A DNA stretch of 64,000 nt from Bacilli bacterium (GTDB lineage Bacteria > Bacillota_I > Bacilli_A > RFN20 > CAG-826), in NCBI GenBank assembly GCA_045597865.1, contig JAZLKX010000025.1:320001-384000 (forward strand), written 5' to 3'. Positions 1-64,000 of the stretch are shown piece by piece. The position numbers and the translations under genes are program-made. The stretch's first letter is position 1; every line of letters starts with the position of its first letter. The notes below the pieces were generated by a model that had not been told where the DNA came from, ran no database searches, and was given only the letters and a program-made list of their open reading frames with translations.

Positions 1-196
1 AGAAAATTGCTAGAATTGCAGCAACAACTTTTGAATGATATTTAAGTTGATCTGCGTGTTCAACTTGTTCAATAACTTTAGTTATATCTTGTGTTTGGCC
101 GCTATCACCTTCGAGAGGTTTTGGGCAACCACAAAATGGGCAAACATCTTTGTCTAATCTAGTAATATCTGCGTGACAACTTCTACACTTAGCCAT
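1..196 (-). CDS. Zinc-ribbon + TM2-domain membrane protein (runs off window start)
   Basis: Manual translation from ATG at 196: MAKCRSCHADITRLDKDVCPFCGCPK...SKVVAAILAIF. It has two CxxC pairs followed by the typical TM2 start. Not in the ORF track. Confidence 0.65.
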   Translation of the reverse strand, partial: MAKCRSCHADITRLDKDVCPFCGCPKPLEGDSGQTQDITKVIEQVEHADQLKYHSKVVAAILAIF

Positions 197-235
197 AATC
201 GTCAGTTATTATATAATAATTCAAGCATATACGCA

Positions 236-270
236 AAAGAAAAAGGTTCCAATTTAATTTGAAACCTTTG
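236..270 (-). terminator. Intrinsic terminator after the deaminase gene
   Basis: AAAGGTT..AACCTTT inverted repeat flanked by an A-run on + (U-run on -). Confidence 0.6.
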
Positions 271-280
271 TTCTGTTTAA

Positions 281-739
281 TTAATAAGCTGTTTTGTCAG
301 CAATATTTTTATATTCTTCGTAGAGTTTTAGGCAAGCTTTACGGTCGAGCTCAACAACCATCTTTTCGCGTCCACCATTTTCATTAAACTCATAGAAAAC
401 TTTATCACGGAAACCAATGTCTTCTGTGTCAACGATATTACATCCGTAATATACTTTTTCAATATTGGCCCAGAGAATTGCTGCCATACACATTGGGCAA
501 GGCTCGCCAGTTGTGTATAATTCACATCCACTTAAATCGAATGTTCCAAGCTTTTTACAAGCTTTGTGAATTGCCATCATTTCACCATGGCAGGTTGGAT
601 CGTTGTTTTTAACAACTTCATTGTGGCCTTTTCCGATAACTTCACCATCTTTGACAATAACAGCACCAAATGGTCCGCCGTGTCCATGACGAATGCCCTT
701 ACGAGCTTCGAGAATTGCCATATGCATATATTTGTTCAT
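281..739 (-). CDS. guaD: Guanine/nucleoside deaminase (CDA superfamily, GuaD-like)
   Basis: GGPFGAVIV, DPTCHGE and EPCPMC zinc-binding motifs. Confidence 0.8.
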   Translation of the reverse strand: MNKYMHMAILEARKGIRHGHGGPFGAVIVKDGEVIGKGHNEVVKNNDPTCHGEMMAIHKACKKLGTFDLSGCELYTTGEPCPMCMAAILWANIEKVYYGCNIVDTEDIGFRDKVFYEFNENGGREKMVVELDRKACLKLYEEYKNIADKTAY

Positions 740-804
740 AAACTTACCTCGTTTTCTATTTTATCATAGAAAGATTAAAATTAAATTTTTTATTTTAAAA
801 AATG

Positions 805-830
805 AAAAAAAGACCGATTTCTCGGTCTTG
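805..830 (-). terminator. Terminator of the dnaK-dnaJ operon
   Basis: AAGACCGA-TTTC-TCGGTCTT hairpin with poly-U on the - strand. Confidence 0.75.
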
Positions 831-844
831 TAAATACAAAGTAT

Positions 845-1984
845 TTAACGAGTGAAGGCTTTTTTAAATTTATCAAATATAGATTCGTCTTTTCCTTCGC
901 TCTTGCGGAACTCTTCAAGAAGTTTCTTTTGTTCTTTTGTGAGTTTGCTTGGTGTTTTAATTTGAACGTGAATGTATTGATCGCCAGGAGTTCCTTTACG
1001 CATATCTTTAATTCCACGGCCTTTTAATCGAAGAATTTGATTTGGTTGAGTGCCTGCTGGAATTTCAACTTCGCATTCCCCATAAACTGTCGGAACATCA
1101 ATTTTTCTACCTAAGGTAGCATCAATGAAACTGATTGGAATATCAATATGAATATCGTTTCCGTCACGTTTGAAGAATTCATGTGGAAGCATGACAATTT
1201 CTAGATACAAATCACCATTTTCACCACCGTTAATTCCGTGTTCGCCTTTACCGCGAATTCTAATTTGCTGTCCTTCATTAATACCTGCTGGAATATTAAC
1301 TTCCATATCGCGTTTGATATGGTTATAACCTTTTCCGCCACATTTTGGACATTTATCTTTGATAATTTTTCCTGTTCCACCGCAATCTGGACATACTTGT
1401 TGAGACTCCATCATTCCAAAAATGGAACGTTGTTGAACTCTTACGAAGCCTGCGCCATGACAATGTGGACATGTTTGAATATCATTAGCAGTTTTTGCAC
1501 CAGTTCCATTACAATTTTCACATTTTTCATCATAACTGACTGGGACTAAAACTTTCTTGCCCATGATACAGTCCATAAATGGAACACGAATTCTTTGGAG
1601 GGTGTCTTCACCTCTTTGTGGTCCAAAACTGCGTTGCTGACGACGTGGACCTCCGCCAAAGAATGAGGAGAAAATATCACCTAAATCTACACCGCCAAAA
1701 CCTTGTGAGCCAAATCCGGCACCACTAAATGGGTTGCCTTGGCCACCAGTTGATGCACCTTGTTCAAATGCAGCCATACCGAATTGATCGTACATTTGAC
1801 GTTTTTTATCATCATAAAGTACATCGTAAGCTTCTTGGACTTCTTTAAATTTCTCTTCGGCACCTGGCTCTTTATTAATGTCAGGGTGATACTTTTTAGC
1901 GAGTTTACGATAGGCTGATTTAATCTCATCTTTTGTGGATGATTTACTACAACCTAAGACTTCATAGAAATCTCGTTTTGCCAT
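845..1984 (-). CDS. dnaJ: Chaperone DnaJ
   Basis: J-domain with HPD, G/F-rich region, four CxxCxGxG repeats. Confidence 0.98.
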   Translation of the reverse strand: MAKRDFYEVLGCSKSSTKDEIKSAYRKLAKKYHPDINKEPGAEEKFKEVQEAYDVLYDDKKRQMYDQFGMAAFEQGASTGGQGNPFSGAGFGSQGFGGVDLGDIFSSFFGGGPRRQQRSFGPQRGEDTLQRIRVPFMDCIMGKKVLVPVSYDEKCENCNGTGAKTANDIQTCPHCHGAGFVRVQQRSIFGMMESQQVCPDCGGTGKIIKDKCPKCGGKGYNHIKRDMEVNIPAGINEGQQIRIRGKGEHGINGGENGDLYLEIVMLPHEFFKRDGNDIHIDIPISFIDATLGRKIDVPTVYGECEVEIPAGTQPNQILRLKGRGIKDMRKGTPGDQYIHVQIKTPSKLTKEQKKLLEEFRKSEGKDESIFDKFKKAFTR

Positions 1985-2004
1985 AATTTCTCCTTTCTTT
2001 CTAA

Positions 2005-2034
2005 TAAAGCGAAGGGGCAGTTAGCCCCATCGCT
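2005..2034 (-). terminator. Hairpin between dnaK and dnaJ (partial terminator or mRNA stabiliser)
   Basis: GCGA-GGGGC..GCCCC-TCGC stem with a short U-tract on the - strand. Confidence 0.55.
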
Positions 2035-2054
2035 AATTTGTAACTTAAGAACTA

Positions 2055-3890
<1,836 letters not shown>

Positions 3891-3905
3891 TTATTAATCC
3901 TCCGA

Positions 3906-4460
3906 TTAGGCGTCTAATTTTAGACTTTCTTGTAAATTGTTTTGTTTTTCGTCTTTTTTATTTGTGGAGACTACCACAATTGCTGGGCGAATGAGATGGT
4001 CATGAAGTTTGTAGCCACAGACATTTACTTTTAGTACTCTGTTTGGTTTTCCTTCATCTTCAACCGCTTCAATCGCGGACATTGTATTTGGATCGAATTG
4101 ATCATCAACTTTTGGAGATATTTCAGCAACGCCTTCATTTTCTAGAACGCTAACCATGTTTCTATAAATGAATTCAAATCCTGTTAAGAAATTTTGCATT
4201 TCTTGTGAGGTTGCCTTACATTGTAAGGCCATATGGAAGCCATCTAGAATTGGAAGTAAGTTTTCAACGAATCCTGCAGCACGATATTTGATTGCTTCGC
4301 GATGATCTTTTTCTACTGAATCACGGAGATTTTTCATATCAGCATATGCACGATAATACTCATTTTTCCAATGCTCTACATCACTTGTGAGCTTTGCTAT
4401 TTGTTCCTGAGCTTTGTTTTCCTTTTTGGTTTCCTTGATTTGCTCTTTGGTTTCCTTCAC
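3906..4460 (-). CDS. grpE: Nucleotide exchange factor GrpE (GTG start)
   Basis: RAYADMKN, FDPNTMSA and GYKLHDHLIRPAIV motifs; AAGGAG SD upstream; sits between hrcA and dnaK. Confidence 0.95.
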   Translation of the reverse strand: MKETKEQIKETKKENKAQEQIAKLTSDVEHWKNEYYRAYADMKNLRDSVEKDHREAIKYRAAGFVENLLPILDGFHMALQCKATSQEMQNFLTGFEFIYRNMVSVLENEGVAEISPKVDDQFDPNTMSAIEAVEDEGKPNRVLKVNVCGYKLHDHLIRPAIVVVSTNKKDEKQNNLQESLKLDA

Positions 4461-5478
4461 GTTTTATCTCCTTTCTTTCTCCGGAATATCTTCTCTCTAA
4501 CTCGTTAATGAGGTATTCCATTGAAGTAACGACTTTGTCGTAATCCATTCTTTTTGGACCGACGATTGCGATTGAGCCTTCCTTTTGTCCAGGTATTTTA
4601 ACTTTTGCTGAGATGATAGAGACATCTTCATCACCGGATTGTTCACCACCGATGTGAATTGAGATTTCATTATCTCCGTCTTCTTCTACTTCTCTAAATA
4701 CTTCTGGAGATTCGAACATTTCAAGTAGTTTGCGAATCTTTGCGGCATCATCTTTAAATTCAGGTTGTTCGAATAAGACATCTTTTCCATAAGCGCTTAA
4801 ACGATCTTTTGCGAATCCCACGAATGCTTCAAGCATAGCTTGGTAAATGACATCATGATCAATTACATAGTCATTTAAGAGTGGCTTGATAGCTTTCATC
4901 TTAGGAATTAATTCTGAGATTGATGTGCCTTTAAGTCTTTCATTAAGTAACTTGACACAACTCTCGACATCGGTAAGCGGAGTCTTTTCATTTATTACGA
5001 ACGTTTTGTTTTCTACATAACCCTGATCTGTAATAAATACACAAGTCGCGGATGTATCGGAAATTGGAATAATTTGAACCGAGACGAGTTTTTCTTGTGT
5101 GGCATTTGGCCCGAGTACAATGCTTGCTAATGAAGTCATTTGTGACAAGATCTCACAAGATTCTTTAATTACATCGTCGATTGATTGAATTTTTTCATCC
5201 AAGATGCTTTGCATCTGATATTTAAATTCATCTGAGACAGAACGCTCTCTAAGGTTTTCAATGTAGTATCTATATCCTTTAGATGAAGGCACACGTCCAC
5301 TTGATGTATGTGTTTTTTCTAAGAAGCCTTGTTGCTCTAAGGAATTCATCTCTGCACGAATTGTGGCACCTGAGTACTCTAGGCCATAATTTTCAATGAG
5401 AGTTTTACTACCAACTGGTTCTGCTGTTTTAATAAAGTGTTCAACAATCAACTTTAGAACTCGGTCTCTACGATTCAT
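4381..5478 (-). CDS. hrcA: Heat-inducible repressor HrcA
   Basis: EPVGSKTL, HTSSGRVPS.KGYRYY and VGPKRMDY motifs; CIRCE elements upstream. Confidence 0.97.
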   Translation of the reverse strand: MNRRDRVLKLIVEHFIKTAEPVGSKTLIENYGLEYSGATIRAEMNSLEQQGFLEKTHTSSGRVPSSKGYRYYIENLRERSVSDEFKYQMQSILDEKIQSIDDVIKESCEILSQMTSLASIVLGPNATQEKLVSVQIIPISDTSATCVFITDQGYVENKTFVINEKTPLTDVESCVKLLNERLKGTSISELIPKMKAIKPLLNDYVIDHDVIYQAMLEAFVGFAKDRLSAYGKDVLFEQPEFKDDAAKIRKLLEMFESPEVFREVEEDGDNEISIHIGGEQSGDEDVSIISAKVKIPGQKEGSIAIVGPKRMDYDKVVTSMEYLINELERRYSGERKEIKREGNQRANQGNQKGKQSSGTNSKAHK

Positions 5479-5491
5479 TTCCTTTCTCCTT

Positions 5492-5518
5492 TTGGCACTC
5501 TTTTTCCCTGAGTGCTAA
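5492..5518 (-). promoter_or_regulatory. CIRCE operator 1
   Basis: - strand TTAGCACTC-N9-GAGTGCCAA, 1 mismatch to the consensus TTAGCACTC-N9-GAGTGCTAA. Confidence 0.93.
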
Positions 5519-5526
5519 CACCGATA

Positions 5527-5554
5527 ATTATAAGAATGATTTTGGCACTGTCAA
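5527..5554 (-). promoter_or_regulatory. SigA promoter of the hrcA operon
   Basis: TTGACA (5554-5549), 16 nt spacer, TATAAT (5532-5527). Confidence 0.8.
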
Positions 5555-5568
5555 GCGATAAGTGCTAA
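5542..5568 (-). promoter_or_regulatory. CIRCE operator 2, overlapping the -35 box
   Basis: - strand TTAGCACTT-N9-CAGTGCCAA. Confidence 0.85.
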
Positions 5569-5609
5569 TTTTATAAATAATAAAAAAATATCCACATAGT
5601 GGATAAAAT

Positions 5610-5636
5610 TTAGCAATCTTTTAGCACGAGTGCCAA
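5610..5636 (+). promoter_or_regulatory. CIRCE-like operator 3
   Basis: + strand TTAGCAATC-N9-GAGTGCCAA, 2 mismatches. Confidence 0.7.
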
Positions 5637-6731
5637 TTACATTAATTTTAGTATAACAAAATCCATCAAAAGCATACCTTCATCAGTAAGCTTTATCCTA
5701 TCTGGAGTTACATCAATTAAGTTTGTTAAGAAAAATCCTTTTATTTTATCTCCAAATACATCTTCAAAATCTCTTCCAAATTTTTGCTTAAATTCTTGTC
5801 TGGAGAATCCTTGTTCCATCCTAAAATTAGTTATCAAAAAATATTCTAAATTTTCTTCTGGAGAGACAAGAGACTTTTCTTTAACAAAGTTAAAATTATT
5901 ATATTCCCTTAATGATTTTGTGTTTGTGTACCTATTCCCATTTACAAAACCAGATGCGCCAAGACCACATCCATAATATTCTTGGTTTTTCCAATAAGTT
6001 ATATTATGACGAGAATATTTCCCATTTCTTGCAAAATTAGAAACTTCATATCTTTCATAGCCGTTTGCACGTAAAGTTTTTAAGATTACCTCGTAGAATT
6101 TTCTTGATGGACCTTCTCTTTGTTCTTTTACACCTTTGGTGTACAAAATTGAACCAGGTTCAACAATTAATGAATAAATTGAAATATGATCGATATCTAA
6201 TTCAATAAAATTAGCTAAATCTTTCTTCAATTGTCTAAGACTTTGATGTTTGAAGCCGTAAATAAGGTCAATATTTATATTATCGAATCCAAGTCCCTTA
6301 GCTAGTGAAACAACGCGTCTAGCGTCCTCAAAAGTATGATTTCTGCCAATTTCTTTTAAAAGTTTGTCGTTCGTTGATTGAACTCCAATAGAAATTCTAT
6401 TAACTCCGCACTTTTTCATTATCAAAAGCTTAGATTTAGTTAAGTTTTCAACATTGGCTTCAACAGTAAATTCATAATCTTCTGCTAAAAATTGTTTGGC
6501 AAACGTAAGAATTCTTTCAAAACCTTCATCGCTTAAAGCTGTTGGGGTTCCGCCACCAAAGTATAATGTCTTAACTTTGTTAATGTGGTAAGATTCAATC
6601 TCTTTTATAAGCGAATCTAGATACTCTTTTTCATATTTTTCAAAATAAAAAAGTTTTGTGAAATCACAATAAGTACATATGTGGTCACAAAACGGAATGT
6701 GTATATAAAGGGATTGAGGTTTAATTGTCAT
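5637..6731 (-). CDS. hemW: Radical SAM heme chaperone HemW (HemN-like)
   Basis: YIHIPFCDHICTYCDF (CxxxCxxC), FGGGTP, YEVSNF, HNITYW; classic lepA-hemW-hrcA context. Confidence 0.9.
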   Translation of the reverse strand: MTIKPQSLYIHIPFCDHICTYCDFTKLFYFEKYEKEYLDSLIKEIESYHINKVKTLYFGGGTPTALSDEGFERILTFAKQFLAEDYEFTVEANVENLTKSKLLIMKKCGVNRISIGVQSTNDKLLKEIGRNHTFEDARRVVSLAKGLGFDNINIDLIYGFKHQSLRQLKKDLANFIELDIDHISIYSLIVEPGSILYTKGVKEQREGPSRKFYEVILKTLRANGYERYEVSNFARNGKYSRHNITYWKNQEYYGCGLGASGFVNGNRYTNTKSLREYNNFNFVKEKSLVSPEENLEYFLITNFRMEQGFSRQEFKQKFGRDFEDVFGDKIKGFFLTNLIDVTPDRIKLTDEGMLLMDFVILKLM

Positions 6732-6978
6732 CGTCGGCTTGATGTTTCATTGCCTCGTCCATTTGTCTTTGAGTTTCATCATCAACTGGGACTAAAATAC
6801 GATCAAGTTCTTCTTTAGCGGCTTCTTCTTCAGACATTTCGTCTTTTTTTATTTGCAAAGGTTTTACCTTTCTTTTAACAAGAATGACTGCTAAAACGAT
6901 TAAGCCAAAGAAGGCTACTAAGATTAGGACGATTGCCCATGCTGGCATTTCTGCTGCTAATGTAATTGTTGGTTTCAT
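6721..6978 (-). CDS. Small single-pass membrane protein
   Basis: One long hydrophobic helix followed by KRK and an acidic tail; GGAG SD; overlaps the hemW start. Confidence 0.75.
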   Translation of the reverse strand: MKPTITLAAEMPAWAIVLILVAFFGLIVLAVILVKRKVKPLQIKKDEMSEEEAAKEELDRILVPVDDETQRQMDEAMKHQADDDN

Positions 6979-6992
6979 AATATGCTCCTATT

Positions 6993-8420
6993 TTACTCTT
7001 TATCGATTGGTGTGTAAACAAACTTGTTTTTGATTTGCTCGCGTCTATAGTATCCACGATAAGCGAGATTATCCATGGATGTACGAGCTGTTTCATAAAC
7101 ACAACCTTCAAATCTCTTATATTCTTGGATTGTGTAGAATTTACCTTTTGTGCAATGTCTCACATAAAAGTGAGCTTGTCCTTTTTTGATATATGGATCA
7201 GACTCTAAAATATCAATTTCACGAGCTTTAAGTTCTTTTTCTGATAAATCAGAAGTCGGTCTATTATCAATTGGTTTTTGTGGAGCAGCATGCACAGCAG
7301 GCGCAACAACAGGTGCTGGTGCTGGTCTTGTTGCTACTTCAGGTGTTGGTATAGGTTGTGGGCGCGCTTCTTCGAAAATGTCTTTTGCTGGTTCGATTCC
7401 AAACTCTTCTTTAAACTTCTTTGCATCATCGCCCATCGTAATTGTAGCTTCCAATGCTTTAGCATTTACTTGAACGATCCTATCTATAATTGCATCAAAA
7501 GCTGCATTAATTGAATCGTTTCCTTTAAGAAGAGCGTAAGTAAAGTCATGAGATTTTAAAACTTCTCTTGAAATTTCTCCAAATAAATCTTTATCGTTTA
7601 GAATTAACTCTAATGGAACATAAACTGAAGCAAGAGACAATCCAGATGAAGAAAGAATAGCTTTTGCGGCGATAAGAGAAATTTCTAAATTAAAATCTTC
7701 AAATGGTTTAATATAATTAAACATAAAGATTGTCGCCACTAATCGTGTGAGTAATGAATGATTTCTGTCATTTGCAAATGCAATGACTGAATTCATCATA
7801 TCTTCGATAAGATGTGCTGGAACACCATTGTTAAATTCTGCTCCAACAAGGAATCTTGAAGATGGAGAATTTGAATCATTTACTCTGTAAAAAGATGTTA
7901 ATTCTTCTTGACCTTTTAAGATAGCATAGTAATTCGCTAAAAATTCTTCTCCAAATTGTTCATATGATGCTTTTGATAATCTTTCAAGAGCATTAAAGTA
8001 ATTGATAATTACTTGATATCTTTCATCATTACATTGATGTTCGATAATGTTTTGAAGTGTAATTTCTGAAACATCAATGTTATTAAATTTAGCAACGCAC
8101 TTAAGTGCGGTTTTTAACATATCGTGAGTTAAAGTATATTTGGCAATAGAACCATTCATGAGCTTATCAAACAAAGCATCGCACTTACTGACGCGTCCAA
8201 TAATCTCACCCATAATGTTAATCACCTTTGGTGTTTGTGTTAAATTAAAATGAAAATGAGCATTGTCAAAGATTGGAAGTTCAACTGCCATTCCTCTTCT
8301 ATAGACAATTATTTCTCTCCAAATTTGATCAATAAGGTTTGTGCCAAGAGATTTTGCGACTTCCATACGAGTCATATATTTCTCATTGGTGAATTTTACA
8401 TTTAATTCTGATCCTGCCAT
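6993..8420 (-). CDS. Fic/Doc-fold protein with degenerate active site and C-terminal winged helix
   Basis: FNYIKPFEDFNLEISL in place of HPFxDGNGRxxR; Pro/Ala linker; C-terminal YTIQEY..VYETARTSMDNLAYRGYY..KNKFVY wHTH pattern. Confidence 0.7.
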   Translation of the reverse strand: MAGSELNVKFTNEKYMTRMEVAKSLGTNLIDQIWREIIVYRRGMAVELPIFDNAHFHFNLTQTPKVINIMGEIIGRVSKCDALFDKLMNGSIAKYTLTHDMLKTALKCVAKFNNIDVSEITLQNIIEHQCNDERYQVIINYFNALERLSKASYEQFGEEFLANYYAILKGQEELTSFYRVNDSNSPSSRFLVGAEFNNGVPAHLIEDMMNSVIAFANDRNHSLLTRLVATIFMFNYIKPFEDFNLEISLIAAKAILSSSGLSLASVYVPLELILNDKDLFGEISREVLKSHDFTYALLKGNDSINAAFDAIIDRIVQVNAKALEATITMGDDAKKFKEEFGIEPAKDIFEEARPQPIPTPEVATRPAPAPVVAPAVHAAPQKPIDNRPTSDLSEKELKAREIDILESDPYIKKGQAHFYVRHCTKGKFYTIQEYKRFEGCVYETARTSMDNLAYRGYYRREQIKNKFVYTPIDKE

Positions 8421-8501
8421 AGCTTTTACCTCGTTGAGAACATTTTATACTATTTAGAAACTTATGTAAATAAAAACTACTAATTTTTAACTAAAAATCT
8501 A

Positions 8502-10310
8502 TCAATCTTCATCAATTGAAAGGACAGTCATGAATGCTTCTTGTGGAACTTCTACAGAACCAATTGCTTTCATTCTCTTCTTTCCCTCTTTTTGCTTTTC
8601 AAGAAGTTTCTTCTTGCGGCTAATATCACCACCATAACATTTAGCAAGAACGTCTTTACGCACAGCCTTAATGTCCGCACGTGCGATAATCTTGCCATTT
8701 ATGGCAGCCTGTACTGGAACTTCAAATTGTTGACGTGGAATTATTTCTTTAAGCTTACGTACAACTACAGATCCACGCTCATAAGCGCTACCTTTGTAGA
8801 CAATGATGCTTAAAGCATCAATTACATCTCCATTAAGAAGAATATCCATCTTTGAAAGGTTTCCTACTTTGTAGTCGCTATATTCATAATCGAATGATGC
8901 ATAACCTTTTGTGAATGATTTTAACTTATCAAAGAAATTGTAAACAATTTCTGCTAATGGAAGTTCGTAAGTTGCAATCATTCTAGTGTCATCAAAATAT
9001 TCAAGGTTAAGATAAATTCCTCTTCTATTTTGGCAAAGATCCATAACTGCACCAACATACTCCTTTGGAGTCATGATTTGAGCTTTAACATATGGTTCTT
9101 GAATTTCTTTAATTGTTGTTAGATCTGGAAGTTTGCTTGGGTTATCGAGTTCAATCATTGTGCCATCGCTCTTGTACACGTGATAAATAACGCTAGGCGC
9201 GGTAAGAATTAAATCGAGTCCATATTCTCTTTCCAAACGTTCTTGGACTACGTCCATGTGAAGTAAGCCAAGGAAACCACATCTAAAACCAAAGCCCAAG
9301 GCTTGGGATGTTTCTGGCTCAAATACTAAGGAAGCATCATTTAGAGTTAATTTCTCTAAAGCATCCTTAAGATCTAAATATTTCTTAGAATCTACTGGGT
9401 ATAAACCACAGTAGACCATTGGATTCATTTTTCTATAACCTGGTAAAGCTTCTTTAGCAGGATTACTTAATAAAGTAACTGTTTCGCCAGGATGGACATC
9501 TTTGATGTCCTTAATTTGTGCAGCGACATAACCAACCTCGCCTGCACACAATTCGTCTGTTTTGATTTCTTTCGGATTTCTGATTCCGACTTCAGTAACA
9601 AGATAATCCTTGTTAGCTGCCATTAAATGAATTGTATCGCCAACTTTAACTTTACCTTCTTTAACACGAACCATAATAATGACGCCTCTATAGGAATCAT
9701 AGTATGAGTCGAAGATTAAAGCTTGAAGCGGATTATTATCATCACCTAAAGGTGCTGGAATATAATTCACTACCGCTTCAAGGACATCACCAACGTTAAG
9801 TCCTGTCTTTGCGGATACAAGGCATGCGTTATCTGCAGGAATGCCTATGCGCTCCTCGATTTCGCGCTTAGCCATGTCTGGCATTGCGGAAGGTAAATCA
9901 ATTTTATTGATTACCGGAACAATTTCAAGGTTGTTATCAACTGCTAAATAAACATTTGCAAGTGTTTGAGCTTCAACTCCTTGAGTTGCATCAACAACTA
10001 AAAGACAGCCTTCGCAAGCTGCTAAAGAACGTGATACTTCGTATGAGAAGTCGACATGCCCCGGTGTATCGATAAGATTAAATAAATAATCTTCACCGTT
10101 TTTAGCATGGTACTTTAAAGTAACAGCATTAAGTTTAATGGTAATGCCTCTTTCTCTTTCAAGATCCATTGAATCAAGAAATTGTTCTTTCATTTCCCTT
10201 TGGGAAACTGTTTCAGTCAATTCCAAAATTCTATCGGCTAAGGTAGATTTTCCGTGGTCGATATGAGCAATAATTGAGAAGTTACGAATGTGTTTCTTGT
10301 CGTAATGCAT
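8502..10310 (-). CDS. lepA: Elongation factor 4 (LepA)
   Basis: [32 protein letters not shown] and [18 protein letters not shown] motifs. Confidence 0.99.
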
Positions 10311-10321
10311 ACTTTAAAATA

Positions 10322-12652
10322 TTATTTTACTTTCCAAAAGTTTTCAACCTGATTTTTTACATCTTCTTTAGAAGTAACAACTTCGTAGTCGCTGTAAATG
10401 TTCTTAAATAATTCGTGATAGGTATCTGTTAGATAACGATCATCAATAAGCAATGCTACACCTCTATCAGATTCACTTCTTATGACACGCCCGACAGCCT
10501 GCATCACTTTGTTCATGCCAGGCGCTACATAGGCGTAGTCATAACCTTTATTTTCAACCTTGTTGAAATAATCACGAATTAAATCTCTTTCATAGCAAAG
10601 CTGAGGAAGTCCAACGCCCACTACACAGACGCCGATAATACGCTCACCTACAAGGTCAATTCCCTCGCCAAAAGCTCCACCTACAACAGCTAAACCTATG
10701 GTTGTTTTCTCAGGTTTATCAACAAAACAAGTTAGGAATTGTTCCTTTTCAATTTCAGACATATCTCGTTCTTGAACGAGTAAATCGAATTCCTCATCTT
10801 CTAGATAAGGAACGAGATTTTCTAAATATTCATAACTTGGAACGTAAACAAAATAGTTTCCAAGTTTTCCGTGAACTAGTTCACGAATATATTCGCTGAC
10901 TTCCTTTATGGTGTCAGCGCGATTTTTATATCTAATCGACACCTTAGGTGCCACCATTAATCTAAGATTATCCTTTTGAAATGGAGACGGAAGGAACAAA
11001 ATCGGATCACTCTTTTCTCCACCAATCATATCTATGTAATAGTCAGATGGAGAAAGCGTTGCGGAAAAGATGACTTTTCCTTTTACTTGTTCAAATGTTC
11101 TTTTTAAATGTTCTCTTGGGTCAATACAATAAAGATTGATTTTAATATCTTTGTCTCTTTTAGAGACATATAAAGAGAATGTTTCATCATAGAAGTCTAA
11201 AAGTTTTATAAACTTATTGAGATCAAAATAGAAATCAGTAAACTCATCTGTCACAACTGAGTGATGATTTTTGTTTACATCACTAGCGGCAAGCAAAAAT
11301 GCTTGAATTGCGTTAAGTTGAGTTCTATTAAGCATATCGATTTTATGATCGCCATCTGGAAGGTCTTCAAATTCACCGAATAACTTTGTTAATCTCTTCA
11401 TTGCATTTTTAATCTTCTTGTGTTCAAAATGGCGAAGTGATTTTTTCACTTGTTTATACTTGAACGAATCAAATGATGCGCTATACATGCTTCGTCCACG
11501 CTCAACTAAGTTGTGTGCTTCATCTACAAGCACGAGCATGTTTGATGCATCACTATCAAAATATCTCTTCAAATAAACCATTGGATCGAAGAAATAATTG
11601 TAGTCACAAATAATCACATCAACATAAAGTGATAAATCTAGTGATAATTCGAATGGACAAATGGCATTAAATTTAGCTATTTCCACTACGTCTTCTGTTG
11701 AGAATAATTTATAGCGAGAAATTGAATCTTTTATAACGTTTTTAATCTTTGAATAATAACCTTTTGCAAATGGACATTCGTCTGGGTTACAGGCTTTGCC
11801 TGGACAAAGACAAACCTTATCTTTTGCCATAATAGAAATTCCTGATGCTTCAAGACCTTTTTCTACCATTAATTTTGTGGCATTATAAGCCATTTCTTTG
11901 CCTGAATTTTTAGCAGTCAAATAGAAGATTTTTTCATTGTCTCCTTTTGCAAAAGATTTAACAAACGGATAAAGAGTTGAAATTGTTTTTCCAATTCCGG
12001 TTGGAGCTTCAGCAAAAAGAATGCCTCCATTTTGCGCAACGCCATAAGCGTATTTCGCAAGTTTCTTCTGTCCGCTTCTGAAATTATCGTATGGAAAAGC
12101 GAGTGTTTCTGCAGATTTATTTCTAGCGAGTGTTCTTTTATAAATGATTTTGAAAAATTCAATGTATTCGGTAAGTAAATTGTTAATGCCTTTTTCTAGT
12201 TCGGAAGTTAAGTAAGAAAAGTTCTTGACCATCATTGATTTATCGAGCTGATTTATGTACGTTAATCTAACACCAATGTGGTCTAGTTTTTTCTCTCTAG
12301 CGTACATTAATGCATAGCATTTAGCTTGTCCAAGGTGCCATTCGCATTGCTCATTATAAAAATTTTCAAGGTCTGAAATTGTTGATTTAATTTCATCAAT
12401 AATTACGTCATCGTCATGAATAATAATTCCATCAGCCCTGCCCTCTAAAATAACTTCAAAATCATCAACTTTAAAACTATCTTTAAGCTGATATTCTGAA
12501 ATATAGTTCTTTCCTTGGCGAGATTGATACATCGCATGAATGAGTGTTCCTTCATTCATTGTAGTCGCATTATAAATACGATTGTCGATATCTCCGGTGC
12601 GAAGTAAAAAGTCGACAAGTTGGTGTACTGAAAGAGTCAAAACCTTCTTCAT
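10322..12652 (-). CDS. PD-(D/E)XK nuclease fused to a DinG/XPD-family Fe-S helicase
   Basis: GRADG..DEIKS..QAKCYA nuclease motifs; EAPTGIGKT, Cys cluster, DEAHN, SATL, QAVGRVIR; start placed at ATG 12652. Confidence 0.88.
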   Translation of the reverse strand: MKKVLTLSVHQLVDFLLRTGDIDNRIYNATTMNEGTLIHAMYQSRQGKNYISEYQLKDSFKVDDFEVILEGRADGIIIHDDDVIIDEIKSTISDLENFYNEQCEWHLGQAKCYALMYAREKKLDHIGVRLTYINQLDKSMMVKNFSYLTSELEKGINNLLTEYIEFFKIIYKRTLARNKSAETLAFPYDNFRSGQKKLAKYAYGVAQNGGILFAEAPTGIGKTISTLYPFVKSFAKGDNEKIFYLTAKNSGKEMAYNATKLMVEKGLEASGISIMAKDKVCLCPGKACNPDECPFAKGYYSKIKNVIKDSISRYKLFSTEDVVEIAKFNAICPFELSLDLSLYVDVIICDYNYFFDPMVYLKRYFDSDASNMLVLVDEAHNLVERGRSMYSASFDSFKYKQVKKSLRHFEHKKIKNAMKRLTKLFGEFEDLPDGDHKIDMLNRTQLNAIQAFLLAASDVNKNHHSVVTDEFTDFYFDLNKFIKLLDFYDETFSLYVSKRDKDIKINLYCIDPREHLKRTFEQVKGKVIFSATLSPSDYYIDMIGGEKSDPILFLPSPFQKDNLRLMVAPKVSIRYKNRADTIKEVSEYIRELVHGKLGNYFVYVPSYEYLENLVPYLEDEEFDLLVQERDMSEIEKEQFLTCFVDKPEKTTIGLAVVGGAFGEGIDLVGERIIGVCVVGVGLPQLCYERDLIRDYFNKVENKGYDYAYVAPGMNKVMQAVGRVIRSESDRGVALLIDDRYLTDTYHELFKNIYSDYEVVTSKEDVKNQVENFWKVK

Positions 12653-12692
12653 AATTTTTATTATATCAAAAAAGACTATCATTTGATAGTCT

Positions 12693-13628
12693 TTATTTGA
12701 AAATTATTCCATTTAGATGTTTGGAACCGTTTGCGAAGCTTCTTCCATCCATCTTTTTCTTACCTGCTAATTGAACTTCTAAAAGCTCAACCACAGCATC
12801 TTTTAATTTAAGATAAACGCTCTTATTTATTAGTAATGAACCAACTGGCCCATCAACTTTTTGATCAACAACTTTTGCTTTGAGAATTTTGAATTTTAAT
12901 TCATTAAGCATTAAGTATCCGCCAGGCTCTTCTGACATGCCTCTAACATAATTAACAAATGTTTTTGCGTCGTAATCTAAGCTAAGTTTTTCAGTCTCTG
13001 GAAGAATCTTATCTGCAAATGTGACTTTGCTTTCATCTTGTTCTTCTCCAAGAAGCTTACCTTCTAGATAAACTGGAAGGAACTTTTTGGTGACTTCAAT
13101 AGCGCATTTTACAATCTTTTCACAAAGTGATGTGTAATTATCTTCTGGAGCAATTTCACATGAAACGACGCCATACATTTTGCCTGCATCCATCTTATCA
13201 ACCATTTCCATAAGCGTAACGCCTGTGCATGTTTCGCCATTCATGATTGCGCGTTGAATTGGTGCTGCGCCTCTGTATTTTGGAAGAATGGATCCATGAA
13301 GATTTAATGCGCCCATTTCTGGGATATCAAGTAAGCCTTGTGGAACAATTTGGCCATAGGCCATTGTGAGAATTAAGTCTGGTTTTAATTCCTTCAAAAA
13401 TTCATAATCTAATCTGATTTTATGAGGTTGATAAACCGGGATATTATGTTGCTTTGCAACAACTTTGGTTGGAACCTCAGTTAAAATAGCTTTTCTTCCA
13501 ACAGGTCTATCCTCTTGTGCAATAACTGCGACAATGTTAAAACCTTCTTGAATTAATGCTTCAAGAACTTGGGCAGACATTTCTGGTGTACCCATATAAA
13601 CAATTCTAGTCTCACTTATGCTTTTCAT
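12693..13628 (-). CDS. fmt: Methionyl-tRNA formyltransferase
   Basis: YMGTPE, AYGQI, NLHGSILPKYRGAAPIQ and MDAG motifs. Confidence 0.97.
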   Translation of the reverse strand: MKSISETRIVYMGTPEMSAQVLEALIQEGFNIVAVIAQEDRPVGRKAILTEVPTKVVAKQHNIPVYQPHKIRLDYEFLKELKPDLILTMAYGQIVPQGLLDIPEMGALNLHGSILPKYRGAAPIQRAIMNGETCTGVTLMEMVDKMDAGKMYGVVSCEIAPEDNYTSLCEKIVKCAIEVTKKFLPVYLEGKLLGEEQDESKVTFADKILPETEKLSLDYDAKTFVNYVRGMSEEPGGYLMLNELKFKILKAKVVDQKVDGPVGSLLINKSVYLKLKDAVVELLEVQLAGKKKMDGRSFANGSKHLNGIIFK

Positions 13629-13635
13629 GGCTACT

Positions 13636-13664
13636 ATTATAAAAGTAACGTCAATGATTTACAA
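13636..13664 (-). promoter_or_regulatory. SigA promoter of fmt (likely leaderless)
   Basis: TTGTAA-17 nt-TATAAT-7 nt-ATG with no SD. Confidence 0.65.
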
Positions 13665-13749
13665 TCATAATGATATTTTGCAAAAAATGTTTGTTAATAT
13701 CGAGTAAGTTTGATAAACTTATGAACGTAATTGAGAGGAAAAAGTTAAA

Positions 13750-14016
13750 ATGGCTCAAATTAAATCACAAATTAAGAGAATCGGTACAAACGAAAAAGCA
13801 AGACAACGTAACGTTAGTTACAGATCAAGAATTGCAACTGAATCAAAGAAGGTTCGTGTTGCTGTTGAAAACAAAGATGCAAAGGCAGCTGCTGAAGCAT
13901 TAAAGGTTGCTTTAAAGTTAATCGATAAATCAGTTACAGCTGGTGTTTATACACGTAATACTGCTGCACGTAAAAAATCATCTCTTACTAAATTAGTCAA
14001 CGGATTAGCAAAATAA
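13750..14016 (+). CDS. rpsT: 30S ribosomal protein S20
   Basis: MAQIKSQIKR..RNTAARKKS; GAGGA SD. Confidence 0.97.
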   Translation: MAQIKSQIKRIGTNEKARQRNVSYRSRIATESKKVRVAVENKDAKAAAEALKVALKLIDKSVTAGVYTRNTAARKKSSLTKLVNGLAK

Positions 14017-14017
14017 T

Positions 14018-14968
14018 CTAGTTTGGAAAATTTATTAGAAATAATTCTAAACCATAAGAGCGGTCAATTTGACCGCTTTTAATTTGCGCATCTAAATTAT
14101 ATAAATCATCCAATGCGTGGGCGATTTGTCTCCTAGATAAAAATCTAGAATTCTTTAAAGCCATGTAAACACGGCCCTCACTAACATTTAATTCTTTAGC
14201 AATTTGTCCTTTATCAAGTCCGCGCACATCTAAGTAGCAAACTTGGGCAATAAATCTAAATTGGGTTGCAAGCATAGGAATTAAAGCATCTGTCGCTTTG
14301 GCGCCAAGTAATTTTAAATCTCTATAAATAGAAATGGCTAATGCATTATCTCCTTTAAACAAGGCATTAGACATTTGAAAAGCATCATCTTCTAGAGGTT
14401 TTGCAACCATAAGCAAAACATCAGAAAGTGTAATTTTGTCTTTATATAAACAAAGTTTATCAGCTTCATTAACAAATCTTGTTAAGTCGCCATCAACTCT
14501 TGCGACTAATTCATTCACCGCATCTGAATCAATTTCAACTTCTCTATTTTTGAAATACTTTTTCGCATAAACTGGCCATTGTTCTTTTGTAAGATCCAAA
14601 AATTCAAAAACACCATGAATTGAATCAATATATTTGGCGATTCCACCATTTTTATCTAATTTGTCTGAACGTAAAATGAAAATACAGTTAATTTCATCTG
14701 GATTGTTTTTTATGCAGTCTAGAAGCTTTTCTTTTTCTTCGTCTTTTCCTTCTTTTGTTAAAAAGGTTGCGTTATCAACAACAACAGCTTTTCTATCATA
14801 ACCTAAAGGCATCATTGATGCTTCAGAAACAATTTCATCTATAGATGATTCTGCATAATCAATCTTTATTGTATTAAAATCATCTGGTTCCTTAACGCAC
14901 TCTTTTAAAACTTTCGCAAGGTGTTTGCGGATCATGTGATATTGAGAGCCATACAATATGTAATTCAT
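14018..14968 (-). CDS. holA: DNA polymerase III delta subunit
   Basis: NYILYG N-terminus, NEADKLCLY, LDAQIKSG; comEC-holA-rpsT synteny. Confidence 0.9.
   Translation of the reverse strand: MNYILYGSQYHMIRKHLAKVLKECVKEPDDFNTIKIDYAESSIDEIVSEASMMPLGYDRKAVVVDNATFLTKEGKDEEKEKLLDCIKNNPDEINCIFILRSDKLDKNGGIAKYIDSIHGVFEFLDLTKEQWPVYAKKYFKNREVEIDSDAVNELVARVDGDLTRFVNEADKLCLYKDKITLSDVLLMVAKPLEDDAFQMSNALFKGDNALAISIYRDLKLLGAKATDALIPMLATQFRFIAQVCYLDVRGLDKGQIAKELNVSEGRVYMALKNSRFLSRRQIAHALDDLYNLDAQIKSGQIDRSYGLELFLINFPN
14058..14080 (+). terminator. rpsT terminator lying inside the antisense holA CDS
   Basis: AGCGGTCA-ATT-TGACCGCT-TTT. Confidence 0.6.
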
Positions 14969-14986
14969 AATGTCGATTATACAACA

Positions 14987-16993
14987 TTATGCGAATAATG
15001 AAAAATACGAAATTGTTCCTTCTTCATCTGTTCGCCTAATTTTAATATTATTTTGAGTTAAAATTTCTAAAATCTCTTTGCTTGGATGACCATAAAAATT
15101 CTTTGCTCCAACTGAGATAATTGCCTCGCTTGGACTAACTGCTTTTATAAACTCTTCACAAGTCGATGTATTAGATCCATGATGGCCTATTTTTAAAACA
15201 TCACAATCCAAATTTGAAAACTTTGAAATTATCTCTTTTTCTACTTTAGTAGAAGCGTCACCCATAAATAACCAATTTTTATTCATAAAATTCATTGTCA
15301 AAACAAGCGATTTGTCATTATCATCTCCACCACTAAAAACATTCAAATTTTCTAGAGTAATATCTCCAATTTTGTATGGAAATTGTTGAGGTTTATTTAT
15401 GTAATTGTAAACTTTAAAATTCTGCATTAATGAATCTTTTGCTCCGCTGTGGTCAAAATCATCATGTGTTGTTATTAATGCATCAATATGAGTTATTTTA
15501 TTTTTATTTAAAAATGGAATTAAAGTTTCTGTTGCCATATCGAAACTTTTATAGCCACCAGTATCAATCATAACAGTATGTGATCTATTTTTTATCAAAA
15601 TGGAATCTCCTTGTCCAACATTAATAAATGAAACAGAATTCATAAACGGTTCTTGGAGTGGAGCTATTGAAACAATTAAGACAAAAATAAGAATTAAAGA
15701 AAGGTGTTTGAAGGACTTAAATCTCCCCTTTTCTAAAAGAAATATTCCTAAAAAGAATACCAAATAAAAAATAAATTCAAAGCATCCACCCCAATTACCA
15801 AATGGAATTTTGATATTTATCAAATCCATTTTTTCTAATACCCATGTTAGCCCACTTCCAACACTATTCACAAACCCATAAATTGGAAAAGCGATGGAGA
15901 ACATTGAAATAATTAGAAAGAAAAGATTAATTGGAAATAGAATAAAATATATGATAGATGTAAGAAGGTTTAGATATCCGCTACTTACTTGAATAGGAAC
16001 CATAAATAAACGGATCGTTGCAAAATATGCCACTTTTCTTTTCTTTTTATCAAATATTTTCAATGCATTATTAAATAATGGCGATAACAAGGATAATAAG
16101 AAACCAATATAAAATGCCTGTTGATAAACAAGGTGATAATCAATAATGATAAAGATCAGCGCTAGAAATGAAACTAGCTCAATATGAGAACGCTTCTTTT
16201 TAAAATGAAATTCGTTCAGATATTTTAATAAGTACATTGCATAAACTCGCAAAGTACCAATCTTGGTAAAGGAGAAAAATGCAAATGGTAATAAAACAAG
16301 GAAAGGCAGTATTTGGGAACCTTTCTTAGATAACTTCAAAGAAAACAAATAAATGAGAATCGAAAACAAAATGTGCAGGTAGATCCCACTCATCGACAGC
16401 AAATAAATCACTCCTATGCTATTAGCATAATTTATTGCTGAACTTGAGTAATCTTTTTCATTAAACAGAAAGGAACTAATTAAAGAGGCCGTATTTTCGT
16501 CAAAATGTGACAAGAAATTTCTTTGGAATTGTTGGATTCGGATAAATGAGTGAAACTTTCGGTCGATCTCGAAAGTTTTTAATTCTTTATCTACTCCTTT
16601 ATTTGCAAGATATTCTTTAAAATCAAATCGGGATTCATAAGTCGTAATTTTTAAATCTTGGACTGAACCCTCGCAAACAAGGTAGTCTCCTATTTCAAAG
16701 TCATTATCTTCAGAGTAAACATAGTATCTTTCAAATCCAGCTTGATAAATCACATAATTTTCTCTAGCTTCAATAACGAAACCAGAATATGGACCTTTTT
16801 GAGCTGGAAACGGAATCCGTGGAAAAAGAGCTCCGATAACAAATATAGCTGTAAATATAAAGAATTTCTTTTTACCAAAACGATATAAAATAAATCCCAA
16901 ATAAGCTATGCTTATTATAATTGAAAGAACTATGTTACCTCGTAAAAAATATAGGCCGAGTACTAATGAGAATGTTGTGAAAAGAAAACTCAT
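14987..16993 (-). CDS. comEC: Competence protein ComEC/Rec2
   Basis: Multi-TM competence domain (SMSGIYLH) plus MBL domain (NVGQGDS, THDDFDHSG, GHHGS, YGHP, RRTDEEG). Confidence 0.93.
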   Translation of the reverse strand: MSFLFTTFSLVLGLYFLRGNIVLSIIISIAYLGFILYRFGKKKFFIFTAIFVIGALFPRIPFPAQKGPYSGFVIEARENYVIYQAGFERYYVYSEDNDFEIGDYLVCEGSVQDLKITTYESRFDFKEYLANKGVDKELKTFEIDRKFHSFIRIQQFQRNFLSHFDENTASLISSFLFNEKDYSSSAINYANSIGVIYLLSMSGIYLHILFSILIYLFSLKLSKKGSQILPFLVLLPFAFFSFTKIGTLRVYAMYLLKYLNEFHFKKKRSHIELVSFLALIFIIIDYHLVYQQAFYIGFLLSLLSPLFNNALKIFDKKKRKVAYFATIRLFMVPIQVSSGYLNLLTSIIYFILFPINLFFLIISMFSIAFPIYGFVNSVGSGLTWVLEKMDLINIKIPFGNWGGCFEFIFYLVFFLGIFLLEKGRFKSFKHLSLILIFVLIVSIAPLQEPFMNSVSFINVGQGDSILIKNRSHTVMIDTGGYKSFDMATETLIPFLNKNKITHIDALITTHDDFDHSGAKDSLMQNFKVYNYINKPQQFPYKIGDITLENLNVFSGGDDNDKSLVLTMNFMNKNWLFMGDASTKVEKEIISKFSNLDCDVLKIGHHGSNTSTCEEFIKAVSPSEAIISVGAKNFYGHPSKEILEILTQNNIKIRRTDEEGTISYFSLFA

Positions 16994-17544
16994 TAATCTC
17001 TTAGACGGACATAATCTTTAATTTTTTCGAAAGTAGCATTACCGATGCCATTAACTTTTTTAAGATCCTCGATACGGCCGAAAGTTCCGTTTGTAGAACG
17101 ATAAGAAACTATTGCTTTAGCAATCGTTGAACCGATGCCCTTTATCAACTGTAGGCCTTCTTCGTCGTCCTTGTTGATATTGGTTTTAACAATTGGCTCC
17201 ATCGAACAAACATCGCTATGGTCATATTTTGGAGCAATATAAAAACTTGCTGCATCTTCTAATAAATAAGAAGTGTTGTATGCAAGCTCATCTGCGTTAG
17301 TGGTTGTTCCGCTGGCAACGCTAATAAGATCTTCTAATGTTGTATTTTTCTCAAGTACATAAGTGCCTGGACGTGTGACTTCCCCTGCAATGGTAACACT
17401 TATCGAGTCACTAGTACTGTTAGAATCTGAGACTAATTGAGTGTTTGCGTTTCCGCCTGCTGTTTCAACTGACGGATCAATAAATTGGAAAACAACAATT
17501 AGTACAACACAAGTGATCAGTACTGCTGCAAAAATTTTAACCAT
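16993..17544 (-). CDS. comEA: Competence DNA receptor ComEA
   Basis: N-terminal TM, SLBB (GEVTRPGTY), HhH motifs (IKGIG, VNGIG). Confidence 0.92.
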   Translation of the reverse strand: MVKIFAAVLITCVVLIVVFQFIDPSVETAGGNANTQLVSDSNSTSDSISVTIAGEVTRPGTYVLEKNTTLEDLISVASGTTTNADELAYNTSYLLEDAASFYIAPKYDHSDVCSMEPIVKTNINKDDEEGLQLIKGIGSTIAKAIVSYRSTNGTFGRIEDLKKVNGIGNATFEKIKDYVRLRD

Positions 17545-17604
17545 TCGTAATTTCCTCCTTCACTTTATATTTACAGTGAATTTTGGAAATCCGATAAAAT
17601 ATTT

Positions 17605-17645
17605 TTAGACCTATAATTTATAAGTAAATTATAGGTCTGTTTTTT
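17605..17645. terminator. valS terminator hairpin
   Basis: AGACCTATAATTTA..TAAATTATAGGTCT inverted repeat. Confidence 0.65.
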
Positions 17646-20194
17646 TATAGATTTTTCAATTTTTCCTCAAACTGAGCTAATTTTTGTTTTTCTAATTCCA
17701 CTTTTTCTTTCGGAGCTTTATTAACAAAGTTTGGATTATTTAGCATGCCTTTACATCTTGCAATTTCAGCTTCAAGGAATGCTTTGTCTTTTTCTTTCTT
17801 TAGTTTCAAGTCTTCCTCAGAAATTGAATCTTCTATGTATAATGTAAGCGCGCTATATACGAACTTCATGCCTTTGGAATTAGATTCTTTTGCAATTTCA
17901 ATCTTGTCTGCAAAGGTGAATCTTCTTAAATAAGTATCAATTCCATCAAATGGTTTTTTATCTTTATAGACCACCACTAAATTTAACTTATAGTTTGGAG
18001 CTAATTTATTGTTAACTTTGTAGTTACGAACATCAGTAATCATCTTGTAGAAATCTTCAACTTCTTCAAGACCCTTTTCGTCGTAATTTTTAGCTACTGG
18101 ATAGCTCTCTAACATGATTGATTTTAAGTGAGTTGGAAGAGCTAAATAAAGTTCCTCTCCAATGAATGGAGCGAATGGATAAATCATAATAATAATATTC
18201 TTAAGAATATTAACTAAAATAGATTTAACAACATTTTTGTAGTTTTCGTCGTTTCCGTTTAAGGCAACTTTACTCATTTCTAAGTAGTTTGAACAGAAGT
18301 CATCGTAGACGAAATTATAAAGATAAGTTGAAGCCATTGAATACTCGTATTTATCCATATAATTTTCGACTGATTTGATGGTCTTATTCATCTTCACTAA
18401 AATGTCTTTTTCAAGTGGCTTTAATTCATCAAATTTGATATCAGATTCTTTGAAATTTTCGCCAACAATATCCAAGACATAACGAGCAGAGTTCCAAATC
18501 TTATTTAAATAATTAGAACTTGCTTGAACTTTTTCTTCAATATAACGAATGTCTTGACCTGGTGCTGAACCGGTTGTTAAGAAATAACGAAGGGCGTCTA
18601 CACCATATTTATCGATTGCATCGATAGGGTCAATGCCGTTTCCAAGTGACTTAGACATTTTTCTGCCTTGGGAGTCACGAATAAGTCCATGAATTAAACA
18701 ATCTTTAAATGGAGATTTTCCAGTAAATTCTAGAGAATCAAAAATCATTCTGGAAACCCAGAAGAAAATAATGTCATAAGCAGTGACTAAAAGTGAATTT
18801 GGGAAATATCTCTCAAAATCAGGAGTCTTTTCTGGCCAACCTAAAGTTGCAAATGGCCATAAAGCTGAGCTGAACCATGTGTCTAAAACGTCTTCATCTT
18901 GAACATAATTTGGATCAGTCACTGGAGTTTCTGAAACAATAATGTCTCCTGTTTGCTTATTATAATAAGCAGGAATACGATGTCCCCACCAAAGTTGTCT
19001 AGAAATACACCAGTCATCGGCGTTTTCCATCCATTGTCTAAATGTGTGGTTAAAACGTTCTGGAACAAAGTTGACTTCACTTTTTGCTAAAGCTTGTTCT
19101 GCTAAAGGTCTCATTTTGACAAACCATTGTTTCATAAGCATTGGTTCAACAACACAATGTGATCTTTCAGAGTGACCAACTTGGTGAACGATGTCTTCGA
19201 TTTTGATAAGTCTACCGTCTTTTTCAATTTGTTTTACAAGTGCATCACGACATTCATATCTATCCATGCCTTTGTACTTGCCGCAGTTTTCGTTCATCTT
19301 TGCTTCTAAATCCATACACTTGATGAACTTCATTCCGTATTTCTTTGCTAAAGCAAAGTCATTTGGGTCATGGGCAGGAGTACATTTCATAGCACCTGTA
19401 CCAAATTCGATATCAACGTATTCATCACCCATAACTGGGATTTGCTCCTCGTTAGCTGGGTTGATGACCATTTTTCCAATTAAGTGTTTGTATCTTTCAT
19501 CTTTTGGGTTAACGAAAACTGCTGTATCGCCAAACATAGTTTCTGGTCTTGTTGTAGCGACTACTAAGTGATCGTTTGTACCAACGATTAGATACTTAAA
19601 ATAGAAAAATTTGCCTGGGTCATCGGAGTATTCTACTTCGATGTTAGATAAAGCTGTCTTAAGTTCTGGGTCATAGTTAATAATTCTTTCACCACGATAA
19701 ATGAGTCCTTTGTCATAAAGTGTCTTAAAGACGTGAAGAACAGCTTTGTTAAGTTGTTCGTCAAGTGTGAATCTTTCGCGGCTATAATCGAGCATTAAGC
19801 CCATTTTTGCCCATTGTTTGTGAATGTTATCAGCGTATTCTGCCTTCCATTCCCACGCTTTCTTTAAGAAACCTTCACGACCAAGGTCATAACGAGAAAC
19901 ACCTTCTTTACGAAGTTTTTCTTCAACTTTGGCTTGCGTAGCAATGCCAGCGTGGTCCATACCTGCTAACCACATAACATCAAAACCTTTAAGTTTTTTA
20001 TAACGTGCGGTTATATCTTGTACAGTTGTATTCCAGGCGTGACCTAAGTGTAACTTACCTGTAACGTTTGGAGGAGGAATCACCATTGAAAATGGAAGTT
20101 TTGATAAATCACCTGCGGTAAAATATCCTTCCTTTTTCCAATTTTCGTATTTTCCTTCTTCAACTTTCTTTGGATCATAACGTTTATCTAACAT
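17645..20194 (-). CDS. valS: Valine--tRNA ligase
   Basis: PPPNVTGKLHLGH, DWCISRQLWWGH, KMSKS, C-terminal coiled coil. Confidence 0.99.
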   Translation of the reverse strand: MLDKRYDPKKVEEGKYENWKKEGYFTAGDLSKLPFSMVIPPPNVTGKLHLGHAWNTTVQDITARYKKLKGFDVMWLAGMDHAGIATQAKVEEKLRKEGVSRYDLGREGFLKKAWEWKAEYADNIHKQWAKMGLMLDYSRERFTLDEQLNKAVLHVFKTLYDKGLIYRGERIINYDPELKTALSNIEVEYSDDPGKFFYFKYLIVGTNDHLVVATTRPETMFGDTAVFVNPKDERYKHLIGKMVINPANEEQIPVMGDEYVDIEFGTGAMKCTPAHDPNDFALAKKYGMKFIKCMDLEAKMNENCGKYKGMDRYECRDALVKQIEKDGRLIKIEDIVHQVGHSERSHCVVEPMLMKQWFVKMRPLAEQALAKSEVNFVPERFNHTFRQWMENADDWCISRQLWWGHRIPAYYNKQTGDIIVSETPVTDPNYVQDEDVLDTWFSSALWPFATLGWPEKTPDFERYFPNSLLVTAYDIIFFWVSRMIFDSLEFTGKSPFKDCLIHGLIRDSQGRKMSKSLGNGIDPIDAIDKYGVDALRYFLTTGSAPGQDIRYIEEKVQASSNYLNKIWNSARYVLDIVGENFKESDIKFDELKPLEKDILVKMNKTIKSVENYMDKYEYSMASTYLYNFVYDDFCSNYLEMSKVALNGNDENYKNVVKSILVNILKNIIIMIYPFAPFIGEELYLALPTHLKSIMLESYPVAKNYDEKGLEEVEDFYKMITDVRNYKVNNKLAPNYKLNLVVVYKDKKPFDGIDTYLRRFTFADKIEIAKESNSKGMKFVYSALTLYIEDSISEEDLKLKKEKDKAFLEAEIARCKGMLNNPNFVNKAPKEKVELEKQKLAQFEEKLKNL

Positions 20195-20214
20195 AACTCT
20201 GACCTCCCATAAAT

Positions 20215-20425
20215 ATATAAAAAGCGCCCTATTTAAGGACGCTTTAACGTGGTACCACCTTAATTCTCTTACAAAAGTAAGAGCACTTAATTGAGTTATA
20301 ACGGAACAACCGCGATATTCCTATCGAGCCTCGCAAGCGACAATGATTATTTCCTAGTGAGATGCTTCCACCATCCATCTCTCTCTATAACTAAGAAGAT
20401 TAATCAACCTCTTGGTCAACAGCGA
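20215..20425 (-). ncRNA. T-box riboswitch leader of valS
   Basis: - strand AGAGA and GGTGGAA stem-I motifs, T-box AATTAAGGTGGTACCACG, then terminator GCGTCCT..AGGGCGC-TTTTT; candidate Val specifier GTC. Confidence 0.88.
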
Positions 20426-20453
20426 ATAAATTATAACAATTTCTTTATTTTAA

Positions 20454-21026
20454 TTAAAGAATTTGTGATATTTTTGCTTTAATTTCCTCTAAGCCCACTC
20501 CACTTGTGGATGATGCTAAGATGAAATTTTCAATTCCCATTTCATTTTGGATGTGTTTTTTAATCTTAGCTTTTTCGCTTTGATTAAGTTTATCTGCTTT
20601 AGAAGCAACCAAAATAAATGGAATTCCTTTTTCTACGATAAAATCGTAGAAGGCAACGTCGTCACTAGACATTTTATGTCTAGAGTCGACAATGAAGACT
20701 ACACCAGCAAGTGAAGGATTATCGAAGTAAGTCTCCATCATTTTGGAGAAATTATCGAGATGTTTACTTCCACTTGCTGTGTAACCATATCCTGGTGCAT
20801 CAACTAAATAAAACTTTTCATCGATTTCAAAGTAATTTAATAACTTTGTATAACCTGGTTTTGAAGATGTAAATGCCATCTTCTTATTTTTTACTAAAGC
20901 ATTGATTAAAGAACTCTTACCAACATTTGATTTACCAACGAAGACAACTTCTTTTAAGGATTTGTCCGGTCTATCGCTAAAGGTAGGAGCAGATTTAACA
21001 AATTTTACTTTAGAAAAATTAATCAT
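20454..21026 (-). CDS. engB: Ribosome biogenesis GTPase YihA/YsxC
   Basis: GKSNVGKSS, PGYT, DAPGYG, KADK; follows lon. Confidence 0.95.
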   Translation of the reverse strand: MINFSKVKFVKSAPTFSDRPDKSLKEVVFVGKSNVGKSSLINALVKNKKMAFTSSKPGYTKLLNYFEIDEKFYLVDAPGYGYTASGSKHLDNFSKMMETYFDNPSLAGVVFIVDSRHKMSSDDVAFYDFIVEKGIPFILVASKADKLNQSEKAKIKKHIQNEMGIENFILASSTSGVGLEEIKAKISQIL

Positions 21027-21027
21027 T

Positions 21028-23346
21028 TTATTTAACTAATGCTACCTTTAATGCATCATCTACACTCTTCATATAAATGATGTTTAAATTATCCTTAACT
21101 TCCTTTGGAAGTTCATCAACAGCTTTTTTGTTCTCTTTTGGAACAACAATAGTTTTGATTCCACTTCTTAAAGCTGCGAGTGATTTTTCACGCAAACCAC
21201 CGATTGGAAGTGCGTGTCCGCGAAGTGTTACTTCACCTGTCATTGCAACCTCATTGCTTACTGGAGATTTAGTAAAGCTTGAGATAATGGCAGTTGTAAT
21301 TGCAACACCAGCACTTGGTCCATCTTTTGGAACTGCACCTTCTGGAACGTGAATGTGAAGGTCATTTTTCTCGAAAAGTTTTGGATCAATTTTGTATTTT
21401 GAAGCATTTGATTTTACGTAAGAATATGCAATAGTTGCAGACTCTTTCATAACATCTCCTAACTTACCAGTTAGGATTAAACCACCCTTACCTGGGAAGT
21501 AGTTAACTTCAATTGGAAGAATATCGCCACCAAATTCAGTGTATGCTAAACCTGTAACTACACCAACTTGGCCCTTTTCTTCTTTCTTTGTGTTTTCAAA
21601 AAGAGGAGCACCTAAATACTTTTCAATAAGTTTAGGAGTAACTTCTACTTTTTTGAGCTCTTTGTTTGTTAATAACTCAACCACCGCTTTTCTCATTACT
21701 GAGGCAATTTTACGTTCAAGTTCACGTACACCAGCTTCGCGTGTGTACTTGCGAATTAAATGTAAATAAGCATCTTCACTAAATGAAATTTGACGTGATT
21801 TTAAGCCGTTTGCAGCAAGTTGTTTCTTAAATAAGAAACCTTTTGCAATTTTAAGCTTTTCAATTTCAGTATAAGAATTAACTTCAATAAGTTCTAGTCT
21901 ATCACGAAGAGGGGCTGGAATATTTTCCAAATAGTTGGCAGTACAAATAAACAAAACATTGCTTAAGTCATAAGGCTCTTCAAGATAATTATCATTGAAA
22001 GCAAAGTTTTGTTCTGGATCAAGCACTTCGAGAAGTGCTGATGCAGGATCTCCTTTGTATGATGAAGCGAGTTTATCAACTTCATCTAAAAGGAAAACTG
22101 GATTTGTAACGCCAACGCGTTTCATGCCTGAAATAATACGGCCAGGCATTGAGCCAACGTATGTGCGTCTATGTCCACGAATTTCAGCTTCATCAGAAAT
22201 ACCACCAAGAGAAGCTTTGAAGAATTTTCTTCCAAGTGCTCTAGCGATTGATTTTCCAAGAGAAGTTTTGCCACATCCTGGTGGACCATAGAAACAAAGA
22301 ATTGGAGCCTTTAAATTGCCAGTCATTTTCTTGACTGCTAAGTACTCTACAATACGTTTTTTAACATCAGTAAGACCATAATGGTCTTCATCTAATATTT
22401 TCTTAACGTTTTCAAGGTCTTCATTATCTTGAGTTTCTTCAAACCATGGAACATCCATTAATGTTTGAATGTAGCTCATAATAAGTGAAGATTCTAGTGA
22501 TGCTTGTGGCATCATTGAATAACGTTTAAGTTCTGTTTTGACCTTGGCTTTAACATGATCTGGATAAGGATGTTCTTCAAGACGTTTTTTGATGTTTTCT
22601 TCATCACTTGTTCCGTCTGGATCATCACCTAGTTCTTTTTTAATAGCGCGAAGTTTTTCTCTAAGAATGTAATCGCGTTGTTGTTTTTCAGTTTGTTCTG
22701 AAACATCTTTACTGATGTCTTTATCAATTTCTGCTTCCTTTTTAACTTCGTTAATAGCAAGTAATGTGAGCTCTAAACGTTTCTCTAAATCGAGTTCATT
22801 TAAAATTCTCATTCTGCCTTCATCAGTTAAAGGAATGTAAGGTGCTAAAATGTCAGGAAGAATGGTTGGTTCTACACCTTTTGTAGTAATGTCTGCAAAA
22901 AGTGTTCTTGGAACTACATTGCTAACTTCTGGAGTTGCAACTAAAGCTGAAATAATGTTTTTGCAATAAGCAACAACACGCTTTTCGTCTTTAACTACAT
23001 CTTCGATTGTTTCAGCATCTGCAACGAAATGACCAGAGGCATCAAATGAAACATTGTTAATTTTCACACGTTTTGTACCAGTAATGTGAATTTTGACGTA
23101 TGTCTTCATGTTTGAATATGAAGTAATACGGCACAAAGTGCCGACTTCACACACATCTTTTTGTGATGGCACTTCAATAGAAGCATCTTTTTGAGCCACA
23201 ACTAAAAGGAGGGATGAGTTGAGGTCTCTGCTTGCATCGATTGCTTTAATAGAAAAGTCTCTACCAGCATCAATTTGTACATTTTTCTGTTCTGGGAAAA
23301 TAACAAATGTTTTTGTGATAAGTAATGGTAAAGTCATCTTTGCCAT
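21028..23346 (-). CDS. lon: Lon protease
   Basis: GPPGCGKTS, RGHRRTYVG, PKDGPSAG catalytic Ser. Confidence 0.98.
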   Translation of the reverse strand: MAKMTLPLLITKTFVIFPEQKNVQIDAGRDFSIKAIDASRDLNSSLLLVVAQKDASIEVPSQKDVCEVGTLCRITSYSNMKTYVKIHITGTKRVKINNVSFDASGHFVADAETIEDVVKDEKRVVAYCKNIISALVATPEVSNVVPRTLFADITTKGVEPTILPDILAPYIPLTDEGRMRILNELDLEKRLELTLLAINEVKKEAEIDKDISKDVSEQTEKQQRDYILREKLRAIKKELGDDPDGTSDEENIKKRLEEHPYPDHVKAKVKTELKRYSMMPQASLESSLIMSYIQTLMDVPWFEETQDNEDLENVKKILDEDHYGLTDVKKRIVEYLAVKKMTGNLKAPILCFYGPPGCGKTSLGKSIARALGRKFFKASLGGISDEAEIRGHRRTYVGSMPGRIISGMKRVGVTNPVFLLDEVDKLASSYKGDPASALLEVLDPEQNFAFNDNYLEEPYDLSNVLFICTANYLENIPAPLRDRLELIEVNSYTEIEKLKIAKGFLFKKQLAANGLKSRQISFSEDAYLHLIRKYTREAGVRELERKIASVMRKAVVELLTNKELKKVEVTPKLIEKYLGAPLFENTKKEEKGQVGVVTGLAYTEFGGDILPIEVNYFPGKGGLILTGKLGDVMKESATIAYSYVKSNASKYKIDPKLFEKNDLHIHVPEGAVPKDGPSAGVAITTAIISSFTKSPVSNEVAMTGEVTLRGHALPIGGLREKSLAALRSGIKTIVVPKENKKAVDELPKEVKDNLNIIYMKSVDDALKVALVK

Positions 23347-23378
23347 AAATATCCTCCTTTCTAATTAAATAAATTTAA

Positions 23379-24656
23379 TTAAGCAATATTTTCTTTGACT
23401 AAGAAGTCTTGAATCTTGCGTTGACGGAGTTCAGCTTTAAATCTGTTCATGTCTGCGCCAAGAATTTCTTTGACTTTGTCAACTGGCATCTTATAGGTGT
23501 CAGCGATTGATTGCATTTCTTTTTCAACGTCAGCATCGCTAACTGTAAGTTTTTCGGCATTGGCAATTGCTTCCATACATAAAATTGTACGAACGTTCTT
23601 GTCTGCTTCGACTTTCATGCTCTTTTCGACGTCTTCTGGTTTTTGACCAGTGATTTGATAGTATTGTTCAAGTGTTAAACCACGTTGTTCAATTTGTTGT
23701 TGCATGTTTTTCTTCATGCCTTCAACTTCATCTAAAAGAATTTCATCTGCAATTTCAATCTTTGCATCTTTAACGATTGCATCTAAGACTTTGTTTAATG
23801 CATCATTTTGTGCTTTAGCTTCTTTAGAAGCTTTGATTTGTTTTTCTTCATAAGCTTTTAAGCCAGCTTCATCTTTAACATCTGGAATATTAAGTTCTTT
23901 GATGAGGTCAGCATCAAGTTTTGGAGTAACTTTTTCCTTAACTTCGTGGACAACACATTTAAATAATGCTTTCTTGCCTGCGAGTTCTGGAACATATTGT
24001 TCTGGGAATGTAACGTTAACATCGACGTTTTCTCCTGCTTTGTGACCAACTAATTGATCTTCAAAGCCTGGAACAAATGAATTTGAACCTAATTCTAACG
24101 AATAGTTATCAGCTTTTCCGCCATCAAATTCTTTGCCATCAACTGAACCAACAAAGTCAATAACGACTGTGTCGCCTTTTGCTGCTGGACCTTCTTTGAC
24201 TGCGAGTGAAGCTTGTTGAGCAACGAGTTTATCAATTGCTTCTTTAACTTCTTCTTCGGTTACCTTAACAGCATCTTTTTTGATTGCTAAGCCTTTGTAA
24301 TTTCCGAGCTTAACTTCTGGTGCTAAGATAATGATGAACTTCAATTGAAGTTCTGAGTCTGAAACTTTAGTAACATCAACACTTGGTCTGGCAAATGGTT
24401 GAAGTTTTTCTTCTTTCAAGACTTCGTCGAATGCTGGTTGAAGCATGGAATTAATTGCTTCATTAAAAATTGAACCAGTGTCGATGTGTTTACGTGCCAT
24501 TGCTTCTGGAACGGAACCTTTACGGAATCCTTTGAGTTCAAGATTTTTTGCTAACTTTTTGAAAGCTTTTTCTTGAGCTGCTTTCCAATCTGCAGTTTCG
24601 ACGTCACAAATGACTTCGACTTTTGAATTTTCAAGTTTGTTTACAACTCTTTTCAT
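23379..24656 (-). CDS. tig: Trigger factor
   Basis: GFRKGSVP ribosome-binding loop; FKBP domain FVPGFEDQLVG. Confidence 0.97.
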   Translation of the reverse strand: MKRVVNKLENSKVEVICDVETADWKAAQEKAFKKLAKNLELKGFRKGSVPEAMARKHIDTGSIFNEAINSMLQPAFDEVLKEEKLQPFARPSVDVTKVSDSELQLKFIIILAPEVKLGNYKGLAIKKDAVKVTEEEVKEAIDKLVAQQASLAVKEGPAAKGDTVVIDFVGSVDGKEFDGGKADNYSLELGSNSFVPGFEDQLVGHKAGENVDVNVTFPEQYVPELAGKKALFKCVVHEVKEKVTPKLDADLIKELNIPDVKDEAGLKAYEEKQIKASKEAKAQNDALNKVLDAIVKDAKIEIADEILLDEVEGMKKNMQQQIEQRGLTLEQYYQITGQKPEDVEKSMKVEADKNVRTILCMEAIANAEKLTVSDADVEKEMQSIADTYKMPVDKVKEILGADMNRFKAELRQRKIQDFLVKENIA

Positions 24657-24767
24657 AATTTATTTCTAATCTCCTTTAAATTACGTAAGTAAGAGTATAC
24701 AAAAAACTTGTCGCATACGCAACAAGAAAATTGTTATTTAATATTTTTTGTCTATAGACAGTTTATA

Positions 24768-25670
24768 TTAGATTCTAATTTCTGGGGTGGATTCGATTTT
24801 AGCTTTTATTTTATGAGCAAAATTAAGTAATTCTTCATCTAAAGATGAAGTATCTTGTCCAAGGTATTCATTTGCAATTGCAATGAACGCTGAGGCTAAT
24901 TTATCACATCCGTCATAATAAATATCAGATGGATATGTATCAATAATGTAGCAATTAAACAAATGAAGAGCCGTCTCGGTAAGCGAAACATTATTGTTTG
25001 CTTTTGAGACAATTTTTTTACAAACTTCGTTGAATTTAAATGACATAAATGGAGGCTCTAATTTAGATGGGTTTACAGTAATAATTCCTTCAGTACTTCT
25101 AAACTTAATTTCTTGATTAAATTTTTCGTCTAAAAGTAGGATTAAAGCGTATGTTCTAAAATTAGGATTTACATCTTCTCTTAACATGAAAATTTTAAGT
25201 GATTCAATATAAATATTGAGATTGTAATTTTTTAATGAAAAAAGTACTTGAGAAATCTTTGCTTGATCGCTATCTTTTTCTAAGATGTCATAAATCTCAT
25301 CAAGCTCAAATTTTTGTGATGATTTTGGGTGTGATTCTTCTTCAATTCTATCCTTCATTTCTCTCATAAATTCTTCCACTTCTTGAGAGACATAAGGAAG
25401 GTTTTCATAATGTTTTAATGCGATGCGAGCTTCATCAAATAACTTCTTCGATAAAAGTAACTCAAAATGGAGTTTCATTAAACGAAGTTGATATTTACTT
25501 TCAATCAAAGATTGATTCTTTTCAATTTCATCTAATGCTTCATCGCTTTTGCCTAAAATAACAAGGCAAGAAACGCGCATTAAAAGTTCCTTTGGATCTT
25601 TGCTATCTTTTGTAAGGTCCAAAACTAATTGATATTCTTTTTTATTAAATAAAGAATCTAAGTTGTCCAT
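24768..25670 (-). CDS. Hypothetical helical/TPR-like protein
   Basis: 300 aa ORF with its own -10 box; TPR-like N-terminal helices; no recognised catalytic motif. Confidence 0.6.
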   Translation of the reverse strand: MDNLDSLFNKKEYQLVLDLTKDSKDPKELLMRVSCLVILGKSDEALDEIEKNQSLIESKYQLRLMKLHFELLLSKKLFDEARIALKHYENLPYVSQEVEEFMREMKDRIEEESHPKSSQKFELDEIYDILEKDSDQAKISQVLFSLKNYNLNIYIESLKIFMLREDVNPNFRTYALILLLDEKFNQEIKFRSTEGIITVNPSKLEPPFMSFKFNEVCKKIVSKANNNVSLTETALHLFNCYIIDTYPSDIYYDGCDKLASAFIAIANEYLGQDTSSLDEELLNFAHKIKAKIESTPEIRI

Positions 25671-25696
25671 GGGCTAAATTATACACCAAGGCAAAT

Positions 25697-25726
25697 AAAA
25701 AGGAAGAACATTAATGTCCTTCCTCA
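25697..25726 (-). terminator. Intrinsic terminator
   Basis: AGGAAG..CTTCCT stem with an A-run on the + side. Confidence 0.55.
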
Positions 25727-25744
25727 TTTATTTTTCTTTTTTAA

Positions 25745-26863
25745 TTAAATCATTATGTTGTGTTCTTCTGGAGCAACACCAACAATAGTTGCGCTATCAG
25801 AGGAGCTAACAATTTCTAATATAAGAGAAATTATATCTGCTTCAACAAAGGTTGAGAAATCTGGAAATTCTACAGAGCCTGTACCATAGGTAAAAGTTGC
25901 AAATTCTTCCGATGAAATCTTTTCTTTCGATTCGATTTTACCGTCTTTCTTGCTTTCATTATCAATTGATTCTTTGATATTTATTTTTTGCAAATTACCA
26001 GCGTTTGAAAATAAAACATCACCGGTAATAAGCATATCTTGTTTTATTTCATGGAAACCATAAATGTCTGTATACATGTTTTCAAGACCATCGCCATATT
26101 GAATAAGCATGCCGAGTCCATTGCCATCATAATCATAAACTGCAACTGGAGATGTTTGACCCTCTAATAATTCTTCAACACCTTCGGTAATTTCTTCTTT
26201 TAATTCTAGGAACATTTCATCAGTAACTGTTGGAATGTATTGCTCATCATCGATACCAAAAGTAGAAACTAAATCGACAAGTTTAACTTTGTTAAATAAT
26301 GGAGTTACAGCTAAATAAACTGCTTCTAAGTTTGATGCTGGAACTACATAATCAATAATGCTATTTGCAAGATTTTCAAAAGCGTCATTAGAAAAATCAG
26401 CATAAACAATTGCATTATCTAAATAAATTCCAAATGAGACGTCTGTAGCTTTGAAAATTTTCTTTGCTTCTGGGATTTCTTCATTAATAACCACTTGTCC
26501 ATTAAATTTGGAAACTTCAATAGCAATTTCCCAGTCACTAAGCTTACTTTGAAGATTGTTAGCCTTAAGGCTATAATCAAAGCCTAAATCAATACCTTTT
26601 ACTGTTGTTTCTTCAATAACAAGGGAGAATTGATCTACTTTAAACGAACCTTCAATTTCAAAACCAGTTAATGCAGATTGATAGGTAATTTTAATGTCAT
26701 CTGCTAATTTTTCACCAGCTTTTTTAGCTTGGTCAGGATCTTTTAAATCAATCTCTGTTCCGCCTGCTGGAAGACCATCGTTTGGAGCTGGTTCCTCAGC
26801 TGGTTCTCCACAGCCTGTAAGAAGTAGACCTGCGAGAGGTAAAAGTAATAAATGTTTTTTCAT
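25745..26863 (-). CDS. Acidic lipoprotein of unknown function
   Basis: MKKHLLLLPLAGLLLTG-C lipobox. Confidence 0.75.
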   Translation of the reverse strand: MKKHLLLLPLAGLLLTGCGEPAEEPAPNDGLPAGGTEIDLKDPDQAKKAGEKLADDIKITYQSALTGFEIEGSFKVDQFSLVIEETTVKGIDLGFDYSLKANNLQSKLSDWEIAIEVSKFNGQVVINEEIPEAKKIFKATDVSFGIYLDNAIVYADFSNDAFENLANSIIDYVVPASNLEAVYLAVTPLFNKVKLVDLVSTFGIDDEQYIPTVTDEMFLELKEEITEGVEELLEGQTSPVAVYDYDGNGLGMLIQYGDGLENMYTDIYGFHEIKQDMLITGDVLFSNAGNLQKINIKESIDNESKKDGKIESKEKISSEEFATFTYGTGSVEFPDFSTFVEADIISLILEIVSSSDSATIVGVAPEEHNIMI

Positions 26864-26904
26864 ATTTTTCTTCTTTCTATATTTATATTAAATATATTTT
26901 CAAA

Positions 26905-27750
26905 TTAAATCAATACTAAAGCAAAACCAAGCATAAGACCAAAAAGAATCATAAATGCAGGCAATTTACTCTTCCACATAAGAATTGACTCTGGGAGCAA
27001 TTCACCAAAAACAACGTAAAGCATAGCGCCACTAGCTAAAGCTAAGCTAACAGATAAACCAACTTCGTTAATTCCACCAACTGCGAAACCGATAATTGCA
27101 CCTATGACAGTTGGAAGACCTGATAAAGCGGTATAAACTGCAGCTTTCCATTTCTTGGTTCCACCTGAAACTAAAGGAACAGAAACAGCCATTCCTTCAG
27201 GAATATTGTGTAAACCAATAACAATAGCAATAAGAATTCCTGAACCGCCTAAAATAACAGTTGGATCTTTAGCATAAGTTGCGCCAATAACCATACCTTC
27301 AGGTAGGTTATGAAGAGCAATAACAATAGCCATAACTAATCCAGCCATAAATAAACGATTATCGCTTCTTTTGTGGTGCTCAAGGTGATCAGCGTGAATA
27401 ATTTCTCCTAAATCATCGTGTACATCAGGATGATCCTCTGACGTATGAGGAACCTCTTTTTTAAGACGAACATCAATTAACTTATTAATTCCAAACACAA
27501 TTAAATAACCTGCTACTGTGCAGCCAATAACTAAAGCAATGAAACCAGTATTATCTGAATGAGGTTGAATTGCTTCATGAAGCAAATCAAAACATACAAC
27601 TGCAAGCATTACACCACCAGCAAAAGCTAAAAGTAAAGATACGACTTTCTTGGAATCTCTTTTAGTTAGAACTCCAATCAAACCACCGATACCAGTGCCA
27701 ACAACACCAGCGATGAATGTTACTAATACAATCCAGCCTATGTTTTCCAT
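26905..27750 (-). CDS. ZIP family (ZupT/GufA-like) metal transporter
   Basis: LHNLPEG and LHNIPEG motifs, His-rich loop, FAGGVML. Confidence 0.92.
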   Translation of the reverse strand: MENIGWIVLVTFIAGVVGTGIGGLIGVLTKRDSKKVVSLLLAFAGGVMLAVVCFDLLHEAIQPHSDNTGFIALVIGCTVAGYLIVFGINKLIDVRLKKEVPHTSEDHPDVHDDLGEIIHADHLEHHKRSDNRLFMAGLVMAIVIALHNLPEGMVIGATYAKDPTVILGGSGILIAIVIGLHNIPEGMAVSVPLVSGGTKKWKAAVYTALSGLPTVIGAIIGFAVGGINEVGLSVSLALASGAMLYVVFGELLPESILMWKSKLPAFMILFGLMLGFALVLI

Positions 27751-27791
27751 AACAACATTATTATAAATAAAAGCAAAAATTATTCAAGTAA

Positions 27792-27813
27792 AAATTAACT
27801 TCGGTTAACTTTT
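27792..27813. promoter_or_regulatory. Putative DtxR/MntR/SloR-type operator
   Basis: AAATTAAC-TTCG-GTTAACTTTT palindrome between the divergent ZIP and regulator genes. Confidence 0.65.
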
Positions 27814-27851
27814 TTATTGTTTTTTCTGATTGTTTGAGTAAAAATTGAATT

Positions 27852-28214
27852 ATGAAACTTTCGCAATCATTTGAAGACTATTTGGAAGCAATTTACGTTT
27901 TAGAGATTTCAAAGCAGAAAATTAAATCTGTAACAATTTCCAAAATGTTAGACGTTTCAAAGCCTGCAGTTACAAAGGCTATGAACGAGCTTTTTGATGC
28001 GAAATATATAGAAAAAACCCCATATTCCCCTATTAAATTAACAAAATCTGGTCGTGAAATTGCCAAAAATGTTTACCACAGACACACAGTCATACGTGAT
28101 TTTTTAATTAACACATTAGGCGTAAATAGCAACGTTGCTGAAAAAGATTGTTGCATGATTGAACATGTCATTTCTCCCGAAACCCTAAGGGCCATGGAAA
28201 ATATAAATAAGTAA
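27852..28214 (+). CDS. DtxR/MntR family metal-dependent regulator (short form)
   Basis: EDYLEAIY, VSKPAVT HTH, HRH..FL..LGV..AEKDCCMIEH. Confidence 0.92.
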   Translation: MKLSQSFEDYLEAIYVLEISKQKIKSVTISKMLDVSKPAVTKAMNELFDAKYIEKTPYSPIKLTKSGREIAKNVYHRHTVIRDFLINTLGVNSNVAEKDCCMIEHVISPETLRAMENINK

Positions 28215-28217
28215 ATT

Positions 28218-28243
28218 AAAGGGACCTTTAGGTCCCTATTTTT
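28218..28243. terminator. Bidirectional terminator
   Basis: AGGGACC-TTTA-GGTCCCT between convergent genes. Confidence 0.75.
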
Positions 28244-29151
28244 TATTCAGCTTTCTTAGCTTTCTTTTCTTTTAGCATCATAATTCCGTTATTCAAGGCA
28301 TTCAAGAACGGAATTAATAAGCAAACACCATACATCAAAATTGCATCAATTGGGAACTTAACAAGTCTTTCGAATTGTTGGACTGGAGATAATGGATTAA
28401 GTATTAATGGATAATTATCTTTTGATACGCAAACCATATAGATAAGAGTTGCTAATGAAAATAAGAATGCAATTGATGAAAGAATAAATGTAACTTTACG
28501 GTTTCTTAAGAAATCTTCGTGAATAATGTAAGTTGCAATTATTAATGTTGGAATTAAAAGTTGGAACAAATATGGAAGAACATAAACACTGTCATATGAA
28601 CTCCAATAGAATGGAATGAGCATAAATGCTCCAAGTCTATTTAATGCATAAACTGCAAGAAGAGATAAACCAGCTTCTCTTAAGCCATATGCAAATGTTC
28701 CTTTATATGTTTTTTCAATATTCTCAGCTTTAACTTTGTTAGTAATTGTAATGATTAAATAAATGCAACCAGCAATCATTAATGAGAAAACAATTAACGA
28801 AATTAATGGATAACATTTAAAAATGTAATCACCAATAAATGTGTGGTAAATTCCGAGACCAACAAATAATGACATGCCAAAGCCTACTGCGGACATTACT
28901 AAAAGTACAATGGCATAGTAGCGCACATAATAAAGATCTGGTTCTTTTTTCTTGAAATAACGATAACCAGCAACTAAAGCAATCATTAGATTAATGAAAA
29001 TTAACAACATTGGAATTCCAGCTAATGAAACAATATCAAGTGCTTCATAGTTTGAAACTACCATAAATAAACAGTTTATTGCATAAAATGCAATGAAGGA
29101 AAACATAAAGATTCCTAAAGCAAGTAAAGCGGTTTTAATTGGTTTTTTCAT
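28243..29151 (-). CDS. Polytopic membrane protein of unknown function
   Basis: About 8 hydrophobic segments; 2 nt downstream of the phosphoesterase stop. Confidence 0.7.
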   Translation of the reverse strand: MKKPIKTALLALGIFMFSFIAFYAINCLFMVVSNYEALDIVSLAGIPMLLIFINLMIALVAGYRYFKKKEPDLYYVRYYAIVLLVMSAVGFGMSLFVGLGIYHTFIGDYIFKCYPLISLIVFSLMIAGCIYLIITITNKVKAENIEKTYKGTFAYGLREAGLSLLAVYALNRLGAFMLIPFYWSSYDSVYVLPYLFQLLIPTLIIATYIIHEDFLRNRKVTFILSSIAFLFSLATLIYMVCVSKDNYPLILNPLSPVQQFERLVKFPIDAILMYGVCLLIPFLNALNNGIMMLKEKKAKKAE

Positions 29152-29153
29152 AA

Positions 29154-30212
29154 TTATTTGGCCTCCGCTTCTTCGTAAGAATGTTTAATATTCTCAAATT
29201 TTAATTTAGTTGGATCATTGTGATCTATTGAAATTACTTGTCCACCTAATTTTTCTTTATCATAGTAAATTCTATCTGTTGAGTGAACACCATAACAAAG
29301 AGCAATATCATCATAGATGATAACAGCATCGTTAATATGGTCGTGAGCTACTGAAATAGCACGTGTAGAACCAAGTTCTTTTATCTTATCAAATAAGTGT
29401 TTATCTGATTCTGGAGTAGGTCCACCATACTCGCCAATCGATGCTGTTGGATCAAAACCTTCAGGAACATGGCAATGATGAATGTTCTCGCTTGTTCCGT
29501 CCATTTCGTGCCAAGCTTCTAAGAATTCTGGAAGTGCAATATGGAAATACATTGCTGATGGAACAACGTGCCCTACTTTATTTGTTTCGTAGTTAACCAT
29601 TCTTTCGTACCAATCAATTTGATCTTGTTTAATATAATCGTATTTTAAAGTATCAAAATTATAGTTATGAGATTCTAAACAATAAACTTGGAATAAATCA
29701 TTGTTAACATAGTTATCGCCATCTTTTGTTCTTTCATAAATGTTAATAACAAAATTGCTTCTGCCAGTTACATCATCATCTTGAAGATTAACAAATTTAA
29801 CATATTTGAAGAGGCCTTTAGTGCCTAATAATTCTTGAATGTATGTATCTGAATAATAACCTTGGTCATCATGGTTGCCAAAGGCAAAAGTCCATGGGAT
29901 TTCGTAACTATCAATGAAAGCGAATAATTTTGTTACGATTCCTTTATCGGCATAAGTAAATGAATCACCGTTAAGAACGATAAGATTAGGATTTGCATCC
30001 TTAATTGTCTTATTAATCATCTTAAAATGTCTTTCAATTATGTCACTTTGATTAAGGTGAATATCGCACAATTGAAGAATTCTAAAATCTTCTGATGTGT
30101 TAGCCCATTGTACGCCAACTTGATATTTATCTTCACTATAGTGAACAGTACCTTTACAGGACGTTAAAATACAAGCTAACAATGGAACTGCGAATATTAT
30201 TTTTTTGTTCAT
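29154..30212 (-). CDS. Calcineurin-like metallophosphoesterase lipoprotein (DCR2-like)
   Basis: DIH, NGD, GNHD, FHIALPE and AHDH motifs; LTS-C lipobox. Confidence 0.85.
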   Translation of the reverse strand: MNKKIIFAVPLLACILTSCKGTVHYSEDKYQVGVQWANTSEDFRILQLCDIHLNQSDIIERHFKMINKTIKDANPNLIVLNGDSFTYADKGIVTKLFAFIDSYEIPWTFAFGNHDDQGYYSDTYIQELLGTKGLFKYVKFVNLQDDDVTGRSNFVINIYERTKDGDNYVNNDLFQVYCLESHNYNFDTLKYDYIKQDQIDWYERMVNYETNKVGHVVPSAMYFHIALPEFLEAWHEMDGTSENIHHCHVPEGFDPTASIGEYGGPTPESDKHLFDKIKELGSTRAISVAHDHINDAVIIYDDIALCYGVHSTDRIYYDKEKLGGQVISIDHNDPTKLKFENIKHSYEEAEAK

Positions 30213-30281
30213 ATTTAATTTCCTTAATTTATATTTTAGAAAAATTATCTCTTTTAGTCAAAAAGTATTATACTTTTATGC

Positions 30282-30914
30282 ATGGTCAGAAAAGATATCA
30301 AAGAATTTATTAAAACAATTCCAAGTGATGTAACCCTTGTTGCAGCCACAAAATATGTCGATGTCGATGACATGAATGAACTTTTTAATGTGGGAATAAC
30401 AAATTTCGGAGAGAACCGCACAGATTCCTTCTTAAGAAAGTATTCTTTACTAAATAACCGTGAAATCACATGGCATTTTATCGGCCATCTTCAAAGAAAC
30501 AAGGCTTTAGATGTTATAAATAAGATTGATTTTTTGCACTCTCTCGACTCTCTTAAGCTCGCAAAAGTAATCGAAGACCACTGTGACCATCAACTCAAAT
30601 GTTTCATCGAAGTTTCTATTAACTTAGAGGAAAATAAAAATGGCGTCCCATATTATGAGGTTGAAAACTTCATAAAAGAACTTCAAAAATTCTCAAAGAT
30701 TGAACTTGTTGGATTTATGATGATGGCAGTCAAAGCTAGCAACGAAGAATCTTTAGATTCTCAATTTGCAAAACTTAGAGAATTAAGAGATGAAATTGAA
30801 AAGAAACTAAATATTAAAATCCCATACTTATCAATGGGCATGTCTGATGATTATAAAAGCGCCCTACAAGAAGGCGCTACTCATATTAGATTAGGTAGAA
30901 TTTTATTTGATTAA
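30282..30914 (+). CDS. yggS: PLP homeostasis protein (YggS/PlpHP)
   Basis: LVAATK, FGENR, WHFIGHLQRNK, LSMGMSDDY, GATHIRLG. Confidence 0.95.
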   Translation: MVRKDIKEFIKTIPSDVTLVAATKYVDVDDMNELFNVGITNFGENRTDSFLRKYSLLNNREITWHFIGHLQRNKALDVINKIDFLHSLDSLKLAKVIEDHCDHQLKCFIEVSINLEENKNGVPYYEVENFIKELQKFSKIELVGFMMMAVKASNEESLDSQFAKLRELRDEIEKKLNIKIPYLSMGMSDDYKSALQEGATHIRLGRILFD

Positions 30915-31414
30915 AATTCCTGTGACCAACCATGACCAATATCCCAGTGTTCATCGATGATGAACTCTGTTTTATTTTTAGGCAATTGAAATACATCAAG
31001 AATTATATCTTTTGCTTCTGGATATTTACCAATCCAGTTTCCTACAAACACTTTAAAACCTTCATTTTCAAATTCAAAAACTCTGCCTCTAGGTTTTTGG
31101 GTGTAATCACCTTGGAATCTTGGATCTTTTTTTCTGAAAAATTCCTTTTCCCAAATGCTTTGATGTAAAGCACTACCAGTTCTTACATTTTTATTCCATA
31201 TTTTAGAATTATAAAATGGTCTGTCTTTTGCTAAAGCAACAACATAACCATAAAGTTCTTGTTTCTTTGGGTCATACCAAAAAGGACCAATGTATGCTTC
31301 ATCTTGTTCATCAAAACTAGCAATCATTGCATCAATTGCTACATTTTTGGAGGCTGAATGACCGCCAGTACGAATATTCAACCTTTTGTCGCCTGATAAA
31401 AGTTTTTCTTTCAT
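30911..31414 (-). CDS. Hypothetical protein (GPFWY / H-xx-IW / PRGRV motifs)
   Basis: Open frame with conserved-looking aromatic/His motifs; ATG 31414 preferred to the upstream TTG. Confidence 0.65.
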   Translation of the reverse strand: MKEKLLSGDKRLNIRTGGHSASKNVAIDAMIASFDEQDEAYIGPFWYDPKKQELYGYVVALAKDRPFYNSKIWNKNVRTGSALHQSIWEKEFFRKKDPRFQGDYTQKPRGRVFEFENEGFKVFVGNWIGKYPEAKDIILDVFQLPKNKTEFIIDEHWDIGHGWSQEF

Positions 31415-31477
31415 AATAATAATATTACTATAGTTATAAACTTTAGACAATATTATTATATTAATATTTTAAAAAGA

Positions 31478-31505
31478 AAAAAAGAAAAGGAAGCAAGCTT
31501 CCTTT
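31478..31505 (-). terminator. Intrinsic terminator downstream of pfkA and the micro-ORF
   Basis: - strand AAAGGAAGC-TT-GCTTCCTTTTC followed by poly-U. Confidence 0.75.
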
Positions 31506-31527
31506 AATATAGATACGAGTTTCCTCG

Positions 31528-31560
31528 TTATTTAAGGTTAGGTGAAATTGATTTTTTCAT
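31528..31560 (-). CDS. Putative 10-aa micro-ORF MKKSISPNLK (or small RNA)
   Basis: TATAAT at 31590-31585, AAAGGAG SD about 9 nt before ATG, TAA stop, then two hairpins. Confidence 0.4.
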   Translation of the reverse strand: MKKSISPNLK

Positions 31561-31599
31561 ATTTCACGTCTCCTTTATGCAACTATTATAACTTTGTTA

Positions 31600-32562
31600 T
31601 TATCTATTAACAAGTTTTAAAATGTGTAAGAGATCTTTGTGGATGTCTCTTTCCATATTGAATGCTTCTTCAAATGGAACTCTTTTGATTTCTCCACCGA
31701 ATAAACCGAGCGCTACTGATGAATCGCCGTCGATAATTGCTTGAACAGCTTCAACACCGAATCTTGTAGCAATAATACGATCATGTGCAGTTGGGCTTCC
31801 ACCTCTTTGGAGGTGACCAAGAACTTCTGCTCTACATTCAATGCCAGTTCTTTCTGTAACTTTTTTAGCGAAATCAAAGATATTTGGGAAAATCTTTTCA
31901 GAAACAATGACTAAAGCGTGTTTTTTCTTACCGCCTTTAAGTGATTTAAGTTTGTTAACAACATCTTCTTCAGTGTATGGGTGGTCATTTGAAATAACAA
32001 TTTCAACGCCTTCTGCTAAACCTGAGTAAAGTGCTAAATCACCACATTTGTTACCCATGACTTCGATAAATGTACATCTTGCGTGTGATGCTGAAGTATC
32101 TCTAATTTTATCAACACAATCACAGATTGTATTTTGACAAGTATCAAACCCGATACATTCTTGAGTTGAACAAACATCGTTATCAATTGATGCTGGAATA
32201 CCAATTGTGTGAATTCCTTTAGCTGCTAAATCTTTAGCACCTCTATAAGTTCCATCACCACCAATGACAATCAAAGAATCAATTCCGTATGACTCAAGTT
32301 GTTTGATAGCCATTTTTTGGATTGCTTCTTCCTTGAATTCTGGAAGTCTAGCAGATCTAAGAATTGTGCCACCTCTATTGATTGTGTCAGAAACAAAGTT
32401 TCTGTCAACTGGTTCAATACGGCCTTCAACAAGTCCTTTGAAACCTTCATAGACAACGAACATTTCACAGCCTTGTTTAATTCCTGAACGAACAACAGCA
32501 CGAACACAAGCGTTCATGCCTGGTGCGTCACCACCTGAAGTTAAAACTGCAATTTTTGGCAT
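31600..32562 (-). CDS. pfkA: ATP-dependent 6-phosphofructokinase
   Basis: TSGGDAPGMNA, IGGDGT, SIDND, EVMG, LGHLQRGG. Confidence 0.97.
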   Translation of the reverse strand: MPKIAVLTSGGDAPGMNACVRAVVRSGIKQGCEMFVVYEGFKGLVEGRIEPVDRNFVSDTINRGGTILRSARLPEFKEEAIQKMAIKQLESYGIDSLIVIGGDGTYRGAKDLAAKGIHTIGIPASIDNDVCSTQECIGFDTCQNTICDCVDKIRDTSASHARCTFIEVMGNKCGDLALYSGLAEGVEIVISNDHPYTEEDVVNKLKSLKGGKKKHALVIVSEKIFPNIFDFAKKVTERTGIECRAEVLGHLQRGGSPTAHDRIIATRFGVEAVQAIIDGDSSVALGLFGGEIKRVPFEEAFNMERDIHKDLLHILKLVNR

Positions 32563-32626
32563 AGTTTTATAGCTCCTTTTTCTGAAAGATTAGCAATATA
32601 ATAACACAAACAATTTATAAAAAAAT

Positions 32627-32640
32627 TGTAAGTGTTACCA
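32627..32640. promoter_or_regulatory. cre-like (CcpA/LacI) site upstream of pfkA
   Basis: TGTAAGTGTTACCA, differing from the cre consensus at the central C. Confidence 0.4.
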
Positions 32641-32649
32641 AGTAAAAGA

Positions 32650-32674
32650 AAAATGAGGACATAGTCCTCATTTT
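32650..32674. terminator. adhE terminator
   Basis: AAAATGAGGAC-ATA-GTCCTCATTTT perfect inverted repeat. Confidence 0.8.
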
Positions 32675-32692
32675 ATTTTTTTCTTATAGGTT

Positions 32693-35311
32693 TTATAACT
32701 TAAAACCTTTATAAGCTTGTTTCAAGATTGCCTTCATATCCTCAACCATTGGAACTCTTGGGTTTGCTGGTGAGCATTGATCTTCGTATGCAAGCATTGC
32801 GATTCTGTCTAAGTGTTTATTCCACTCTTTTTCGTCAATGCCACATGCTTTGAAGTTCATATCTAAGCCAATCTCTTTTCCAAGGTCATCACATGCTTCA
32901 GCAAGTGATCTAACACCTTCTTCAGGAGTTTTTGCTGGTAAACCAAGAAGTTTTGCGATTTCTTGGTATTTCTTATCTGCACAATAATGATTGTACTTTG
33001 GCCAGACAGCAAGTTTGGTTGGAACTTGACCGTTGTACATAATGACGTGTGGTAAGAGAATGCCACATGCTAAACCGTGTACAACATGGAATTCAGCGCC
33101 TACTTTATGAGCCATAGAGTGGGTCATTCCTAAGAAAGCGTTAGCAAATGCCATACCTGCAATTGTTGCAGCATTGTGCATTTTTTCACGTGCTTCTAAG
33201 TCATTTTTACCATCTTTAACAGCTCTTGGTAAGTACTCAAATACGAGTTGAATAGCCTTTAAGGCTAAACCATCAGTAAAGTCACTTGCCATAACTGAAG
33301 TATAAGCTTCAATAGCGTGAGTTAAGACGTCCATACCAGTCATAGCAGTTGGTCTTGCTGGAAGGTTTGTTGTAAATTCTGGATCAATAATTGCGACAGT
33401 TGGAGTTAAAGCATAGTCTGCAAGAGGATATTTCTTGTTATTTGCTTTATCTGAAATAACTGCGAATGGAGTAACTTCTGAACCTGTACCAGAGGTTGTT
33501 GGAATACAAATTAAACGTGATTTTGCACCAAGCTCTGGGTATTTAAAGGCTCTCTTACGAATGTCCATGAATTTTTGTTTGATATCGTCGAAGTTAACTT
33601 CTGGGTGTTCATAGAACAACCACATACCTTTAGCAGCATCCATGACTGAACCACCACCAAGTGCAATAATTGCATCTGGTTGGAAGATTTTCATCATTTC
33701 AGTACCTTTTCTGACTGTTGAAATATCTGGATCTGGTTCAACATCGCAGAATAACTGCATCGTAACTTTGTTACGTCTCATATTTAATTGGTCTGCGATT
33801 TTCTTAAAGAAACCGAATTGAACCATTGAAGTATCGGTAACAATAAAGACTTTATTTAAATCTTTACAGCTTTGTAAATATTGTATTGAATTGCGTTCGA
33901 AGTAAATCTTACGCGGAACTTTAAACCACTGCACTGTATTTCTCCTTTTGCCAACTTTCTTGACATTTAATAGGTTAACGGCACTTACGTTACCGCCAAT
34001 TGAGTTTTTACCATAACTACCACAACCAAGGGTTAAGCTTGGAAGGAATGAGTTATAAACATTACCAATACCACCAAAGGTGGATGGTGAATTCCAAATG
34101 ATTCTCATAGCTTTACAATTTTCGCCATAAGCATCAGCCATAGCTTGTTCTTTACAATGAATTGAAGCACTATGACCTAGACCATTAAATTCAACCATTT
34201 CAGCAGCGCGTTTAAAGCCTTCTTTATCATCTTTTACCTTGTAAACAGCAAGAACTGGTGAAAGTTTTTCTCTAGACATTGGTTCTTTTGGACCAACCTC
34301 TTTACACTCACAAGCAAGAACTGCTGTATCTTTTGGAACATCAAAACCAGCTTGTTTTGCAATCCAAACGGCAGATTGACCTGCAACAACTGAATTTAAA
34401 CGAGCTTGTTCGACGTCTTTATCTCCTTTTGCATAACCAAATAAGAAACGTGAAAGTTTTGCTTTTTCCTCAGCATTTACAAAGTAAACTTTGAATCTCT
34501 TGAACATTTCAACAGCTTCTTTATAAATTTCTTCATCAATAATTGCGGCTGATTCTGAAGCACAAATCATGCCGTTGTCAAATGCTTTGGAAAGTGTAAT
34601 GTCGTTTACTGCTTGTTCGACATCACAAGATTTATTCATGTATGCAGGAACATTACCTGCGCCAACACCCATTGCTGGTTTACCGCAGCTATAAGCTGCA
34701 TTAACCATTGCGTTACCACCAGTTGCAAGAATTGTTGCAACACCTGGGTGATGCATTAATGCGGTTGTAGCATCCATGCTTGGGTGCTCAATCCATTGAA
34801 TACAATTCTTTGGTGCACCAGCTGCTTCAGCAGCTTCTTTCATAACAATAGCAGCTGCTTTTGAAGATTCTTGTGCACTTGGGTGGAAACCAAAGATAAT
34901 TGGGTTTCTAGTTTTCAAACAAATCAAAGATTTGAAAATAACTGTCGAGGTTGGATTTGTAACAGGAGTAACACCTGCAACAACGCCAATTGGATCTGCT
35001 ATTTCAGTAATACCAGTAACTGGGTCTTCTGAAATAACACCAACAGTCTTAAGGTGTCTCATATTATTTTGAACGTATTCGCAAGCGAATAAATTCTTGG
35101 TGGCTTTGTCTTCAAAGACACCGCGTTTTGTTTCTTCAACTGCTAATTGAGCTAAAGAACCATGATGATCAAGACCTGCGACACAGCATTTTGCAACAAT
35201 GTGGTCTATTTGTTCTTGATCAAGAAGCAAAAACTCATCAAGTGCTTTTTGAGCATTCTTGACAAGAGCATCTACTTCTTCTTGAGGACTTAAAATAGTT
35301 TCTTTTGCCAT
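32693..35311 (-). CDS. adhE: Bifunctional acetaldehyde-CoA/alcohol dehydrogenase
   Basis: ALDH domain (PVTNPTST, FDNGMICASE) plus Fe-ADH domain (GGGSVMD, TTSGTGSE, HSMAH). Confidence 0.98.
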   Translation of the reverse strand: MAKETILSPQEEVDALVKNAQKALDEFLLLDQEQIDHIVAKCCVAGLDHHGSLAQLAVEETKRGVFEDKATKNLFACEYVQNNMRHLKTVGVISEDPVTGITEIADPIGVVAGVTPVTNPTSTVIFKSLICLKTRNPIIFGFHPSAQESSKAAAIVMKEAAEAAGAPKNCIQWIEHPSMDATTALMHHPGVATILATGGNAMVNAAYSCGKPAMGVGAGNVPAYMNKSCDVEQAVNDITLSKAFDNGMICASESAAIIDEEIYKEAVEMFKRFKVYFVNAEEKAKLSRFLFGYAKGDKDVEQARLNSVVAGQSAVWIAKQAGFDVPKDTAVLACECKEVGPKEPMSREKLSPVLAVYKVKDDKEGFKRAAEMVEFNGLGHSASIHCKEQAMADAYGENCKAMRIIWNSPSTFGGIGNVYNSFLPSLTLGCGSYGKNSIGGNVSAVNLLNVKKVGKRRNTVQWFKVPRKIYFERNSIQYLQSCKDLNKVFIVTDTSMVQFGFFKKIADQLNMRRNKVTMQLFCDVEPDPDISTVRKGTEMMKIFQPDAIIALGGGSVMDAAKGMWLFYEHPEVNFDDIKQKFMDIRKRAFKYPELGAKSRLICIPTTSGTGSEVTPFAVISDKANNKKYPLADYALTPTVAIIDPEFTTNLPARPTAMTGMDVLTHAIEAYTSVMASDFTDGLALKAIQLVFEYLPRAVKDGKNDLEAREKMHNAATIAGMAFANAFLGMTHSMAHKVGAEFHVVHGLACGILLPHVIMYNGQVPTKLAVWPKYNHYCADKKYQEIAKLLGLPAKTPEEGVRSLAEACDDLGKEIGLDMNFKACGIDEKEWNKHLDRIAMLAYEDQCSPANPRVPMVEDMKAILKQAYKGFKL

Positions 35312-35314
35312 ACA

Positions 35315-35941
35315 CTATTCTCCTTTATTTAATTTATGTGAAAGTATTGCAAGAGAAGATGCTAAGTTAACATTTTCTACTACAACACTATCAGGAACAT
35401 CTAAACGTACTGGAACATAGTTCCAAATTCCTTTAATTCCACCTTTAACAAGCTTCTTTGCAACTTGATTTACAACACTTGCAGGAACTGTAAGAATTGC
35501 AATCTTTGCACTTAAAAGTGGTAAGACAGATTCAATTTCTTTCATATCGTAAATGTGCTTATGATTTACTTGTGTGCCAATTAAAGATTTATCGACATCA
35601 AAACCAGCAATGATATCTAAACCATATTTTTCAAAACCTTTATAGTTTAAAAATGCTTGCCCTAAATGACCACAGCCAATAACTACTGCTTTTGTGGAAT
35701 CTTTGTAACCTAAGAAATTTCCAATGTCTTGAATTAATTCAAGAACATCACGTCCTGATTTAGGTTTTCCTTCTTTTGAAGTAACAACTTGGAGATCTTT
35801 TCTAACTTGCTCTTCTGAAAGTTGTAAAGCTCTAGCAATAGCTGGAGCTGAAATATTTTTGACGCCTGAATCTCTTAAAATGAACAAATATCTTAAGTAA
35901 ATTGGGAATCTCTCTAATTGTCTTTTTGAAATCTTTGTCAT
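35315..35941 (-). CDS. rex: Redox-sensing repressor Rex
   Basis: RFPIYLR, QVRKDL, IGCGHLG Rossmann motif, GIWNYVP. Confidence 0.93.
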   Translation of the reverse strand: MTKISKRQLERFPIYLRYLFILRDSGVKNISAPAIARALQLSEEQVRKDLQVVTSKEGKPKSGRDVLELIQDIGNFLGYKDSTKAVVIGCGHLGQAFLNYKGFEKYGLDIIAGFDVDKSLIGTQVNHKHIYDMKEIESVLPLLSAKIAILTVPASVVNQVAKKLVKGGIKGIWNYVPVRLDVPDSVVVENVNLASSLAILSHKLNKGE

Positions 35942-36037
35942 ATTTATCGGTAATTTTATACTGATTTAACAGCACTAATATTATACACACGCTATAATAA
36001 ATAAATCAATATTTTTTTACTGATATATTTTGCTAAG

Positions 36038-36060
36038 AAAAAATCCCAATTAAGGGATTC
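36038..36060 (-). terminator. Terminator at the end of the carbohydrate operon
   Basis: AATCCC-AATTAA-GGGATT with a U-tract on the - strand. Confidence 0.6.
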
Positions 36061-36062
36061 TT

Positions 36063-37436
36063 CTATTTTGCTAATGAGGCCGCTGCTATCGATTGCCCTA
36101 CTCTTCGCATGTATTCACTTGGAGTACAAAGATTAATATTTTTATATTCAGGGAACTCAACTTTGAGTGTTTCTTTTGCAGTTTCAAGAATGATGTCTCC
36201 CCCTACATCAGACATAACTCTTCCAAGCAACATCAAGTGTTTAATTTCATAGAATTCAGCGTAGTAAGCAATCGTATATGCAAGATAAACACCAATTGTT
36301 CTAAAGATGTTAAAAACATCTTCATCTCTTTCTTTTGCAAGCTTTTGAACGGCTTTAAGTTTCTCACCAAGACTAATTCCTTCACTAAATTTAACGCCAA
36401 TTTGTTCAGCAAGTCTAATAACTGCATCTTGAGAAAAATATTTACAACCTACACCTACATCATGTGACCACTCATCAAGTGGTGCATTTTCTTGAAAATC
36501 AACTGGGACAAATGCAAGTTCAGATAACCAGCCATTTAAATTGCCATCTTTATTAACGTATCCAACAGCTTCACTTGTACCCATTGCAATGCCTAAAACA
36601 CAATTATCTTTTAGATCTAATGCTCCTGCTAATGCAGTAACATCACCATCATTTGCAATTACATATGGAATCTTATGACCAAGTTCTTTTTCAAGTCTTT
36701 CAATGGTGTTAATATAAACACCTTTTACTCTTTCAAAGTCAGACTTCTTTGTTTTTATAAACAAAGACGAAACCATTGGTCTATTATTAATAATAACTCC
36801 TGCAGTTGAAACTCCGATGTAATCTACATCACCACCAAGTTTATCAATTGAAGTTTTAAACGCCTTGTAAATCTCATCGTAATGGTATTGAACATCTTCT
36901 TGAAGTTTTGGTTGCCATACTACTTCTTCAGAATATATTGTTTTACCATTTAAAACTGCAGATGTTTTTCTATCGCTACCACCAGCATCAAATCCAATAC
37001 GTTTTCCGTTTAAATTACCGCCTAAAGGTACTGAACAAGATTTTTCAGCTGGAATTGTCTCATAAGTGCATTCAACAACTTCTACAGGTCTTTCATAGCA
37101 GGTAGACATGAAATCATAATCAAAAGCTCTTGATCCGATCGGAGAATAGGATGATTTAATTGCTTCAAATACTTCATGAGAACCCGCTATGAAAATTTTA
37201 AATCCTCCTACCAACCAAAGGAGGGATTTAATAAATCTTTCAACAATAAAATTGTTGAGTTTGTCGTTGATACCTAAAGGTAAGATATCAAATTCACGTC
37301 TATAAATATAACCTTGATCTCTTTCAACAGCGATAATAATATGCTGTTTATTTTCAAAAGAAGAAACAAGTTTGTTAAATTCTCTAATTGCAATGATTGC
37401 AGGCTTAAATGTTGGATCTAAAATAGGCTTAATCAT
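36063..37436 (-). CDS. Atypical ROK-family protein (putative sugar kinase) with N-terminal extension
   Basis: GFDAGGSD, IGVSTAG, NDGDVTALA, AMGTSEAVG; no CxCGxxGC zinc motif. Confidence 0.75.
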   Translation of the reverse strand: MIKPILDPTFKPAIIAIREFNKLVSSFENKQHIIIAVERDQGYIYRREFDILPLGINDKLNNFIVERFIKSLLWLVGGFKIFIAGSHEVFEAIKSSYSPIGSRAFDYDFMSTCYERPVEVVECTYETIPAEKSCSVPLGGNLNGKRIGFDAGGSDRKTSAVLNGKTIYSEEVVWQPKLQEDVQYHYDEIYKAFKTSIDKLGGDVDYIGVSTAGVIINNRPMVSSLFIKTKKSDFERVKGVYINTIERLEKELGHKIPYVIANDGDVTALAGALDLKDNCVLGIAMGTSEAVGYVNKDGNLNGWLSELAFVPVDFQENAPLDEWSHDVGVGCKYFSQDAVIRLAEQIGVKFSEGISLGEKLKAVQKLAKERDEDVFNIFRTIGVYLAYTIAYYAEFYEIKHLMLLGRVMSDVGGDIILETAKETLKVEFPEYKNINLCTPSEYMRRVGQSIAAASLAK

Positions 37437-38563
37437 TATCTAACTCTTTCTCCAAGTTTATAAACTTCAGAGACATTAAGGTTCTCATCCAAAATAACTA
37501 AATCAGCAAGCTTGCCAACGGCAATCTCGCCTCTATCAGTTAAATGCAAAGATTTTGCAGCATTATATGAAGAAATTTTAGCAAGTTCACAAAGTGAAAG
37601 ACCGCAAACTTCTTTCATATTTCTAACACCTTTATCCATAGTTAAAAGTGAACCAGCTAATGGACCAGTCTTCAAATATGCTGCACCATTTTTAGCTTCA
37701 CAATCTAATCCGAAAAGCTGGAATTCTTTTATATTTGAATTCTTAATTTTTAAAGCATCGGTAATCATAATAATTCTATCTAATCCCACTACTTTAACAA
37801 ATGTTTTTAAAGTATCATCACAAACATGGATTCTATCGCAAATAAGCTCACAATTTAATTCATCAAAATAGAAAGCTGCATTCATAACACCAGGATTTCT
37901 ATGATGATATGGACTCATAGCGTTATGTGTATGTGTTAAATTGGTTAAACCAGCTTTCATAGCTTCTTCAACATTTTCAAATGTTGCATCGGCATGTCCG
38001 CAGGAACAAACAACGCCAAGCTTCACTGCTTCTTTAATGAATTTACAAGCATTTTTGTACTCAGGTGCTAAAGAAATATAACGAACAAGTCCGTTTGAAC
38101 TTTTACTAAGTTGTTTTAATTCTTTAACATCTGGTTTTCTAATGTATTTTTCGTTTTGAGCACCTTTATACTTAACTGAAATATAAGGTCCTTCTAAATG
38201 AATTCCATAAAGTGATGGATTTTCTTGACTTGCTTTAGCAACATTTTCACAAACCTTAGTTAATGATGCGTTATCACTTGTTAATGTAGTTGCTAAATAG
38301 GTTGTAACGCCTTCATTGTATAGAGATTCTGAAATTTTCTTGTAATCTTCAATGTTTGCATCCATAAAATCAATGCCTGCACTACCATGGACATGAACAT
38401 CAATAAAACCAGGCATAACAATTTTGCCTTTTGCATCTATAGCATTATCTTTTTTAAAGTATCTGCCTTTACAAACTTGGACAATTTTTCCTTTAGAAAA
38501 TTCGATAAAGCCATTTTCAATAACTTCATCTTTTAATACAATTTTTGCATTCTTAATAATCAT
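37436..38563 (-). CDS. nagA: N-acetylglucosamine-6-phosphate deacetylase
   Basis: PGFIDVHVHG, HLEGPY, KGAQ, GH, THTHNAM, ITDA, LAGS. Confidence 0.93.
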   Translation of the reverse strand: MIIKNAKIVLKDEVIENGFIEFSKGKIVQVCKGRYFKKDNAIDAKGKIVMPGFIDVHVHGSAGIDFMDANIEDYKKISESLYNEGVTTYLATTLTSDNASLTKVCENVAKASQENPSLYGIHLEGPYISVKYKGAQNEKYIRKPDVKELKQLSKSSNGLVRYISLAPEYKNACKFIKEAVKLGVVCSCGHADATFENVEEAMKAGLTNLTHTHNAMSPYHHRNPGVMNAAFYFDELNCELICDRIHVCDDTLKTFVKVVGLDRIIMITDALKIKNSNIKEFQLFGLDCEAKNGAAYLKTGPLAGSLLTMDKGVRNMKEVCGLSLCELAKISSYNAAKSLHLTDRGEIAVGKLADLVILDENLNVSEVYKLGERVR

Positions 38564-38566
38564 AGA

Positions 38567-39631
38567 TTATTGTCCTCCAATTATTTCGCTGGTGATTTTT
38601 ATATATTTATCAATATTTTCAATAATAGAAGTTGCTAAATTTAATTGGGTTCTAGCTCTATCTAGATTGTGCTCTGGATATTTTGTATGGAAATAAACAT
38701 CACCTTTAAGATAATCTTCAAGAAATCTCATTCCTAGTTCTGTTGAAATAATAAATGGCGCATATGGAAATAATTCTTTTTCCCGTTTAGTTAAAACTGA
38801 TTTTGTCTCGTTAAAATACGATTCTAAATAAGCTTTATAAATATCATAATTGCCAACTACAGTTTCGTAATTTAAAGTATCCTCTTTGTCTCCTGTAAAT
38901 AAGGAACGAAGAGCATCACCAAAATCATAAAGAATTGAACCAGGCATTACTGTGTCTAAATCAATAATGGATCTAAACTTATGAGTTTCTTCATCAAATA
39001 AAGCATTATTGATTTTAGGGTCATTGTGAGTAATGTGAAGTTTTACTTCACCGTTTTCTATTCCATCAGTTATTAATGACAATTTTTCTTTATATTTTTC
39101 AATAATTGCAATTTCTCTTTGAACTTTATTTAACCTGACAATTTTATCTTCTTTGATAGCTACTAGTAAATCATTATAGCGTTTAGGAGTATCGTGGAAA
39201 TGGGGAATAACTTCTCCTAGTTTATTAGCATCTAAATCAGCAAGATTTTTATGGAACTTACCAAAAGCTTCTGCTGCAATTTTTACCATTTCAATACCAT
39301 CTTGTTTTTCGTAGGTTATTGTATAGTCCATAAAACGGTACATTCTAAAGAATTCGCCTTCTTCTTCAACATAGTATTTTCCATTGCAAGCTTTTATCAT
39401 CTGAAGTGTTTCAATGTTTTTATTTTTAAGATGGCTAGTAACTTGGTAAATGTTGTTCATCAAAAGATCAATGTCTTTAAATGCATAGTGATTAATTTTC
39501 TGGATTATAAAATATTCAAACTTTTTTGTTAAGACTAAAAAAGTAGAATTAATATGGCCGTTTCCATATCTTCTATAAGCAACGAAATCTTCGTTTGGTA
39601 GAAATTTATAAAATATTTTAACTAAATCCAT
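38567..39631 (-). CDS. APH-fold sugar kinase (NahK/MdsC-like N-acetylhexosamine 1-kinase)
   Basis: GNGHINST, QKIN, FHDTPKR, THNDPKINN, IDLDTVMPG, RFLEDYL.GD.YF; start placed at ATG 39631. Confidence 0.8.
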   Translation of the reverse strand: MDLVKIFYKFLPNEDFVAYRRYGNGHINSTFLVLTKKFEYFIIQKINHYAFKDIDLLMNNIYQVTSHLKNKNIETLQMIKACNGKYYVEEEGEFFRMYRFMDYTITYEKQDGIEMVKIAAEAFGKFHKNLADLDANKLGEVIPHFHDTPKRYNDLLVAIKEDKIVRLNKVQREIAIIEKYKEKLSLITDGIENGEVKLHITHNDPKINNALFDEETHKFRSIIDLDTVMPGSILYDFGDALRSLFTGDKEDTLNYETVVGNYDIYKAYLESYFNETKSVLTKREKELFPYAPFIISTELGMRFLEDYLKGDVYFHTKYPEHNLDRARTQLNLATSIIENIDKYIKITSEIIGGQ

Positions 39632-39638
39632 AAAATAA

Positions 39639-40451
39639 TTATCTAATTTTATAAATAAAATTAATACTTTCTTCAATCCAAGTTCTATTTTGCTTAATTG
39701 AATCAAAATCTGCATCTGCGTTATAAACGTTTCTATTAAAAAGAGATCCACCATGTGGTCCATTTTCAAAAACTAATAATTTGTTATAAACACCATTTTT
39801 TTCAAGTGCTTCAGCAAGCAAATAAGAATGGCTTGTCGGAACGCAAGCATCATTTTTAGTTGTAAAAATAAATGTTGGAGGATAATTTGAATCAACATTT
39901 TCTATAACACTTAATTTTTTAACAAGTTCTTCTTCATTACCAGAAATAATTTCTTTTGTGTGACTATTTGTACTTATGTACATACTAGTAACTGGATAAC
40001 CAAGTATTATTGAATAAGGTTTTAAATAATCTTTTTGAAGATTATAAAATTCTTCAAATTCTTTATATAAGTAAGCATATGAAGCAATTAAATGCCCTCC
40101 AGCAGAAAAACCTGCCATTGAGACTCTTTCTTGATCAATGTTTAAATCAGTACCATTCTTTTTAATGTAATCAAAAAGCACCGCTAATTCTAAATGTGGA
40201 AGATTATACTTTGTAAAGCAAGAATAATGTAGTACAAAACAATTAAAACCTTCAGACGCAAATCTTAAAGCAATTGGTTCGCCTTCACGTTGAGAGCAAA
40301 ACTCATAACCGCCACCGGGAACAATAATCATTGCTGGTCTAGGATCGATGTTAACCTCATAATCCTTATCATTAAGATAAATTTCGACAAATGATTCGCT
40401 TCCAACGTTAAGATTAGTAATTTCTTTGAGCATTAATTTTCTATAATCCAT
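39639..40451 (-). CDS. Alpha/beta hydrolase (acetyl esterase-like)
   Basis: PGGGY, GFSAGGH nucleophile elbow, D..V, GPHG. Confidence 0.88.
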   Translation of the reverse strand: MDYRKLMLKEITNLNVGSESFVEIYLNDKDYEVNIDPRPAMIIVPGGGYEFCSQREGEPIALRFASEGFNCFVLHYSCFTKYNLPHLELAVLFDYIKKNGTDLNIDQERVSMAGFSAGGHLIASYAYLYKEFEEFYNLQKDYLKPYSIILGYPVTSMYISTNSHTKEIISGNEEELVKKLSVIENVDSNYPPTFIFTTKNDACVPTSHSYLLAEALEKNGVYNKLLVFENGPHGGSLFNRNVYNADADFDSIKQNRTWIEESINFIYKIR

Positions 40452-40464
40452 ATTTAATCTCTTT

Positions 40465-41214
40465 CTAAAATAATTTTTCTTCATTAATTATCATTTTTTT
40501 ACTTAAAAGTAAAACGCCTAGATACATAACAACAAGTATCACTGGAATTATATTTCCAAGAAAATAAAAACCAATATTTGAAACGCTAGGTACAATCATT
40601 TCAAACAAAATAGAATTAATCACATTAAACAATAAGTGAAATACAGCACACATTTCTATTGAATTTGTTTTGATAAAAATAATTGCAAGCAAAACACCCA
40701 AAGCAAATGTGTAAACAGGAACAATCAAATCATATGGATTGAGTGTTGAAATAAATGTTGTTAGATGGCAAACTGCAAATAATCCTGCAGAAATTAATAT
40801 TTTCTTCCAATTTGAGCCTTCTTCAATATTGTTAATCAATAACAATCTAAAGATAAATTCTTCATTTAAAACAACAAATACTGTTAATAAGATTTTAAGT
40901 AACACTTCTGTAGTATAACTGATATTAATATCAGTTGGAACGAAAGCTAAATACATAAAATTAGATGCTACCACAATGATTGTTGGTGCTAAAATAAACA
41001 TCATTTTTAGATTTCTAGCCTTTAATTTAATGTCAAAATCTGTTTTAAATTTAACAACTAAAAACGAGCAAATCGAAAATAGAATTTGAACTCCAATTCT
41101 ACACCACAAACAAATAACGCTGGAATTACGAATAATGAGTTCAAAAGGAAAACATGCAAACGCTATGTAAAGCAGCATTAAGATTAAAAAATTGTAAATT
41201 CTATTTTTCTTCAT
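40465..41214 (-). CDS. CPBP (CAAX/Abi) family glutamic intramembrane protease
   Basis: EEFIFR, FAVCH and HLLFN motifs all intact; about 8 TM segments. Confidence 0.88.
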   Translation of the reverse strand: MKKNRIYNFLILMLLYIAFACFPFELIIRNSSVICLWCRIGVQILFSICSFLVVKFKTDFDIKLKARNLKMMFILAPTIIVVASNFMYLAFVPTDINISYTTEVLLKILLTVFVVLNEEFIFRLLLINNIEEGSNWKKILISAGLFAVCHLTTFISTLNPYDLIVPVYTFALGVLLAIIFIKTNSIEMCAVFHLLFNVINSILFEMIVPSVSNIGFYFLGNIIPVILVVMYLGVLLLSKKMIINEEKLF

Positions 41215-41947
41215 TTGCTTTCTCGAAATATTTTTTTAATAAAAAATAAAGAGGAATACTAGCTACAAATAAAACAATACACCAAACTTGGCTTGGTGAT
41301 AAAGCAAAAGCAACTCCTCTTTCGTCTCCTCTAAAAAATTCAATTACAAATCTAAAAACTGCATAAGCTGGAATATAAATTAAGAATCCGTATTTGAATT
41401 TGTATTTCAATATTAGGAAAAGTAAAATTCCAAAAAGTACAAATAAAAATATGGACTCAATTAATTGAGTCGGTATTACTTTTCCAACTCCAGGAAATTC
41501 AATTCCGATCCAGCTATCTGTTGGTTTTCCATAGCAACATCCCGCTAAAAAACATCCAATTCTTCCAATGGCGTGCGCAAGCACGATTGAAGCAGGAGCA
41601 ATAATTAAAATATTGCCGAGGCGTAAAGTAGACTTTTTTCTTAAAATAAAGTACGTTCCTAAAAAACCACCTACACCACCAAACAAACCGCCATAGAAAG
41701 TCATTTTCCAAACCCATTTATATTGTTCTTTAAGTGAGATTGCTTCGTAAATGTTTTCAAATATAATTGAAAAAATAATGCCAAAAATTATTGCAAAACA
41801 TGCACAAATCCCTAAATCAATTAATGCAGATTTTTTCTCACCATTTTTCTTTAGAAAAATAACTGCAAGAAATACTGCAGCCAAAATTCCTATGCACATG
41901 CATACTATGTATGATCCATCGTTAATACCAAATAAGTTTGGATACAT
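41201..41947 (-). CDS. Prolipoprotein diacylglyceryl transferase family protein (divergent GCC-type Lgt)
   Basis: MTFYGG, GRIGCFLAGCCYG, PTQLIES and RFVIEFFR motifs. Confidence 0.88.
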   Translation of the reverse strand: MYPNLFGINDGSYIVCMCIGILAAVFLAVIFLKKNGEKKSALIDLGICACFAIIFGIIFSIIFENIYEAISLKEQYKWVWKMTFYGGLFGGVGGFLGTYFILRKKSTLRLGNILIIAPASIVLAHAIGRIGCFLAGCCYGKPTDSWIGIEFPGVGKVIPTQLIESIFLFVLFGILLFLILKYKFKYGFLIYIPAYAVFRFVIEFFRGDERGVAFALSPSQVWCIVLFVASIPLYFLLKKYFEKANEEK

Positions 41948-41969
41948 AATTAGGTCTCCGCTTTAATTC

Positions 41970-42929
41970 CTACTTTCTTTCGAAAACATAATCAATAAAA
42001 TGATTATACTTTTCTCCTGGCTTTAACAACAAATTATCGGCACATGAAATTTGTGGTTCGATAGCAAGTCCTCTTCTTACGTGAAGATTTGAAGTAATTG
42101 TTTCGTAATTATCCGAAAAATTGTCTGTATAAAATACAGATGAATTAAAATCTGTACTAACTTTAAGTAAATATCTATTGTTTTCTAACAAGATCTGAGG
42201 ATTTGCATCTTTATTTAAAAGTAAATAATGATCAACTCCTGAATCGTTTGGTGATTCGCTAATAGCTTTGCTAATCAGTTTCATTTCCCTAAAATCAAGA
42301 AAATCTGGTACTGACAAAATTGTTTTATCTTTTTTAATGTCATTCGATAGCAAAATGAATCTATCAGCATTCACAAATAAACTTAAATTATTAAGATCTG
42401 AATCTCCAAGATTAAAGTAAGTATGAGTTGTTAAAGAAATAGGACAAGTTTTAGATGTTGAAACATCAAAACTAATATTAATTTCATCGTGATTTTTGTA
42501 AATTTTGTAGATTATATTAATTAAAGCATCACCAGGAAAGCCTGATTCTTTGTCTATAGACAAATAGCTATATTTAATTAAAATGCAATCAGATTTTTCT
42601 TCAACAAACGAATTAAAAAACTTTGTAGCAATACCATCATGTCCACCATGTAAAGTATTTGTGCCATCATTACAACTCAAATCATAAGTAACACCGTCAA
42701 CATTTAAAGTGTGATTTCTAATTCTTCCTGCAACACGACCAACGTTTTTTCCAAAACGAACATCTTCATTCAAAAAATCAGCATCGTTTTTAACTTGTGG
42801 AGTCATAACTTCACCACAAAAATAAATTAAGTAAATTGATGCACCAAGATTATTAAAAACGACTTTCAAATTTCTGTTATTGCTAACAGTTATAAATTCC
42901 ATGCCGTTTCTAATATCTTTGCTAATCAT
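41970..42929 (-). CDS. Aldose 1-epimerase (GalM-like mutarotase)
   Basis: GRVAGRI, TLHGG, GFPG, THTYFNL, AIEPQ. Confidence 0.88.
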   Translation of the reverse strand: MISKDIRNGMEFITVSNNRNLKVVFNNLGASIYLIYFCGEVMTPQVKNDADFLNEDVRFGKNVGRVAGRIRNHTLNVDGVTYDLSCNDGTNTLHGGHDGIATKFFNSFVEEKSDCILIKYSYLSIDKESGFPGDALINIIYKIYKNHDEINISFDVSTSKTCPISLTTHTYFNLGDSDLNNLSLFVNADRFILLSNDIKKDKTILSVPDFLDFREMKLISKAISESPNDSGVDHYLLLNKDANPQILLENNRYLLKVSTDFNSSVFYTDNFSDNYETITSNLHVRRGLAIEPQISCADNLLLKPGEKYNHFIDYVFERK

Positions 42930-42934
42930 TTGAG

Positions 42935-44170
42935 TTATTTTCTTAATTTAAGAACTTTTTCTTCGTATTTTTTAACTTCTTCAAACCATTCAGCTTCGCC
43001 TAAGACGCCTTGTTTTTCACAATACTCATCCCAAACTTCATTCCATGGTAATGTTTTGATTTCTTCTTGCATAGCAAGAACTTTTGTATGATCGTAAGAA
43101 TCTTGAGCTTCTTTGAGCATATTCCATGGTGTTAAAAGAGCTTTTAGTAAAGCTTTTTCCATATTGCGAGCGCCAATAACAAGTGCTGCAATTCTATTAA
43201 TAGAAGCATCAAAATAATCGAGTCCAATATATGAACGATTTAAGCCTTCGCATTTCACTAATTCATCTGCTACATCTTGTAAATCATCATTAAGTTTTAA
43301 TACATGGTCACTATCCCATCTAACTGGTCTAGAAACATGGAATGCTAAACGCGGGAAGAATGTGAACATTGATGAGATTTTATCTGCAACATTTTCAGTT
43401 GGGTGATAATGTCCTGTATCAAGTAAATTCAAAATTCCACGAGTTGCAGCATAATTTAAGTAGAATTCATTTGATCCTGTTGTGTATGATTCAACACCAA
43501 TACCAAAAACCTTTGATTCTACTGCAACATCCATAACCTTCTTATCATATTTATAACCTGCAAGAATTTCGTCAAGAGACTCTTTGAGTCTTTGTCTTGG
43601 TCCAATTCTATCTGCAGGAACATCTTTAAGTCCATCTGGAATCCAAATGTTCATCAATGAACGTTGGCCAAGTTCTTTACCAAAATATTCAGTGACCTTA
43701 AGTGAATTAATACAATGTTTAATCCAGTAATCTCTTACTTTTTTATCTGGAGAAGAAAGCGACATTCCATCAACAAGCATTGGATGGGAGAAAATTGTTG
43801 GGTTGTAATCAAGTCCCAAACCTCTAGCTTTTGCGTATTCTACCCACTTTTTAAATTGTTCTGGGCCAATATCAGCTCTATCAACAATCTTTCCGGTTTG
43901 ATAAATGGCATGAAGATTAATCTTCTTGCTACCAGGAATGTATTTTAATGCAACGTCTAAATCTTGAGTTAATTCCTCAAAATTACGTGCTTTTCCTGGA
44001 TAATTACCAGTTGTTTGAATACCACCAGTTAATGAACCAGCATTTTCAAAACCTCCAACATCATCAAGCTGCCAACAATGTAAAGAAATCTTTGTCTTAG
44101 CAAGATCTCTCATGGCTTTGTTGACATCAATGCCATACTTTGCAAATTGTTCTTTTACAGCTTTTCTCAT
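42935..44170 (-). CDS. rhaA: L-rhamnose isomerase
   Basis: SLHCWQ.DD, TGNYPGKAR, WIPDG, ESKVFGIG, HYHPTE, HVSRPVRWDSDH. Confidence 0.97.
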   Translation of the reverse strand: MRKAVKEQFAKYGIDVNKAMRDLAKTKISLHCWQLDDVGGFENAGSLTGGIQTTGNYPGKARNFEELTQDLDVALKYIPGSKKINLHAIYQTGKIVDRADIGPEQFKKWVEYAKARGLGLDYNPTIFSHPMLVDGMSLSSPDKKVRDYWIKHCINSLKVTEYFGKELGQRSLMNIWIPDGLKDVPADRIGPRQRLKESLDEILAGYKYDKKVMDVAVESKVFGIGVESYTTGSNEFYLNYAATRGILNLLDTGHYHPTENVADKISSMFTFFPRLAFHVSRPVRWDSDHVLKLNDDLQDVADELVKCEGLNRSYIGLDYFDASINRIAALVIGARNMEKALLKALLTPWNMLKEAQDSYDHTKVLAMQEEIKTLPWNEVWDEYCEKQGVLGEAEWFEEVKKYEEKVLKLRK

Positions 44171-44172
44171 AA

Positions 44173-45471
44173 TTAATCCTCTGCTTTCATTTGAACTTTT
44201 ATGTTTCCTAAACTTGTAGCTTCAATTGGAAGAGCAACAACTTTTCTTCCTGTATGCTCTTCAACAAGTTTATTTAAATATTTATTTTTGGCGCCACCAC
44301 CAATTATATAAATATAATTGTAGTGTTTGCCAGTTATATTTTCTAATTCAACGCAAGCCTTACTATATGACTCTGCCATTGAATGATAAATCGAATTAAA
44401 TAAATCAAAATTGTCTTTTGGAGGGTTATCTTTCAAAAGATTTAAAATTGCTTGTTTCATATTTTTAGGTGCAGATAAAGATGGATCATTAACATCGAAA
44501 ATTTCTTTATATGTATTGTTGTCCAAACTCTTTTGCATTATGTAAAAATCTTTGTTTTCTTGTTCACAAACTTGTGTAACAATCCACATACCCATAATGT
44601 TTTTAAGGAACCTGATGTAATCTAAACCGCCTTCATTTGTAAAGTTAGCTGCTAAAGATTTATCTGTACAAATAGGATCTTTTGACTTAATGCCAAAAAG
44701 AGACCAAGTTCCACTACTTAATATAATTCCATCTTCTGAACAATCTATGGCTTCAAATGCGCTGCCTGTATCATGCGATGCACACAATATAACTTTAGTT
44801 TGTCCTCCAACCTCTTTTGCAACTTCTGGCAACAAATTGCCAAGAACAGTTCCAGGTTTTTCAATTTTGTTAAATAATCTTTCTGGAATGCCTAGCTTCT
44901 TAAGAATTTCTAAATCGAATGTTTTATTTTCGGCATTTAATAAAGCGCCAGTTGATTCATTTGTGTATTCATGTGATTTGATACCAGTTAATTTGTATGA
45001 GAAATACGAAGGAAGCATTAAGTAATCTGTTGCATTTTCAAGTCTTCCTTTATTCAAATCATCAAACAATTGATAAATTGTATTAAAAGCAGCGAATTGA
45101 ATTCCTGTATGTTTATATATTTCTTCAAACGACACTACTTCGTGCAATTTTTTAGATGAAAGTATGTTTCGCTTATTTCTATAGGCAAAATAAGGAGGTA
45201 TTTCTTTATCTCCATTCATTAAAACATAATCGACTCCCCAAGTATCTATAGACAAGGATTCGATTTTTCCATATTTAGCAAATGCTTTTTTGATGCCAAT
45301 TTTAATTTCTTCAAAAAACTTTGGAATATTCCAAACAAGCCCATCAGAAGAATCGTCCACTCCAGTTTTAAAACGATGAATTTCTTCTAATATGATTTCG
45401 CCATCCTTTAAATAACCAACAACATGTCGACCACTAGTAGCACCTAAATCAATTGCTAAATAATATTTCAT
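44173..45471 (-). CDS. rhaB: Rhamnulokinase
   Basis: AIDLGATSGR, IDTWGVDY, SHDTGSA, SSGTWSL, FTNEGG. Confidence 0.95.
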   Translation of the reverse strand: MKYYLAIDLGATSGRHVVGYLKDGEIILEEIHRFKTGVDDSSDGLVWNIPKFFEEIKIGIKKAFAKYGKIESLSIDTWGVDYVLMNGDKEIPPYFAYRNKRNILSSKKLHEVVSFEEIYKHTGIQFAAFNTIYQLFDDLNKGRLENATDYLMLPSYFSYKLTGIKSHEYTNESTGALLNAENKTFDLEILKKLGIPERLFNKIEKPGTVLGNLLPEVAKEVGGQTKVILCASHDTGSAFEAIDCSEDGIILSSGTWSLFGIKSKDPICTDKSLAANFTNEGGLDYIRFLKNIMGMWIVTQVCEQENKDFYIMQKSLDNNTYKEIFDVNDPSLSAPKNMKQAILNLLKDNPPKDNFDLFNSIYHSMAESYSKACVELENITGKHYNYIYIIGGGAKNKYLNKLVEEHTGRKVVALPIEATSLGNIKVQMKAED

Positions 45472-45472
45472 A

Positions 45473-46291
45473 TTATTTTTCTTTAATAACTCCAGGCATT
45501 ATTTTTAAATTCCAAAGTTTTGCTAAACCTAAAATTACATCATCTGGAATTTCATTAATAACTTTGCCTAATGTAAGCATATAGACTTGGGCTGTCTTCT
45601 CAACAGTTTCAATTAATCCAAATGCTTCATCAATATTACGGCCAACACCATAAATACCATGGTTTGTCCAGGTAACAATTCTGTGTTCTTTCATTTTCTC
45701 TGCTGTGGCATGGCCAATTTCTTCGGTTCCACAAATCATACATGGAAGAACTCCGATACCTTCTGGAAAGACAACAACTGCTTCAGTATTTGTTTTCCAT
45801 AACTTACGTGTAAATTCAATTTCATCTGTCTTCACGCATGCAGTCATACACATTGTGTATGTTGGATGTGTGTGCATAACAATTCTGTTTTCTGGATCAA
45901 TTCCTAAACGAACTGAATGAGACATTAAATGTGCAGGAAATTCAGAGGTAAATCTACCACCATCTTTGTAACCCCAAAGAAGTTTTGCGAAGCAGCCACA
46001 ATCAGAAATCTTAACTAAGCCCAAATTGGTTTCTGGATCATTCTTTACATTCTTAAAATATTTTCCAGTTCCTGTTACTAAGAAGTATTTTCCTCTAACA
46101 TTTTCTGGAGCTTCGAATCCTAATTCAATATCACGAATATATTTTCCACTTTTGAAATATTTGCTTACTTGTTCTTCGGTTAACATGCAAGAAACATTTC
46201 CGCCATTTCTTTCATCCCAACCTTGGCGATACATATTAGCTGTAACATCGCCCATTTCTTTTACAAAAGATGAATTAATAAATTTTTCCAT
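45473..46291 (-). CDS. rhaD: Rhamnulose-1-phosphate aldolase
   Basis: GWDERNGGN, TGTGKYF, TSEFPAH, MHTHPT, HGIYG. Confidence 0.96.
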   Translation of the reverse strand: MEKFINSSFVKEMGDVTANMYRQGWDERNGGNVSCMLTEEQVSKYFKSGKYIRDIELGFEAPENVRGKYFLVTGTGKYFKNVKNDPETNLGLVKISDCGCFAKLLWGYKDGGRFTSEFPAHLMSHSVRLGIDPENRIVMHTHPTYTMCMTACVKTDEIEFTRKLWKTNTEAVVVFPEGIGVLPCMICGTEEIGHATAEKMKEHRIVTWTNHGIYGVGRNIDEAFGLIETVEKTAQVYMLTLGKVINEIPDDVILGLAKLWNLKIMPGVIKEK

Positions 46292-46553
46292 TTTGTATTC
46301 CTCTAATATTTGAAATAATTATAACACTTTATATAAATATAAAAGAAATGAAATTGTATTTTTTCGATATTTTATTTTTTTACTTTATGCGTTTAATTGC
46401 TAGCAGATTATTTCGATTTATAACTTTGTTATAGTTTTTAAATAATGCAGTTTTTCTTTTTGAGAACAACTATTTTTTAGTGATAAATATTGTTAATAAA
46501 TATTTAAAAAATGTAATTTTATTTTTACTGGTCATGGTAAAATATTATCAATC

Positions 46554-47198
46554 ATGAAAACAATTGTTTTATTTGGTGACTCAATTACTGATATGGGTAG
46601 ATGGAGAGATGCTGACACTCATGCTTTTTCTTTTGGAGTTGGTTATCCTATTTTCTTAAAAGAAAAATTTGAGCGAAACAACCTTGATGTTAAATTACTA
46701 AATCGTGGTTGTTCAGGCGATTCCACCACCAATTTATTAGGAAGAATTGATGAAGATGTAATTAAAAACAAACCAGATATTGTTTCAATTTTAATTGGAA
46801 CAAATGATGTTTGGCATCTTTATGAAGACGATGAAAGTCATCACGGGAATAGCATCGAGCAATACGAGTCAAATTATAGAAAAATAATTAATACTATAAA
46901 AACAAAATTACCTAATGCAAAAATGTGTTTATTTGGATCATTCTTTGTTCCGGTAAATGTAAACGAGAAAAAAGATTTTTGGGACCACATGAAAAAACTT
47001 TATTCTTATGTAGATGTTGCTGAAAAAGTAGCAAAAGAAAATGGACTTTCGTTTACAAGATTACAACCATTAATAGATGAAGCTACAAAAGACGGAAATG
47101 TTGAAAAAGTTTTATATGATGGTATTCATCCAAATGTAAAAGGATCGGTTATTATAGCCGACACAATCTTCGAACAAATTATAAAATATATAAAATAA
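46554..47198 (+). CDS. SGNH/GDSL hydrolase
   Basis: GDSIT, NRGCSG, GTND, DGIHP. Confidence 0.92.
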   Translation: MKTIVLFGDSITDMGRWRDADTHAFSFGVGYPIFLKEKFERNNLDVKLLNRGCSGDSTTNLLGRIDEDVIKNKPDIVSILIGTNDVWHLYEDDESHHGNSIEQYESNYRKIINTIKTKLPNAKMCLFGSFFVPVNVNEKKDFWDHMKKLYSYVDVAEKVAKENGLSFTRLQPLIDEATKDGNVEKVLYDGIHPNVKGSVIIADTIFEQIIKYIK

Positions 47199-48389
47199 TT
47201 ATTTTATATCTGATAAAATACGATACGCTGCAGCAGTCCAACCAAGCATGTCTGGTGATTGATATTCGGCATTAGAAATTTTGCCGTTTGTAGCATCGTA
47301 TTTTTCAAATAATTTATGATATTTTTTAAAATTAGAATCAATAACGTTTATAAATTTATTTTTTGTAATTTCTGCTTCTTTTGTTAATCCAACATTCATC
47401 AATGCATCAAAGATAAACAAAGTGAATTCACCCCACATTGTTGGATAATCCCATTGATAAAAGATTGTGTCATCACGTTTTTCACAAACAGTGACGCCAT
47501 ATTCCAAATTTAACTTATCAAATATCTTTTTAGCACCATTCTTATCATTAGAAATTCCAAATAAATATGGGTATAAAGAAATAGCAGAAATGATTGAAGA
47601 AAATTTATTTTCAACAAAGTTGAAATCTAAATAAATTCCATCTTCTGTCAAAAAATATTTATTAATTAAATCTTTTCTATTGTTGGCGAGTTCAGTGTAT
47701 TTTTTAGAGTTAGCATTGTCTCCTAATTCTTTATAGAAATAGGCAATGTTATTTTCAACATCAAACATAATGCAATTAATGTCTAGTTGCAAAAATTTAG
47801 AAATATCAATACGGCTTTCTTTAGTTTTAAAACGCATATTGAAGTCCAAACCACTCTCGGCAATTGCTATAATGTCTTTGCCTATTTTAAGTTGTCCTTC
47901 TCTAGTGTCAGAATATTGCTCTACTCTACAAGCTAAGCCATCATAATGAATTTTAATATCTTCATCGTTTGTATCACATTTATATTCATTTAAGCCAAAT
48001 TTATTTATTCTTTTTGTCATGAAAAATTTATACTCTTTTAATAATGTCGGAAGATATAAATTAAGTATTCCTTTATCTTTCTTAAACTCATAATAATCTC
48101 TAATCATTCTTGAAAAGAATGGAGGCTGAGTTCTATTTAAAAGAGTATTAGCATTTGGCATATAACCAATCTTATTAATAAAATACGCAATGTTATCTAA
48201 ATTGTTTTTTACTTGATCTTCGTAACCATCAAGTAACAAACCTTCGTTAATAAAGTAGTTATCCCAATAATAAAAATCTTTATACATTATCTCTATTGAA
48301 GGAGATGTAAAAGGATAAGGAACACCATTTTGAGGTTCTCTTATAGAGTTTTTCCAATTTTCTTTAATATAATCTAAAACTTCTTTCAT
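47199..48389 (-). CDS. GH37 trehalase-like (alpha/alpha)6 glycoside hydrolase
   Basis: FYYWDNYF, RTQPPF, AESGLDF, QWDYP, EKYD, GWT. Confidence 0.85.
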   Translation of the reverse strand: MKEVLDYIKENWKNSIREPQNGVPYPFTSPSIEIMYKDFYYWDNYFINEGLLLDGYEDQVKNNLDNIAYFINKIGYMPNANTLLNRTQPPFFSRMIRDYYEFKKDKGILNLYLPTLLKEYKFFMTKRINKFGLNEYKCDTNDEDIKIHYDGLACRVEQYSDTREGQLKIGKDIIAIAESGLDFNMRFKTKESRIDISKFLQLDINCIMFDVENNIAYFYKELGDNANSKKYTELANNRKDLINKYFLTEDGIYLDFNFVENKFSSIISAISLYPYLFGISNDKNGAKKIFDKLNLEYGVTVCEKRDDTIFYQWDYPTMWGEFTLFIFDALMNVGLTKEAEITKNKFINVIDSNFKKYHKLFEKYDATNGKISNAEYQSPDMLGWTAAAYRILSDIK

Positions 48390-48391
48390 AA

Positions 48392-49096
48392 TTATTTGCC
48401 TAATACCTCAATATTTGTTCCGTAAAATATATCTGGATGATTTGATAACTTTTTAAATAGTAAATCCCATTTTTCCCACATTCCGTCAAAAGCATCAGCT
48501 TCATAAGAATGACCCCAAATAGCTAAAACTTGAGGTCTACTTGATTTACTATTTAAAAATTCATCAATTAATTTCTCAAAATCAATTTCAGGATCTAACC
48601 AATAGTATTGATGCCAAATGTATGGATTTTTTGGCATTTTAAATCCAGGTTTTATACATGGTCCAAAAGTTGCGGGACGTGCATAAGAAATTGTGGTTTT
48701 GCTTAAAAGCAAATCGACAAGATGGTTGCTCCACAAACCACCTGGATAAGCCATCCCTGAAACCTTATAACCGACAGCTTTTTCAAGATTCTTTTGATCA
48801 TCATTTATTTCTTTTAAAACTTCTTCATCGCTAAGTTTAGTTAAATCAGGATGATGTAAAGAATGAACCGCAACTTCATGGTCTTTATATCTATTAGCAA
48901 TTTCATCAAGCTTAACAATATTTCTAGTAATCATTTTCCCGTTCATAGGAAAAGACATATCTAAACCTGCAAGACCACTATTTAAATTAAAGGTTCCTTT
49001 TAGGCCATATTTATTCATCATTTCAATTAAACGTATGTCTTGCTGGCATCCATCATCGAAACTGAATGTTATGGCTTTATTTTTGCCGTTCCACAT
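48392..49096 (-). CDS. Polysaccharide deacetylase (NodB/CE4 fold)
   Basis: TFSFDDG, HEVAVHSLHHP, AYPGG, WGHSYE. Confidence 0.9.
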   Translation of the reverse strand: MWNGKNKAITFSFDDGCQQDIRLIEMMNKYGLKGTFNLNSGLAGLDMSFPMNGKMITRNIVKLDEIANRYKDHEVAVHSLHHPDLTKLSDEEVLKEINDDQKNLEKAVGYKVSGMAYPGGLWSNHLVDLLLSKTTISYARPATFGPCIKPGFKMPKNPYIWHQYYWLDPEIDFEKLIDEFLNSKSSRPQVLAIWGHSYEADAFDGMWEKWDLLFKKLSNHPDIFYGTNIEVLGK

Positions 49097-49098
49097 AA

Positions 49099-50169
49099 TT
49101 ATCTGTCCTTAATTAAAGTGCCTAAAATCATTTGAGCATAAATTCTTGCTAAAAAATCATTTGGGTGATTTACATTGTTTCCAGTCATATCTTTAAATTC
49201 TTTGAATTTAAGCAAATCTAAATGCGTTGTTGTCATATCAACCAAACAAACATTTGGCATATCTATTTCTTTCATTATATTAATAAAATTATGAACGCCA
49301 GATTTATACCATGTAGAATTTGGGTTAGGAACAGTTGTTGAAAGCAAAATAAATTCTGCATTTGGATTAACTTTCATCGTAGAAGAAATCATTGATAATA
49401 AGCGACTCTTAAATTCTTCTGGATCAAGCCAACCATCATTCATACCAAAACCAATTAATACCAAGTCTGGTTTATATTTACAAACATTTTCTTCAACATT
49501 ATCGACGCCCCACTTTGAAGTCATTCCACCAACAGCAGTATTAACATAGTTAATACTTGTTTTGTATATTCTTTCCAATTCATGAGTGACAAGTAACGGG
49601 AAAGAATCCATTTTAGGTTCAATAAAATCGCCCCACTCAGTTCCTGAGGTATTGCAACCAACTGTTATTGAATCTCCATAAAAAAGGAAGGTTGGTTTTT
49701 CTTTATTTAAAAGTTTTTGGATAAACTTAGAAATCTTTTCACCTTGATAAATTGGTTTATTACCATTCCAAATTTCTTTATGTTTATAAGAAACACAAAT
49801 TTGATGATTCATAAAATATGAGCCTTCGCTAAAAGCGAAATATTTATTTTTAATAGATTCAGGAACTTTATCGTTATCAACTGGAATTTCAGCTTTTGGA
49901 TCAGGCTTTTCAATATAATATTTATCAAATTCGATGTAAGGCATTCCTGAATTTGGAAGTCTTTTAATTCCACCGTTTTTTGTCAAAATATAATCTTTGC
50001 CTTCAACGTATTCTATATTTTGACCAAAATTATAAACACCAATTAATTCTTCGATTGGAAAAAGAAAATGAACTTCTCCTTCTTCACCTAAAATTAAAGC
50101 TGTTTCATAAAACGAAACATTTCCTTTATAAAATGGTTTTAAATACAAATCTTCTTTACCAGTAATCAT
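49099..50169 (-). CDS. SGNH/GDSL hydrolase with N-terminal beta domain
   Basis: GDSIT, NTAVGG, GFGMND, NNVNHPND. Confidence 0.85.
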   Translation of the reverse strand: MITGKEDLYLKPFYKGNVSFYETALILGEEGEVHFLFPIEELIGVYNFGQNIEYVEGKDYILTKNGGIKRLPNSGMPYIEFDKYYIEKPDPKAEIPVDNDKVPESIKNKYFAFSEGSYFMNHQICVSYKHKEIWNGNKPIYQGEKISKFIQKLLNKEKPTFLFYGDSITVGCNTSGTEWGDFIEPKMDSFPLLVTHELERIYKTSINYVNTAVGGMTSKWGVDNVEENVCKYKPDLVLIGFGMNDGWLDPEEFKSRLLSMISSTMKVNPNAEFILLSTTVPNPNSTWYKSGVHNFINIMKEIDMPNVCLVDMTTTHLDLLKFKEFKDMTGNNVNHPNDFLARIYAQMILGTLIKDR

Positions 50170-51914
50170 AATAATTTAATTACTTCCTCAGCAATGTGTT
50201 CATGGCCTTCTTTGGTTAAAATGTAAGCAGGTTCTTTGTTAGTAAAAGGAGTTTTTTTCAAAAATGAATTTAAATTAGAAACATTAATAAAATTAATGTT
50301 AATCTCTTTGCTAACTTCATCAAAGATTTTGTCCACTGCTTCATTTCCTAAAATAGATGAAATAAGAATAACATTAGACACTTCCTTAAAATTATTGATT
50401 AAGTCAATCATATTATCCTTCAATGAATAATCATTTAAATTACATGGCATAAAAAAGTCACCTAATTGAATAATTGTTATATCAGGTTTTTCTTCTTTTA
50501 ATGCGAAAAGTTTATCAATTGTTGGCTTATAGCCAATTTCTCTTTCAAATTTTTCAATATTTTTAACGGTAACGCTGACATTTTTGTGTTGTTTAATGAT
50601 GTGAATCCAATCAGAATCATTTTTATCATACAATAAAGCACTATTTTCACAGCCCCATTTGTTCCATTTAGCTTTTGGTTGATAAGAGAATTTGTTTCCG
50701 AGAACAAGCACTTTCTTATCTCCGTCTTTTAATTCGTATCCTGGAAAAAACTCAATCTCTAGAACTTTTGCCAATGACTTTGATTCTAAAGAATCATAAT
50801 TAGGGTTTGCGTAATTAGCAATCTTTTCAAAAACAGGTTTTGGAAGTAAAGGCGTAAACCAATCAAATTCGTTATAAACTATGCCAAAATTGTTTTCTCC
50901 CTCATTTTCTGGGCGATTTGATAAAGTAAACAATCTAAAAATAAAAACAGTTTCTACCCAAGGAAGTTTTTCTTGGACAACTTCAAAAAGTTTAATGAAA
51001 CGATCACCAATTGCGTTCTTTTGACTTTCTCTACAAAAATCAGACCACCCTGTTTCTGTATACCATACTTTTCTATTTACATCATTATGCTTAAGCATAA
51101 CATTATGTAAATTAATTTGAGTTTGTTCCCAATATTCATTAATTTCAACATCTTTTAAATTGTATGGATGAAAAGAGAATAGTTCAAAGAAATCATCGAC
51201 TTTAGTTGAACCTATCTTTTTTATAGAAGGATACTTTCCAGACTCAATCTTATTATAAATACGATCGATATAATCAGGAGCATATTCTTTGTTCCAAAAA
51301 GATGGGAAAAGCATTTTAGCATCCTTGTTTGCAGCCTTAATGCCCTCATTTGAGTAAAAGTTCAAATCAAGACAAATATCTTCAATTTCATCCATTGTGA
51401 AAATATAATTTTCATTTTCTTTTCGACTTTTTGCTAAATTATAGCCATTTTTATGTAAAAAGGTTCCATCAGTTCCATCTGGTTCATTTGTGGATTCAAA
51501 ATATTCAATTTCAGTAAAATTAGAAGCAATTAAGTAATGAACACTTCTTTGAAGTCTCATAAACTTAACATACATTTCTTTTTCACTTTTTGGGTCAGGA
51601 ACTACCCATGCGTCTGAAGGTTGATATCCTCTAGGATAAACGAATGCCCAATCCAAAAGTAAAAATCTTTCAACACCAGCTTTTTTTAACTTTGTTAAAT
51701 ATGAATTTAATCTGATAATTCCATCAGCCTTAAATTCAACTTGGTTGTTTTCTAAAACATTAATAATTTCAGGTGTTCTAACCCAAACGCGCATTGTTTT
51801 AGCATTTAATTGCTTTGCAAAAAATGCGATATTGTCATCACTTAAGCCTAAATCGCAACCAGGATTTACTTGGCAAGAAACTTCATCAAGACCAAAAAAA
51901 TATTTATTTTTCAT
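50166..51914 (-). CDS. Clan GH-A-like glycoside hydrolase fused to a degenerate SGNH domain
   Basis: NEPD acid/base, SFHPY, WYTETGW nucleophile; C-terminal LGNKFS..QLGD..LTKEGH; no signal peptide. Confidence 0.72.
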   Translation of the reverse strand: MKNKYFFGLDEVSCQVNPGCDLGLSDDNIAFFAKQLNAKTMRVWVRTPEIINVLENNQVEFKADGIIRLNSYLTKLKKAGVERFLLLDWAFVYPRGYQPSDAWVVPDPKSEKEMYVKFMRLQRSVHYLIASNFTEIEYFESTNEPDGTDGTFLHKNGYNLAKSRKENENYIFTMDEIEDICLDLNFYSNEGIKAANKDAKMLFPSFWNKEYAPDYIDRIYNKIESGKYPSIKKIGSTKVDDFFELFSFHPYNLKDVEINEYWEQTQINLHNVMLKHNDVNRKVWYTETGWSDFCRESQKNAIGDRFIKLFEVVQEKLPWVETVFIFRLFTLSNRPENEGENNFGIVYNEFDWFTPLLPKPVFEKIANYANPNYDSLESKSLAKVLEIEFFPGYELKDGDKKVLVLGNKFSYQPKAKWNKWGCENSALLYDKNDSDWIHIIKQHKNVSVTVKNIEKFEREIGYKPTIDKLFALKEEKPDITIIQLGDFFMPCNLNDYSLKDNMIDLINNFKEVSNVILISSILGNEAVDKIFDEVSKEININFINVSNLNSFLKKTPFTNKEPAYILTKEGHEHIAEEVIKLL

Positions 51915-53163
51915 ATGGAGGTATTATGTAGTCATCTCCGTTTATGAATTTAGCATAGTCGATTGCAATTTGTTTTGGTTGACCGGCTAAATTTTTATCT
52001 GGATCATCTGGATTATAAAATAATCCAAAGTTATTTTCACCAACACTAACATTTTGATGAACTAGATTAGTTAATCTAAATACAAATACTGCTTCAACAA
52101 ATGGAAGATTTTCTTTAATAAGTTTTAAAGCATCAATTAAATATTTAGAATTGTCCGCTTTTGTAGTGTTTACGCCGTTGTCTGTCCAACCTAATTCACT
52201 ATAATAAACTGGTTTATCACCATCTCCGTGGTCAATAGCAACTTGGTAAATTTCTTTTTGATAGCCAACCCAATCACCTTTATTTGGATCAGGATTGCCT
52301 GTTGTAACACCTGGATATGGGTGCCAATTCAAAATATCAAAATAATTATCAGGATCTGTATCTGATTTTTCAGTACCATAAGGTAAAGTTTGTGATTCAA
52401 TACCTTGATAAATAAGTTCTAAGAAATGAGGACTACGATCAAGAAGACAAAGTGATATCATTGAACATTTGTTATCTTTGCTAGCTTTTTTAATGCCGCG
52501 TCTTGTGTAATAACAAATATCGCAAACTATGTTTGCCTTTTCATCATCAGTATATAAGAATGCTGCATTTTCTCTTTCAGTTAATCCATAACCATAGCCA
52601 TTTTTATGAATACAAGAAGATGCTTTCAAATCAGGTTCATTTCCTGGTTCAAAATACTTAATCATTGGGAAAAGTTCCGCAAACATTTGGCTGCCTTTTT
52701 CCATCAAATTTAAGAATATTTCATATTCTTCGTGTTCATTCGTTGGATCAGGAACGCAATATAATGTTGTTGGAGCGTATCCATATGGGAATAAGAAAGT
52801 TGTATACATTGCTAAAAAGTTAGTTACACCTTTTCCATCCCTATAAAGTTTATCAACGTGGTCTTTTAAAATTGTATAATAATGGTTGTTTAGCTTTAAA
52901 TCATTGTCTTCAGTAACGGTAAATAAAGCATTAATAGAAACCCAAAGTCTCATGGATTTGCATCCTAGAGCATTAACTCTATCGCCAATCCAATCATTTG
53001 TAATGGCGTAGTCAACACCATCATTTAAATCACCAGATGTTTCACATAATCCATAAAAATATGTGTAATCATAACTTCCTTTGTTTCCGCAAGAACCAAG
53101 CGAAACTAATGAGGTTGCAAGAAGTCCAAAAATAGATAAAGTACGTGTTAATTTATTTTTCAT
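51904..53163 (-). CDS. Clan GH-A-like glycoside hydrolase lipoprotein
   Basis: LGS-C lipobox; GNEPD, NWHPY, YYSELGW, NNFGL. Confidence 0.78.
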   Translation of the reverse strand: MKNKLTRTLSIFGLLATSLVSLGSCGNKGSYDYTYFYGLCETSGDLNDGVDYAITNDWIGDRVNALGCKSMRLWVSINALFTVTEDNDLKLNNHYYTILKDHVDKLYRDGKGVTNFLAMYTTFLFPYGYAPTTLYCVPDPTNEHEEYEIFLNLMEKGSQMFAELFPMIKYFEPGNEPDLKASSCIHKNGYGYGLTERENAAFLYTDDEKANIVCDICYYTRRGIKKASKDNKCSMISLCLLDRSPHFLELIYQGIESQTLPYGTEKSDTDPDNYFDILNWHPYPGVTTGNPDPNKGDWVGYQKEIYQVAIDHGDGDKPVYYSELGWTDNGVNTTKADNSKYLIDALKLIKENLPFVEAVFVFRLTNLVHQNVSVGENNFGLFYNPDDPDKNLAGQPKQIAIDYAKFINGDDYIIPPYEK

Positions 53164-55849
53164 TTTTTTGTCCTCTCTTTTTGCGCATTAAAAATACAAT
53201 TAGAAATGCTCCAACACCAATAAGAACAACAGCTGCTGCTATACTGGTAGGAATAATCCATGATAAATTATTATTTTTTTGAATTGGATTTCTTTTAACC
53301 CAAGGATCAAAATAATCAAGTTTTGGGTCATAATTCCTTACTGGAATTGTAATATGATTATCTAAATTAAATATCGATAATTCTTTAATGTTTGAGACAC
53401 CGTTTTTAGAAATAATTTCAATTTCAGATTCTTCGTTGATAAATTCAAGCATTTCGTCTAAATTGACAACATTAGAATCAATAAATGCTAAAGGCTTATT
53501 ACCAGAAGCATATCTTAATTCATATTTTGTGCCACAATGTTTTAATTCAAATAAAGAATTTGCAAAAACAAAATCTTTTCCAAGTTCAATTTCTTTAGTT
53601 CCATTTAAATTACTAATAATAATTTTTTTGGAGTTTGAATCTTCTAATGTAATACAGGTATTACCTTGTTTAATTGCTAATTGATTTTCAATTGAAAAGA
53701 CTTTAAATCGAACAATGTTTCCGTTCAATTTGTGTTCAGTTTTTACGCTTCCACCATCATTGATTTTTAGTTTACCATTCAAGACCGATGAATTATTAAG
53801 TGCTAAGCCATCTGCCTTATCGCTAATTGCAAAGTCATGACGAATTGTTTCAGTATAATTTTTTCCAATATAATTGGAATCTTTTAAATCATAATCAAGA
53901 TTTGTTATTGCTAGATTTTTAAGTTTAAAAGAAAGTCCATTTGTACCAAAAACAGCTGCATAACCATCCGTAGTATTATAAACTGCAGATATTTTTGCTT
54001 GTGCAAGTTCACTATCAGGTTGTTCAGCGGTCTTGTAATGCATTTCTATCTTGTTGTTTCTAACAACATAAAGGAAATTTAAAACTGTATTTTTAGTGAA
54101 ATAATTTGTTTTTGGGAATTTATCAACTTCTGCTTGATCAAGTGTAGTTTGTGTTCCTAATGGAACGCAAATACCATTGTAATATTGAATGCCTAATGAA
54201 TTGGCATTCGCATAACCTACTTCGTATGTTTTCTTTCCAACTTGCAAGCCAAGAGCAGCACCATTAAATGCGGCTGAATTACAATCGCTTTGAATGTCCA
54301 CATCAAATCTTGCAATAAAATCTTTATATTTGACTTTTGGACCAAATGCGGATGTAATTGAAGAATTTGAAAATAAAATGTAAGGATCAGCAGCATTCTT
54401 TGCTGAATAAACTGGCATTCTAACTAACGGACCAATGTGCCAATCATGATTTGAAATGAAAAATTCATAAAGAGCACCATATTCATCAAAGCTTTCTTTA
54501 GTTCCGCCAAACGATTGACCAACATCACCACTAGTTCTATCAAGATAAATAGATTTTTCAAAAGAAAAATCATCAACATTTGCACCGACTAGTGAATCAG
54601 TAGATGAACCTAATGTTTTTAAACCAAAATAACCATTTATTTTGTTGGTTTTTCCAGTAACGGAATTAATGCCATCACTAACAATAACACTGCCATCAAA
54701 ATAAACACTTAAACTAGTTGTAATTGATTGTTCAATATTTCCGTCTTCAAAGATGCACTTAGTTTTGTTGTATGAATCGCCATTTGAAGCAACTAAATAA
54801 TAACCTGTATCTGCTTTTTCAATTCCATAAAATAAACCACTTGATTCAATACTATCTTTTGAAATTTCAAAACCAGTTTTTGCTTCTTTTGACATTTCAC
54901 CAAGATAAAAAGTTGATTGTAGTTCATAAAGTTTATTTAACTTGTCGTTATTTGAACTTTCGAAAGGGGTATTGTAGATAAGTGATGAACCAGGTTTAGA
55001 AAGATTGGCTTTGCCAATAATTCCACACGATACATCTTTTTCAGTAAATGTATTAGCGTACCATTCTGCGTCTGCACTACCTGAAGAAGCATAAAGTACA
55101 GTTGATTTAGAAAAATCTTCTTCGCAAACTGTTTTTAAAACACCAGCTTGTTCATGATCATCTTTAACCACGAAACTAAGAAGCTCATTTTTACTTGAAT
55201 AGGCATTGAATGATAAATAGCCTTCAATATTTGGAACAACAATATTTGTTTTGGCGCCAATTTGATTTCCACTTTTATCCTTTACAATGTAATCTAGTAA
55301 AAATGTATTGTCACTTTGACGAGAAAAAGTGAAAGATGCCTTTCTTGAAACAAAAGGAACACTTAATGGAGTAAATGAAGAAGGTTTTCCACCTTCAGTT
55401 GTGTCTTCTTTTAAACCTGCAGCTCCTTGTGTAACGAAATATTGAGTACCTTCACCTGTAAAAACAAAACCATACTGTCCTGATGAAAATGGCGATTTAG
55501 TAGTTGGTTGTCCAACTGCGAATCCTAACCAACCTAAATTGACTAATTGTTGAACATCAAAACTAATTTCAACCTTAGAAACATCACTAGTTACTCTATA
55601 TTTTGAGTAAATTAAACTAGCGCCCCACTCTTGTCCATCAGGAACGATTCTAAGTGAACTATAATCAGAAGCAATTTCTGCATCATGGTTAACCCAATTT
55701 GAATTAATAGATTTATTGTTAAAATCATCCTCAAATTGCTGAACTTCATCAAAAGAAGCTAAAACTTCATTTGAAATTTTAGAAGTAAAAGAAAGAGGAA
55801 TTAGAAGTGATAATGCCAATCCTGAAATAAACAAATATTTCTTTTCCAT
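53153..55849 (-). CDS. Large secreted beta-rich protein with a C-terminal membrane anchor
   Basis: N-terminal signal peptide; C-terminal TM followed by RKKR; recurrent 'EDDF/EEDF/HDF..W' lectin-like starts. Confidence 0.7.
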   Translation of the reverse strand: MEKKYLFISGLALSLLIPLSFTSKISNEVLASFDEVQQFEDDFNNKSINSNWVNHDAEIASDYSSLRIVPDGQEWGASLIYSKYRVTSDVSKVEISFDVQQLVNLGWLGFAVGQPTTKSPFSSGQYGFVFTGEGTQYFVTQGAAGLKEDTTEGGKPSSFTPLSVPFVSRKASFTFSRQSDNTFLLDYIVKDKSGNQIGAKTNIVVPNIEGYLSFNAYSSKNELLSFVVKDDHEQAGVLKTVCEEDFSKSTVLYASSGSADAEWYANTFTEKDVSCGIIGKANLSKPGSSLIYNTPFESSNNDKLNKLYELQSTFYLGEMSKEAKTGFEISKDSIESSGLFYGIEKADTGYYLVASNGDSYNKTKCIFEDGNIEQSITTSLSVYFDGSVIVSDGINSVTGKTNKINGYFGLKTLGSSTDSLVGANVDDFSFEKSIYLDRTSGDVGQSFGGTKESFDEYGALYEFFISNHDWHIGPLVRMPVYSAKNAADPYILFSNSSITSAFGPKVKYKDFIARFDVDIQSDCNSAAFNGAALGLQVGKKTYEVGYANANSLGIQYYNGICVPLGTQTTLDQAEVDKFPKTNYFTKNTVLNFLYVVRNNKIEMHYKTAEQPDSELAQAKISAVYNTTDGYAAVFGTNGLSFKLKNLAITNLDYDLKDSNYIGKNYTETIRHDFAISDKADGLALNNSSVLNGKLKINDGGSVKTEHKLNGNIVRFKVFSIENQLAIKQGNTCITLEDSNSKKIIISNLNGTKEIELGKDFVFANSLFELKHCGTKYELRYASGNKPLAFIDSNVVNLDEMLEFINEESEIEIISKNGVSNIKELSIFNLDNHITIPVRNYDPKLDYFDPWVKRNPIQKNNNLSWIIPTSIAAAVVLIGVGAFLIVFLMRKKRGQKNEK

Positions 55850-55861
55850 TTTTCTTCCTTC

Positions 55862-56809
55862 CTAGAAAGTTACTTTTGGAGTAAGTTTCTTCATTGTAAA
55901 ACGAATAATTAAAATAAATGGCAACATAAACAAAGACAAAATAAGTCCATATGTAGCTGCAGTAATTAATGTATTAGGGTTTCCGTCTCCAGCACTAACA
56001 GCATTAAAAATTACCATAGGTACTGTAGAAACATTCGGGTTATTACCTGCAATTAACATTGGTTGTAAGTAGAATGCAAATACTGAAGTAACAATTGCTG
56101 TCATCCAAGTTGTAAGTGTTGGCATAACAAGCGGTATTGAGATAGAAAACATTTCTCTAAAGAAGCTACAACCATCGAGTCTAGCAGCTTCTGAAATCTC
56201 ATCTGGAATCTTTTGCATAGCACTATTAATCAAAATAACGTTAGTGCTTAAGCCGTTAACTATACAGAAAACATAAATTAAAGGCCAAATAAGCGTGTTT
56301 TCAGAGTTTATTGATAACCAAGTAGGGTTAGGATTAATTCCTAGCTGTGCAAGAAGTCCTGCAATAGGTCCCACTGTATCACTAGTTACTTTAAACATTT
56401 CGCAATAAGCATCAGTCAAAATAACGATTGATATAATTGATGGTAAATAGAAAATAACTCTATAAATAGGTGTTCCATATGCTTTCTTATAGAATGCATA
56501 AGCAGTAATAATAGCAAATGGAAGAATGATTAAGTTAATAGGAATTGATCTAAATGAGTTCCACCACTGGACTCTAACTTGATCAGAGCCATGGAACAAT
56601 TCATCCAAAATACGACTATAGTTTCCAAAGTTATTCCAAACAAATGACTGACTTCTTTGATTCCAATCGCAGAAAGTCATCTTAATGGTATCAAAATTAA
56701 TGTAAACCCAGAAAACTGCAAAGTTGAAAAATGAAATAGCAAGAAAAGAAACAATGAAAATTGCTTTTTTAACTTTTAACCAATTCACAGATTTCTTTTC
56801 AAGAATCAT
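55862..56809 (-). CDS. Carbohydrate ABC transporter permease (MalF-like)
   Basis: YRVIFYLPSII; EAA loop EAARLDG. Confidence 0.92.
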   Translation of the reverse strand: MILEKKSVNWLKVKKAIFIVSFLAISFFNFAVFWVYINFDTIKMTFCDWNQRSQSFVWNNFGNYSRILDELFHGSDQVRVQWWNSFRSIPINLIILPFAIITAYAFYKKAYGTPIYRVIFYLPSIISIVILTDAYCEMFKVTSDTVGPIAGLLAQLGINPNPTWLSINSENTLIWPLIYVFCIVNGLSTNVILINSAMQKIPDEISEAARLDGCSFFREMFSISIPLVMPTLTTWMTAIVTSVFAFYLQPMLIAGNNPNVSTVPMVIFNAVSAGDGNPNTLITAATYGLILSLFMLPFILIIRFTMKKLTPKVTF

Positions 56810-56823
56810 TTTATTGTACCTTA

Positions 56824-58458
56824 CTATTCAGCGTATCTGTTTTCAAATTCAGCAAATCCTTTTTTTGCTATAGAATAGGCAGCATTTTCAACGTTGCCAT
56901 CAAAACCGTTGACCATAATGTCAACACCTGAATTTTTACGAAGTTTATCAATGACTGTTGGATATTCAATACCATAAGTCAAAGTTCTTCCAGCATCACC
57001 TTCATAAACATAAACTGGAGAAAGTGTGCCTTCTTCCGCAAATGATTTTCTTGGGAATTTTGAAATTCTATCATCTGCATTGTAATAAATATCAAAAACT
57101 GATTTTTGCCAATTAGAATATTTGAAATTTGGATCGATACTTGATTCAAAATTACGTGCATCATAATCAAATGGACGAATACCACCAGTTTCCTGTGTAA
57201 ATCTGATGCATTGTCTTTCTTCGGTCATGTATTTTAATAAGCCAAATGCTGTATCTTTATGAGGAGCATTTGCTGGAACAAACATAACGTTATCGGTTGT
57301 TAAATATGTAAGTTTTGCAACCTTACCGTCTTCTTTTCTAGTAATTGCACCATCTAATGATGGAACAAACATTGTTTTAATTACTTGTCCAGAAGCATCG
57401 AGTGAATTTTTATATTCGTGTTCAAACCAGTCTCCAGTTAAACATAAGGCTATGTCACCATCTGCAAACTTTGTTTGAACATCTTTAATTGATGCTGCAT
57501 CAGCATTCATAACTGAGTTAATGTATTTTCCATATTGAGATCCATCATCTTCTGTAACAAGTGATTTTACAGCATTTAATGCATCTTGAATTCCACTCCA
57601 TTTGTATTGTTCTGCAGTACTAGCTTTCGCATCAAGTTTCCAGAAATCATCAAATGTACCTTGGCTGGAATATTTGCCTGCGCTTAATTTGTCGTTTGCA
57701 GTACCGTGAAGTTCAGCAAACCAGGTCATTGTCATAAATTCGAACCATTGGGTTCCGTCTTTACCAGCCCAACCAAATTTATCAACTTTCTTTGATGCTG
57801 TAGCATTGTAATTATCAATATCTTTAAAGTAAGTGAAGACATCATTTAATGTTTCTGGTGGTAAAGTCCATTTAGCACCATCAGCTAAGCCTTCAACTGT
57901 ACCGTTTGCGTCATAATGAGTAATTTTTTGAAGTAAAGTTTCATTATAAGCAACTGAACAAGGAATAGCAGCCCATGGAATTCCCCAATAATCTTTACTG
58001 GCTTCTCTTCCTAATTGTTTCTCATAATAAAATCTATTAGCACATGAAGAATCGACATAATCTTTAATTTTTACTTTTGAACCATCCATTTTGGTGATTT
58101 CTTCTTCATACAAACTGCTAAGTCCGGCAATATACCCATCAGAAACAAGCTTCGCTTCTAAGTTATTTGTAATAAGTAAATCTGGGCAATCTCTTTTAGA
58201 TTTAACATAGTTGCCTGCTGTATAAGTGATGTCAGCATCAGCAACTAAACGATAATCTTTGCCTGAAACGATTTGATCAGGTGAAACACCTTTTTGCTCA
58301 GCAAGATATTCTTTTACGAATGTTTCAAGCCAATTTGCACCATATCCACCATCAAAATAGGCAACATAGAATGCATCCCCGCTTTTACCACCACAGCCAC
58401 TTAATGCTGCAAGTGATAAACCAAGTAATGCGACAGATAAGAAATTTCTCTTCTTCAT
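56824..58458 (-). CDS. Carbohydrate ABC substrate-binding lipoprotein
   Basis: LSG-C lipobox; GGYG..W, FADG.IAL..GDW; AAGGAG SD before ATG 58458. Confidence 0.85.
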   Translation of the reverse strand: MKKRNFLSVALLGLSLAALSGCGGKSGDAFYVAYFDGGYGANWLETFVKEYLAEQKGVSPDQIVSGKDYRLVADADITYTAGNYVKSKRDCPDLLITNNLEAKLVSDGYIAGLSSLYEEEITKMDGSKVKIKDYVDSSCANRFYYEKQLGREASKDYWGIPWAAIPCSVAYNETLLQKITHYDANGTVEGLADGAKWTLPPETLNDVFTYFKDIDNYNATASKKVDKFGWAGKDGTQWFEFMTMTWFAELHGTANDKLSAGKYSSQGTFDDFWKLDAKASTAEQYKWSGIQDALNAVKSLVTEDDGSQYGKYINSVMNADAASIKDVQTKFADGDIALCLTGDWFEHEYKNSLDASGQVIKTMFVPSLDGAITRKEDGKVAKLTYLTTDNVMFVPANAPHKDTAFGLLKYMTEERQCIRFTQETGGIRPFDYDARNFESSIDPNFKYSNWQKSVFDIYYNADDRISKFPRKSFAEEGTLSPVYVYEGDAGRTLTYGIEYPTVIDKLRKNSGVDIMVNGFDGNVENAAYSIAKKGFAEFENRYAE

Positions 58459-58471
58459 AGTAAAACTCTCC

Positions 58472-59374
58472 TTATTTAAGACCTCCACCGAGGCTAATTT
58501 TCATAATTTGTTTTTGGAATATTAAGAAAATGATAACAACAGGTAACATTGAAATAATAATTGCAGCAAAATAAACTGGATAGTTATGAAGAAGTTGGAT
58601 ATTTCCGCCTTTTTCAACTAATGCTTTTATCTTTTCTAGACCTGTTGCGATTGTGTAATAATCACTTCCTAAAAAGATTTTTGGTGTGGCATAGTCGTTC
58701 CATGAACCAATAAAACCTAAAATCCAAAGTGTTCCGATAATACCCATAGCTTGAGGAAGCATAACTTGGAAGAAAATTCTATAATCTCCAGCTCCATCAA
58801 TACGAGCTGCTTCAGCATAGTTATCAGAAATATTTTTAAAAACAGCGTAAACAAGTAAGAAGTTCATACCTGTTCCACCCATAGATAATAAAATTATCGA
58901 ACCAAACGAATTTGTTAAACCCCAGTTATCCAAAAGCATATAAACAGAAGTTGTTGTACCTGCAATTGAAACAATCATTGGAAGTAAATATAAAATATAA
59001 ATAAATCCCCTACCATGGAATTTATATTTAGCCATAACGTATGCAGCTAAAGTTGTTGATAAAACAGATAATGTTGGAGTAATCAAACAAAGTAAAATTG
59101 TGTTAAAAAACATTTCAACAACATTAAACTGATCTAACTGGAATACTGTTGCATAGTTAGAGAACATCCATTTTTGAGGAAAATTCCAAGAATTGATTTT
59201 AAATTCATTAAACCCGTCCTTAAATGAGTTGATGAAAACCCAGAAGAATGGGAATAACAAAATTAAAGAATAAATAGCAAAAATAACAGTAAAAACGATA
59301 AGAACCCTACTGTAAGGTCTTCTCATATGTTTTGTAGTCTTCTTAGCAAAGTTTAATGTTATGTCTTGCTTCAT
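58472..59374 (-). CDS. Carbohydrate ABC transporter permease (MalG-like)
   Basis: INSFK, AAYVMAK..F.GR, EAARIDGA, WNDY. Confidence 0.92.
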   Translation of the reverse strand: MKQDITLNFAKKTTKHMRRPYSRVLIVFTVIFAIYSLILLFPFFWVFINSFKDGFNEFKINSWNFPQKWMFSNYATVFQLDQFNVVEMFFNTILLCLITPTLSVLSTTLAAYVMAKYKFHGRGFIYILYLLPMIVSIAGTTTSVYMLLDNWGLTNSFGSIILLSMGGTGMNFLLVYAVFKNISDNYAEAARIDGAGDYRIFFQVMLPQAMGIIGTLWILGFIGSWNDYATPKIFLGSDYYTIATGLEKIKALVEKGGNIQLLHNYPVYFAAIIISMLPVVIIFLIFQKQIMKISLGGGLK

Positions 59375-59461
59375 ATGACTTCCTTGAACTTATTATAATT
59401 GCATATAATTAATTATATAGTTTCTTTTTGCAACAAAATTATCGGTTTTTCGACATTAATA

Positions 59462-60337
59462 CTATCTTTTGATATATTCATTCCACTCAGTATAAGTGTC
59501 TCTATCAATGTGAGATGACTTCTCTTTTCTAAACTTAGCAGGTGTTACATTATATTGCTCTTTGAATACATTAATGAAGTTAGATAAAGTTGTAAATTTT
59601 AATCTATCAACTATTTCACTTAATGAGATATCTGACGTTGCAAGCAATGTTGCTGCTAAAGACAATTTTTCCTTAATAACATATTTTTTAAGCGACATTC
59701 CTAAATACTTTTTGAATTCTCTATTTACGTAGCCATGTGAATAGTGAGTTGTCTTAATTATTTCGCTAATTGGGAGAACTAAAACTTCTTCACTTGCAAT
59801 CGTTCTAAGTAATGCTTTTATCCAAACTGGATAATAATCTTGTTTAATTTGATTTGCGAGAGCTTGAGAAAGCATTAAGATAATGACTCCTTTATGAATG
59901 GAATTCTTTTCATTAGTTATCTCATTATCTCTAAGTAAAGAAAGGATTTCACAAGTTGAAATAATAGCAGATCCACTTAATTCAAACATAAATGGTTCTT
60001 TTGAAAAAAGGATTTTATTAAATAGTTCAGGATCAAGATAATCACAGCATTCTTTAAACAATTTTTCATCTGCGTAAATGTCATGATGTGAATAGGTATC
60101 TTTTGTTTTAATATGATAATCATTCACTTCAAAAGGTCTAACAATAAAAGCTGAACCAGATGTCACTTTTTTAGTAACAAATTTATTTTTGTCTTTTTTG
60201 TAAAAATCAATGCTAGCTTCACCGCGTTCAACAAATGTAATTTTAAAAAATGTATTACAATGAGGTTCTAAAGGTGGTTCTAAAACAACTGAAGTATAAG
60301 GACAATTTTCTATTGTCTTTTTAGTACAAATCATCAT
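59462..60337 (-). CDS. AraC-family transcriptional regulator
   Basis: N-terminal cupin-like domain; C-terminal YVNREFKK..A..LL..F...FKEQYNVTPAKFR. Confidence 0.92.
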   Translation of the reverse strand: MMICTKKTIENCPYTSVVLEPPLEPHCNTFFKITFVERGEASIDFYKKDKNKFVTKKVTSGSAFIVRPFEVNDYHIKTKDTYSHHDIYADEKLFKECCDYLDPELFNKILFSKEPFMFELSGSAIISTCEILSLLRDNEITNEKNSIHKGVIILMLSQALANQIKQDYYPVWIKALLRTIASEEVLVLPISEIIKTTHYSHGYVNREFKKYLGMSLKKYVIKEKLSLAATLLATSDISLSEIVDRLKFTTLSNFINVFKEQYNVTPAKFRKEKSSHIDRDTYTEWNEYIKR

Positions 60338-61176
60338 AACTCGTTACCTTCTTTCTTTAATCCTTTTTTGTATAATTCAGGAAATGAATCTTTATTTATT
60401 AAAACGTCAAAAGATGATGTTGAAATCAAAAGAATTGCTAAAGCAATTAGTGGTATAACTAACATAGCAATTAATGACGCCACTAATAATAAAATTAAGA
60501 AATTTGGAATTGCAAAAACCAAATTCATAACTAATAAAATTAAACCCACTACTAAATATTGCCAAAAACGAGATACAACTAAAATAAGTGAGTTTTTGAT
60601 TGCGCTCTTAAGTTTTATTTCATACATTGAGCATTCAGAAACGATTGTTAAAACGATTGGAGTTAATAATAAGAACAAAAATCCAGTACAAATTGCAGAG
60701 AAAATAATTGGGACGATTCCTTCAAATCCAAAAATGTACTTACACGAAAAATCAATAATTAGATAAATTAATCCATAGACTGCAGCAATTATTGCAAATT
60801 GACCATAGTTCTTTTTAATTCCTTCAAAATAGTCATCTTTAAACAAGACACCTTCCCCGTAAATCATTTTCTTTAAAACATTACCCATGCCAGATAAATG
60901 CACTGCCACTACAAATAAAGTTAAATACAAACCTACATAGCCTAGAGAAATAATAAGAATTGGATTATCTCCCGCATTAGATGCAAAATAAAGCATTAAA
61001 AAATAAACGACAAAGAATGGTATTAAAAACACTAAAGTTAATAAACCTAACTTTGTTAGATTTCTCCATTCAATTTTAAATATATCAAAAAATTGCAAGA
61101 ATCTAGTTGCAGGTAAATCTTGAGCAGTAAATTCAGGTTTTTGAATTATTTTCCTTTTCTTTTTGTTTTTAGCCAC
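60334..61176 (-). CDS. YesL/DUF624-like membrane protein
   Basis: FFDIFK..W, DYFEGIKKNY and AIKNSL pattern; sugar ABC context; GTG start. Confidence 0.6.
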   Translation of the reverse strand: MAKNKKKRKIIQKPEFTAQDLPATRFLQFFDIFKIEWRNLTKLGLLTLVFLIPFFVVYFLMLYFASNAGDNPILIISLGYVGLYLTLFVVAVHLSGMGNVLKKMIYGEGVLFKDDYFEGIKKNYGQFAIIAAVYGLIYLIIDFSCKYIFGFEGIVPIIFSAICTGFLFLLLTPIVLTIVSECSMYEIKLKSAIKNSLILVVSRFWQYLVVGLILLVMNLVFAIPNFLILLLVASLIAMLVIPLIALAILLISTSSFDVLINKDSFPELYKKGLKKEGNEL

Positions 61177-61729
61177 GTTTAAATACCTCTAGCAAAGTTT
61201 TAATATAATTTGTTTTACCGTTAGTAATTTCATTTAAATGAACGTCTTCTTTTTTTAAAAAAGCAAAATAATCTTTTGAATCAAAATTAATATAATCAGC
61301 AAAATAAACATCATTGCATTTTAAGCCAAATTCATAATCATAGAACTTGAAATTGTCATCACTTGATAAATAACTTCCCTTTAAATCTTCATAAGGAAAT
61401 CTAGTGTGACTTTCAAAGAAAGTCTTTGGCATAATAACAATGTCTGAAGTTGCTCCTTCTGTATCATATAATGAAGTAATAATTGGTTCTGTTTCTAAAT
61501 ATGAAGAAACTTTAACTTCAAGTAAATCAGGTAATGTTTCTTCAATCTTGGTTTTAATTTTGTCCTTTTGAGCCTCGCCAATAATAAACATAGAGATTTT
61601 TTCAACATCTTTTGGTTTGTTTTTTAATGTGACAAAGAAAGTCACGAAAAGAGGACACAAAATTAAAATGCAAATATATGCAAAGAATTTTTTGGATAAG
61701 TGGCGTTTTAAAGAATATTTAGTTTGCAT
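61169..61729 (-). CDS. Membrane-anchored hypothetical protein
   Basis: One N-terminal TM then a soluble domain; overlaps both neighbours. Confidence 0.65.
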   Translation of the reverse strand: MQTKYSLKRHLSKKFFAYICILILCPLFVTFFVTLKNKPKDVEKISMFIIGEAQKDKIKTKIEETLPDLLEVKVSSYLETEPIITSLYDTEGATSDIVIMPKTFFESHTRFPYEDLKGSYLSSDDNFKFYDYEFGLKCNDVYFADYINFDSKDYFAFLKKEDVHLNEITNGKTNYIKTLLEVFKRG

Positions 61730-62198
61730 CTTTGTACCCCACTATATAATCAAATTTTATTATTAAAATTATTTCCTTATTAAGCGGCAAATTTGGTTCA
61801 AATATTTCACTTAATAAGAATCTTCTATTTTCATCTTTAACTAAACACAAAACTTCTCTAACTCTAGAACCATCAGGAAGTGTAATAACATTATCTTTTA
61901 TTTCATTAATTATTGCTTTATAAGTATTTTTAACGCTTCTTTTATATAAAATCTCATATTCATGTGCAATTTTCTTAAAATACCAGAACTTACTGAGCAT
62001 AAGAGCACTGGCAATAAAAAGAAGAGTAAATAAAATCGAGAATATTATCTTGTAGATTACCTGATTATGATAATTAGAAAGAACTAAAGCCAAAACAAAA
62101 GATAACCAAGCTAAAATTTGAAAAGAAATAAGAAAAATCAAATATTTCTTCTTTTGTTTTGTTAATTCGATTAATTCTTCTTGTCTGTATAAGTCCAT
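61719..62198 (-). CDS. Two-TM hypothetical protein
   Basis: Two hydrophobic helices followed by a small beta domain. Confidence 0.65.
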   Translation of the reverse strand: MDLYRQEELIELTKQKKKYLIFLISFQILAWLSFVLALVLSNYHNQVIYKIIFSILFTLLFIASALMLSKFWYFKKIAHEYEILYKRSVKNTYKAIINEIKDNVITLPDGSRVREVLCLVKDENRRFLLSEIFEPNLPLNKEIILIIKFDYIVGYKDAN

Positions 62199-62920
62199 AC
62201 ACTCTCCAAATAAGTTTGAATTGTTTTGTTCTTACTTTTAATGATTTTAGAACCTGGAACGAATGATTCTTTAATCTTTCCTTCTTCCATATAATAAATA
62301 TCATCACCTAAAAGCATAGCTTCTTCTATGTCGTGAGTTACAAAAATAACTGTTGCGTGTAATTCTTTAAATATTTTCTTAAATTCAGGAATTAGCTCTA
62401 AAGTTAATTTACGATCAAGATTTGAAAAAGGCTCATCAAGAAGATAAAGGATTGGACGTTTAATAATAGCTCTAGCGATGGCTACTCTTTGAGCTTGGCC
62501 TATCGAAATATGTCTAGGTTTTCTTGTTAGACAAGCTTCAATATGAAGCGTTTTTGCTACTTCATTAACTCTTTCTCTAATTTCTTTAGCATCTGAGCCT
62601 CCAGATCTAAGAGGATAAGCAATGTTATTAAAAACGGTCATATGTGGATAAAGACCAAGCGATTGAGATACATAACTAAGCCCTTTATCTGCAATTCCAT
62701 ATTCATTAACATTTATATCATCAAAAAGTAAATCACCATCATGTTCAATTAAACCAATGATTCCTCTAAGAATAGATGTTTTGCCACATCCAGATTCACC
62801 AATTAAAACGCTTATATGGCCATCTAAAAAAGTTGCATTAACCTTATCGACCGCAGTTGCAATTACTTTTTTACGCTTTTTGAATTCGACCGTGAAATTC
62901 TTTAATGTAATGTCAGCCAT
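62171..62920 (-). CDS. ABC transporter ATP-binding protein (MalK-like, short)
   Basis: GESGCGKT, LYPHMTV, ISIGQ signature variant, LLDEP, VTHD. Confidence 0.9.
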   Translation of the reverse strand: MADITLKNFTVEFKKRKKVIATAVDKVNATFLDGHISVLIGESGCGKTSILRGIIGLIEHDGDLLFDDINVNEYGIADKGLSYVSQSLGLYPHMTVFNNIAYPLRSGGSDAKEIRERVNEVAKTLHIEACLTRKPRHISIGQAQRVAIARAIIKRPILYLLDEPFSNLDRKLTLELIPEFKKIFKELHATVIFVTHDIEEAMLLGDDIYYMEEGKIKESFVPGSKIIKSKNKTIQTYLESVWTYTDKKN

Positions 62921-63022
62921 AAATAATATAAGCAAATTTTAGTTATAAACTAAATATTATGCTATATCAATTTTCTCATAAAAATGTCGGAAATTCAACC
63001 TTTTAATAAAATTAAATGACAT

Positions 63023-63049
63023 AAAAAAGGGGATCGAAATGACCCCCTA
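63023..63049 (-). terminator. Terminator after the surface protein gene
   Basis: AGGGG-TCATTTCGA-TCCCC stem followed by TTTTTT on the - strand. Confidence 0.7.
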
Positions 63050-63073
63050 TAAACTATTTTCTACAAAGTAGAA

Positions 63074-64000
63074 TTAGTCTTGTTTTTTCTTAGCGGCAAT
63101 TAATGCAGCGCCAGCGATTGCTAAGCCTGTAACAACAGCGCTTGCAGCAATAACTGAACCACCACAGCCTTTCTTTGGTTCTGGTTGTGGTTCGAGTTTT
63201 GGAATAACCAAACTTTCTGCTGTGCATGCCATCTTATTTGCATCAAAGAGTTGACCGCATTCTGAACAGACATAATGTGCTTTCATTCCTTCTTTTTCAG
63301 TTGTAGCTGCAACTTCTGGAATTAATTCGCCAAGTTTATGTCCTGTTGCTGGGATAACTTCAGTCTTTGTTTCACCACATTCACAAGTGAATGTCTTGAC
63401 ACCATTTTCGGTACATGTTGCTGGTTTAGTAACTTCACCTTCACCCCATTCATGTCCTAATGCTGGATCAACAACTGGTGTTCTTGAAAGTTCTTTACCG
63501 CAGATTGAACAGTAGACAACTTCATCATGTGAACCTGCTTCTGTGCATGTTGGATTAACAACGTGTTCTTTAACAGCTGCTGCAGGTGTATGTGCAACAT
63601 CTTCTTTTGCAAGTTTTCCAGCAGCAAGTTTCCAAGATGCATAAGCATCTGCATCTCCAATTAATATGTTGCCTGCTACATCTTCAAAGTATTTTTCGCA
63701 TGTTTCACAGAAGTAAGCGGCTTTGTAGCCATCTTCCTTACATGTTGCATCTTTACCTGCAACTGGCGACATATCGTGTCCTAATGCTGGATCTGTAACT
63801 GTGTTTCTTGAAAGTTCTTTTTGACAAACTGAACAGTAGACAACTTCATCATGTGAACCTGCTTCTGTACATGTTGGATTAACAACGTTTTCAATAACAG
63901 CTGTTGCAGGTGTGTGTGGAACATCTTCTTTTGCAAGTTTTCCATCACCAAGTCTCCAAATTTCAAGAGCTTCGAAGTCACCAATTAAATCTTCACAATT
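63074..64000 (-). CDS. Surface protein with His/Cys repeats and a GCGG-TM-KKK C-terminal signal (start beyond window)
   Basis: Frame is open from 64000 (NCEDLIGDFE...PALGHD-MSPV...). Five H..TC..G..CxxC-type modules. Ends PEPKKGCGGSVIAASAVVTGLAIAGAALIAAKKKQD. Confidence 0.85.
   Translation of the reverse strand, partial: NCEDLIGDFEALEIWRLGDGKLAKEDVPHTPATAVIENVVNPTCTEAGSHDEVVYCSVCQKELSRNTVTDPALGHDMSPVAGKDATCKEDGYKAAYFCETCEKYFEDVAGNILIGDADAYASWKLAAGKLAKEDVAHTPAAAVKEHVVNPTCTEAGSHDEVVYCSICGKELSRTPVVDPALGHEWGEGEVTKPATCTENGVKTFTCECGETKTEVIPATGHKLGELIPEVAATTEKEGMKAHYVCSECGQLFDANKMACTAESLVIPKLEPQPEPKKGCGGSVIAASAVVTGLAIAGAALIAAKKKQD
63453..63988. repeat. Intragenic direct repeat with 324-bp period
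   Basis: 63453-63620 is near-identical to 63777-63944 (e.g. GAACAGTAGACAACTTCATCATGTGAACCTGCTTCTGT), with weaker similarity continuing to 63988. Confidence 0.9.

Follow-up and report, generated by a model that had tools for sequence, protein, structure and literature searches.

Gene Pair and Its Surroundings

The window, i.e., the whole stretch of 64,000 nucleotides under analysis, contains the genes for an accessory Lgt-family protein and a CPBP/Rce1-like intramembrane protease, as well as part of a gene for a large surface protein (Table 1). Both open reading frames of the pair were found with the 14 nt overlap reported in the preliminary description, and the ATG of the CPBP gene sits within the final codons of the Lgt gene. 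The pair is flanked by the genes for aldose 1-epimerase, a BD-FAE/S9-type esterase and an APH-type kinase.

Table 1. Positions of the gene pair and of the cargo gene in the window.
Feature	Position	Strand	Description
CPBP/Rce1-like intramembrane protease gene	40465..41214	-	249 aa ORF; candidate remover of the C-terminal helix
Overlap between the end of the Lgt gene and the start of the CPBP gene	41201..41214	-	14 nt
Accessory Lgt-family gene	41201..41947	-	248 aa ORF; candidate tail-cysteine lipidating enzyme
Surface-protein gene, 3' part	63074..64000	-	1225 aa; continues past the window end; gene spans C25:383074-386811, so the window shows 63074-64000 only
Tail of the 1225-aa surface protein	63077-63181	-	last 35 codons; EPKKGCGGSVIAASAVVTGLAIAGAALIAAKKKQD

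Promoter-like sites around the pair were not above those in shuffled sequences, and all eight terminator-like matches of the terminator scan fall in coding sequence. A search of sequencing runs returned no run sharing half of the words. Contigs from one RNA library (95–99% alike) cover both genes of the pair, and one of them spans positions 40885-41329, across the overlap. Since DNA carry-over is possible and the contigs show no transcript, they were not counted as evidence of expression.

Accessory Lgt-Family Protein

The accessory Lgt belongs to the Lgt family according to Pfam (PF01790; 115.2 bits, cut-off 24.9). Its scores are below the cut-offs of the equivalog models TIGR00544 (52.8 vs. 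118.9) and NF000778 (116.7 vs. 334); judged by these models, the protein would not be counted as functionally equivalent to the housekeeping Lgt. The predicted structure (pLDDT 89.6) has the Lgt fold, the sole significant PDB fold match being Escherichia coli Lgt 5azb (E 1e-5, TMq 0.65), which was also matched in the profile alignment. Single-sequence PDB searches with both proteins of the pair gave nothing useful, and the locus search with the accessory Lgt as a single protein returned two loci only. No Lgt-CPBP fusion was present among 27 longer Lgt homologues, which is weak evidence.

The profile alignment to 5azb shows that the FHGG motif of E. coli is replaced with FYGG in the accessory Lgt, GRLGNFINGELWG with GRIGCFLAGCCYG and RHPSQLYE with (K)VIPTQLIE, while FRxxxEFFR is retained. 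Thus, two Cys residues replace the Asn and Glu of GRLGNFINGELWG, and Tyr and Ile replace the His residues of FHGG and HPSQ. The conserved residues of Lgt, with roles assigned in E. coli, include the Arg of the G-R-x-G signature and the motif Y...R-x-x-x-E-x-x-R. Both the G-R-x-G Arg and the latter motif, located in the last helices, are present in the accessory Lgt when aligned to 5azb, and none of 31 orthologues deviates at residues R129, C132, C137, C138, Y195, R199, E203 and R206.

The preliminary description regarded this Lgt as non-canonical. The changes in the motifs hold in comparison with E. coli 5azb, but three cultured Clostridia, in each of which just one Lgt was found, have the same or nearly the same motif in it: GRIGCFLAGCCYG (GRLGCFLAGCCYG in one of them) together with Tyr in place of the FHGG His. 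In two of these three, the HPSQ His is missing as well. Hence, the GCC motif is no argument for a new function, and activity in Firmicutes is not defined by the Asn, Glu and His residues. As cultured Clostridia rely on a single Lgt with this motif, the accessory protein is probably an active diacylglyceryl transferase.

CPBP Protease

The intactness of the CPBP protease, noted in the preliminary description, was corroborated. The protein matches the Rce1-like family PF02517 in Pfam with 59.1 bits (cut-off 22.4), and residues E118, E119, R123, F146, H150, H193 and N197, which form the EExxxR, FxxxH and HxxxN motifs, are invariant in 31 orthologues and place it among CPBP proteins. The best PDB matches of the structural model (pLDDT 92.2) are MmRce1 (4cad; TMq 0.60, prob 1.00, E 0.026) and SpdC (6u0o_A; TMq 0.61). 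The Rce1 fold was assigned on these best matches, with Foldseek E values of 0.026–0.08, all above the significance line of 0.001. The sequence profile found no match in the PDB, and the homologue search returned eight proteins, none of which has a name. The only match to an Mrt equivalog model was MrtS NF040589, at 20.5 bits with a cut-off of 130. Judging by sequence, the protein is not a member of the named myxosortase families (MrtX, MrtJ, MrtS, MrtC/A) and is predicted to work similarly.

Cysteine-Containing Tails and Their Cargo

The surface protein of 1225 aa features a signal-peptide-like N-terminal start and Listeria-Bacteroides repeats. It ends in KKGCGGS-helix-KKKQD, which confirms the GCGG-TM-KKK end that had been reported, and its gene is located 21.9 kb from the pair. 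The earlier remark that a single substrate is visible, about 21 kb away, is true for the window; however, two further such proteins are encoded outside it, 41 and 47 kb away. The host genome contains three such tails, all on one contig, and the cargo genes stand among rhamnosidase and phosphatase genes. Signal-peptide-like N-termini were found in the three host cargo proteins and in the cargo of the Clostridia MAG locus L134.

The tail is composed of a charged or Pro-rich stalk, the motif G-C-(G/K)-G-S-(I/V)-(I/V)-A-(T/A)-S, one membrane helix and K/R-K-K. The distance from Cys to the basic cluster is 23–27 residues, and 4–9 residues follow K/R-K-K. The combination of G-C-x-G, a helix and a basic end was present in all 29 tail loci read; Gly-Cys is invariant and the rest of the motif is strongly conserved. 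The sample of 401 genomes of the host's order (hereafter, the order sample) yielded 281 tails from 93 genomes; most of the frames bearing them are 400–2400 aa long. This C-terminal signal, with its invariant Cys, helix and basic cluster, occurs on several unrelated secreted proteins. There are 1–10 cargos per genome, mostly dispersed, with 16 of 137 tails lying within 30 kb of the pair.

Three 49-aa tails, scanned at E<=10, reached the cut-off of none of the NCBIfam signal models (MYXO-, JDVT-, SYNERG-, CGP-CTERM, LPXTG and others). The sole NCBIfam matches of these tails, lectin_2 and Rumino_NPXTG, were at chance level and below the cut-offs.

Conservation of the Pair

The accessory Lgt is present in 6 of 37 genomes of the genus and overlaps the CPBP gene in five, each with different flanks. 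The two genes were considered adjacent when located within 5 kb. The adjacency noticed in the window is conserved, since adjacent pairs were found in 96 of the 401 genomes of the order sample in four arrangements (Lgt>CPBP, 35; CPBP>Lgt, 47; divergent, 10; convergent, 4), and the genes overlap or are separated by a gap of <=100 nt in 93 of these 96 pairs. Lgt adjoins CPBP in each of the 30 best CPBP loci. Lgt and CPBP are the only genes recurring in 39/39 loci, where no third conserved neighbour was found. The Lgt-CPBP pair is a conserved module.

Co-Occurrence of the Pair and the Tails

The link between the pair and the tails, drawn in the preliminary description from a single example, is seen in the order sample: 84 genomes contain both, 12 the pair only, 9 the tails only and 296 neither, a table that overstates the statistics because pair-bearing genomes were the source of the tail profiles and the genomes, being related, are not independent. 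Within the genus (37 genomes), strong tails (E<=1e-5) occur in exactly the five genomes with the overlap and in 0/32 others. Four genera have few positive species (3/21, 5/50, 5/40 and 2/6), and the pair and the tails are found in the same species.

The sorting enzymes and the signal thus occur in the same genomes, but the match is imperfect, with G234, G412, G666 and G198 as the remaining exceptions. Genome G234 (95% complete) contains eight tails, the housekeeping Lgt only and another CPBP type; G412 (83% complete) is a similar case. Another genome, G395, combines tails with a CPBP remnant only, which has two stop codons. The 12 pair-only genomes are those with no tail at E<=1e-3, and five of them were rechecked. 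Divergent G-C-x-G tails were found in G087, G363 and G248, and one tail was found in G141 with a wider profile; G198 has a Cys-less tail only. Most of the rechecked exceptions to the match of pair and tails shrank.

Other Lineages

In the Clostridia MAG locus L134, a cargo gene with a GGCKS tail is followed by Lgt and then by CPBP in a single cassette. G-C tails are present in both pair-bearing Clostridia MAGs (2/2) vs. none of the three MAGs with a lone Lgt (0/3). Outside the order, an adjacent CPBP gene was found at only 3 of 16 related Lgt loci, so lone paralogs of the pair Lgt type with some other role exist. The first tail profile gave no match in the three pair genomes outside the order; the wider profile did so in two of them, and G666 was negative with both. 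A second Lgt is encoded in four of five genomes with a lone paralog of the pair Lgt type. The neighbourhoods of 19 lone Lgt relatives contained no Cys-tailed cargo, and the genomes having Lgt paralogs without a CPBP neighbour mostly have no tails. This means that the tails are linked to the pair and not to the Lgt type.

Host Genome

The accessory protein is not the only Lgt of the genome, as the host encodes a second, housekeeping Lgt (430 aa, GRWGNFFNQEVYG; contig C28) together with Lsp. Lgt is present in all 19 good genomes of the genus, and four complete genomes with the pair carry two. The preliminary description envisaged a sortase-independent anchor, and the search of the whole genome (96.9% complete) for sortase PF04203 found none, with control genomes giving matches. 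No PBP transpeptidase domain was found in the same genome. The host, a gut commensal not yet in culture, is probably a wall-less, small-genome member of Bacilli.

Proposed Mechanism and Alternatives

We suggest that the pair may be a dedicated C-terminal protein-sorting machine whose substrates would be large secreted proteins. Export through Sec, to which the signal-peptide-like N-termini point, would leave the cargo held by its helix in an N-out, C-in orientation, with Cys at the outer membrane face, like a mirror-image lipobox. The Lgt paralog would then move diacylglycerol from phosphatidylglycerol onto the tail Cys. The CPBP protease would recognise the lipidated Cys, as Rce1 does prenyl-Cys, and cut just after it, so that the cargo would finally be held by a C-terminal lipid. 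As a matter of presumed chemistry, attachment of diacylglycerol to the tail Cys by the Lgt paralog and removal of the helix by the CPBP protease are reasonably probable, and we hold with similar confidence that the pair would add a new Firmicute system to those of the myxosortase type, one that encodes its own lipidation enzyme. We are inclined, by a smaller degree, towards a broader reading of a self-contained lipidate-then-cut machine. In this reading, an Lgt paralog specialised for a mirror-image lipobox would yield C-terminal diacylglyceryl-Cys lipoproteins and the CPBP protease would remove the helix. It would also identify the class of the lipidating enzyme for all Cys-type C-terminal signals, including MYXO-CTERM, and make C-terminal lipid anchors a regular surface class in wall-less gut Bacilli and some Clostridia.

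The protease might process the tail alone, like MrtX or MrtJ, with the Lgt paralog being a chaperone or scaffold, transferring another group or acting at another site, while the Cys would receive its lipid from the housekeeping Lgt or stay without one. We find this rather doubtful. In E. coli, MrtX needed no dedicated partner to process its substrate, as stated in the available part of PMC11980579; lone paralogs of the pair Lgt type occur without tails, and G234 has tails and only a housekeeping Lgt. However, the adjacency is kept in 96 genomes and four gene arrangements, all 31 orthologues keep the Arg, Tyr and Glu residues that align to conserved motifs of E. coli Lgt, and the paralog is probably active, since cultured Clostridia use a single Lgt with its motif. 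It is distinctly unlikely that the pair modifies ordinary N-terminal lipoproteins, for instance as an alternative route of lipidation, with the CPBP protein acting like LnsB of Staphylococcus aureus in N-acylation and the tails being plain anchors of the same lineages. The CPBP-like LnsB is required for lipoprotein N-acylation, and, by sequence, the paralog resembles a working Lgt. Yet LnsB lacks the CPBP catalytic motifs (both points on LnsB are from the accessible part of PMC7387801), which are invariant here. Moreover, the pair and the tails coincide by species in four genera where most species have neither, the cassette of cargo, Lgt and CPBP is known in L134, and a plain anchor does not need the invariant Gly-Cys and the strongly conserved tail motif.

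The notion of unrelated neighbours, in which a redundant Lgt copy stands beside an Abi-type or bacteriocin-immunity CPBP protein and the tail match reflects shared ancestry, is very unlikely. MAG-based counts are noisy, the genomes are related, and CPBP proteins are numerous and have many functions; nevertheless, the two genes have stayed together in 96 genomes although their order and orientation have changed, they share no further conserved neighbour, the flanking genes vary among five genomes of one genus and the distribution within genera is patchy yet concordant.

The three refuting conditions named in the preliminary description (a sole Lgt, adjacency that is not conserved and no co-occurrence with the tails) did not hold as far as they could be examined in silico. 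Lipidation of the tail Cys followed by cleavage thus remains the preferred reading. With Lgt and a protease side by side and tied to one tail, the question of Cys lipidation is reduced to an experiment with two genes and one tag. The pair points to the long-missing lipid-adding step of Cys-type C-terminal sorting, would extend this sorting to Firmicutes and suggests a way in which wall-less gut Bacilli, having no sortase anchoring, keep large surface proteins at the membrane.

Comparison with Known Systems

Cys-containing C-terminal sorting signals and CPBP "myxosortases" are already known. Literature searches, supplements aside, found no published description of the Lgt-CPBP pair or of the tail. 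The words "Firmicutes" and "Bacillota" are both absent from the available portion of the Haft preprint (10.1101/2023.06.07.544157).

The MYXO-CTERM/MrtX system of Myxococcota, as presented in the accessible parts of 10.1101/2023.06.07.544157 and PMC11980579, shares three features with the pair: a C-terminal signal of three parts (an invariant Cys, a single helix and a basic end in the cytoplasm), a sorting protease of the CPBP family and the proposed order of Cys lipidation followed by cleavage after Cys. The same portions of these sources describe the MrtX host as a diderm with type II secretion, whereas the host here is a small-genome Firmicute in which no sortase or PBP domain was found, and the MYXO-CTERM signal as GCGC with Arg, whereas the tail here has G-C-G-G-S-I-I-A-T-S and a Lys-rich end. 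The CPBP protein scores far below the Mrt cut-offs, and the tail has no match to an NCBIfam signal model. The pair encodes a dedicated Lgt paralog beside the protease; in the part of PMC11980579 at hand, the lipidating enzyme of MYXO-CTERM/MrtX is unidentified and Lgt is named as the leading candidate.

JDVT-CTERM/MrtJ, in the available text of PMC11980579, is likewise a small dedicated cassette, sporadic among related genomes, with the cargo beside the enzyme, as in L134. Its cassette, as far as that text goes, consists of a protease and one cargo, while the constant unit here is a transferase and a protease, with 1–10 cargos.

LnsA/LnsB of S. aureus, according to the accessible part of PMC7387801, similarly combines a CPBP-like membrane protein with a lipoprotein-modifying enzyme. 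It differs, by the same portion of the source, in the loss of the catalytic motifs of LnsB, in its NlpC/P60 partner and in the genes not being adjacent.

The classical Lgt/LspA pathway shares with the pair the PF01790 family and the 5azb fold match, as well as the general scheme, in which Cys is lipidated at the membrane face and the adjoining helix is then removed. The small residues next to the tail Cys (G, G, S) mirror the lipobox, but the signal here is C-terminal and its sequence direction is inverted. The proposed helix remover is a glutamic-type CPBP protease in place of the aspartic peptidase Lsp, and the housekeeping Lgt and Lsp are encoded in the same genome as the pair.

Rce1 of the CAAX pathway cuts C-terminal to a lipid-modified Cys, and its substrates are cytosolic prenylated proteins with a three-residue tail. 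The CPBP protein has its best fold match (MmRce1, 4cad) and its motifs in common with Rce1. The piece that would be removed here comprises about 30 residues, including the membrane helix, at the outer face.

The Lgt–CPBP gene pair

The Lgt-family and CPBP genes overlap by 14 nt, with the ATG of the CPBP gene located inside the final Lgt codons. Both open reading frames and their Pfam matches agree with the preliminary description, and the three CPBP motifs it listed as intact (EExxxR, FxxxH and HxxxN) are invariant in 31 orthologues. The flanking genes were assigned by Pfam to aldose 1-epimerase, esterase and APH-type kinase; hence, the pair is set, as had been stated, in a string of unrelated sugar-use genes. 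By eye alone, ORFs near the pair (41970–46291) resemble rhamnose-use genes. In an animal-gut metatranscriptome library (run X7, record 27; DNA carry-over possible), one contig, 95–99% alike and with a 1-base insertion behind 41046, covers 40885–41329 across the overlap.

Genes of the pair and the tailed surface protein gene in the window
Feature	Position	Strand	Product and Pfam match
Lgt-family gene	41201..41947	minus	248 aa; LGT, 115.2 bits
CPBP (Rce1-like) gene	40465..41214	minus	249 aa; Rce1-like/CPBP, 59.1 bits
Tailed surface protein gene, last 927 bases	63074-64000		

The structure model of the Lgt (pLDDT 89.6) has E. coli Lgt as its sole significant match. The CPBP model (pLDDT 92.2) is closest to MmRce1 and SpdC, with Foldseek E values of 0.026–0.08, above the significance line of 0.001.

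Conservation of the pair

In the genus, the Lgt paralog is present in 6 of 37 genomes and overlaps a CPBP gene in five, with different flanking genes each time; in the sixth (G048, only 45% complete), it is seen alone. Profile searches of 401 sampled genomes of the order matched the CPBP in 119 (E ≤ 1e-10) and the Lgt in 120 (E ≤ 1e-25), 99 of the latter with at least 200 bits. The Lgt gene is directly beside the CPBP gene in all 30 best CPBP loci, and listed coordinates place the two within 5 kb in 96 genomes, with a gap of at most 100 nt in 93 of them. The arrangements are Lgt>CPBP (35), CPBP>Lgt (47), divergent (10) and convergent (4). The adjacency on which the preliminary description relied is therefore conserved, and since it survives order swaps and inversions, gene order argues strongly that the two proteins function jointly. 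Only Lgt and CPBP recur in 39/39 pair loci; the next commonest neighbour is found in 13, all from one genus by the genome table.

The Lgt paralog and other lipoprotein genes

In the alignment of a profile of six Lgt orthologues with E. coli Lgt (5azb), FHGG is replaced by FYGG, GRLGNFINGELWG by GRIGCFLAGCCYG and RHPSQLYE by IPTQLIE, while FRxxxEFFR is retained. The non-canonical motifs described earlier are thus real; as a sign of new function, the GCC signature is ruled out. The exact GRIGCFLAGCCYG motif, with Tyr at the FHGG position, occurs in the only Lgt-family gene of cultured Coprococcus comes and Inconstantimicrobium porci, and the only one of cultured Hominifimenecus microfluidus has this Tyr with the GRLGCFLAGCCYG variant, so GCC is a normal Firmicute form of Lgt. 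This motif kinship with sole Clostridia Lgts argues that the paralog is a putatively active diacylglyceryl transferase. In a quick FastTree of 104 Lgt rows (arbitrary root, housekeeping Lgts absent), 28 paired rows together with G048 make up a single supported Bacilli pair-type clade, the two Clostridia pair-type Lgts form a separate small clade and the sole-Lgt Clostridia are placed in the other half.

The genome containing the window (G000; 1.74 Mb, 96.9% complete) encodes a second Lgt on contig C28 (430 aa, usual GRWGNFFNQEVYG motif), Lsp signal peptidase II and one further CPBP. Neither a sortase nor a PBP transpeptidase domain was found at this completeness, which is consistent with a wall-less cell, short of proof. 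Lgt is present in all 19 good-quality genomes of the genus, where the long-frame housekeeping type is the common one, and G000, G004, G018 and G042 carry two Lgt genes each. The window Lgt is therefore an accessory paralog. Housekeeping Lgts of the genus have open frames of 420–600 aa, compared with about 250–290 aa for usual Lgts; roughly 180 additional N-terminal residues form a membrane extension in this Lgt type (in G000, L001:1426-2718).

Metagenomic Lgt fusions (P0013–P0018 and P0024, 782–785 aa; P0011, 462 aa) join Lgt to Peptidase_C25 (gingipain-type) and, in one case, to Peptidase_A8 (Lsp); they may represent other couplings of lipidation to cleavage. In genome G027, a lone GCC-type Lgt is closely preceded by a gene for a 133-aa membrane protein that has several helices and Cys-rich loops (GSCIAICGK, GGCCARS; L011:971-1372).

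C-terminal tails and cargo

The surface protein with a Cys tail reported from the window is confirmed, and the contig encodes two further proteins with the same tail, at distances of 41 and 47 kb from the pair. The three tails align as K-K-G-C-G-(G/S)-S, a helix and a basic end. An 11-tail profile gave 281 matches in 93 of the 401 order genomes, with 1–10 tails per positive genome, mostly ending frames of 400–2400 aa; G-C-x-G, a helix and a K/R cluster were present in all 29 tail loci inspected. Among 34 distinct tails, selected for G-C-x-G, Ser is found at +3 in 28, Ile/Val at +4 in 33, Ala at +6 in 30 and Ser at +8 in 33, and the first basic pair follows the Cys by 23–27 residues (median 24). 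The run of small residues that separates the Cys from the helix resembles a lipobox read in reverse. NCBIfam signal models did not match the tails.

Signal-peptide-like N-termini are present on the three G000 cargo proteins and on the Clostridiales L134 cargo described below. The G000 proteins (L005, L006; C25:380001-420000) are encoded among genes for rhamnosidase (GH106, GH78-like), tyrosine-phosphatase-like and metallophosphatase proteins, and the cargo may serve plant-polysaccharide use. Cys-less helix and basic tails occur in loci L211–L213 of genus g25 (NENKGAIIAVSAVAALG...SRKKRS) and in L226 and L228 of a Lachnospiraceae MAG (ETADNSVVYIALASVS...KRKK); they may be simple anchors or a different sorting signal.

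Co-occurrence of the pair and the tails

In the 37-genome genus sample, strong tails (E ≤ 1e-5) are confined to the five pair genomes (G000, G004, G013, G018 and G042), and two weak matches inspected elsewhere were short ORFs without a basic end. Across the order, the adjacent pair and tails (E ≤ 1e-3) are both present in 84 genomes and both absent from 296, with 12 having only the pair and 9 only tails; the tail profiles derive from pair-bearing genomes and the genomes are related, so this table is not a probability. In four genera where most species lack the system, the pair species are exactly the tail species (g1, 3/21; g20, 5/50; g27, 5/40; g31, 2/6); extras without tails in g27 are a CPBP remnant with five stop codons and a low-scoring lone Lgt.

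Among the tails-only genomes, both genes are present on separate contigs in G104 and G367, copies are low-scoring or cut in G066, G381 and G383, CPBP occurs without Lgt in G211 (85% complete) and two stop codons interrupt a CPBP remnant in G395. Only a housekeeping Lgt and another CPBP type were found in G412 (83% complete) and G234 (95% complete, eight tails). The latter, from the same family, has canonical tails (contigs C10, C30, C33, C35 and C39) with no detectable pair and is the clearest unexplained exception. Five of the 12 pair-only genomes were rechecked: sub-threshold, diverged G-C-(K/A/R)-G tails occur in G087, G363 and G248, G141 has one tail by a wider profile and G198 has only a Cys-less tail. 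Probably decayed CPBP copies lie in G299 (C7:2776-3453, five TAA stops), which has no tails, and G395 (C103:40719-41306, two TAA stops), which still has two.

Only 16 of 137 listed tails of pair genomes are within 30 kb of the pair, and this loose linkage suggests that the system acts in trans, as sortases do.

Occurrence beyond the order

Of the best 80 Lgt relatives in one-per-species genomes, 16 (14 from Bacilli and 2 from Clostridia MAGs) adjoin a CPBP gene and 64 do not. Both pair-bearing Clostridia MAGs have G-C-(G/K)-S tails, whereas three Clostridia MAGs whose Lgt stands alone yielded none. In the Clostridiales MAG UBA7568 (L134:460-4029), a cargo gene, an 85-nt gap, Lgt and an overlapping CPBP form a three-gene cassette; the cargo, a secreted protein of 651 aa, ends in a GGCKS tail (SSGGCKSVIGTG...KKKDN).

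In the class sample, a close Lgt relative is present in 43 of 399 scored genomes; outside the order, a CPBP gene adjoins only 3 of 16 of these loci. In the three pair genomes outside the order, the first tail profile gave no match, and a wider one recovered a Cys tail in G558 and G436 and none in G666. The five lone-paralog genomes, four of them with a second, higher-scoring Lgt, yielded no tails at E ≤ 0.01; one weak match in G502 reads as a G-C-G-S tail. Comparison of lone-paralog and pair genomes thus suggests that tails track the pair and not simply this type of Lgt. Outside pairs, the paralogs have some other role.

Proposed mechanism and comparison with known systems

The tail helix would hold the exported protein so that its Cys lies at the outer face of the membrane; the paralog would lipidate this Cys and the CPBP would then cleave after it. 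We regard this two-step reading as probable. Alternatively, the CPBP might process the tails by itself, the Lgt having a different role; the retained adjacency of the two genes fits this less well, and we consider it unlikely. Somewhat less likely still is an action of the pair on N-terminal lipoproteins, similar to LnsB (accessible part of PMC7387801), with the tails as plain membrane anchors. That the two genes are neighbours by chance is very improbable, as their adjacency persists in four arrangements and amid flanking genes that change from genome to genome.

Under lipidation followed by cleavage, the pair and tail constitute a new variety of Cys-type C-terminal sorting systems. They belong to no named Mrt family or signal model, and full-text literature searches returned no paper on the Lgt–CPBP pair or on this tail. 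The same two-step model has been proposed for MYXO-CTERM, where the lipidating enzyme is called “unidentified” and Lgt “a leading candidate” in the accessible text of PMC11980579 and the Haft preprint.
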